Position numbers and translations under genes: made by a program. A DNA stretch of 31,416 bases from positions 891 through 32,306 of the forward strand of contig LUSA01000037.1 in assembly GCA_001629235.1 (NCBI GenBank), read 5' to 3'. The stretch comes from Marine group II euryarchaeote REDSEA-S43_B8. Lineage in GTDB: Archaea > Thermoplasmatota > Poseidoniia > Poseidoniales > Thalassarchaeaceae. Positions within the stretch are counted from its first letter, which is position 1. The number at the start of each line of letters is the position of its first letter. A model generated the notes under the pieces. The model was not told the DNA's origin and ran no database searches. It saw only the letters and a program-made list of their open reading frames with translations. Shown here in pieces: positions 1 through 31,416 of the stretch.

Positions 1-3000
1 AGTGTACTGCCCGTCGAATTCAACTAGCCTAATCGTGGGAGTCCTCGGGGAGTCGGGGCCACCGAGACCTGCTACCTGGTTTCCTGCCTTGTCTGTGGAG
101 GTAATCCAGAACGAGACCTTGTCCCCGTCACTTATCTCGAACTCCAAGGAAGGTGAGAAGTCTAACTCCCCCCGATATACGTGAACGCCTTCTACACTTG
201 AGAACCAAGGAACTTCGCCGCTGTCCTCAGTACCGGGGATAATCTGGCCGTTCCTCTGGAATGCCCATGAGACCTGAAGAGGTCCGAAGTTCATCCCTAT
301 CTCCTCCATGATGGTAATCGTGACGGTGACTGAGTCCATGTTGTTGGTCTCGATCACTGTGAGTGAAGAGTCCGGATATGCTTCAACGTTGAACAATGCC
401 GTGGGAGGCTTAGTATCCACTGTTACGGAGGCCTGTGAGTCCTCGACCGAGTGAGCGTTGCCCGGTACTCCGATTAATGAGGTAGTGAGAACTGTCGTTG
501 GCTCTATGGGTTGGAAATTTGGCAAGGTCATCTCTACTGTGAAATTGCCATTGGCATCCACAGCACCCAAGGACTCGTAGTTCCCGCTCCCGTATGTCAT
601 CGAAAGCACTGCGGTTAGATCCTGGTTTACCTCGGAGATCCTAATCCCAGATCCTTCGTGGTGGACAGAACCGCTAACTGAGAAGGTGTCCCCCTGTCCG
701 AGGTAGAGAGAGGTCCCTAAAGCTGGAATTATCGGCTCCGATAAGTCCTCTGCTGCGTTTGGAATAGCGGAAATCCTGTTGTCTAGGCGCCATGAAAGAG
801 AGCTGAGGACTTCTGACTCAATCTGATCCAATCCATCCTCCACCAATACTCTGGGCTTGCAGTCGAAGTCTTGCTCTGTGAATGGCATGTCCCACGAAAT
901 CTTGAACCTGACGCTCAGCTCGGTTACAGTGGAGGTGATGGCCTCGGTGCTGGCCCCAATAACCTCCAACATGCTACTGCTAGGGCTTAGCAGCGTAGAG
1001 GTGAATGGCTCGTAGGAGAATACCCCGTATTCGCTTCCGTAGCCGCAGAGGAATACAGAAATGTTGTCAATAGTTCTGAATCCGTTCGGTTCGTCCAGCC
1101 TCACCTTGAATGTGTGCTCAATTCCCGGTACAAGGAAGTAGTCGATACTGTCTTGTGTAAGCCTGTCCAATGAGAACGTTGAGCCGCCTCCGGAACCAGT
1201 CCCGAGACCTGCGCCTGCGAATTCGACCATCACGTCCTCTGCCACGACGACCGAGGCCCATGAGTTGGTAGCACCGGGGCCCCCTCCTGTGGAGCCGTCC
1301 TGGTAGCTAAGTCCTACCCAATCCGTACCCTCGACATAGAGGTGTATAAGCTCGTTATCCATCGAGGAGACATCTATTCCCATGAACTGAACTTGCTGCT
1401 CCCCGGTTAGCCCGACGCTGAGCTCCCTGTTCTGGGACTGGTACTCTGATTCATCGGCAATTCCGTCAGAATTCTGATCGTCTACCCCCTCCCTCCAGTA
1501 TCTCAGAGTAAGAGACTCCCCTCTGGCCTGATCTTCACTGATTGTTATGTAAGGGGAGAAAGTTGTCGGTGGGACTACCATGCCGTCAACAAACTGAAGC
1601 CCGACAGGAGTCTGGACTTGCATCCTACTCGCCACGGGAGGACTATTGTCTACCACAATGTCCACCATTGGGGGGACTCCAGTAGTGTCTTCTGCCCCGT
1701 TAGTTGAGGATGAAGGCCCTACTCTCAACATCAGGGGAGAGAGAGTCATGGAAGACAACCCAGTGGGAGATTGAATCACGCCTGAGAAGGACCCCTGATC
1801 TCCTACCTGTAGAGAGTATATGGATCCCGAGAGGTTCAATGCTACGGAAAAATCACTTGCTTGAGGCCTCCGATTCTCATTGTCCTGGAATCTAACTGTT
1901 CCCGATATATTCAGGGGCCCCCCTTCTTGGATGGGGAACGGGTAGAATAGGGTATCATAAGTATTGGAAATTACCCTGTCAAACTGGTCTCTGATCTCGA
2001 AGTAGTCTATCTGTAGATCGTTCTCTACGGCATTCTCACCGGAACGACCGCTCTCAGACGTAGCAGGCCAAATGGTTTCCCCGTCTAGATCGTTCGCTCG
2101 GGCCTCCCACTCTATGCTTTCTACATCGTCCCAGTTCCAATCAACTTTGAACTTCCAGTGGACTTCGATATCGACGTAACCGTCGCTATGCAGAGACTCT
2201 GTGACATAGCTCGCACCCACGCTCAGAGGAGCTATGCTGTCTCCTGAGTTCTGTGAGAATTGCACATCTCCCGAGCCTGCCCCCCAGAGGCCATCGGGAC
2301 TATTCTCGACCCTGAAGCCGATAGATTGGCCGTCCGAGGATGTGCCGACTAAGGTGATATCAGCGAGTTGAGAGTTGTCATAGAGATGATGGTGACTTGT
2401 GACGATTTCGATTATCTCACCGTCTGGATAGAACGTATTAGGGACTGAGAAATCTCTGTTTACAAACATGAAGTCGTAGACTATCGAACCATCCAAGGAG
2501 AGTGCTCCGTAGTCCGAGGTATAACTCAGTGGGATGTCCGTCTCGTCTTCGAAGTCGACATCGGATATCCCATCCAAGTATCCTTCGATTCCTGGTCCCA
2601 GGCCGGACACGTTCTCAAAGAATAGGTATCCAATACCCATTGAAGAAATGTGTACTGTCTGGGCAGAGTTGGAGGATACTGATATTGGGACCTCGAGCCA
2701 ATCCCTGCCGTTCTGAGCGTCAGTGTGGGTGGGGTTGAGATACCCTATTCCAGAAATCTGTGCCTGGCTGAGAATGCTTGTGAAGGCTGAGTTCCCGGAT
2801 CCTCCAGAAATCGAGGAGCCTGCTACTGAGACAGTCACTGGGGATTCGAAGCCGTCATCGTCTGGAGAGATGCTCACGAAACCAGAGTTGACTGTTGCAG
2901 ATTCGGGAATCAGTGCAGTAAGACTCTGCGGGTTTGTTCCGTCCAGAGCCAGAGAGGCGCTTCGCGAGTATGAGTCTTCGAGAGTCATCCATGACTGCCA

Positions 3001-5889
3001 TCCTAGGTTTCCGTACGCCAGTTGCCCCGAATCATCAATCATCGGGAATTCCCAGTCATCAGAGCCATCATTCAGGACATCCAGATGAGGGTTTGAAGGT
3101 GGGTTGGAGAACGATGAGGTGATTCTCAGAACGTCTATCCACCCGTTAGTGGGAAGGCTTACTGATGTAGAGAAACCCACTTGCTGGGAAGGGAACTGTA
3201 TGGTCCCTCCCTTGCTTGCGGAGCCAAGAGAATTGCCCAGCTTATCGTAGATTGTAACGGAAACTGTGCTGGAAATGTTTCCGTAAATTGTTACGCTCTT
3301 GATGGGACGAGGAGAGAAGACGAACTCAGATGATATCGTCCCGGTTATTGCAGTGGCGTTTAGCAACCCGTCTACGACCTCTATTCCAGCGCTATACTCC
3401 CAGCCATTTTGCCCCGAGTCTGCGTTTAGTACTCTCTTTCCACCGATATGCACCTTCTCCAAGCTTGGAGTCTGCTCGGGGTCATCCGAGCCCATGTGTA
3501 CTTTCAGTCTGACCTGCGGGTACTGTTCGGCGTCTACCCCTGCAAGGCTGAATGGGAATGAGATGTTGGAGAAACCTGGGACCTGTGCCCCAGTGCTAGC
3601 TTCCAATAGCGAACCTCGAATCCATCCATCCTCGCCTGCATGGCCCTCGATGTCGACAAAACCTAGGTTGAATTTGCTGTCGGAGTCCAGCGATATGGAT
3701 GGGCTTAGCCAGCTTCCAGGGATGCCGAAGTTTGAGATTTGGACTCCAGCGTTGTCTATGAACCATCCAGCGAGGCTGTAGTAGCCATCGGATCCAAATG
3801 CGAATTTGAATTTGACAGAGTCTCCCTTGTAGGCATCTAGGTTTGCCCTGAGATTAGTCATCTGACTGGTCGAAGCCCATGTCCCAGACCAAGCAGTACC
3901 AGTACAGTGATCCATCGTGAAAATACCCATTCCCTGTAGGTTATGGCCTGCGAAAGAAGAAGCAGTGCCAGAATACCATCCTGGGTCGAAGTATTGCCAT
4001 GCCCCGTTGTTCACTTTGATGAAAACCGCGCCACCGTCCCATCCTGCCTCTGAACATGACCAATGGTCGAACGTCAGATATGAGGTTCCATTGAGAGGAA
4101 TGTCATAGCTAGGAGAAATCAGTCGTGCCTCATCAATTCCGTTCTCATAATTGCCTGAGAAACCTACCCCATACGCGTAAGGGAAAGAGGCGGTTAGTGG
4201 AGGTCCAGAGTTTGATGAAAGCTTGTTCAATGTGAATTTGCACTTGTCATTGCTACATGTTCCAGATGTCGATCGCGTCCATCCTGGCGCTTCGGAGACT
4301 GTCGGGGAGTTAGCAGTCGAGTCTTCGAATCCGATCATTTCGGATTGGACTCCCTTGGTTACGAGCCTGTAAATCCAGTCATCTGGAGCGGGGTTGCCTT
4401 GAGAATCCGGCATCCCATAGTGGGACATAGTTGAGGATGACGAGAAGTCATCGACGAACATGGTACTTCCATCGTAATCTACCACTCTGAACTGGGATAT
4501 GGTTAGTCCCTCCCTTGTATCCGGAGTCCCTCCCCCGTAATTGAATGAAGAACTGGTGTCAACTACTATTCTGATATCAACGCTGGACTGATCCTGGAAA
4601 CCGGACGGGATGTCGAATGAGACTAATCTAAATTCACCGCTCTGATCCCCGTATGTTTGTCCGTTGTCGGCAGTATAACCATTTCCGGGAATAGGTCCGG
4701 ATCTAGCCGAGCAATCCGAAGAAGTACTGCTAGTGCTTGATGAGATGTCTGCCCATGTATTGCCGTTCAATGAAAGTTCTATGCAAGCATTGTCGCTGGA
4801 ACCACCCTCTAGGTCCCACTCCATGTTGAACTCTATCTTTGACGAGGAGTTCGTGCCAGTTAGGTCGATATTCCTCTCGAGCACTCCGTAGGCGTTTGAG
4901 TTGTATGTGCAAGAAGAAGCTGTCGTGGTGTAGCATCCATGGTGCCAGACATCCAGATCCACACCCTCATTGATGGTCTCGATTTGATCTATGAACCATC
5001 CCGGCCTCTCATTTGTTGAGTCTGGATGGGTCCAGATAACGAATCGGAATTGGATATTATCTGCTTGGTCAATTCCAGAAAGAGAGGATAGTGAGAAGTT
5101 ACTGGTAACCCATCCACTATGAGAGTCGGAAGCAAATACTGGCACAGGTGATGAGGCCCCGCTAGGAACGGGAGCATCGGTCGATAGAGTGCTGGGATAC
5201 CCACCTTGTGGTTCTATGTACGACCAATTTCCCCAATTTGAGTCGGACTGGAGCCTGTATTCAACCCAAGTTCCATCCCCTCCTCCAGATGTTGTACTAT
5301 CTAGGTGGTACCAGTGATCGAAGGTCAGGTAGTATGCACTGATATACTGATTATTTGGCACTGTTTGTGCTGGAACGACTAGATGCCCAAATGTTCCTGC
5401 AGGAACCGGTTCACCGGGCATGGTCCCGGCTGAAACCAGACCCTGGGGAGAGGATGATGGGACAATCCCGTGGGCGAGGGTTTGCTCCTCTCCGTAAATT
5501 GTCCCGTTTAGATCAAGGAAGGTAGTGGCCCTCCAGAGTTTGCTCTCGTGACAAATGAAGACTGTTTCCGATATCTCCGTAGAGTCGAGGTTTCTGTTCT
5601 CATTCAAGTCTAGGCCGGCTAGTTCCTTGAATCCAGAATGGGTACAGTTGGCTCCGCTAGATTCTGGCAAAATATCAACTTCATATTCGTAATAGTCACC
5701 GAGAACTGCTGAAATATCTCCATCGGCACCACTGGTGTCACTGATGACAATTGTCGGAGAAGAAGTGTAGTTCGAACCGCCATCTGTCACTATCGCGGAG
5801 TGGATTACTCCGGTGGAGTAGACATTTGCTGTCAGAGACTCGCCAGTACCATTTGCGACGCCTACCGCGATAACATCTGTTGACTGGTA
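1..5889 (-). CDS. Giant extracellular protein, main body (3'-partial, runs off the window): InhA/MAM-like jelly-roll modules followed by Ig-like beta-sandwich domains
   Basis: My manual translation finds the minus-strand frame with codons at 3n+1..3n+3 open from 5997 to position 1 (about 1,960 codons from 5889). It is absent from the ORF track, presumably because it has no stop in the window. It is Ser/Thr/Gly/Asp-rich, with motifs LTFDHWYHLD..GDGTWVEY..GWFIDQI, LTFDHWSCSEAGWDGGAVFI..GWFIDN, VDNSPP, VDTKPP and STDKAGN. Confidence 0.85.
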
Positions 5890-6658
5890 ATGATGCCTGC
5901 GCCCCTGTGCCGTCGCATTGACATTGGATCTGAACCTGATCAGTAGTGTCAAAACCAGAACCCCCGTTATTGATTGTGATGCTCTCAATTCCTGAGCTTA
6001 CGGCGTATGTTCCAGAGAATCCGGATCCCCCTCCTCCAGTGGCAGATAGGTTGCCTGCTGAGTACCCCGTTCCGGAATCATCTATTGAGAGGGAAGTGAT
6101 GACATCGTCATTTGCGAAGGACTCGCAGAATACGAGAGTGTCAATCAACTCATCGGAGTCTAGGACCTGGTTGAAATTATTATCCAAACCGTGTTGAATG
6201 TAGTCTCCAGCAGAGCCAGAGCATCCTGAGAGGTTTGTGGAGGAGGATTTGACGAAGACCCTTCTCCAACCAGGAGAGTATGTGTAGTCAGAATTCAGAG
6301 TAACTTCGATTTCCCCGACATCGAATGTACTGACATTTGAACGAGTCCCGTCGTCCTTTAGGACCAAATCCCCATCATCATTCATCTCGACACCGAACAT
6401 ATTGCCAGAGCCGAAACTATCCTCGTCCCAAACGATACCAGAATCTGAGGATGATGGCAGCGGGGAGTTGGTCACATGTACCCATCCGTCCATGACAGTA
6501 GCATTCGTGGGTACGGTGAATCCGTCCACCACAGTAGGGGTTCCATCGCTGTTAATCATCGATGGACCGGACCAATTGGAAACCCCTGCATATGAGACAG
6601 GGGATAGTACCATTAGTAGTGTCATTGCTATTGCTAGTCTTGCGCGTTCGCTGGGCAT
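5890..6658 (-). CDS. N-terminal part of the same giant protein (signal peptide, Cys-bracketed DxNxN motif, GSGY repeats); frame break at 5889/5890
   Basis: ORF 5738..6658 starts with the signal-like MPSERARLAIAMTLLMVLSPVSYAG. It reads like the rest of the protein until GTGAQAS (5891), then turns Arg-rich and atypical. The adjacent frame resumes the repeat pattern with YQSTDVIAVG at 5889. Confidence 0.8.
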
Positions 6659-6724
6659 GCTTTGGCTGTAGGTTATGTTAGTTATGAATCAATCTGCGCC
6701 ATAGACATGTGGTGGCATTTCGAC

Positions 6725-6799
6725 TGGAGCCACTGGGGGGAATTGAACCCCCGACCTTCGCCTTACCAAGGCGACGCTATACCTCTAAGCCACAGTGGC
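6725..6799 (-). tRNA. tRNA-Thr(GGT), CCA encoded, no intron
   Basis: Acceptor stem GCCACTG/CAGTGGC, anticodon arm TCGCC-TTGGTAA-GGCGA, T-arm GGGGG-TTCAATT-CCCCC, discriminator T followed by CCA. Confidence 0.97.
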
Positions 6800-6827
6800 A
6801 GTGCAACAACGACCTAAGTGGCTGGTT

Positions 6828-6833
6828 TAATCG
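6828..6833 (-). promoter_or_regulatory. Possible TATA box (ATTAAA on minus strand) for tRNA-Thr
   Basis: AT-rich hexamer about 29 nt upstream of the mature tRNA 5' end, matching typical archaeal TATA spacing. Position only. Confidence 0.3.
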
Positions 6834-6901
6834 TGGCGACTAGGAGGTGGAGATTTTTTGAAACGTCATTGTGAAAACCTGAGCACCTGTGGGCCTGACT
6901 A

Positions 6902-6988
6902 GCCGAGGTCGCATAGCCCGGTATTGCGCGGGCCTGGAAAGCCCGTGGGATTTTTCCCTCGCGAGTTCAAATCTCGCCCTCGGCGCCA
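6902..6988 (+). tRNA. tRNA-Ser(GGA), long variable arm, CCA encoded
   Basis: Acceptor stem GCCGAGG/CCTCGGC, anticodon arm CGGGC-CTGGAAA-GCCCG, variable arm GGGA-TTTT-TCCC, T-arm GCGAG-TTCAAAT-CTCGC, discriminator G followed by CCA. Confidence 0.97.
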
Positions 6989-7064
6989 AAATATGCATAA
7001 TTAACTCCATTCACCGTATCCGAAGGATGGGATTCTTATTCAATGCCACTAGCCTAAGAATATC

Positions 7065-8219
7065 ATGGAGTTGCGGAGTGACGGTGAGTCAGAAGCCGAG
7101 GGGGTTGCTCTCATGGAAAGGCTGAGCGACCATCCTACGGGAAGTATCTTCTCAAATTTCAACAGACGTTTGCAAATTCTAGATGATTTATTTTCAGAGA
7201 TTAGCTACAGTTTCAATCTAATCAAGAAATACTGGGGGGCCAAGGAACTGGTGATGATGGCTTTTTGCGTCTCTGGTTTCATTCTAGGTACCTGGGACCT
7301 CGGAATTGGAGAGATTTCGAGTGGCGGAGACTACGATCGTTGGGGCATAATGGGGGATGAAAGTGGATTCTTGCACATGAAAGATCTGGCTCTAATTGTG
7401 TCACTACTTTCCTTGATTTGTTGGTTGGGTTTCGTAGTCATGCTCTGGAATAGTTACCCCATAATGAGGGAAAATATGCTTTACCTTTTGATTGGAATGG
7501 GCTTCATACTGTTCGGTTTCATAAGGGCACATGCAGAGAACCCGGATTTTCCCACAGAAGCAGGACTAAAGAGTTGGACTTGGGTAATTATTGCAAATCT
7601 GATATTGCTTTTCCTATCCACTTTCGTAGTTAGGCGCGCAGTTGTAGAGACTCGGGACATTCATGTCCAAAGAAAGCATGCGCATCCAGATCCCAGAGTG
7701 GTTGATCGGGCATGGAAAGATCATAGCTTATTTGCATGGAGTAGTGCTATCGCAATATGGATTGTTTTCTTGAATATCAGTTTCTGGAGTAGCACCCACT
7801 CAATCGCACCTAGTCCAGGAGATCTAGACTTCAGTTTCTCGCTTGTCCTGATTCATATTTTGACTGGAATAATTGCCACATTTCTCTTGTTGATTATAGT
7901 CTGGTTTCCCGAGTTCATGCTTGGTGCAACGGAAGCCAGAATTCAATCATCTAGAGCGCGAGAGGTCTCGGGGGAAGAAGTCCAGGCCAAGAAGGTCGAG
8001 CAGGGGAAGTGTCCCGTGTGCAATCAGAACACTATCGCTACTATGGACGAGGAAGGGAAAATCACGATACCCTGTGAGATTGAAGGATGTAGAGGCAAGG
8101 GGATAGTGGGTTCGGATTGTAAAGAATGTGACAGTAAGATACCAACTAGATTAGTATGCGTCAATTGCGGATCGAACACACCCGTAGGGGGTCACTTTGG
8201 AAGGGTTGAGGCTTGGTGA
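7065..8219 (+). CDS. Polytopic membrane protein with a C-terminal double zinc-ribbon-like domain
   Basis: About 7 hydrophobic segments followed by CPVC, CEIEGC, CKEC and CVNC. The start may instead be the ATG at 7113 (MERLSD). Confidence 0.8.
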   Translation: MELRSDGESEAEGVALMERLSDHPTGSIFSNFNRRLQILDDLFSEISYSFNLIKKYWGAKELVMMAFCVSGFILGTWDLGIGEISSGGDYDRWGIMGDESGFLHMKDLALIVSLLSLICWLGFVVMLWNSYPIMRENMLYLLIGMGFILFGFIRAHAENPDFPTEAGLKSWTWVIIANLILLFLSTFVVRRAVVETRDIHVQRKHAHPDPRVVDRAWKDHSLFAWSSAIAIWIVFLNISFWSSTHSIAPSPGDLDFSFSLVLIHILTGIIATFLLLIIVWFPEFMLGATEARIQSSRAREVSGEEVQAKKVEQGKCPVCNQNTIATMDEEGKITIPCEIEGCRGKGIVGSDCKECDSKIPTRLVCVNCGSNTPVGGHFGRVEAW

Positions 8220-9370
8220 AGGAATCCTCTTCCTTAATCCGTGACGGCGATGACGAGGAGTCAGTTGAGTCATCGGAAAAAGACGCGATCACGTCGGTGA
8301 TTGCGGTTAGTATGTCGTTGATTGTAATTTTTGCATCCTCAATTACAATAATCTACCTCTGGAAGGGAGAAGATGGTTTCGTAATTGAAAGGCCATCATC
8401 GGCATTGCTATCTTGGCAAATGGAATACATGGACCTAATAGGAGCGAACAATGAATCACTAACTGAACTAAATGGGGAGGGAGTGGTTGTTTGTGTGGTG
8501 GATTCAGGTGTCGATCTGGATCATCCCGATTTACGAGGAGTTGAGTTGAGAGGATGGAGAGACTCAATCAATGGAATTGAAGAGCCATATGATGACGAGG
8601 GCCATGGCACTGCAATGACGGGAATAATCGTCTCCGACGGAGGTTTGGATGGGGTCGCAAAGGGAGTGGATTTACTAGTTGCAAAGGCCATAAATGATGA
8701 GGGGCAGGGGACCGATGGGACCGTCTCTGATTCTGTAGACTGGTGCGTACAGCAAGGAGCAGACATCATCTCTCTAAGCTTGGGCGGAAGTCAGAGTTTC
8801 GGTTCTGACTTCTTCACCACAGATGAGTTGGAACAATCGGTTGACGATGCTCTGGATAGTGGAGTATTCGTGGTTTCTTCTGCCGGTAATGATGGAGAGG
8901 ATGACGATGGGGATGTAGGCTCCCCGGGTTCAGTCGAGGGCGTTATCTGCGTTGGTGGAATTACGCGTTCTGGAAGCATCTGGTCAGGCAGCTCCGAAGG
9001 AGACAATGATGGCAGACTGTGGCCAAACCCGATTCTACCTAGAAGCGATCCGGATAAGAAGCCGGAGATTGTAGGTCCGGGACACGAAGTACCTGTCCTA
9101 ATGGCTTCGGGAGCGAGCAACTCTGAATGGTGGGGTTGGTCCAGCGGGACATCGGCAGCAACTGCCTGGGTAAGTGGTTCTCTCGCACTTTTGTTACAGG
9201 AGAATCCGGATCTCCAGAGAGAGAATTCTACTGGTAGGCAGGCAATAGAAGGAGTGAAGGATGCTATTGCTCAGTCTTCACAGAAGAAGGATGGGCAGGA
9301 GAGTCATGATGATCACTATGGGTATGGGCACCTTAGGATTGATTTGCTAATCTCCTATTTTGATGATTGA
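8213..9370 (+). CDS. S8 (subtilisin-family) serine protease with N-terminal membrane anchor
   Basis: Triad motifs VVDSGVD, GHGTAMTG and SGTSAAT, oxyanion-hole AGND, and an N-terminal hydrophobic helix. It overlaps the upstream gene, and GTG 8216 is an alternative start. Confidence 0.93.
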   Translation: MVKESSSLIRDGDDEESVESSEKDAITSVIAVSMSLIVIFASSITIIYLWKGEDGFVIERPSSALLSWQMEYMDLIGANNESLTELNGEGVVVCVVDSGVDLDHPDLRGVELRGWRDSINGIEEPYDDEGHGTAMTGIIVSDGGLDGVAKGVDLLVAKAINDEGQGTDGTVSDSVDWCVQQGADIISLSLGGSQSFGSDFFTTDELEQSVDDALDSGVFVVSSAGNDGEDDDGDVGSPGSVEGVICVGGITRSGSIWSGSSEGDNDGRLWPNPILPRSDPDKKPEIVGPGHEVPVLMASGASNSEWWGWSSGTSAATAWVSGSLALLLQENPDLQRENSTGRQAIEGVKDAIAQSSQKKDGQESHDDHYGYGHLRIDLLISYFDD

Positions 9371-9372
9371 CT

Positions 9373-10167
9373 CTAGGATTTTTTGAGGAAAGCGACGAGG
9401 GTGCCTCCCGTCAAGTCAGTAAAACCGACCAAATGCTCTTCGTTGACCTCCCTGACTAGCTCAATCCACCTGTTAAATGATCGAACCTTCATCTGAGCGG
9501 GAGTGAGTTCAACTCCGGAAACAATTTCTCCCACGTCGCCCGTGGGAACGGTCGGCTCTAGGAGAAGAACTAGCCCTCCAGGAGAAACCAACTCAAAGAC
9601 AGATTTCGCTGCATCGGCACGGTCATCTTCTGGTAAATCGACGACTACCAAGTCTACAGGCATTGGTAAATCGGAATTCAATGCTGATTCGTCAATAGAG
9701 ACGTTTGAAGCCCTGGAAGAAATTGTCTCAGCGATCACTTCTTGCCAATTCATGGAAACAACTTGTGCCCAATCTCCTGCTTCGTACCTCCTGATTAGTC
9801 GCTCAATGATGACGCAGAACCTTTTTCCGGGCTCAATAATCCTAAGAGATTCTGGACGATTTGTTTGTATTTTCTCATTCTCCGAACTGATGGGCGACCA
9901 TAGATCGAAGAGCCATGCAGACAGATGGCCGATCCCCCCTCCTATGATCACGGCATTCTTCGGACTTATTCTCGAGCACACGTCTCTGATCCTAGCTCTG
10001 ATTGAGCGAGGGAGTAGGGGAATGTCCATGTGCAGCATTTGCTCTCCAATGCTTGATGCCACCTCTGGTTCAGACTGATCCCTCTCTTCGTCCTCTGAAA
10101 GAAGAATGGTCATAATATCAGAATCTGACCTCATTGGCAAACCTGAACTTCTTTCGCCTACGTCCAC
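9373..10167 (-). CDS. Class I SAM-dependent O-methyltransferase-like fold protein (degenerate; resembles the Methyltransf_3/TrmR family)
   Basis: Motif I-like PKNAVIIGGGIGH, post-I IIEP, VDLVVVD, VSPGGLVL and C-terminal GGTLVAFLKKS. The true start is uncertain and may be a later Met. Confidence 0.55.
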   Translation of the reverse strand: MDVGERSSGLPMRSDSDIMTILLSEDEERDQSEPEVASSIGEQMLHMDIPLLPRSIRARIRDVCSRISPKNAVIIGGGIGHLSAWLFDLWSPISSENEKIQTNRPESLRIIEPGKRFCVIIERLIRRYEAGDWAQVVSMNWQEVIAETISSRASNVSIDESALNSDLPMPVDLVVVDLPEDDRADAAKSVFELVSPGGLVLLLEPTVPTGDVGEIVSGVELTPAQMKVRSFNRWIELVREVNEEHLVGFTDLTGGTLVAFLKKS

Positions 10168-10242
10168 GTGTTACTCTGGCAACCACTACACTTCAACCAT
10201 GCTCTAGGATGGTTTGAAGACTATGCAACCTCACCATCTATC

Positions 10243-10842
10243 ATGGAGGCTGACGGAGGTACCTCGCTCGCAGAGTGTCCGCGATGTCAGGAAGTTGTAG
10301 ACCATACTATCATCAAAAGGAAAAAAAGGGGTTTGGGCGAAGATATATTGGTGAAGTGCGAAGGGTGCCAAGCTGTTCATACGATAATAATCAGACCTCC
10401 TAAGGCGACTTCTATCAACACCACATTATCCGACGGAAGGGAGAGTTTCAATGAAGAAATTGAGGTTGACAAGGATGAAGAGATTTCGGTCGGAGACATG
10501 TTCGAACACAATGAAATCACATGGAAGGTAACTAGGATTGATAATTCTCAATCTCGACCCCAAGAAAATCTACCAGCGACAGAGATATTCTCAATGTGGG
10601 CTACAAGATCTGATAGAACCATCGTTGGAGTGACAATGACCGATGGAGAAGTTAGCGAGTCTGGGAAAATAGAATGTGAACCTGATCGGGTTTTCTCATG
10701 TGGTTCGATAATCAAATTCGCAGATTCAAAGTGGAGAGTCAGGGCTATTCACACGGGAAAAGGAAGAACACTCAATGGAAGTAGGATGGCCTATGAGATA
10801 CGCAGGATATACCTCCATCCTCAAGATAATGTGAGAAGGTGA
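10243..10842 (+). CDS. Archaeal Zn-finger protein (HVO_0476/COG1326-like)
   Basis: N-terminal CPRC...CEGC..VH zinc ribbon followed by two repeated beta domains (TLSDGRES..EISVGDMF..WKVTRID; TMTDGEVS..SCGSII..WRVRAIH). ATG 10243 is preferred over the track start at 10168. Confidence 0.8.
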   Translation: MEADGGTSLAECPRCQEVVDHTIIKRKKRGLGEDILVKCEGCQAVHTIIIRPPKATSINTTLSDGRESFNEEIEVDKDEEISVGDMFEHNEITWKVTRIDNSQSRPQENLPATEIFSMWATRSDRTIVGVTMTDGEVSESGKIECEPDRVFSCGSIIKFADSKWRVRAIHTGKGRTLNGSRMAYEIRRIYLHPQDNVRR

Positions 10843-10864
10843 AATCCGGCCCCTCTAATGGGGA

Positions 10865-12754
10865 TTATCTTTCTTCATTTTCAAATTCAGTTAAGTTCGC
10901 GGATCTTAGTCGGATCAAGGAAACGGTAAGCATCCCTACTAGAACAACTACGATCAGGGATAAAACTGGTACTAGAGCAGAATTTACTGAATCGCCGGAG
11001 CCACTTGCAAATACGGGTTCAGAACCAAGAACGAAGACCTGGGCAACTAAGTTTGTAGATGCGTCATCACCAAGGATAGCCCGTACCATTACAGTCTGAT
11101 TTCCTTCGATTTGATTACCAGGAAGATATTGGAGCCGGTCGACCAACATAGTGTGGCTGATCTCAAAGTTTGTTTCGCCTTCTAGGAAATCTGGATGACT
11201 CATCCAATTGTCCCTCATGTCCCAAGTTCTCCATTGGACCTCCATCGGAGATCCTTGTACCGACACAGCGAATGACTCACCCGGATGTAGGTTTATCCTG
11301 TTCTCTTCTGAGAGGTCAGAGTCGACGCTTAGGTTGATATCGGTATTTAGCCCATACACATAGCTTGCAGCCTCTAAAAGAGCTGGGAGTCCCTCGACAT
11401 GCCCATGACCATACACATTGTTCTGCCTATTCTTAGGAATCAGATCCTCCGGGCACGGCTCATTTGCAAGCAAGTAGTGGCATTGCCTGTAGGTCGAGGT
11501 TTCCTGCATTATATTCCTGATATCAAATGGTGAAAGATCAGGGTTGGCCTGATACATTAGTGCCGCTAGTCCTGCTGCCCCCGGGGTAGCCATGCTGGTT
11601 CCTGAGTAAGCTACGTAGCCATCTCCCGAATTTGCTTCCGGAGCCATTACGCTGGACCCAACAAATGCAATATTAGGTTTCACCCTTCCCTCTTCGGTAG
11701 GGCCTTGACTGGAATAAACTGCTATCGAAGTGTCCTTGTCCAGAGCTCCTACGGTGATGACGTCCTCTGCAGAGCCGGGAGTACCGATCTGGGCGCTAAC
11801 CGCGCTGTTTCCAGCTGCAATGAATAGTGCTACTCCCGACCTAACCATCTCATTGGCCATTCTATTGACGCTTTCTTCCTCGCTGGATGTCCATTCTATC
11901 AGGCCAAATCCCCCAAGGCTCATACTAGCTGCTCTTATGTTGAAGTCATGTCTCTTGTCCACCGTCCATTCCATCCCCGCCATCACAGTGGCGAAAGATC
12001 CGGAGCCACCCTCATCCAAGACCTTGACCCCTACCAGTTGAGCCTGTGGAGCCACCCCGATGTTAACGAAATCTGGTGCACCGGTTCCTGCGGTAATTCC
12101 AGCACAGTGCGTACCATGGCCTTGGTCATCATATGCCTTAATCTCGGTTCCGTTCGTCTTATCGGGGTTGTTTACCGCATCATAGAATGCTATGACCTTC
12201 GAGTCATTGGTGGAATTGTCATCATCCAGATCGTCGAGTCCTGCATGATCTGAGTCTATTCCAGTATCGATGATTGAAACTACACTCCCCTCTCCAGTGT
12301 AACCGGTGTCCTCCCAAATCATTGGAATTCCATGTATGTCATTCACATCGCTCATCTGTGTAGTTAGAATCCCATCTAACTCGATAAGTACCACTCCGGG
12401 AAGACGAGAGGCTTTGATTAAATCTTCCACCCCTATCCTTCCTGCTATGCTATCTATCAGATGATAGCGGAACTGAGTCTGGAAATCTACCTCCCTCTCC
12501 AACATTTCCTGATCCTGAGATGTCGGAGTATGATCAAAGTCTACAATCACGCTGATGGTATTTTCTCCGTCCACCCAATCATACAATTCGCTGCCTATTG
12601 CCGACCAGATGGCATCATGTATCTTGTCACCATCCCTATCCATTGAAGTTGACTCCCACCATGGTGACTCTTGATACTCCCCTGTCCCAATACTAGACGA
12701 GGAAAGAGGGGCGAAGGCCAAGATAGCCAGAACTGCAATCGCCGCGGTCCTCAT
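10865..12754 (-). CDS. Secreted S8 subtilisin-like protease with propeptide and C-terminal membrane anchor
   Basis: Signal peptide MRTAAIAVLAILAFAPLSS (ATG 12754), propeptide-like region, IDTGID, GHGTHCAG, AGNS and SGTSMATP, then a C-terminal TM helix with a short tail. Confidence 0.95.
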   Translation of the reverse strand: MRTAAIAVLAILAFAPLSSSSIGTGEYQESPWWESTSMDRDGDKIHDAIWSAIGSELYDWVDGENTISVIVDFDHTPTSQDQEMLEREVDFQTQFRYHLIDSIAGRIGVEDLIKASRLPGVVLIELDGILTTQMSDVNDIHGIPMIWEDTGYTGEGSVVSIIDTGIDSDHAGLDDLDDDNSTNDSKVIAFYDAVNNPDKTNGTEIKAYDDQGHGTHCAGITAGTGAPDFVNIGVAPQAQLVGVKVLDEGGSGSFATVMAGMEWTVDKRHDFNIRAASMSLGGFGLIEWTSSEEESVNRMANEMVRSGVALFIAAGNSAVSAQIGTPGSAEDVITVGALDKDTSIAVYSSQGPTEEGRVKPNIAFVGSSVMAPEANSGDGYVAYSGTSMATPGAAGLAALMYQANPDLSPFDIRNIMQETSTYRQCHYLLANEPCPEDLIPKNRQNNVYGHGHVEGLPALLEAASYVYGLNTDINLSVDSDLSEENRINLHPGESFAVSVQGSPMEVQWRTWDMRDNWMSHPDFLEGETNFEISHTMLVDRLQYLPGNQIEGNQTVMVRAILGDDASTNLVAQVFVLGSEPVFASGSGDSVNSALVPVLSLIVVVLVGMLTVSLIRLRSANLTEFENEER

Positions 12755-12818
12755 GACCTCTAGGTGGAGCATCAAGACTTCAATCAGACGGTTAAGCGTG
12801 TATGGATTTGTCATACAT

Positions 12819-13646
12819 TCAGGCGTGGTCCGGGAAGCAATAGGGACAATACTCGCCAACGAGGTAATTGTCCGATTTCTGCTCTTCCACGGATAGTGGT
12901 TCCCTACATTTGAAGCACATCTCGATAGTAGTCTCTGAAAGTTTGTGATCGACTGCTACACGCTGATCGAAGACGAAACAGTCCCCGTTCCAATGTGAGC
13001 CACCGCACTCTTCGAAGTATCCAAGAACCCCCCCTTCAAGTTGCTTTACATCGGAAAACCCTGCATTCAGCATTACTGCAGAGGCCTTCTCACATCTTAT
13101 CCCTCCAGTGCAATACATAACAACCTGCTTGGATTTATACTCATCTGGAAGGGAGTTGATAGCTGCTGGGAACTCCCTGAATGAAGAGATTCCTAGATCT
13201 ATCGCTCCTTCGAATGAGCCGATTCTGACCTCGTAATCGTTCCTTGTATCCAGTACCAAGATATCTCGTCTTTCATCCAATAGTCGTTTGAAGTCGCTTG
13301 GTTTGATGTGAGGTCCTGTGAATATAGAAGGTTTGATTTCTTGCAAACCAAGAGAGATTATCTCATTCTTTCTCTTCACCAGCATTCTCCTGAAAGGCTG
13401 GTAATCTGTGTAACTGGACTTTATTGGAATCCCGGTGAAACGAACGTCTGACTCAAGGAAATCGATGAAATCGCTGACTCTATCCTCGGGACCGGCAAGG
13501 AAGAAATTTATCCCGTTCGGACTCAGGAGTACGGTCCCCCTTAGCTCCAAATTAGTACAAAACTCTAGGAATGATTCTCGGAGATCGTCTCTATCTGGCA
13601 GGTCTATGAAACGATAGCCAGCGACATTCAGTATCTCCTTGCTCAC
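12819..13646 (-). CDS. trhO: Oxygen-dependent tRNA uridine(34) hydroxylase TrhO (YceA/UPF0176, rhodanese-like)
   Basis: N-terminal GYRF..LRGTVLLSPNGIN, RMLVKRKNEII, LDTRNDYEVRIGSF, the signature YCTGGIRCEKAS, WNGDCFVFDQRV and a C-terminal CFKC..CPYC. Confidence 0.9.
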   Translation of the reverse strand: MSKEILNVAGYRFIDLPDRDDLRESFLEFCTNLELRGTVLLSPNGINFFLAGPEDRVSDFIDFLESDVRFTGIPIKSSYTDYQPFRRMLVKRKNEIISLGLQEIKPSIFTGPHIKPSDFKRLLDERRDILVLDTRNDYEVRIGSFEGAIDLGISSFREFPAAINSLPDEYKSKQVVMYCTGGIRCEKASAVMLNAGFSDVKQLEGGVLGYFEECGGSHWNGDCFVFDQRVAVDHKLSETTIEMCFKCREPLSVEEQKSDNYLVGEYCPYCFPDHA

Positions 13647-13684
13647 ACCACTAGGGAGTTCTATTTAGGGTAAGAACGCTGTTA

Positions 13685-14623
13685 TTACCTTCTATTTGTC
13701 CAAGGAAAAAACAGAGACTTGGTAACGTGGACAGCTACGTCTGGATTCTCTCTAAGTCTCCTCATCCCATACTCGTACCACTTTGTCCCATATGGCAGGT
13801 AAATCCTCGTCCTATGTCCCTTTTCTGCCAGTGATCTGCGAATGTTTCCCCTTACCCCCAAAAGAAATTGAAACTCATAACCGGGCCCTTTTCCTTTGGC
13901 CCTTGGTACGGGAGTATCATGACGAGGGTCATCCTTACCAGGTCCTAAACCTCTCGACTCCAATGACTCTAGAGCATGATCAATTACTGGCAAATCATGA
14001 GATGCGATTGCAGTATAGGCCCCTGATTCTAGCATCATATCTAGGGCTTTATTCGTTCCTTCAACGATGCCTTGATATGAAGTATGGGCAATTTCACGAG
14101 GTTCCAAGTAGATCCCCTTACAAATTCTGAAATCTGCCTTCGGACCTAGAGTTTCACACATTTGGGTAATATCGGACGGAGTTCTGAACATCCTTCCTTG
14201 GAGAACTAAGCCGATATTCTCTAGACCACGGGCTTGCATGTCTATAGTAGCATCAATTGTGGCTTGAGTGGCTCTACTGTCCTCCATAAAGTATATTTCT
14301 CTTTTTTTGTAAGCTGATTTTTGATCTATCAGTAGACCCAATGCTGTTGGCTTGATAGAGATGTTTGCATCTATTCCACTTTCTACGATTGAGTCCAGTA
14401 CTCTCTCATACTCATCAATGAACCATGATGACTCCTCGATGGAGTTAATCTCCTCACCTAGGACATCTACTGTGAAGCATGCTTCTTCGGATGACAATTT
14501 TATCATCAATTCGAGAGCCTGCTCCAGGTTCTCTCCTGCCATGTACCTCTTTGCCACCCATCCGACGACAAAGCGTGGTGCGAAAGGCAAGAGTGCCACA
14601 ATAGTCCTTCCGAAGATCCCCAT
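13685..14623 (-). CDS. putB: Monofunctional proline dehydrogenase (PutB/ProDH family); about 13 aa apparently missing near 14290-14310
   Basis: Motifs RYMAGE, DVLGEE, SIKPTALG, MEDS, LQGRMFRT, RICKGIYLEP, AIASHD, EFQFLLGVR and IYLPYGTKWYEYGMRRLREN. Confidence 0.92.
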   Translation of the reverse strand: MGIFGRTIVALLPFAPRFVVGWVAKRYMAGENLEQALELMIKLSSEEACFTVDVLGEEINSIEESSWFIDEYERVLDSIVESGIDANISIKPTALGLLIDQKSAYKKREIYFMEDSRATQATIDATIDMQARGLENIGLVLQGRMFRTPSDITQMCETLGPKADFRICKGIYLEPREIAHTSYQGIVEGTNKALDMMLESGAYTAIASHDLPVIDHALESLESRGLGPGKDDPRHDTPVPRAKGKGPGYEFQFLLGVRGNIRRSLAEKGHRTRIYLPYGTKWYEYGMRRLRENPDVAVHVTKSLFFPWTNRR

Positions 14624-14654
14624 GGCTCCCTCAACTAGACCAGAGACTTGACAA

Positions 14655-15593
14655 TTACGGGAGGAGAATTTCCTTTCCCCTTCTCACTGGGACGTCTAGT
14701 TCCGTAAGGAGGGAGGATAATGCCTGTCTTTGCCACCCCTTGAAGGATTTCCTGTCTAGGTGAGCGAAGACGTGCCCTCCGGGGAATGCCGCTCTAGTAG
14801 AATCCACAGCAGTACGAACAGAGTGCTCCCAAGAACCGAGAGGGGAAGATGATTCCTCCTGGCCCTCGAAGACTATGGCATAGTTTGCCAAGATATGCCC
14901 TACCCAAACTTCTGTCTCGGAAATGATTGCTTTGTGCCTAGGCGCATAATGCCCACCCCCTAACCCTATCATGACATCTCCCTCTCCCAGCCATTCTCTT
15001 TGTTGGGTATCCTCGGACATTCCCAAGCAGGCTGAAATCGTCTGTGCCCAAACGCGTGCAGCTCTTGAGTCGGCCCATCTTTCCTCGTCTGATCCAATTT
15101 CGAGATACAAGGTCGGACTATCCAACAGCGGACCGTGGTGTGTTGCCTCCAACGTAATATCATATTCTTTGTCAAGATTTGCTTCCATAGCAATCTTCCT
15201 CATTGTCCTAAACATATCTCCGAATCTTGTTGATGGAGGGACCGCTTTACCCTTGATTCCCCCGGATCGAGCCCTCTCACCGTGCGGAGTTTCCCCTGGA
15301 ACTCCAATTGCATGTAGAGTGAGTGCCGGGACTTCGGATGCAGAGGCGTGCTTGGAGAGAACAAGGACCTCGTCGACTGGGAAACCTGTGCTTTCCTCAT
15401 GTTCTTTGTCTATTCCATCTGCCATAATATGTAGATTGTCAATAAGGAGAATCTGCACTTCGAATTCTTCATGAATAGTTACCAAACCATGTGGAAAATC
15501 CTGTTCCTCCTCCCATCCCTCAATCTTGAGCACCTCGGATAGAATGTTCATCGAAGCAGTATCCTTTGTTGAGGATAAGAGTAAGGTTCCCAC
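14655..15593 (-). CDS. dtdA: Archaeal D-aminoacyl-tRNA deacylase (DTD2/DtdA)
   Basis: Motifs LLSSTKDTASMNI, LSKHAS..PALTLH, EATHHGP, LEIGS..W, GLGGGHYAP and GHILANY. GTG 15593 matches the usual family N-terminus. Confidence 0.92.
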   Translation of the reverse strand: MGTLLLSSTKDTASMNILSEVLKIEGWEEEQDFPHGLVTIHEEFEVQILLIDNLHIMADGIDKEHEESTGFPVDEVLVLSKHASASEVPALTLHAIGVPGETPHGERARSGGIKGKAVPPSTRFGDMFRTMRKIAMEANLDKEYDITLEATHHGPLLDSPTLYLEIGSDEERWADSRAARVWAQTISACLGMSEDTQQREWLGEGDVMIGLGGGHYAPRHKAIISETEVWVGHILANYAIVFEGQEESSSPLGSWEHSVRTAVDSTRAAFPGGHVFAHLDRKSFKGWQRQALSSLLTELDVPVRRGKEILLP

Positions 15594-15675
15594 GAAAGCG
15601 GGACAGGGGGGTGGTTCAAAACTCTCGGGTTCAAATTCAATAGTTACTTGTCCCATAGTACGCCCCGGGGTACCA

Positions 15676-16653
15676 ATGGTCGATGGGGAAAGTAGGCAAG
15701 CCTGGAGATTTATCGAATGGATAACTAGGCCAATGGAAACTGGAGAAATAGGATTTTCACCATCTGGAGTTGCTAGAGGGGATGATGTTCATGTCCTTAC
15801 AGGTACACAAGGTGAAGTGGTTAAAATCGATAGAGAGGGCATGCTACTTGGCCCCGTAGTATCCCCATTTCCATCCCCCGTCGTTGACTCTACAATAGTA
15901 GGGGACAGATGGTGCGGAATGTGGATGGATCGAGAGTTGAGGCAGGCAAGGATGGCAGCAATTCCACTAAACGAAGACTGGTTGAATGGCCCCAACAGGG
16001 AGCAAGTGAGGATCTCCATCCACTCAACAAATGGTGATGTCTTGAAGCCTGCAATGTCGATTTGGCATAGGACACTAGACTCGGAGCCCATGAAAATAGG
16101 AGTTTCGGGAGAAAACATAGTTTTCACGACAGTAACTGGGGTGTATATGATAGACTCTGATGCTAATGAGATTTGGAGGGGGATGTTACCAAGATGGCCT
16201 GATATCTCGAGCCTGTTCGCGTTCGATCAGATCGTGGGGATAGTAGAATTTCCTGGAGGATTATCCATTTGGTCCCGAGCAGGGGGAGTCTCGGTTCTTG
16301 ACCCCTCCAATGGACTGGAAATTTTCTCAAGGACAATTCAATTTGGAGATAAGATATCAGGAGTTTCTTACTCCGAAGAAGGGGGTTGGTTTGTTATGTT
16401 ACATGAGGGGTCCATAGCCGTGATGGACAAAATTGAGGGTGATTTCAGCCACTACAAGACAGGTTCTCCTGTTTTGGATGTCCAGTTCATTGATGGCTCA
16501 TGGAGGTGGACTGGATGGCGGCATGATGGAAGTCTTACAGGGCAAGTAGTGGATATTTTCGAACGCGACAGCGTCGGCGTGTCCATCATAAATGGGAGTG
16601 TTCTGACGAACGATGGTTCATGGAGCGAGTGGGGGGCTACTCGTCAGACTTGA
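15676..16653 (+). CDS. Hypothetical beta-rich protein (possible beta-propeller)
   Basis: Long ORF of short beta-strand/Trp/Gly repeats. ATG 15676 avoids the overlap with dtdA that the track start at 15526 creates. Confidence 0.7.
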
Positions 16654-16822
16654 TCGTGTAGCCGCACTTGCCGCATACTTTCCTGTCGCTATGCTCACCC
16701 AGAAAAACCCCAGCACCGCATTCAGGTTGGGGACAGGGGATTCCCTTCCTGACCAGTTCTCCGTCCACGATTTCGTATTTTGATGGCTTGGATTTCTTCC
16801 ACTTCTCTCCGGATCCAGCCAT
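16637..16822 (-). CDS. rps27ae: 30S ribosomal protein S27ae (eS31)
   Basis: [41 protein letters not shown] overlap with rps24e. Confidence 0.96.
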
Positions 16823-17196
16823 CAAGCATCACCTTCCTCGGACTCTTCTGGTTGGTCCTCAGACTCTTCTGGTTGGGAATCCTCTTCCTCGGAAGGAGCG
16901 TTTTCCTTAGTCGCGGAGTTTACCCTTGAACTGTGCCTCTCTATTACGTACTCTGGCTCAATTGATTTTGATTCCGCCGAGCCGTAAATCAATGCTGTCC
17001 CTGTAGTTCTGGACATTCCAAATCTCGTATTCACGTTCTTTACGACAACCATGTCTCTATCTGCTCCAGGCTCTGCCTTAGCAGCCGCCTCCACCATTTG
17101 GGAGAGAGATGGAGTGGCTTCGTTGGAATGGTCCCACTGAAATTGTAGTTCGACCCGATCAAGCGCCGGGTTCTCCTTCCTGTTGATTATCTCCAT
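16822..17196 (-). CDS. rps24e: 30S ribosomal protein S24e (eS24) with acidic C-terminal extension
   Basis: [22 protein letters not shown]...[26 protein letters not shown], in its conserved operon position. Confidence 0.95.
16841..16876. repeat. 21-nt period tandem repeat (core GACTCTTCTGGTTGG twice) encoding QPEESE in the S24e tail
   Basis: Identical 15-mers at 16841-16855 and 16862-16876. Confidence 0.8.
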
Positions 17197-17206
17197 ATCA
17201 TCCCAC

Positions 17207-17425
17207 CTACCTGATATTTACCTTGAGTGCATAGCTTCCAGGTCTCTCTATTTGCAATCTCTTTGCAACCTCGGACCTGTCTGGATGCATAATTACGACG
17301 AAACCTTGCCAGTCTGTTGTAACTGGCGCGCTCGGGCAATGGTTGCATTGTGGTGGGTCTGACTTCTTCTCAGGATCTGGCAGAATCATATTGCACTCTC
17401 CACATGCAAATGGTTGCTTCGCCAT
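17207..17425 (-). CDS. spt4: Transcription elongation factor Spt4 (RpoE'')
   Basis: ACGEC..CNHC..TTDWQGFVVIMHPDRSEVAKRLQIERPGSYALKV, directly downstream of rpoE'. Confidence 0.95.
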   Translation of the reverse strand: MAKQPFACGECNMILPDPEKKSDPPQCNHCPSAPVTTDWQGFVVIMHPDRSEVAKRLQIERPGSYALKVNIR

Positions 17426-17426
17426 C

Positions 17427-17981
17427 TTATTCATCTCCCTTGGGCCAATCGAATCCCCCTAGGCCGTCCATTTTGCAATTCAATCCAATCTTGCTTGAAC
17501 GAGGGTCGTTGTGATTAATTGACTTAGAAACAATTCTAGCCCGAACCGATGATCCCATGACCAGAGACCGGCCACTCTGCTGCCCCTCAATTCTAGCCGC
17601 ATCGCCTCCTAGATTGACCTGTACAGGTTCATCAAGAATCTGTGACTTGTGAAGGAGAGCCTCCATTGGGCCAATCCTCACGAAGGCACCGTACTCTGAC
17701 ACCTCGGAAACAGCCCCGTCGATAACCTCATTGTTGTCCATTGTGAAAACTAGAGCCTTGAAACGGACGTTCTGGTAAATCGCACCGTCTCCGTGAATTA
17801 TCTTCCCCCTGCCTACTGCTTCATGATCGAACGTCAGTAGGGTGAAATTCTCATCCTCATCAAATCTACACTCAAATGCGTCATGAGCCAACTCGTCTAT
17901 GTGGTCCTCAAGTCTCCGGCCCCTCCTGATATATTCAGCAGGGATTCTGATAGTTGACTCTCTTGTCTCAAGGGTATACAT
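17427..17981 (-). CDS. rpoE: DNA-directed RNA polymerase subunit E' (Rpo7)
   Basis: IRIP..GKIIHGDGAIY.NV.FKALVF, S1 domain GAVSEVSEYGAFVRIGPMEALLHKSQI, and KIGLNCKMDGLG. Confidence 0.96.
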   Translation of the reverse strand: MYTLETRESTIRIPAEYIRRGRRLEDHIDELAHDAFECRFDEDENFTLLTFDHEAVGRGKIIHGDGAIYQNVRFKALVFTMDNNEVIDGAVSEVSEYGAFVRIGPMEALLHKSQILDEPVQVNLGGDAARIEGQQSGRSLVMGSSVRARIVSKSINHNDPRSSKIGLNCKMDGLGGFDWPKGDE

Positions 17982-17995
17982 TTCTTTTCCACCAA

Positions 17996-18100
17996 CGCGG
18001 ACCTTCCCGAAGCCGGACGGAGGGGGGGGGTCGCCTCCCGTCCCTCATCGGCCATGCCTCTGGAGGAGAGGTCCGTGCGACCCGGCGACCGACCCCTCCT
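17996..18100. ncRNA. Candidate structured RNA or 5' leader of the rpoE' operon
   Basis: 78 G+C in 105 nt by hand count, with nested inverted repeats. A TATA-like TATAA lies at 18102-18106. No known family was recognised. Confidence 0.35.
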
Positions 18101-18220
18101 GTATAAGCACAACGGATTGAGTTGGGAGTTCGGCTACTTCGATTAATCGTCAGACCGTAGGTCTGAATGTGCGTTTGGTGCGAATGTTCAAGTGGATTCG
18201 GAAACGCATATCTGATTCTG

Positions 18221-21200
18221 ATGACAGCGGCTAGCTTGCAGAGGCCTTTCCGGCGAGGAATTATATCGGGATTTGTAATTGCGATGATGCTATCCGTTCC
18301 GCTAGTGTCTATTGACAGGGGTATGGAGAAAAATTCCTTGAAAGATGGCATTGGTATCAAGATGAATACGCAGGAAGAGTCGGGTTCGACTTGGATAGAT
18401 GGAGGTCAGCCATGGCCTCAGTCGGGTAGAACAGCAACTAGGATAGCGGATGTCCCGAATCATTCTCCAGATGGCGGTGCCGGATATGGAGATCCTACTA
18501 ACTCCAGTTCACTTATGTCAGTGGTTAAGCCGGCGATTAACTGGGAATTTGGTTCATACTCAATTGGTACAGACTCACTGGCTACTCCGATTGCAGAAAT
18601 GAGTGGTTCAATAGAGATTGGCCCAGGTGCGGAGGAGAGGTGCGGAGGTAGATCGCTGTTCACCGTTTTGGTTCAAAGTGAAGACGTTGCTGGATCCGAA
18701 CACAGCATACTGAGACTGATAGAAGGAGAGGACGCCGAACTAGCTTGGCAGGTTGATCTTGGAGTAACTGAGAAAGTCAAGGCCTCCCCAGTCGTGGTAG
18801 ACATCGATGAGGACGGGAGTCCGGAGATAGTAGTAGCGTATGATGCAGGGGGGTCGTTGTATGTGGATGTCTGGTCCCCTAGAATGTTCTGCTCGGTAAC
18901 TGGATGGACTTACTCGGGCCACTCTGAAGACCTCCTTTGGACTTGGAGTGACGAGTCTTTGATGATTAGCAGTGAAGAAGGGCCGTACACAAGTGGAATT
19001 TTAGGGGGACATAAGCCAACGACCCAGCCTCTTCTTGCTGATCTAGACCTTGACGGTGATGCGGAATTGGTAATCGCTGCTCTGGACGAGATATCCGAGG
19101 AGCCGGTAGTACTCGCTCTACCGTTGCAAACCAGCGGATCACCAAACACGCTGTGGCAAGTTTCTCTAAGTAAAGGAAGCCATCCCTCTGACCCTGCATT
19201 TGCACAAGTTGATGATGATACCGGATATGTCCTACTGACTACCATCGAGGCAAATAATGGAGGGATGTGGGTTTGGAAGATTGACTCTGAAACCGGTAGC
19301 TCGATTTGGCAAGGAGGTTTGTCACTGAACAACCTGGATGGGGATACCAATTCACCTCATGTTAGATTGCCAGGGCCCATTATAGCCAATCTTGATTCTG
19401 ATTCCGATCCTGAGATTATAGTCACAATACCCAGTGATGCAGATGGTTCAACTGCTGTGGATGGGGCTGAATTCAGAGGAATAGAAATTTCAGATGGTTC
19501 GCAATTGTGGGAATTCGAGGCAACAAATGGATTTGCCGATGCCCCCCCTACGGCTATTGACACGGATGGAGATGGAATGCATGACAGAGTGTGTTGGAAC
19601 ACATGGTGGCAGACTACAACAGATAGGCAAGGTGCAGCAGGGTGTCACGACGTAGGAGGGACTGTACCAAACCAGGAGTGGGCTCAGGACCTGGAGCAAA
19701 GCAGCGGCAATCCCAATGATGAGATTGCAGTTGCGACCCCTATATGGATGAATATAGATTCAGAAGACGAGCCAGAGCTCCTAGTCTCTTATGGCAGATC
19801 TCTTTGGGCATTCGATGGATCAAGTGGTTCTCCAGCGGGGATTAATTCAGAGTGGTCAAATGATGTCGAGTTGACGCACAGGACTTGGTCCTCTCCTGCC
19901 ATCGCCGATGTAGATGGCGATGCCACGGCGGACATTGTTTTGGGCAGCATGGTAGTATCTATGGCAATGCCCGACGTCAGGCCAATAACCGATGGAAGGG
20001 GGATAGAGTTCAACCCCAGTGCTCCCGATCCTGGTGAAGAAGTAACTGTCACAGTTTACATCGAAAATGCTGGAACTGCAGATACTGAAGAGGTAGTGGA
20101 TGTAGCAATATTTGCCAACGGAGAGAAGATTGGTGGAGAGGGCATTGAAGTTCTAAATCCGGTAGATCCAACAGGTTCTGGTTCATTCGCATCCTTCAAC
20201 GTTGAGTGGAGCGGTGATCTTGGCGAGCATACCTTCGAATTGATTGTCGACCCATATCGAAACTTGAGTCAAACAAGGTTCGATAACGACAAACAGGTTA
20301 GGACTCTTTCAATAATCCCAACATACAACGCGACTTTCGAGATTCCCACGGAACCGATAAGAGTCGATCCGGGAGGGGATGGAGATGCGCGATTCGGAGT
20401 CAGATCGACGGGTAGGTTGGCAGGAACCTGGACGCTTAACGTCGACAGCACCTCTCTACCTGATGGATGGGCTTGGGAAGACGAAACTCCTGGTGGGATT
20501 AGTTCGATCGAAATTGGTGTTGGACAGGTCTGGACCCCCTCGCTGAGAATTATCGCCCCCTCGGAAGCACTGGGTTCAGATGCAGGTTTCCTAGCCCTGA
20601 CCCTCACACGTGATGGAGGCGATGAGGAGATTTATGCAAATCTCCCAGTAGAGGCTAACAGAACCAGAGGCCTATCGATAAGAGGTCCGGACGGGACTAC
20701 ACAGAGTACTGGTTTTGGGCTTGTATCAGAGGATGCCAGGGCTTGGTTACTGATAGAGAATGTTGGAAACGCTGAGGAGAGTCAGATCGCCATATCCTGG
20801 GACGGAACCGAATGGGGCTCAGATCTGAGAATTTTCGATTCTTCTGGATATGAGATAAGTGCACTGACTCTGGGCCCGGGGGAGGAGAGGGAAGTGACTG
20901 CTAGACTCCCTGTACCTTCCGGAACCGCGCCCGGAGAGTCCGTAACCACTCCTCTGAGCATGTGTGTTGGGACGGGGGATGAGCAAGAGTGCAGCCAAGT
21001 ACAGTTGGAATTTATCTCTTCCAGGTCAGTGATGGATCCTAGCCACATCAGATCGGTACCTGAACAAGGGCTAACCTGGGAGATCTCAGCCGACATCCCA
21101 GAGGGAGTTGGGGGCATGAATTGGTCATTATCTGATTCCGGGATGTCAATCCAAGGGTGGGATTGGAGTGGTTCCGGGCAAGTATCTGTCTCGGGTGACG

Positions 21201-23851
21201 TAATATCTATCATCGGAGATTCCGGGACCAGGGCAATTGGTTCGCTCACATTGGACCTTCCAGAGGATGCCAGGCCGTCTTTCCATCTCTTCGAAGACGA
21301 TGGCTCGGGAGTGTCTGAGTCTCCATTGTCTATTTCCATAGAGGTATTGCAAATCCATAGGGCGGGCATGGATGTCAACTCTCCTACAATGCAACCTTAC
21401 GTCGTTGACGTAGAAGAGTCCAACCTAGTGGTACTGAAGCTCGAGAATCCGGGTAACGGAGATGACTCATACATGCTTTCTCACGAAGTATTGCTCGACG
21501 AGAACATGACTTCTGACCCTGGCATTGTTGTATCATTTTCCAGCAACCCAGTTCATCTCGGAGCAGGGAGCCTTAGAACCGTCCCACTTAGCGTCTCGCT
21601 GCCAGAGAGCACTCCTGCTAGAGTGCCAATTGCGATATCTTTCACCATGACTTCACAGGGCAATGTGTCCGTCTACTCTCATGAGGTGATTGTTTTCGAA
21701 GTAAGGCAAGACCATAGGTGGGACTTCGACCTAATTCATGATGGAGAAGATATCAACGGAACGAAAATATTCCTAGCACCAGGAGAAGAGAGGGCTATAT
21801 CGATTAATGCAACAAACACGGGGAACCTAGTTGATGACATATCTCTAGATTTGGGCACTCAGATTTTCCCATTGGGTTCGGATTCGTCAGAAGGATGGAT
21901 TGCAAACGGGAGCTCAGTTGAGGGAGTGGAAGTTAACGAGTCTGTGTCTCTGGAAATTAATCTTGAGGCACCCGAGGATTCGTGGAATGGATCTATTATG
22001 AGAGTAGATGTTACTGGTATGGCCAGAGATGAGGCGATTATGGAATTCCACTTCATGATCGAGGTTACCAGAGTTCCGGGTTGGGGGGTGTCTTCTTCGA
22101 TATCTGATTTGGAGATAGATGCCAATGGATCGACCATCCAAATAGAGATTATGCAGATGGGGAACAATCCTAGTATACCATTCGTTTCAACTTACATCAC
22201 CGGACAAAAAGGATGGTTAATCGAAGATTTGCCGCAACTTCCCGAAGTGATTCCAGGGGATTCTACAACGCTGGAAATCAACGTAACGCCATCAGAAACT
22301 GCTAGTCCGGGAAGATCTGTAGAGTTACATGTGAGAGTTAGAGATGGCGATTCTGCTGGTTTGACAGAGATTACCATGCCACTTAGAGTATCTGCTGTCC
22401 AGAACTTCTCTATCGAATCTCATGGTTCTTGGGCGGTTTCCAGTCATGGTGGTCAACCTCCCGCAATGGTATCAAACACAGGAAATTCCCCTACGACCAT
22501 CGACTTCCACATAGAAGGAGTTCCAGATGGATGGGGGGCTAGTGGGAGTATGCAAATTGTACTCGCACTTGGAGAACAAAGAGGGATTCCAATTGATCTG
22601 GTTCCAGAAGAAGGTTGGACTGGCCCTTCCGAGACAGTAAGGATAGTAGCAGAAGATGCGAGTGGTAATCAGAGAGAAATCGAACTTGAAGTGCACTATT
22701 CCGAGTTCTCCTGGGCTAGCTCGCCCTACATCTTTGCTCAGAGTGGGGATGACGCCACCATAAACATCCATGGAACTGACGAAAGTACCGAAGTTCTTGA
22801 CAGAGGCAGTAGACTAGAGTGGAGCGAGATGGGTTGGTTGCTGCCAATTGATGATTCGACCAATGGAACCCTGTCCATAGAAGGCGAGGAACTGGATTAT
22901 TTCCTATCCTCGGAGTATTCCGAATCCAGAGTGGTCTTATGTTCCATAACAGGGGATTTCGACGACATGGGGGCTACGTGCTCCGTAGGGAACGGAACCA
23001 TGGACTTTGATTTCCAAATACTACTGATTTCGGATGAGGGTTCTGTTCTAGACTACTTCTACGGTAGTCTCGAGTCAAATGAGTCTGCTCAGCAGATAAA
23101 CCTGAGTGGATCCGAATGGAAACCCCTACCAGGAGAAAGGAGCGTTGTAATCAGGGTTCTAGACGAGAAAGGATTGTTGATTGGAGACTTTGAGAGAGAG
23201 TTTGATGTTAGGAGGAGCGACTGGAACGTGGGAATCGGAGAAGTTGAATTAGTCGGAGAGGGTACAGGGCAGCAGATCAGCGTCCCTACAAAGAGACTCA
23301 ACGAAAATCTACTGTCCGATGCAGATTGTATTATCTCCCTTAGTGCCGAAGGAAGTTCTGGAAGCCACTATTCTGAGCATATTGTCGATATGACACAGGC
23401 CTTCGTACCCGCCCCCAAGTTCGATCGGCCAGATGTGGAAGACTCGACAGAACTTGTGATAACCATTAGTTGCTCTTTCCCATGGGATATCGATTCAGAT
23501 CCAAGTGATAATCAGAGGACAATAGTACTCAGTGGAGGTTCTGCCCTAGAGGATAGAGTTGACGAACTGGGGACGGGCCTTCTTGCTGCTATTCTTGTAG
23601 TCGGCACTTACCTTGGTTTGTCTTGGATTATGAGCAACCGTAGGGAGTCTGAGAGGATGATGCAAATGGCCCAGGCTGCAATAGACGAGAAGATTGCCGA
23701 GAAGCAATCCGCGCCCATGATTGAGGAAAATGAGCCCGAAGGAGTTGAAGAGCCCGAATCAAGTGATGATGACGAGGTAGAAGTCGTTCAGAATAAAACA
23801 GAAGAGGGTGACGAGTACGACGAGCGGCTCAGAAGGCTTCTTGACAGATAG
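18221..23851 (+). CDS. Giant membrane-anchored surface protein: FG-GAP/VCBS-like beta-propeller, CARDB domain, tandem NEW3/COG1470-like Ig domains, C-terminal TM and acidic tail
   Basis: N-terminal signal. Ca-binding loops DIDEDGSPEIVV, DLDLDGDAELVI, NLDSDSDPEIIV, DTDGDGMHD, NIDSEDEPELLV and DVDGDATADIV. CARDB-like NPSAPDPGEEVTVTVYIENAG..FELIVDP..NDK. Repeated ENxGN/NTGN motifs, and TM LLAAILVVGTYLGLSWIM. ATG 18221 is preferred over 18167. Confidence 0.9.
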   Translation: MTAASLQRPFRRGIISGFVIAMMLSVPLVSIDRGMEKNSLKDGIGIKMNTQEESGSTWIDGGQPWPQSGRTATRIADVPNHSPDGGAGYGDPTNSSSLMSVVKPAINWEFGSYSIGTDSLATPIAEMSGSIEIGPGAEERCGGRSLFTVLVQSEDVAGSEHSILRLIEGEDAELAWQVDLGVTEKVKASPVVVDIDEDGSPEIVVAYDAGGSLYVDVWSPRMFCSVTGWTYSGHSEDLLWTWSDESLMISSEEGPYTSGILGGHKPTTQPLLADLDLDGDAELVIAALDEISEEPVVLALPLQTSGSPNTLWQVSLSKGSHPSDPAFAQVDDDTGYVLLTTIEANNGGMWVWKIDSETGSSIWQGGLSLNNLDGDTNSPHVRLPGPIIANLDSDSDPEIIVTIPSDADGSTAVDGAEFRGIEISDGSQLWEFEATNGFADAPPTAIDTDGDGMHDRVCWNTWWQTTTDRQGAAGCHDVGGTVPNQEWAQDLEQSSGNPNDEIAVATPIWMNIDSEDEPELLVSYGRSLWAFDGSSGSPAGINSEWSNDVELTHRTWSSPAIADVDGDATADIVLGSMVVSMAMPDVRPITDGRGIEFNPSAPDPGEEVTVTVYIENAGTADTEEVVDVAIFANGEKIGGEGIEVLNPVDPTGSGSFASFNVEWSGDLGEHTFELIVDPYRNLSQTRFDNDKQVRTLSIIPTYNATFEIPTEPIRVDPGGDGDARFGVRSTGRLAGTWTLNVDSTSLPDGWAWEDETPGGISSIEIGVGQVWTPSLRIIAPSEALGSDAGFLALTLTRDGGDEEIYANLPVEANRTRGLSIRGPDGTTQSTGFGLVSEDARAWLLIENVGNAEESQIAISWDGTEWGSDLRIFDSSGYEISALTLGPGEEREVTARLPVPSGTAPGESVTTPLSMCVGTGDEQECSQVQLEFISSRSVMDPSHIRSVPEQGLTWEISADIPEGVGGMNWSLSDSGMSIQGWDWSGSGQVSVSGDVISIIGDSGTRAIGSLTLDLPEDARPSFHLFEDDGSGVSESPLSISIEVLQIHRAGMDVNSPTMQPYVVDVEESNLVVLKLENPGNGDDSYMLSHEVLLDENMTSDPGIVVSFSSNPVHLGAGSLRTVPLSVSLPESTPARVPIAISFTMTSQGNVSVYSHEVIVFEVRQDHRWDFDLIHDGEDINGTKIFLAPGEERAISINATNTGNLVDDISLDLGTQIFPLGSDSSEGWIANGSSVEGVEVNESVSLEINLEAPEDSWNGSIMRVDVTGMARDEAIMEFHFMIEVTRVPGWGVSSSISDLEIDANGSTIQIEIMQMGNNPSIPFVSTYITGQKGWLIEDLPQLPEVIPGDSTTLEINVTPSETASPGRSVELHVRVRDGDSAGLTEITMPLRVSAVQNFSIESHGSWAVSSHGGQPPAMVSNTGNSPTTIDFHIEGVPDGWGASGSMQIVLALGEQRGIPIDLVPEEGWTGPSETVRIVAEDASGNQREIELEVHYSEFSWASSPYIFAQSGDDATINIHGTDESTEVLDRGSRLEWSEMGWLLPIDDSTNGTLSIEGEELDYFLSSEYSESRVVLCSITGDFDDMGATCSVGNGTMDFDFQILLISDEGSVLDYFYGSLESNESAQQINLSGSEWKPLPGERSVVIRVLDEKGLLIGDFEREFDVRRSDWNVGIGEVELVGEGTGQQISVPTKRLNENLLSDADCIISLSAEGSSGSHYSEHIVDMTQAFVPAPKFDRPDVEDSTELVITISCSFPWDIDSDPSDNQRTIVLSGGSALEDRVDELGTGLLAAILVVGTYLGLSWIMSNRRESERMMQMAQAAIDEKIAEKQSAPMIEENEPEGVEEPESSDDDEVEVVQNKTEEGDEYDERLRRLLDR

Positions 23852-23857
23852 TCAACA

Positions 23858-24490
23858 GTGTGTGCCATGGGGAGTTACATTCCGCCTTCTTCCTTCCATA
23901 CTTTCGACCCGATAAGGAACAGTCCTGATTCGATAGTAAACGGAATCATCTCTTCCATGTCTGGGAATCATGGAGAGTTACTCCTTTCAGCGGCAGGAAT
24001 AGAAGAGGTAGCAGGCCTAAAGGAGGGGGAAGACTCCCCTCTTGACAAGGCAACACTGCTATTCATCTCTGTTCTCGACTGGCAAGATGACTGGAGCGTT
24101 CCCCGATCCCTTGATGGGGGTCACTCAAGAGAGAGGCTAGGGAGGTTCCCTAGTGATGATGGCAATGCAATAGAGTATCTCCTCCGCTTCACGAAAGAGG
24201 GAGAGGGGTCTGATCTTCACCGTCTATTGGAGAAGCTATGCAGGGGCCTGAATGAAGATTCATTCGGACATTCTGGATTCAATGAGGGCTCCGCAGGTAT
24301 CGAGATGCTAGGTTGGCTAGATGGAGAAGATATCTCCAAAATTAGGAGGGAGATTGAGAAGGGAGCTTGGTCAGTCAAGTCCGATGAGCCCCTCGATGGA
24401 GGAGTGCAGGATGCATTCAGGCATCTTCTTGTATTTCTTAGAGCGGCTGTCAAAAGGAAATGCGGGATTCTGATGAGAAGGCATTCCTAG
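23858..24490 (+). CDS. Hypothetical protein
   Basis: A 210-aa ORF with normal composition that fills the gap between flanking genes. ATG 23867 is an alternative start. Confidence 0.7.
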   Translation: MCAMGSYIPPSSFHTFDPIRNSPDSIVNGIISSMSGNHGELLLSAAGIEEVAGLKEGEDSPLDKATLLFISVLDWQDDWSVPRSLDGGHSRERLGRFPSDDGNAIEYLLRFTKEGEGSDLHRLLEKLCRGLNEDSFGHSGFNEGSAGIEMLGWLDGEDISKIRREIEKGAWSVKSDEPLDGGVQDAFRHLLVFLRAAVKRKCGILMRRHS

Positions 24491-25170
24491 GTCCTGATGC
24501 GCATCTCTCTGAGCTCTTGATAGATCATTGTTGATTCTTCCAGGACTGAATGCAGGTGGTCGCTCAACTCCCCTTCCTTTGAAGACGGAGGGGAAAATCC
24601 CGAGGATTTCCATACAGAATCATACCAGTATTTTCCCCATAAGCCGTCACAACTCCTTGGTCCTGGCTCCCAAGATAGCATTCTCCGGGAGAATGGAATA
24701 CCGATAGATTCACACAGTACTGAGAGGATTAATTCGGGATTTTCCAAGACGTCTTCCGAATCGATGACAGGGGGTATTTTCCCGGAACTCTTGATTACAT
24801 GCCTGAAGATTGTTAGTTGCTGTGGGAGGCCTGTCGATAGCAGGTCAATGGAGTCGGTAATCTTGGAAAGGGATAGGAGAACGTCCCGAGGGTTCCTGAT
24901 CAAGAAGCAGTTCTTGAAATCATCAATCCAAGAAATGTCAGAGTCATCGGGAATGGGGCCAGTGAGTGTTGTGATTACCTTTCCCAAATCGGTCTCATTT
25001 TTCTCAATTACCTCCTCCGCGCCGGGATGGGGAGTCCTGCTGTTGAGGAGGAAAGATGCATAGAGAGGTTCATCGGTTGCATGGCAGTCAAATCTATTTT
25101 CGAATGAGTACATCAGTGCAGTTGAGATATTGCGGGGTCCAGACCACATCGCGATCCTAGTTCTATCCAA
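24487..25170 (-). CDS. Sulfotransferase-like protein of the type found with aminotransferase-IV-like genes (Sulfotransfer_5-like); internal segment apparently missing near 24950
   Basis: RIAMWSGPRNISTALMYSF (5'-PSB-like loop), DEPLY, FLIRNPRDVLLS (3'-PB-like), PPVIDSEDVL.NP and LSW..GP..DGLWGKYWY. TTG 25170 follows an SD-like GAGGTGA. Confidence 0.85.
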   Translation of the reverse strand: MDRTRIAMWSGPRNISTALMYSFENRFDCHATDEPLYASFLLNSRTPHPGAEEVIEKNETDLGKVITTLTGPIPDDSDISWIDDFKNCFLIRNPRDVLLSLSKITDSIDLLSTGLPQQLTIFRHVIKSSGKIPPVIDSEDVLENPELILSVLCESIGIPFSRRMLSWEPGPRSCDGLWGKYWYDSVWKSSGFSPPSSKEGELSDHLHSVLEESTMIYQELREMRIRT

Positions 25171-25175
25171 GCGAG

Positions 25176-26072
25176 TCACCTCATTACGAGTTCTTGATAC
25201 AGTTGTTGGATCCTTTCGCATATCCTCCCTCTTGATCCTTGTCCAATCACAGTACCATCAAAAGAAATTACGGGAGTCAAACCTGCGAATGTCCCGGTCA
25301 CGAAAGCCTCGTCTGCCAAATGTACGTCCTCAAATGTGAAATTTCCCAGAGTGTATGGGATTCCGTGAGAATCGCAAATTTCCAGGACCTTGCGCCTAGT
25401 AATACCATCTAAGCAGTATTCCCCCGTTGAAGTCCAAACTACGCCATCCCTTACCATGAAGAAGTGGGTCGAGTTACAGGTTGATACAAACCCATGTGGA
25501 TCCAGCATCAAACCCTCCTCCCCCCCTTTGTTATCTGCCTCGATGCAAGCCGCAATGCAGTTGTGCTTGGAGAGGCTGTTAATCCTAGGATTCTGAACCT
25601 CTGGGCCGCTTCTCCTGATATCTACGGAGACAAGCCTAATGCCATCGATTGACCTTTTTTCATTGGCCTTCTTGAATTCTGGGATGATGACGATTGTAGG
25701 TTTTGAAGAAATTACCCAAGGAGCCTGGTATGGAGTTGGCTTGAGGCCTCTTGAGACAATTAGCCTGAGATGGACGTTATCATGCATTTCGTTAGCAGAA
25801 ATCACCCTGTTTATCTCTGACCTAATCTCGTCCCTAGACCTCCCGGGGTCAAGGGAAATCTCCGATGCCCCGTGGAAAAGTCTGTCCAAATGTTCTTCGA
25901 TGAACACTAGTTTTCCATCATGGAGCCTAAATGATTCCCAGACGCCATCTCCCAAAAGGAAGCCAGAGTCGAAAACCGAAACCTTCGCTTCTTTCCTTGG
26001 GAAGAGTTCTCCATTTACAGATATCAGTACATCCTCGTTTCTAGGGTCATCCTCGTACTCATGTGTCCCCAT
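25176..26072 (-). CDS. Aminotransferase class IV (fold-type IV, BCAT/D-AAT-like) protein with atypical active site
   Basis: Motifs SVFDSGFLLGDGVWE, HLDRL, RLIVSRG, EGLMLD.HG, CLDGITR and DEAFVTGT. ATG 26072 overlaps the purC stop (TGATG). Confidence 0.88.
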   Translation of the reverse strand: MGTHEYEDDPRNEDVLISVNGELFPRKEAKVSVFDSGFLLGDGVWESFRLHDGKLVFIEEHLDRLFHGASEISLDPGRSRDEIRSEINRVISANEMHDNVHLRLIVSRGLKPTPYQAPWVISSKPTIVIIPEFKKANEKRSIDGIRLVSVDIRRSGPEVQNPRINSLSKHNCIAACIEADNKGGEEGLMLDPHGFVSTCNSTHFFMVRDGVVWTSTGEYCLDGITRRKVLEICDSHGIPYTLGNFTFEDVHLADEAFVTGTFAGLTPVISFDGTVIGQGSRGRICERIQQLYQELVMR

Positions 26073-26983
26073 CAAAGAGCCTCTCCAGTAAGGCGCTGGA
26101 ACATACTAGCGTATAGTTCAGCCGTACTGGCAATAATGCTATCTGGTAGAGGGGGGATGGGTGGTTCTGGTGACCCAGATTGTCTTGCTTCGTATAGTTC
26201 CGAATGGTGGCCTGACTCGATGTAGTGTTTTCTTACTGACTCCTTCGAGAGCTGTACTATCTCTCCGTCCTCATAGGCATCGGCATCCCACCATCGATCC
26301 TCATCGAGAGTTCCGAAGGAGTCTATCAGAACAGGCTCCCGGCCTTCTCCCAGTGCGAATTCCTTCTTCCCGTCAACATGGATTAGTCCTCTCTTAGATG
26401 TCTCTCGATCGATTACCGAATCCACCTCCAGAACTATCGCTAGAATTGCGTCAAGCTCTGCAGGATCCAAATTTGAAATCTCCAATGCCTCATCTCTATC
26501 CAGATTCCTGTCGAACTTTTCGAACTTAGTGGAGACTTCCAGGAACGGCTCTGGAAGCCTGACTCCCTCATCAAGCACCTCCCCTGCTTCGAATCCGAAG
26601 TCCTCAGGCTTTACCTCTCCTCTCTGATATCTCCTCCATGCGGTACCTGCCAGATAATGCCTACAGATTACTTCTAGTGGGACGAAGAAGTTCTCTGCAT
26701 CTCTGGGAATGGCGCCAGGTTCTCTGATCACGTCAAAACGTCTCGCTAGAACTCTGTCTGGGGCATTCATCTCTATGACATGAGTCTTGCAAATTCCTTC
26801 ATCCTCAATCAGTCCGAACCAATGACAAGATGCTCTGTTCAATGACTCTCCCTTCCTCGGAATCAAACTAGGAATCACTTGGTCGAAGACTGATATCTGA
26901 TCCGTGTATCTGAACTCGATGATATCAGGATCATCCGTGCTCCAAACCTGTTTAACCTTACCACTATACAATAATTCTGTCAT
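26072..26983 (-). CDS. purC: Phosphoribosylaminoimidazole-succinocarboxamide (SAICAR) synthase
   Basis: Motifs LYSGKVKQVW, TDQISVFD, IPRKGESLN, PLEVICRHYLAGT, STKFEKFD, GLIHVDGKKEF, DSFGTLDEDRWW and LSKESVR. Confidence 0.96.
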   Translation of the reverse strand: MTELLYSGKVKQVWSTDDPDIIEFRYTDQISVFDQVIPSLIPRKGESLNRASCHWFGLIEDEGICKTHVIEMNAPDRVLARRFDVIREPGAIPRDAENFFVPLEVICRHYLAGTAWRRYQRGEVKPEDFGFEAGEVLDEGVRLPEPFLEVSTKFEKFDRNLDRDEALEISNLDPAELDAILAIVLEVDSVIDRETSKRGLIHVDGKKEFALGEGREPVLIDSFGTLDEDRWWDADAYEDGEIVQLSKESVRKHYIESGHHSELYEARQSGSPEPPIPPLPDSIIASTAELYASMFQRLTGEAL

Positions 26984-26991
26984 GACCTAGC

Positions 26992-27006
26992 CCGAACAAA
27001 GTTCGG
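26992..27006. promoter_or_regulatory. Perfect inverted repeat CCGAAC-AAA-GTTCGG immediately upstream of purC
   Basis: 6-bp dyad with a 3-nt spacer, 8 nt from the purC start, in the divergent purC/ABC intergenic region. Confidence 0.3.
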
Positions 27007-27095
27007 ACATCAATATTGCCCAATGAGCCTCTGTGTCAAATTTTTTCTTAGTAGACTAGACTAAATCCTCACAGCCCAGCGAGAGGGCGGGTATT

Positions 27096-29371
27096 GTGGC
27101 ATCGGAAGCGTCTCTCTGGAATGGCCCCAAGGGCAAGCGTAGTGCAGATTTACTGATCGCATTCGTACTAGTTGCCCTTCTTTTCTCATTTGGAGAAGTT
27201 TCTGCTCAAGAGGTTAGGAGTGGGTGGGAAGTAGTCGATAGCGGGACTGAGGAGAATCTGTATACTGCAGAGTACCTAGAGGGAGAGATATGGGCATTCG
27301 GATCTGGAGGAACCATGATCAGGAGTATCGATGAAGGAAGAACTTGGTCTGAATCTGGAATATCAGTAAGCCAAGATCTCACTTCTTCAGATTCGAGTTA
27401 CGAATCTATAATCGTGGCAGGAAATAGAGGTACTGTCCTATTGATGAATGAAGGCGTCTGGATGGATGTAAGTTCTGATCAATTTGGAGATATCAAGGAC
27501 GTTGCCCTTACTGGGAATGATAGTTTTGTTGTCATTGAGCAAGATGAAGTCTGGACTTGCACAGTGACAGTGGAATGGGATACTGAATGCGATTCGGCAA
27601 ATGAAGGAGGGGGGATAAATTATCTCAGTGTATCATTCTTGGATTCAGAAAACGGAATTATTTCTGGAGAGAACGGGGCAATAATTGCATCCTCTGATGG
27701 AGGCAGTAGCTGGGAGTATAGAGATGCGCCTAGCGAGGTTTCAACGAAGGCAATTATCGATGTTGAATACTACAGTACGATTAGGGCGTACGCGATCTCA
27801 GAAGAAGGGCACATTCTGAAGTCATCGAGAGAAGGAAATGTTCCCGTGGGATTCGTCTGGAGCATAGTGGATATCGAAAGAGAATACCCCCCAGGAGGTG
27901 GTGATGAGTTCGAATCTGGAGGTTCGAATCTGGACTTCGAAGTATCTGGGATGAAGGTTCTTGGACAATTCAAGTTCATGATTTCTGGTCCGGGAGGTTA
28001 CCTCTCCCTCAGTCTGGACGGGGGGAATATAGTCTCTCAGCAAATGATTCCAGTCTCGAACGAGACTGTGTTCAATGGATTTGCTATGCTGGACGGTTTC
28101 AGAGGGGTCGCCGTAGGGGATGGAGGAGTTTTACTCAGGACAGAGAACGCGGGATCGGAGGAGTTCGTCGGATTCGAGGTGATTGACTTCAACGATTTCG
28201 GACAATTCATCGACTACTCTAAGGAGAGATTGATGGATGGGCTTGTAGCGACTGCAAAGATCGTGATTTTTGGAATTCTAATGGGTTTCTCTCTAGGAAT
28301 AGTCCTTTCAATGCTAAAGACATCTCCAACTACACTCAAGAATGTGGCTCAGACCAATAGATTCCAGATTCTATTGATGTTCGTAGTTACGCCATTATGG
28401 TTATCTTTCCAGATTCCTATCTCAGCGATTAACTCAACTGGATTGGGTAGAAAATTGAATCTGAGCAATCCTTTCAGCAGCGTATTAGGTTACTGTAGAG
28501 GGAGATCCTTACACATTGCAGCAAGTGAGCCACTGAACATTATCGCTATTCGTACAATAGGATTAATTCTGATATTTTTCGGGATTTATCGGATTCTCAG
28601 TAATCTCGATGATATCAGAGACCTAAACCTAGATGGTTGGGAACACATCTACTCGCCTATCGGGGCTCCTGGGGCGATGTTCTGGATTCTACTGGGTCTT
28701 GGAATAGCGATATTGGGAGGCATATTTTTGTCATGCAATGGGGACTTCTCCATACGAGAAATTGAGTTCAGCAAGGTGAGTTTCTCTCTCGATCCATGGG
28801 GAATCAGGCCATTGAACACGATTGCAACGGTATACACGGACATTTTCAGAAACACGCCATTGCTCGTTCAGTTCATGTTCATACACTTCGGATTCGAGCT
28901 TGGAAGAAGATTGCAGGACCCTGGGCTAATGTTGTTCGACTTCGATTACCTAGTGGGCAACTCAAACTTCATCACCGATATTTTCGTAGTTTACGAGACG
29001 AATCCCGAATCGCTAGCCTACGGTAGGCCGATTGGGGGGATTCTTGAGGATAGGGCATACATTGTATTGGGCTAAATTACATGCAATCGATGAGGCTGGT
29101 GGTAATGCCCCAGGCTGTCAGAATCTGCATACCCCCACTAGGTAACGAGATGGTCAACCTAGTACTGAACTCTTCACTAGCTATGATTATCGGTTATGCT
29201 GAAATCACAAGGCAGGGGAAGTTAATCGTCGCGACTACTTTCCAGGTTTTCTGGACTTGGGGAATGGTACTGATCTCATACTTCCTGATTACATGGACCC
29301 TAGCACTCTTCCTCAGGTACCTTGAGGAAAGGACTAGGATTCCTGGGTTAGGAATATCAGGAGGTGCTTGA
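27096..29371 (+). CDS. Polar amino acid ABC transporter permease (HisM/GlnP family) fused to an N-terminal YCF48/BNR beta-propeller; frame break and missing segment at about 29063
   Basis: Signal peptide, Asp-box motifs SIDEGRTW and SSDGGSSW, and permease motifs GLVATAKIVIFG, YTDIFRNTPLLVQ. After the break the protein continues (S)IGLNYMQSMRLVVMPQAVRICIPPLGNEMVNLVLNSSLAMIIGYAEITRQG. Confidence 0.85.
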
Positions 29372-30078
29372 TTGTCAGAAATTATCCTCAGCGTTGAAGA
29401 GATGGAGAAGACGTATGTTGGAGGGGTCCATGCGGTCAGAGGAGTCTCGTTCGAAGTGAAGGAGGGGGAGTCATTGGCTATTATTGGCTCATCTGGGAGT
29501 GGCAAATCTACCGTACTTAGGTGTATCAACCGCCTGATTGAGCCCACTCAAGGTATCGTGAGGTTGAAGGGAGAAAGGATCAACACGCCTGCTGCTGATG
29601 TTAATGATGTTCGCTCTAGGATAGGGATGGTCTTCCAGTCTTTCGAGTTATTCTCTCACTTGAGGGTGATTGACAATGTTTCCCTTGGGCTAATTCATGT
29701 CAGGGGAATGAGTAAGGAGGATGCTTTTGACCATGCTCGCAGTGTTCTTGAGAGGGTAGACATGCTCGATAGGGTTGATGCCTATCCCGGAAACCTATCT
29801 GGTGGTCAGAAGCAGAGGGTGGCTATCGCAAGGGCACTTGCGATGAAGCCTGAGGTCATGCTGTTTGACGAGCCCACTAGTGCCCTAGACCCAGAACTAA
29901 TCGGCTCCGTTCTTGAGCCATGGTAGTGGTCACCCATGAGATAGGATTCGCCAGAGACGTTGCTGATCGTGTGATATACATGGATCGGGGCCTTATTGCA
30001 GAGGAGGGGGAATCATCCATAATCGATAATCCGAAAACGGACAGGATGAGAGATTTCCTCTCTAGCATCAATGACTGA
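29372..30078 (+). CDS. Polar amino acid ABC transporter ATP-binding protein (GlnQ-like); frame break at about 29918
   Basis: Walker A GSSGSGKST, Q-loop GMVFQSFELF, signature LSGGQKQRVAIARALAM, Walker B LFDEPTSALDPE. The C-terminus MVVVTHEIGFARDVADRVIYMD..FLSSIND resumes in another frame at 29920 and stops at 30078. Confidence 0.92.
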
Positions 30079-30080
30079 AT

Positions 30081-31416
30081 CTAGCAAACTGACACGGCTT
30101 CCCATATGTCGTTCGAATTGCTGGTACTGTAATCGTAGTACGAGGTGTCTGATATCTGCGATTCTCCTTGTGTGACGGTTACTGTGAACGAATAGCACCC
30201 ATAGTCACCAGCGGAGTCGAACTCGTCACGAGGGACGTACTTTCCGAAGGTTGCATCGAAGACAGATCCTTCCATCGCGAATTCTGATCCGTATTCCCCC
30301 CAAGTTCCTGATCCAGTTCCGAAGATCCCCCCCTCGGAGTCCCATGATGCTTCTGTGTTGCTTACCGAGATTGTTGGATAGGCTATTGCCACATCATTCC
30401 CTTCCATGAGAACGGCCTCTACAGTGTAGTCGGCGAAGGGCATCCTTGCAGGCTTATCTGCACCGGTGTCGAGTCCAGACCAACCTGACATGACTACTCC
30501 AACCAGGCAGTTATCTGCATCGCCACTGCACCGGTCTGGATCCTCCTTGACAACTCCAGATGCCAGGCCGTCAACTCCTGTGATATCCCTTGAGAGGGCG
30601 TCTGCTCCCGTCCACTGGGTTGTATCCCAAGTAATCTGGCTGTAAGTTAGGTCTCTGGTTGAACTATCCCCGTCTATGGTCAGCTCCAATGTGTAAGGGG
30701 AGTCTGGAAGGGCATTCGTGGAATAGAAATCTTCGACTAATATGGTGATCTCCCCCTCTCCCTTCCCGCTGTCTATGGAGAAGTTTGCAGTAGATGACCA
30801 AACTTGCTGCCCAGCCTGAAGGATGACTATGGAAGCCTCCATGTCCCTGTCTGAGATAGTGTTCTGGAGGACCTTGATGGTGATAGACTCGCCATCCTCG
30901 CTGTACTCAACCTGCCCAACCGAAAGTTCGCCCTCTAGCAAGGCACCTAGAATCAGCGGAAGAATTAGCATCATTATGTAGGAGATTGCGACTATGGATG
31001 CTGCTAAAGCGCTGGTTCCCGTTACAGCGAAACCAGAACTGGAAATGGAGAATACCCGTAATCTCCACATCACAACGGATAGAGAAAGTAGGAATACGAA
31101 TGACATGACCAACGATGCCCCGATCACGGGGATAGTTAGTTCGTCGCCCGGGAGATACACAAGAAGAATACGTGTGAGGAAAACTGGCAGAATTCCGAAC
31201 AATGCTACTGTCTTGAGTGCTTCAACCGGTCCTGCTGCCTCTGGAATTGGTCCTTCTTCCTCTTTTCCTGAGTCTTCAGGAATAACGGCAACTGGAGTTG
31301 GGCTTTGACTTTGCTCGGCAGCCTTCTCTAGAAGTCCTGCTGATTTGCTAGCAGCGGCTACCTCGTCGACGTATTCGCCGACCTTGGCACCCGTAATCGG
31401 GTCTATGCGTTCTGAC
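30081..31416 (-). CDS. Membrane protein (5'-partial) with about 3 TM helices and an acidic extracellular C-terminal domain
   Basis: The frame of ORF 30081..31202 stays open to the window edge (SERIDPITGAKVGEYVDE...). Three hydrophobic segments are followed by an Asp/Gly/Ser/Thr-rich domain with Cys residues. Confidence 0.8.
   Translation of the reverse strand, partial: SERIDPITGAKVGEYVDEVAAASKSAGLLEKAAEQSQSPTPVAVIPEDSGKEEEGPIPEAAGPVEALKTVALFGILPVFLTRILLVYLPGDELTIPVIGASLVMSFVFLLSLSVVMWRLRVFSISSSGFAVTGTSALAASIVAISYIMMLILPLILGALLEGELSVGQVEYSEDGESITIKVLQNTISDRDMEASIVILQAGQQVWSSTANFSIDSGKGEGEITILVEDFYSTNALPDSPYTLELTIDGDSSTRDLTYSQITWDTTQWTGADALSRDITGVDGLASGVVKEDPDRCSGDADNCLVGVVMSGWSGLDTGADKPARMPFADYTVEAVLMEGNDVAIAYPTISVSNTEASWDSEGGIFGTGSGTWGEYGSEFAMEGSVFDATFGKYVPRDEFDSAGDYGCYSFTVTVTQGESQISDTSYYDYSTSNSNDIWEAVSVC

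Follow-up and report, generated by a model that had tools for sequence, protein, structure and literature searches.

The gene analysed here lies in a 31,416-nucleotide stretch of DNA (hereafter the window), and its product is, as judged from the sequence, an archaeal member (Marine Group II, Thalassarchaeaceae) of a branch of the fold-type IV aminotransferase-like proteins that lacks the Schiff-base lysine. The same branch includes the Variovorax protein solved as 7z79 and, from plants, BCAT-like proteins 1 and 2, which belong to it through their C-terminal halves. A gene for a sulfotransferase-like protein follows on the same strand (Table 1), and the window protein is most likely a ligand-binding or catalytic partner of a PAPS sulfotransferase.

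Table 1. Positions in the window of the genes, motifs and codons discussed in the text
Feature	Position	Strand	Remarks
purC (SAICAR synthetase) gene	26072..26983	-	Upstream; its stop codon and the ATG of the aminotransferase-like gene have one base in common; identified with Pfam and NCBIfam
Lys-less fold-type IV aminotransferase-like gene	25176..26072	-	298 amino acids from the ATG at 26072; Aminotran_4 match
N-terminal D9-x-R11-N12 motif	26037..26048	-	Invariant in the orthologue alignment; the Asn is specific to the Lys-less clade
Phosphate-cup and canonical-position Arg residues, including R49 and R103	span 25290..25892	-	Invariant in the orthologues
HLDRL (R64)	25878-25892	-	Phosphate-cup Arg kept
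Asn-containing motif	25536-25592	-	Holds Asn165
Asn165 codon	25578..25580	-	Schiff-base Lys position; aligned to the catalytic Lys of BCATs
Lys169 codon	25566..25568	-	Site of the O3'-binding Tyr of BCATs; aligned with K-S-L-N-Y of archaeal BCATs
VSTCNSTHFF motif	25458-25487	-	Holds Thr198 (25479-25481)
T198-C-N-S-T202 loop	25467..25481	-	In place of the E-G-S-G-x loop; Thr198 at the pyridine-nitrogen Glu
GITR	25395-25406	-	Phosphate cup kept (T225/R226)
TGT	25290-25298	-	Phosphate cup kept (T259-G-T261)
Sulfotransfer_5 (PF19798) gene	24487..25221	-	Downstream of the aminotransferase-like gene; Pfam E = 1.3e-33

Active-site residues and their conservation

The enclosing open reading frame (25176..26075, minus strand) offers a TTG at 26075 as an alternative start; the ATG at 26072 is the likely start, and every close homologue likewise has 298 amino acids and the same start. 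Residue numbers such as Asn165 were counted from this ATG. The named homologues came from Candidatus Thalassarchaeaceae and Poseidoniales (Marine Group II archaea), and hundreds of near-identical copies were found in metagenomes. The product matched the Pfam profile Aminotran_4 with an E-value of 3.5e-39, and its homologues are named branched-chain amino acid aminotransferase in the source databases. None of the NCBIfam cut-offs for BCAT, D-AAT or PabC was reached by the window protein, for which the best model scored 223 bits against a cut-off of 363, ilvE_I 179.5 against 245.55, and D_amino_aminoT 152.5 against 277.45.

The window protein was aligned with HMMER to the solved archaeal BCATs 5mqz, 5cm0 and 5e25, with E-values of about 1e-49, and the D-AAT structure 1daa was matched at an E-value of 1e-27. 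In all 3 BCAT alignments, Asn165 lined up with the Schiff-base Lys, Lys169 with the Tyr 4 residues further on, and Thr198 with the Glu in the E-G-S-G-x-N loop. We take the counterparts in the E. coli BCAT to be K159, Y164, which forms a hydrogen bond to PLP O3', and E193, which contacts the pyridine N1. An earlier note on this DNA had placed Asn165 at the catalytic Lys, with a Lys 4 residues later, and had matched Thr198 to the Glu at the PLP ring nitrogen; the alignments bear out each of these assignments. The motif coordinates that it gave were rechecked on the sequence and were all correct. The opposite outcome that it had considered, with K169 at the canonical site and an acidic residue at the ring nitrogen, was seen at neither position.

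An AF2 model of the window protein (pLDDT 90.3) had the same fold as the canonical archaeal BCATs, the E. coli IlvE and the Bacillus D-AAT, with TM scores of 0.83 to 0.91. The phosphate-binding Arg, the I-T-R and the T-G-T are common to the window protein and the canonical BCATs and D-AATs, whereas the Schiff-base Lys, the ring-nitrogen Glu and the O3' Tyr have all been changed. The 3 phosphate-cup motifs HLDRL, GITR and TGT, which had been described as intact, were present and also invariant among the orthologues. R49 and R103 occupy the canonical acid-binding positions, which are those of R40 and R97 in the E. coli BCAT. Unlike the canonical enzymes, the window protein has a His at the Tyr95-equivalent position and the clade-specific extras N12, E132 and K134. 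Because Asn is located at the Schiff-base Lys site and Thr at the ring-nitrogen Glu site, the canonical internal aldimine cannot form and the acidic partner of the ring nitrogen is absent, and the window protein is predicted to be incapable of Lys-dependent ping-pong transamination of the usual kind.

To describe the conservation of these residues, we used an alignment of 44 orthologues at 52% to 77% identity, all of which are linked to a sulfotransferase gene, from Poseidoniales, MGIII archaea, Gamma- and Alphaproteobacteria, Balneolaceae, Chloroflexota, and Actinomycetota. Culturable organisms that carry the gene include Alteromonas oceani S35, Glaciecola sp. MH2013, Erythrobacter sp. NAP1, Sphingopyxis granuli, and Rhodanobacter lindaniclasticus. 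N165, S168, K169, C199, N200, and T202 were invariant (44 of 44), and T198 was conserved at 90% or more. Invariant in the same alignment were R64, T225, R226, T259, R49, and R103, which are also common to the Lys-bearing relatives. Pairwise dN values ranged from 0.14 to 0.45, and since dS was saturated in every pair, these values can be read only as dN being far below dS. It was also noted that 9 of the 11 listed variants inside the gene were synonymous in contigs from 4 public marine runs, representing 4 studies, and that no variant was located at the diagnostic codons in these contigs. The gene is under purifying selection. Contigs from one metatranscriptome library span most of the gene, which hints at its expression. 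On the aligned sequences, the changed residues are fixed family traits across phyla and not the result of chance, error or decay. Nor is the gene itself decaying, with the phosphate cup, R49 and R103 kept and the new residues fixed across phyla.

Relatives and subgroups of the Lys-less branch

The best solved match to the window protein in a sequence search was PDB entry 7z79 (E = 4e-82), entitled "aminotransferase-like protein from Variovorax paradoxus". A second entry, 9j32, carries the title "mutant N174K", and the 2 sequences differ at one residue only, an N versus a K, which is aligned to Asn165; the depositors thus treat this Asn as the missing catalytic Lys. The model of the window protein matched 7z79 and 9j32 in a fold search with TM scores of 0.93 to 0.96, rmsd values of 1.2 to 1.4 Å and 46% identity in the structural alignment. 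Both the window protein and 7z79 have Asn at the Lys site, Ser or Thr at the Glu site, the C-N-S-T loop, an intact phosphate cup and the N-terminal D-x-R-N motif. They differ in that 7z79 has Arg for K169 and Ser for T198, and R154 is often lost in the 7z79 subclade, which has no sulfotransferase gene alongside. The Variovorax protein is said to have been described in a 2022 paper in Crystals, with PLP held by its phosphate only. Our literature search returned no paper on 7z79 or 9j32 and no function for the protein, and we know of none. As 7z79 belongs to a differing sister subclade, its mode of ligand binding may not carry over to the window type, and this sister subfamily may have a different role.

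The top structural matches in Swiss-Prot were the Arabidopsis BCAT-like proteins 2 (Q9ASR4) and 1 (Q8W0Z7), with a TM score of 0.93 and 37% to 38% identity, which were aligned through their C-terminal halves (residues 251-539 and 252-542, respectively). These are probably proteins of the fused eukaryotic type, whose 2 domains the window encodes as 2 overlapping genes. A recent plant paper lists the Sulfotransfer_5 and Aminotran_4 domain pair and assigns no function to it (PMC13725701, 2026). For the fused plant proteins and for PF19798, the literature search yielded domain listings and no study of function.

A search of the full library was reduced to 150 representatives at no more than 50% mutual identity, which were grouped by the residues at the Lys site, the +4 site and the Glu site. 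The canonical group (46 representatives) has K, Y or F, and E at these sites, with Glu at the ring-nitrogen site in all 46 of these Lys-bearing relatives. The His-type group (18 representatives) has H, then L, M or Q, and E. The Asn-type proteins were subdivided into those with Lys, which is the window type (N/K/T, 36 representatives), and those with Arg, which is the Variovorax type of 7z79 (N/R/S, 9 representatives). The five-residue pattern NKTCN was identified in 32 representatives and NRSCN in 9.

A phylogeny inferred without the diagnostic columns placed all Lys-less forms in one clade with 98% SH-aLRT support, and the Asn-type proteins were nested inside this clade with 99% support, with the His-type proteins seemingly basal. 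The tree was obtained by a quick search without bootstrap and was rooted at the midpoint, so the direction of the residue changes stays unproven. The Lys-less groups share N12, H101 (in place of Tyr), E132, and K134, which the canonical enzymes mostly lack. N12 in particular was found in the N/K/T, N/R/S, and His-type groups and is not the rule among the Lys-bearing relatives. In the Variovorax-type relatives, Arg occupied the position of K169, Ser that of T198, and Cys, Thr or Val often that of R154. The corresponding residue to K169 was Leu or Met in the fused His-type relatives, and Leu, Met or Gln in the His-type proteins in general. Genes for the Variovorax-type relatives were flanked by genes for an enolase-superfamily protein and an AsnC regulator, or by a gene for an amino-acid binding protein, and there was no sulfotransferase gene in the examined neighbourhoods of close relatives.

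Loss of the Lys also has a parallel in ColD and E1, which are fold-type I Lys-less PMP-dependent sugar dehydratases with His in place of Lys and a non-covalently bound cofactor. The analogy is functional only and concerns the Lys-to-His exchange, as seen in the His-type relatives, which keep the Glu. The window protein, unlike ColD and E1, has Asn at this site and lacks the Glu, and the 2 sugar dehydratases are of another fold type without homology to it.

The sulfotransferase-like partner and its genomic context

If the ATG at 25221 is the start of the PF19798 gene, it overlaps the aminotransferase-like gene by 46 nt. We fetched 80 loci from named genomes, 79 of which had enough flanking sequence, and in about 73 of these 79 loci a PF19798 gene was located directly downstream on the same strand, often with an overlap of 4 nt. 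The exceptions were 2 Alteromonas loci, in which the PF19798 gene was located upstream on the other strand, and 1 locus in which it was located downstream on the other strand; 4 loci had no PF19798 gene within 6 kb. There are at least 579 genomic pairs of the 2 genes. No third conserved neighbour was found among the 81 regions (the 80 fetched loci and the window). The next commonest neighbours, encoding lipoamide dehydrogenase, E2 acyltransferase and D-Ala-D-Ala carboxypeptidase, represent lineage-specific synteny. A purC-like neighbour was present upstream in 4 of the 81 regions, and this linkage was confined to Poseidoniales.

Fusions of the Sulfotransfer_5 and Aminotran_4 domains were identified in 9 of the 10 long representatives tested, among both Asn-type and His-type proteins. 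The 559-amino-acid representative P0153 is an example of the fused architecture, and at least one fused representative came from the transcriptome of a marine eukaryote. In the fused representatives examined, the sulfotransferase domain precedes the aminotransferase-like one, whereas the prokaryotic genes are in the reverse order, with the aminotransferase-like gene first. As the domain order is opposite to the gene order, the fusions are not simple operon read-through products. The eukaryotic-type fusions fall within the same Lys-less clade as the window protein (98% SH-aLRT); unlike the window protein, most of them are of the His-type, with His at the Lys site, the Glu kept, and Leu or Met at the +4 site. 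The pairing and the fusions show a common function, not a physical complex or a common substrate. A complex prediction for the window protein, based on the alignment of the 44 orthologues, together with an intact partner gave a score of 0.00 in one run, which speaks neither for nor against such a complex.

An intact close relative of the partner was modelled with a pLDDT of 95.7. The model matched PAPS sulfotransferases, including TPST1/2, the CurM and olefin-synthase domains, Stf0, retinol dehydratase, and LGS1, with E-values of 2e-7 to 7e-4, TM scores of 0.4 to 0.6 and sequence identities of 12% to 16%. The partner was placed by this fold search because a sequence search of the PDB yielded marginal matches only, to CurM and OLS (E = 0.26). 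A look-up in the Protein Atlas returned only the partner's own family. The nearest solved folds are the sulfotransferase (ST) domains of CurM (4gbm) and OLS (4gox), retinol dehydratase (1fml), LGS1 (22ga), and the TPSTs, all of which, unlike the pair in the window, are without an aminotransferase-like partner. In the CurM and OLS STs, retinol dehydratase, and LGS1, a sulfate placed on a hydroxyl is used as a leaving group.

The invariant residues of the partner include an S-G-P-R-x-x-S-T loop and an R-x-P-x5-S motif, which resemble in spacing and form the motifs with which cytosolic sulfotransferases bind the 5'-phosphosulfate and the 3'-phosphate. A further motif, Q-K-H-M-x-H-H, holds an invariant Lys and an invariant His. 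The PAPS-type motifs and Q-K-H-M-x-H-H are kept in the relatives and in the 4 public runs, and Q-K-H-M-x-H-H is absent from the window copy.

We noted that the partner in the window was 244 amino acids long as assembled versus 260 in its closest relatives. The 16 missing residues correspond to the stretch with the Q-K-H-M-x-H-H motif, which is the most conserved motif of the protein. The missing 48 nt sits between 2 copies of a 12-nt direct repeat (24944-24955) and was present in the contigs of all 4 public runs, 3 of which are DNA and 1 RNA. Since the public runs carry the intact form, the gap represents either an assembly collapse or a rare variant, and the idea that the deletion marks a decaying module was ruled out.

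To place the module in a wider genomic context, we recorded its distribution among 151 Poseidoniales genomes. The aminotransferase-like gene was present in 29 of these, representing 5 of the 22 genera and including all 9 genomes of its own genus, and the module is therefore a patchy accessory one. Strong APS kinase matches (E ≤ 1e-20, counted by hand) were found in 26 of the 29 module-bearing genomes versus 22 of the 122 other Poseidoniales genomes, an association that is supportive and not statistical proof since the genomes are related and not phylogenetically independent. The genome to which the window belongs contains an APS kinase, as identified by a profile search. ATP sulfurylase (PF01747) was not found in this 80%-complete genome. 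A 425-amino-acid open reading frame, located about 1.7 kb from the APS kinase gene, showed a weak P-loop-type match to the APS kinase model.

Elsewhere in the genome, at a contig end, there is a fragment of a canonical type-II-like BCAT in which both the Lys and the Glu are kept, and the Lys-less gene is therefore not the IlvE of the cell. The earlier note had considered the protein unlikely to be a standard IlvE, a view that is upheld by this fragment, by the replacement of the Lys, the Glu, and the O3' Tyr, and by the separate Lys-less clade.

Possible functions and their significance

We consider it rather probable that the aminotransferase-like protein binds a phosphate ligand non-covalently and belongs to one pathway with the sulfotransferase. 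The window protein would hold a phosphate-bearing anionic ligand, which may be PLP, PMP or another phospho-compound, and would form a functional unit with the product of the overlapping downstream gene, a PAPS-type sulfotransferase-like protein for which PAPS would serve as the sulfuryl donor.

It is unlikely that the catalytic Lys has been relocated, one of the options raised in the earlier note. In this case K169 would form the Schiff base or serve as a general base, and the protein would be a true PLP enzyme with chemistry shifted away from transamination, for example towards elimination or replacement reactions on a substrate that the partner has sulfated. None of the 44 sulfotransferase-linked orthologues deviates at K169, and the sites covary across the groups (K with Y or F and E; H with L, M or Q and E; N with K and T), so that a basic residue is found at +4 in precisely those proteins that have lost the one at position 0. 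The protein has also kept an intact phosphate cup, and the structural neighbours of the partner include the enzymes with sulfate as a leaving group, the CurM ST, retinol dehydratase, and LGS1. A Thr at the ring nitrogen also parallels the Ser or Thr of fold-type II elimination and replacement enzymes. However, at position 169 the sister subclade has Arg, which is unable to form a Schiff base, and Leu or Met is found in the His-type proteins that carry the same sulfotransferase domain as a fusion; both argue against a Schiff base here as a general feature. The phosphate-only binding of PLP that is reported for 7z79 likewise speaks against a relocated Lys.

A more elaborate proposal, which we regard as less likely still, is a two-step enzyme that combines sulfuryl transfer from PAPS with cofactor chemistry at a remodelled fold-type IV site, in which K169 would replace the lost Lys and Thr198 would keep the pyridine nitrogen unprotonated. 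Possible reactions include C-sulfonation of an enamine, which would yield a sulfonate such as cysteate or sulfopyruvate, and, on a hydroxy-amino acid, a beta or gamma elimination or replacement that is activated by sulfate. The C-sulfonation would correspond to the route from PAPS and 2-aminoacrylate to taurine precursors that features in old biochemical reports, and we know of no gene that has been identified for it. If true, such a two-step route would be common to marine archaea, bacteria, algae, and plants.

We regard it as improbable that the protein is a non-catalytic pseudoenzyme, that is, a cofactor-free scaffold or regulatory subunit of the sulfotransferase in which the pocket is kept for structural reasons. 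All 3 residues that contact the PLP ring in BCATs have been changed, and other families include dead paralogues with an activating effect on a catalytic partner (for example PMC3663545). Yet few columns are as well conserved across phyla as those of the phosphate cup and of the new polar N/K/T-C-N-S-T set, which is unusual for an empty site and makes an empty scaffold less likely, and the Variovorax-type subclade persists without a sulfotransferase neighbour. An ordinary branched-chain or D-amino-acid aminotransferase, with odd residues due to misalignment, error or decay, agrees with the database names and with matches to NCBIfam BCAT and D-AAT models far below their cut-offs (223 versus 363 bits for the best), and is hardly credible given that it is contradicted by the 3 BCAT alignments, the 7z79/9j32 pair, the 44 orthologues and the 4 runs, is excluded at the level of the sequence, and faces the signs of purifying selection.

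Proteins of this kind were already known, from the structure released in 2022 and from the plant paralogues, which have been named for years. The earlier note did not mention that the family had been described structurally (7z79, 2022), nor did it connect the unusual active site with the sulfotransferase-like neighbour. To this knowledge we add an archaeal member, the finding that the new residues are fixed throughout the family, their joint occurrence with APS kinase, and the split between a sulfotransferase-linked (N/K/T) and an unlinked (N/R/S) subclade; the contribution of the window itself is modest and consists of the archaeal member and the context data.

The label "branched-chain amino acid aminotransferase", which these proteins carry everywhere, is almost certainly wrong for the Lys-less clade, and it skews the picture of metabolism that is reconstructed for abundant marine archaea and bacteria. 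The family ranges from Marine Group II archaea to Arabidopsis; its members are tied to a sulfotransferase-like partner, and those of Poseidoniales also to PAPS synthesis. Handles for finding the reaction, which could represent new sulfur or B6 biochemistry, are provided by the obligate partner and by the fixed N/K/T-C-N-S-T pocket.

The gap in the sulfotransferase-like gene

The gene for the sulfotransferase-like protein lacks 48 nucleotides in the window, and the 16 absent codons include the invariant Q-K-H-M-x-H-H motif. The closest relatives contained the missing nucleotides, as did contigs from each of the 4 public runs examined. Since a 12-nucleotide direct repeat is located at the gap site, the gap is probably due either to a collapse in the assembly or to a rare variant with this deletion.

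Features in the window and elsewhere in the genome to which it belongs
Feature	Location	Strand	Basis or remark
Very long ORF, at least 1996 aa	window 1-5988	-	runs off the window
Very long ORF, 1894 aa	window 18167-23851	+	
48-nt (16-codon) gap; 12-nt direct repeat	window 24944-24955	-	inside the sulfotransferase-like gene (24487-25221)
659-aa protein, BNR/YCF48-like N-terminal part and hydrophobic C-terminal half	window 27096-29075	+	
ABC-transporter ATPase gene	window 29372-29926	+	follows the gene for the 659-aa protein
Canonical type-II-like BCAT fragment	contig C86, L002:1528-2004	-	genome search
APS kinase gene and 425-aa ORF	contig C56:9484-11795 (L085, L086)		profile match

Other genes in the window and the genome

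The region is flanked by the 2 very long ORFs. In the 659-aa protein, a permease may have been joined to a sensor or binding domain, which would be an unusual fusion.

Outside the window, the APS kinase gene scored 133 bits, and no more than a weak match of P-loop type to the APS kinase model was obtained for the 425-aa ORF, located about 1.7 kb away. No ATP sulfurylase (PF01747) was found in this genome, which is 80% complete. The BCAT fragment on another contig retained both the Lys, in G-G-V-K-A-I-G-N-Y, and the Glu, in I-E-E-V-G-A-A-N-F-F. Its reading frame runs off the end of the contig, and the genome search counted 2 TGA codons within the match, for which reason the gene may have been truncated or frameshifted in the assembly.

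Other residues at the Lys site

A second group of family representatives without the Schiff-base Lys, including P0151-P0158, P0170, and P0179, contained His at this position and retained the Glu, with the motifs K-I-H-H-N-N-L-L and F-V-A-E-T-N-A-T-N, respectively. Among the members of this His-type group are long representatives with a fused sulfotransferase domain, and at least one prokaryotic member (P0151) had no sulfotransferase neighbor.

It was also noted that a few representatives, among them P0140 and P0173, were nested within the Asn-type clade yet contained Lys at the canonical position; in these, the Glu position was occupied by Thr or Gly, and Arg was located 4 residues after the Lys site. 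Such proteins may be reversions or intermediates.

What the first reader, a model, noticed from the sequence alone, without database searches (positions are those of the whole stretch)
27096..30078. Polar amino acid ABC transporter whose permease carries a YCF48/BNR beta-propeller instead of a solute-binding domain
Seen: a signal peptide, then about 330 aa of repeated blades (GSGGTMIRSIDEGRTW, GNRGTVL, GENGAIIASSDGGSSW, SEEGHILKS, GPGGYLSLSLDGG, GDGGVLLRT), fused in frame to a HisM/GlnP-type permease and followed by a GlnQ-type ATPase. The unit is bounded by a divergent and a convergent gene, so no binding-protein gene is in the operon. Knowledge: type I importers need a substrate-binding protein, and known fusions (for example lactococcal GlnP) use Venus-flytrap domains, not Asp-box propellers. 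Inference: the propeller may capture substrate or peptides, or scaffold surface proteases or an orphan binding protein at the transporter. This would be an architecture I have not seen described.
Basis: partly seen in the sequence, partly recalled or inferred. Interest (0 to 1): 0.78.

Follow-up and report, generated by a model that had tools for sequence, protein, structure and literature searches.

The report
Propeller-fused archaeal amino-acid ABC permease
A marine planktonic archaeon (Marine Group IIb) has an amino-acid ABC importer whose membrane subunit carries an outward-facing seven-bladed propeller; relatives pair the same fusion with an ordinary binding protein, so the propeller looks like an unexplained add-on and not a replacement receptor, and this window's copy carries two frame-breaking deletions that other data sets do not show.

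Summary
The architecture is real. A cleavable signal peptide and a Ycf48-like seven-bladed BNR propeller are fused to an ArtQ/GlnP-type permease, followed by a GlnQ-type ATPase. It is conserved under purifying selection in six genera of Thalassarchaeaceae, in MGIII, and on Heimdallarchaeota-labelled contigs.

The window's copy is broken. It lacks 103 bp in the permease (removing the EAA loop) and 31 bp in the ATPase. Near-identical contigs from three DNA studies and one RNA library carry both stretches, so the breaks are probably an assembly artefact or a rare allele.

The reading "propeller instead of a binding protein" is not supported. At least nine related loci encode a classical membrane-anchored family-3 binding protein beside the same fusion, and adjacency appears ancestral. 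This genus lost that linked gene. It keeps a related binding domain fused to a LivK-type lipoprotein on another contig.

The propeller's role remains unknown. I found no paper describing the fusion. This scan has already followed up the same fusion in at least seven other genomes with the same conclusion.

Verdict: a new variant of a known kind, of moderate interest.

The parts
27008..27023 (.). Invariant intergenic motif CATCAATATTGCCCAA, about 30 nt upstream of the divergent purC start. Likely the BRE/TATA element of purC.
   Evidence: Invariant in 11 loci of the genus although the flanks diverge. The promoter role is inferred from its position.
27056..27070 (+). Invariant motif CTAGACTAAATCCTC, about 30 nt upstream of the GTG start of the fusion gene. 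Likely its TATA/BRE promoter element.
   Evidence: Invariant or nearly so in 11 loci. The role is inferred.
27096..27206 (+). Start codon (GTG) and N-terminal signal peptide, residues 1-37, with predicted cleavage after VSA.
   Evidence: Hydrophobic segment at residues 19-37. A37 and Q38 are invariant in 25 homologues.
27207..28175 (+). Extracytoplasmic seven-bladed Ycf48-like BNR beta-propeller, residues 38 to about 360.
   Evidence: Pfam PSII_BNR. AF2 pLDDT 80-92. Foldseek best hits are Ycf48 structures, TM-score by target 0.71-0.78. dN/dS 0.08-0.19.
28176..28325 (+). Invariant linker (DFNDFGQFVDYSK) and permease TM1.
   Evidence: Invariant columns D364-K376. TM segment at residues 389-407.
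28326..28790 (+). Lineage-specific membrane insertion after TM1, with three to four extra hydrophobic helices. It is absent from the minimal MGIII-type forms.
   Evidence: Alignment A2 and hydropathy scan. The minimal form has a beta-hairpin at this position.
28791..29063 (+). Permease core, first part (YTDIFRNTPLLVQF and onward), in frame up to residue 656.
   Evidence: TIGR01726 and GlnP matches at residues 568-600. Collinear with homologues up to 29063.
29063..29064 (+). Junction where 103 bp are missing. The missing stretch encodes SAIFALGLNSGAYQCETIRGAIAAIPSGQMEAGRS, which includes the start of the EAA loop. The deletion shifts the frame.
   Evidence: blastn against L002-L005. Contigs of runs X1, X2 and X15 carry 103 letters between these positions.
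29064..29371 (+). Permease C-terminal part (rest of the EAA loop and the last TM helices), now in another frame. The ORF is 29081-29371.
   Evidence: GlnP profile positions 134-218 (E 1.5e-18). PF00528.
29372..29917 (+). GlnQ-type ABC ATPase, N-terminal 182 codons, with Walker A, signature motif and Walker B.
   Evidence: NF007027 GlnQ E 2.5e-58. PF00005.
29917..29918 (+). Junction where 31 bp (ACCATACAGGGTTTGGCTGAGGAAGGGATGA) are missing. The deletion shifts the frame before the H-loop.
   Evidence: The same 31 letters are present in contigs of runs X1, X2 and X5 (table 5c).
29918..30078 (+). ATPase C-terminal part (VVVTHEIGFARDVADRV...), in another frame. Stop codon at 30076-30078.
   Evidence: Frame translation. 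Collinear with the 245-aa ATPase of L002.

Best explanation
The locus encodes a lineage-specific variant of a polar-amino-acid (PAAT, Art(QN)2/GlnPQ-like) type I ABC importer. It has one permease gene and one ATPase gene, so the translocator is presumably a TMD2-NBD2 homodimer.

Each permease subunit carries a secreted seven-bladed Ycf48-like propeller. A short invariant linker holds it directly before TM1, at the position where Lactococcus GlnP carries its binding domains (recalled).

The propeller is an ancient add-on to a system that depends on a binding protein. It is not a replacement receptor. The ancestral cassette was a membrane-anchored family-3 binding protein, the propeller-permease and the ATPase. 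This genus (Ca. Thalassarchaeum-type MGIIb) lost the linked binding-protein gene.

Substrate delivery here is inferred to come in trans from another family-3 binding domain. The best candidate is the circularly permuted SBP_bac_3 domain fused to a LivK-type lipoprotein on contig C75.

What the propeller does is not shown. By analogy with Ycf48, it may dock on the outer face of the membrane complex or hold a partner such as a binding protein, a peptide or a surface enzyme.

The two frame-breaking deletions in this window are most likely an assembly artefact or a rare allele. The natural gene is intact and appears in RNA libraries.
For: Family assignment:
- Pfam and NCBIfam matches.
- P0001 residues 560-792 match ArtQ of 4YMS at E 3.8e-31.
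- In the model of the minimal form (mean pLDDT 88.6), the membrane domain superposes on ArtQ (TM-score by target 0.87, 34% identity) and the propeller on Ycf48 (0.73-0.78).

Conservation:
- 167 homologues at E <= 0.001, 120 listed, full length about 792 aa.
- Found in 21 of 24 genomes drawn from the genus.
- Found in six of 13 genera of the family, 62 of 67 genomes in those six, and 0 of 53 in the other seven.
- dN/dS is 0.08-0.19 for the propeller and 0.01-0.08 for the permease core.

Binding protein beside the fusion:
- L036, L037 and L038.
- L052, L059, L060 and L065, from named Poseidoniales and MGIII MAGs.
- L144, a Heimdallarchaeota-labelled contig, and L145, a 1.13-Mb contig.
- In the tree, all minimal forms are binding-protein-adjacent, and L038 nests beside this genus.
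- The cis-type binding protein is found in genera g17, g16 and g9. In g1 there was only one weak match, which falls on the LivK-fusion gene.

Trans candidate:
- The C75 lipoprotein domain is 45-52% identical to the cis binding protein of L037. AapJ is only 24% identical.
- AapJ has its own AapQMP operon.

Deletions:
- define them.
- Contigs with 0-1 mismatches in the flanks carry the 103 and 31 letters in three DNA studies and one RNA library. None shows the deleted form.
Against: - The propeller's role is untested. The complex prediction gave no verdict.
- The C75 binding domain is also present, at 81-83% identity, in genomes that keep the cis binding protein. In relatives it heads the Liv operon. 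It is therefore not simply the relocated cognate partner.
- Its co-distribution with the fusion in the same six genera may reflect shared ancestry alone.
- Several MGIIb lineages keep the propeller-permease under strong constraint without any linked binding protein. This would also fit a receptor role for the propeller.
- Contigs cannot exclude a rare deleted allele, and the source sample of this MAG may be among the runs laid.
Confidence: 0.6

Rival explanations
1. The propeller is itself the substrate (or peptide) receptor. It replaces the Venus-flytrap binding protein, at least in lineages such as this genus that have no linked binding-protein gene.
For: - There is no binding-protein gene in the operon in 11 loci of the genus.
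- The cis-type binding protein was not found in the genus.
- The propeller stays under purifying selection.
- It sits on a short invariant linker at the position where GlnP carries its binding domains (the GlnP layout is recalled).
- Ycf48 itself binds carboxylates and a peptide tail (PMC10403576).
Against: - The same fusion coexists with a classical adjacent binding protein in at least nine loci spanning MGIIb, MGIII and Heimdallarchaeota-labelled contigs.
- Adjacency is the inferred ancestral state.
- The genome retains family-3 binding domains.
- Only two or three basic residues are conserved in the propeller, so a Ycf48-style Arg patch is not evident.
Confidence: 0.15
2. The window shows a genuine pseudogenised operon. 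This population has inactivated the importer by two deletions.
For: There are two independent frame-breaking deletions in adjacent genes of one operon. One is flanked by a short GACCAT repeat, as real deletions often are.
Against: - Contigs identical or nearly identical in the flanks carry both missing stretches in runs from three DNA studies and one RNA library. No contig shows the deleted form.
- All other genus genomes searched have open frames of 790-826 aa.
- dN/dS of the window copy against relatives is low.
Confidence: 0.15
3. The system is no longer an amino-acid importer. The much-modified permease (large TM insertion plus propeller) has been co-opted, for example as a surface sensor or scaffold for extracellular proteases, or for another substrate class.
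For: - A large, lineage-variable membrane insertion follows TM1, with 0 to more than 7 extra helices.
- A Peptidase_S8 gene lies downstream in L036.
- A convergent membrane protein with an ectodomain is a conserved neighbour in part of MGIIb.
Against: - The permease core, EAA loop and ATPase motifs are nearly invariant across lineages.
- The membrane domain is 34% identical to ArtQ, with TM-score by target 0.87.
- The cis binding proteins keep typical amino-acid-binding-family matches, SBP_bac_3 and Lig_chan-Glu_bd.
Confidence: 0.1

Closest known systems
Art(QN)2 with ArtI/ArtJ of Caldanaerobacter (Thermoanaerobacter) tengcongensis (PDB 4YMS-4YMW); E. coli GlnHPQ and HisQMP2 (PAAT family, TC 3.A.1.3)
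   Same: One permease gene plus one ATPase gene, implying a homodimeric translocator. The five-helix core, EAA loop and GlnQ-type ATPase are shared. Sequence match E 3.8e-31. Fold match TM-score by target 0.87 at 34% identity. Relatives also have a family-3 binding protein.
   Different: ArtQ has no ectodomain. Here a 330-aa propeller is fused before TM1, and MGIIb forms add three or more helices after TM1. The binding-protein gene is missing from this operon.
GlnPQ of Lactococcus lactis (and OpuA): importers with receptor domains fused to the permease
   Same: Signal peptide, then an extracytoplasmic domain, then a PAAT permease in one polypeptide, giving two ectodomains per transporter. The GlnPQ layout is recalled from memory.
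   Different: The fused domain is a beta-propeller, not a class II binding-protein fold. Relatives still encode a separate binding protein.
Ycf48/HCF136, photosystem II assembly factor
   Same: Seven-bladed BNR propeller on the extracytoplasmic side of a membrane. It is the best structural match and matches Pfam PSII_BNR above cut-off. Ycf48 docks on a membrane-protein surface and holds a peptide tail (PMC10403576).
   Different: 15-19% identity. Far below the NCBIfam Ycf48 cut-off (52.7 against 326 bits). No evident six-Arg patch. The host is a non-photosynthetic archaeon, and the domain is covalently fused to an ABC permease.
Accessory propeller proteins of ABC importer loci: AztD (zinc chaperone feeding the binding protein AztC) and PedA2 of pedA1A2BC
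   Same: This is a precedent for an extracytoplasmic accessory protein that works with a binding protein and does not replace it (AztD to AztC transfer, PMC7731109). PedA2 is annotated as a beta-propeller beside a binding protein (PMC12997753).
   Different: They are separate proteins of other transporter families. No homology was tested here. That AztD is a propeller is my recollection, not shown in the paper I read.

Membership tests
PAAT-family type I ABC importer permease (HisM/GlnP/ArtQ; PF00528, TIGR01726) | BPD_transp_1 membrane domain with an EAA coupling loop | tested here: met
   Intact homologues carry PF00528 at E 1e-13 to 1e-23 and the motif MEAGRSIGLNYMQSMRLVVMPQ. They match ArtQ of 4YMS at E 3.8e-31 and TM-score by target 0.87. 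In the window's own sequence, the 103-bp deletion removes the first half of the loop.
PAAT-family type I ABC importer permease (HisM/GlnP/ArtQ; PF00528, TIGR01726) | N-terminal three-helix signature (TIGR01726) above the curated cut-off | tested here: inconclusive
   40.8 bits against a cut-off of 42.2 for the window ORF, matched in two pieces because of the insertion after TM1.
PAAT-family type I ABC importer permease (HisM/GlnP/ArtQ; PF00528, TIGR01726) | Adjacent GlnQ/HisP-type ATPase | tested here: met
   NF007027 at E 2.5e-58 over 182 codons. The 245-aa intact form is present in relatives. The window copy is frameshifted.
PAAT-family type I ABC importer permease (HisM/GlnP/ArtQ; PF00528, TIGR01726) | Dedicated family-3 substrate-binding protein | tested here: not met
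   None in this operon or in the genus locus. It is met in related loci L036-L038, L052, L059, L060, L065, L144 and L145. Candidate domains exist in trans on contigs C75 and C18.
Ycf48/HCF136 photosystem II assembly factor | Seven-bladed propeller matching PSII_BNR | tested here: met
   Pfam 44.3 bits (cut-off 27). Foldseek E 1e-14 to 1e-15, TM-score by target 0.71-0.78.
Ycf48/HCF136 photosystem II assembly factor | Equivalog-level sequence match (NCBIfam NF010237) | tested here: not met
   52.7 bits against a cut-off of 326.
Ycf48/HCF136 photosystem II assembly factor | Conserved six-residue Arg patch that binds D1 (PMC10403576) | tested here: inconclusive
   Only R209, R230 and K293 are conserved or nearly so. 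The profile alignment to Ycf48 is out of blade register, so positions could not be equated.
Ycf48/HCF136 photosystem II assembly factor | Host has photosystem II | not tested
   Record titles name Thalassarchaeaceae, Poseidoniales and MGIII archaea. By general knowledge these are heterotrophs without PSII. I did not search the genome for psbA.
Receptor-fused ABC importers (GlnPQ/OpuA type) | The fused extracytoplasmic domain has the substrate-binding-protein (Venus-flytrap) fold | tested here: not met
   The domain is an all-beta propeller with pLDDT 80-98. No SBP_bac_3 match lies within the fusion.

The most novel reading that the evidence does not exclude
In lineages such as this genus that lost the linked binding-protein gene, the propeller is a working capture or docking module. 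Either it binds amino acids or peptide termini itself, or it recruits multi-domain surface lipoproteins such as the SBD-LivK fusion to the translocator. Either role would be a receptor principle not known for type I ABC importers.
Probability: 0.2. Interest if true: 0.8.

Novelty: new variant of a known kind. Interest (0 to 1): 0.4.

Why it matters
Marine Group IIb archaea are described in the papers I found as among the most abundant planktonic archaea, and amino-acid uptake genes are among their most transcribed (PMC9723583). A conserved, constrained ectodomain bolted onto the translocator of an otherwise textbook importer suggests an unknown step in substrate capture or in the organisation of the cell surface.

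If the propeller recruits binding proteins or captures ligands, it would extend the accepted receptor repertoire of type I ABC importers. If it is only structural, the finding is a curiosity of one archaeal lineage.

For annotation, the window shows that this MAG's copy should not be read as a pseudogene without checking reads.

Tried and rejected
- **Complex prediction.** I tested the propeller of P0166 with its cis-encoded binding protein P0271, using alignments A3 and A4. The result was no verdict (score 0.00). It is not evidence either way.
- **Full-length AF2 model of P0001.** With 25 sequences, the propeller was confident but the membrane domain was below pLDDT 50. I therefore took the membrane fold from the minimal form.
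- **Ycf48 Arg patch.** I tried to map it onto the propeller by profile alignment. The blades aligned out of register, so I abandoned this.
- **C75 binding domain as the relocated cognate partner.** It also occurs in genomes that keep the cis binding protein, and in relatives it heads the Liv operon. I downgraded it to a candidate only.
- **Genus-level co-distribution of the fusion and the C75 domain**. They share the same six genera, but these may form one clade, so I did not use this as evidence of coupling.
- **Convergent downstream membrane protein (30081-31415) as a hidden receptor.** It has no family match, its sequence looks all-beta, and its synteny is only partial. I did not pursue it.
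- **Palindrome CCGAACAAAGTTCGG at 26996-27010.** It is not conserved beyond the closest relatives.
- **Literature.** Searches for the fusion found nothing.
- **RNA contigs.** They cover part of the operon in run X15. Contigs from an RNA library do not prove transcription.
Full report
**What is in the window**

The + strand between 27096 and 30078 holds four open pieces, not two genes:
- a 659-codon ORF (27096-29075);
- a 96-codon ORF in another frame (29081-29371);
- a 184-codon ORF (29372-29926);
- a 52-codon continuation in a third frame (29920-30078).

The first ORF has a signal-type hydrophobic N-terminus. It matches Pfam PSII_BNR at 44.3 bits (cut-off 27) and matches the start of HisM/GlnP-type permeases. 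The second ORF is the C-terminal third of such a permease. The third is the first three quarters of a GlnQ-type ATPase.

These are divergent purC and a convergent membrane protein, with no binding-protein gene.

**The breaks**

I compared the window with four genomes of the same genus that are 93-95% identical in DNA. The window lacks 103 bp after 29063 and 31 bp after 29917.

The first deletion removes 34 codons, including the start of the EAA coupling loop. The second removes the segment between the Walker B/D-loop region and the H-loop. Both shift the frame.

I laid Logan contigs of four public runs on 28700-30150. Contigs of X1, X2 and the RNA library X15 carry 103 extra letters at the first junction; X5 contigs end there, with loose ends that read like that stretch. 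Contigs of X1, X2 and X5, from three different DNA studies, carry the same 31 letters at the second junction. The flanks differ by 0-1 letters. No contig shows the deleted form.

The breaks are therefore most likely an assembly or consensus artefact, or a rare allele. Contigs cannot exclude the latter. The intact products are 792-804 aa and 245 aa.

**Is the fusion real?**

Yes.
- A search of 5.8 billion proteins found 167 relatives at E <= 0.001. The 120 listed are mostly about 792 aa with PF14870 and PF00528 in one chain. They come from ENA, JGI, NCBI and TARA, and the named ones are Thalassarchaeaceae or Poseidoniales.
- 21 of 24 genomes drawn from the genus have it in one open frame.
- Across 121 genomes of the family, it is present in six genera (62 of 67 genomes). 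It was not found in seven others (0 of 53).
- Named MAGs place full-length copies in Ca. Thalassarchaeum, other Thalassarchaeaceae and MGIII.
- Two contigs labelled Heimdallarchaeota also carry it. These are short contigs of MAGs, so misbinning is possible.
- AlphaFold DB holds a 588-aa cluster representative of the same fusion under a generic name.
- dN/dS of the window copy against relatives is 0.08-0.19 for the propeller and 0.01-0.08 for the permease core.

**Anatomy**

Residues 1-37 form a signal peptide, with A37 and Q38 invariant.

Residues 38 to about 360 fold as a seven-bladed propeller. pLDDT is 80-92 in the MGIIb protein and 93-98 in the minimal form. The best solved matches are Ycf48 structures, with TM-score by target 0.71-0.78 at 15-19% identity.

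An invariant linker (DFNDFGQFVDYSK) leads straight into TM1.

In MGIIb proteins, a variable insertion of three or more hydrophobic helices follows TM1. The minimal 588-aa forms have a beta-hairpin there.

The rest is a canonical five-helix PAAT membrane domain. P0001 residues 560-792 match ArtQ of PDB 4YMS at E 3.8e-31. The minimal-form model superposes on ArtQ with TM-score by target 0.87 and 34% identity.

One permease gene and one ATPase gene imply a homodimeric translocator like Art(QN)2, with two propellers per complex. This stoichiometry is inferred.

**Does the propeller replace the binding protein?**

The comparative evidence says no. A classical SBP_bac_3 gene lies beside the same fusion in all of these loci:

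| Locus | Source | Position of the binding-protein gene |
|---|---|---|
| L036, L037 | metagenome contigs (L036 is Heimdallarchaeota-labelled) | directly upstream, divergent |
| L065 | MGIII MAG | directly upstream, divergent |
| L144 | Heimdallarchaeota-labelled contig | directly upstream, divergent |
| L145 | 1.13-Mb contig | convergent after the ATPase |
| L038, L052, L059, L060 | MGIIb | between purC and the fusion |

The two cis binding proteins I read in full, P0270 and P0271, have a signal peptide and a C-terminal hydrophobic anchor.

In a maximum-likelihood tree of 18 fusions, all minimal forms are binding-protein-adjacent. L038 nests beside the window's genus. Adjacency is thus the simplest ancestral state, and the linked gene was lost several times within MGIIb.

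The cis-type binding protein occurs in genera g17 (9/11), g16 (4/11) and g9 (3/12). In the window's genus it gives only one weak match, which falls on the LivK-fusion gene.

**Binding domains elsewhere in this genome**

PF00497 matches two genes.

- **AapJ-like lipoprotein on contig C18.** In relatives this heads a complete AapJQMP operon with unusually long permeases of 914 and 561 aa. It is only 24% identical to the cis binding protein of L037.
- **Lipoprotein on contig C75.** Residues 51-301 are 45-52% identical to that cis binding protein, but in circularly permuted order. A LivK-type domain follows.

The C75 domain is the best trans candidate, but the case is weak:
- In relatives the gene heads the Liv operon.
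- It also occurs, at 81-83% identity, in genomes that keep the cis binding protein.
- Its co-distribution with the fusion in the same six genera may only reflect shared ancestry.

A published metatranscriptome study reports that aapJ and livK are among the most transcribed Thalassarchaeaceae genes (PMC9723583). It does not mention the fusion.

**What the propeller might do**

This remains inference. Ycf48 docks by an Arg patch on the lumenal face of a membrane protein and holds a C-terminal peptide (PMC10403576).

Here only two or three basic residues are conserved. The blade register could not be fixed.

There are precedents for accessory proteins that cooperate with a binding protein and do not replace it. 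AztD feeds zinc to the binding protein AztC (PMC7731109). PedA2 is annotated as a propeller in an ABC locus (PMC12997753). A Ycf48-like BNR protein is cofit with an RND exporter in bacteria (bioRxiv 072470).

**Literature and earlier work of this scan**

Five full-text searches found no paper on a propeller-permease fusion.

After I had reached my reading (stated), the scan's own index showed at least seven earlier follow-ups of the same fusion in other genomes. They reached the same conclusion. What is particular to this window is the pair of deletions and the evidence that other data sets do not share them.

**Verdict**

This is a real, conserved and apparently undescribed variant of a familiar importer. 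The claim that the propeller substitutes for the binding protein is not supported, and the propeller's function is open. The window's copy is damaged, probably artefactually. Interest is moderate.

Noticed in passing
L013:1-2163 (- strand; G000 contig C75, outside the window): A lipoprotein with an LAGC lipobox joins a circularly permuted SBP_bac_3 domain (residues 51-196, then 199-301) to a LivK-type domain (residues 320-606). In genomes of the same genus it is the first gene of the Liv operon. It is conserved across six genera of the family.
   Followed up: partly
L035:2316-6742 (G009 contig C7): The AapQ- and AapM-like permeases of the genus are 914 and 561 aa. Only the last 130-150 residues match PF00528. 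One search also lists LivH/LivM matches inside single open frames of about 1,250 aa. Oversized ABC permeases therefore seem general in this lineage.
   Followed up: no
window 27008-27023 and 27056-27070: Two invariant motifs, CATCAATATTGCCCAA and CTAGACTAAATCCTC, lie in the 112-bp purC/fusion intergenic region. Each is about 30 nt upstream of one start codon. They are probably the two divergent archaeal promoters of near-leaderless transcripts.
   Followed up: partly
window 30081-31415 (- strand): A convergent gene encodes a multi-pass membrane protein with a C-terminal ectodomain of about 270 aa and no family match. It is a conserved neighbour in the genus and in the L039/L054/L063 clade. It shares a short motif, RIDP(I/V)TGxKVGE, with the N-terminal extension of the AapQ-like permease.
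   Followed up: partly
L144 (GCA_001940725.1) and L036 (GCA_021399405.1): The binding protein, propeller-permease and ATPase cassette sits on contigs of MAGs labelled Heimdallarchaeota. This is either transfer between archaeal phyla or misbinned MGIII-like contigs.
   Followed up: no
P0270, P0271 (L038:1791-2756, L037:98-1063): The cis-encoded binding proteins begin with what is normally the C-terminal helix of an SBP_bac_3 domain (ELLDALNxAL...YDxIYxKWF) and end in a C-terminal membrane anchor. They look circularly permuted, or derived from a tandem pair of binding domains.
   Followed up: no
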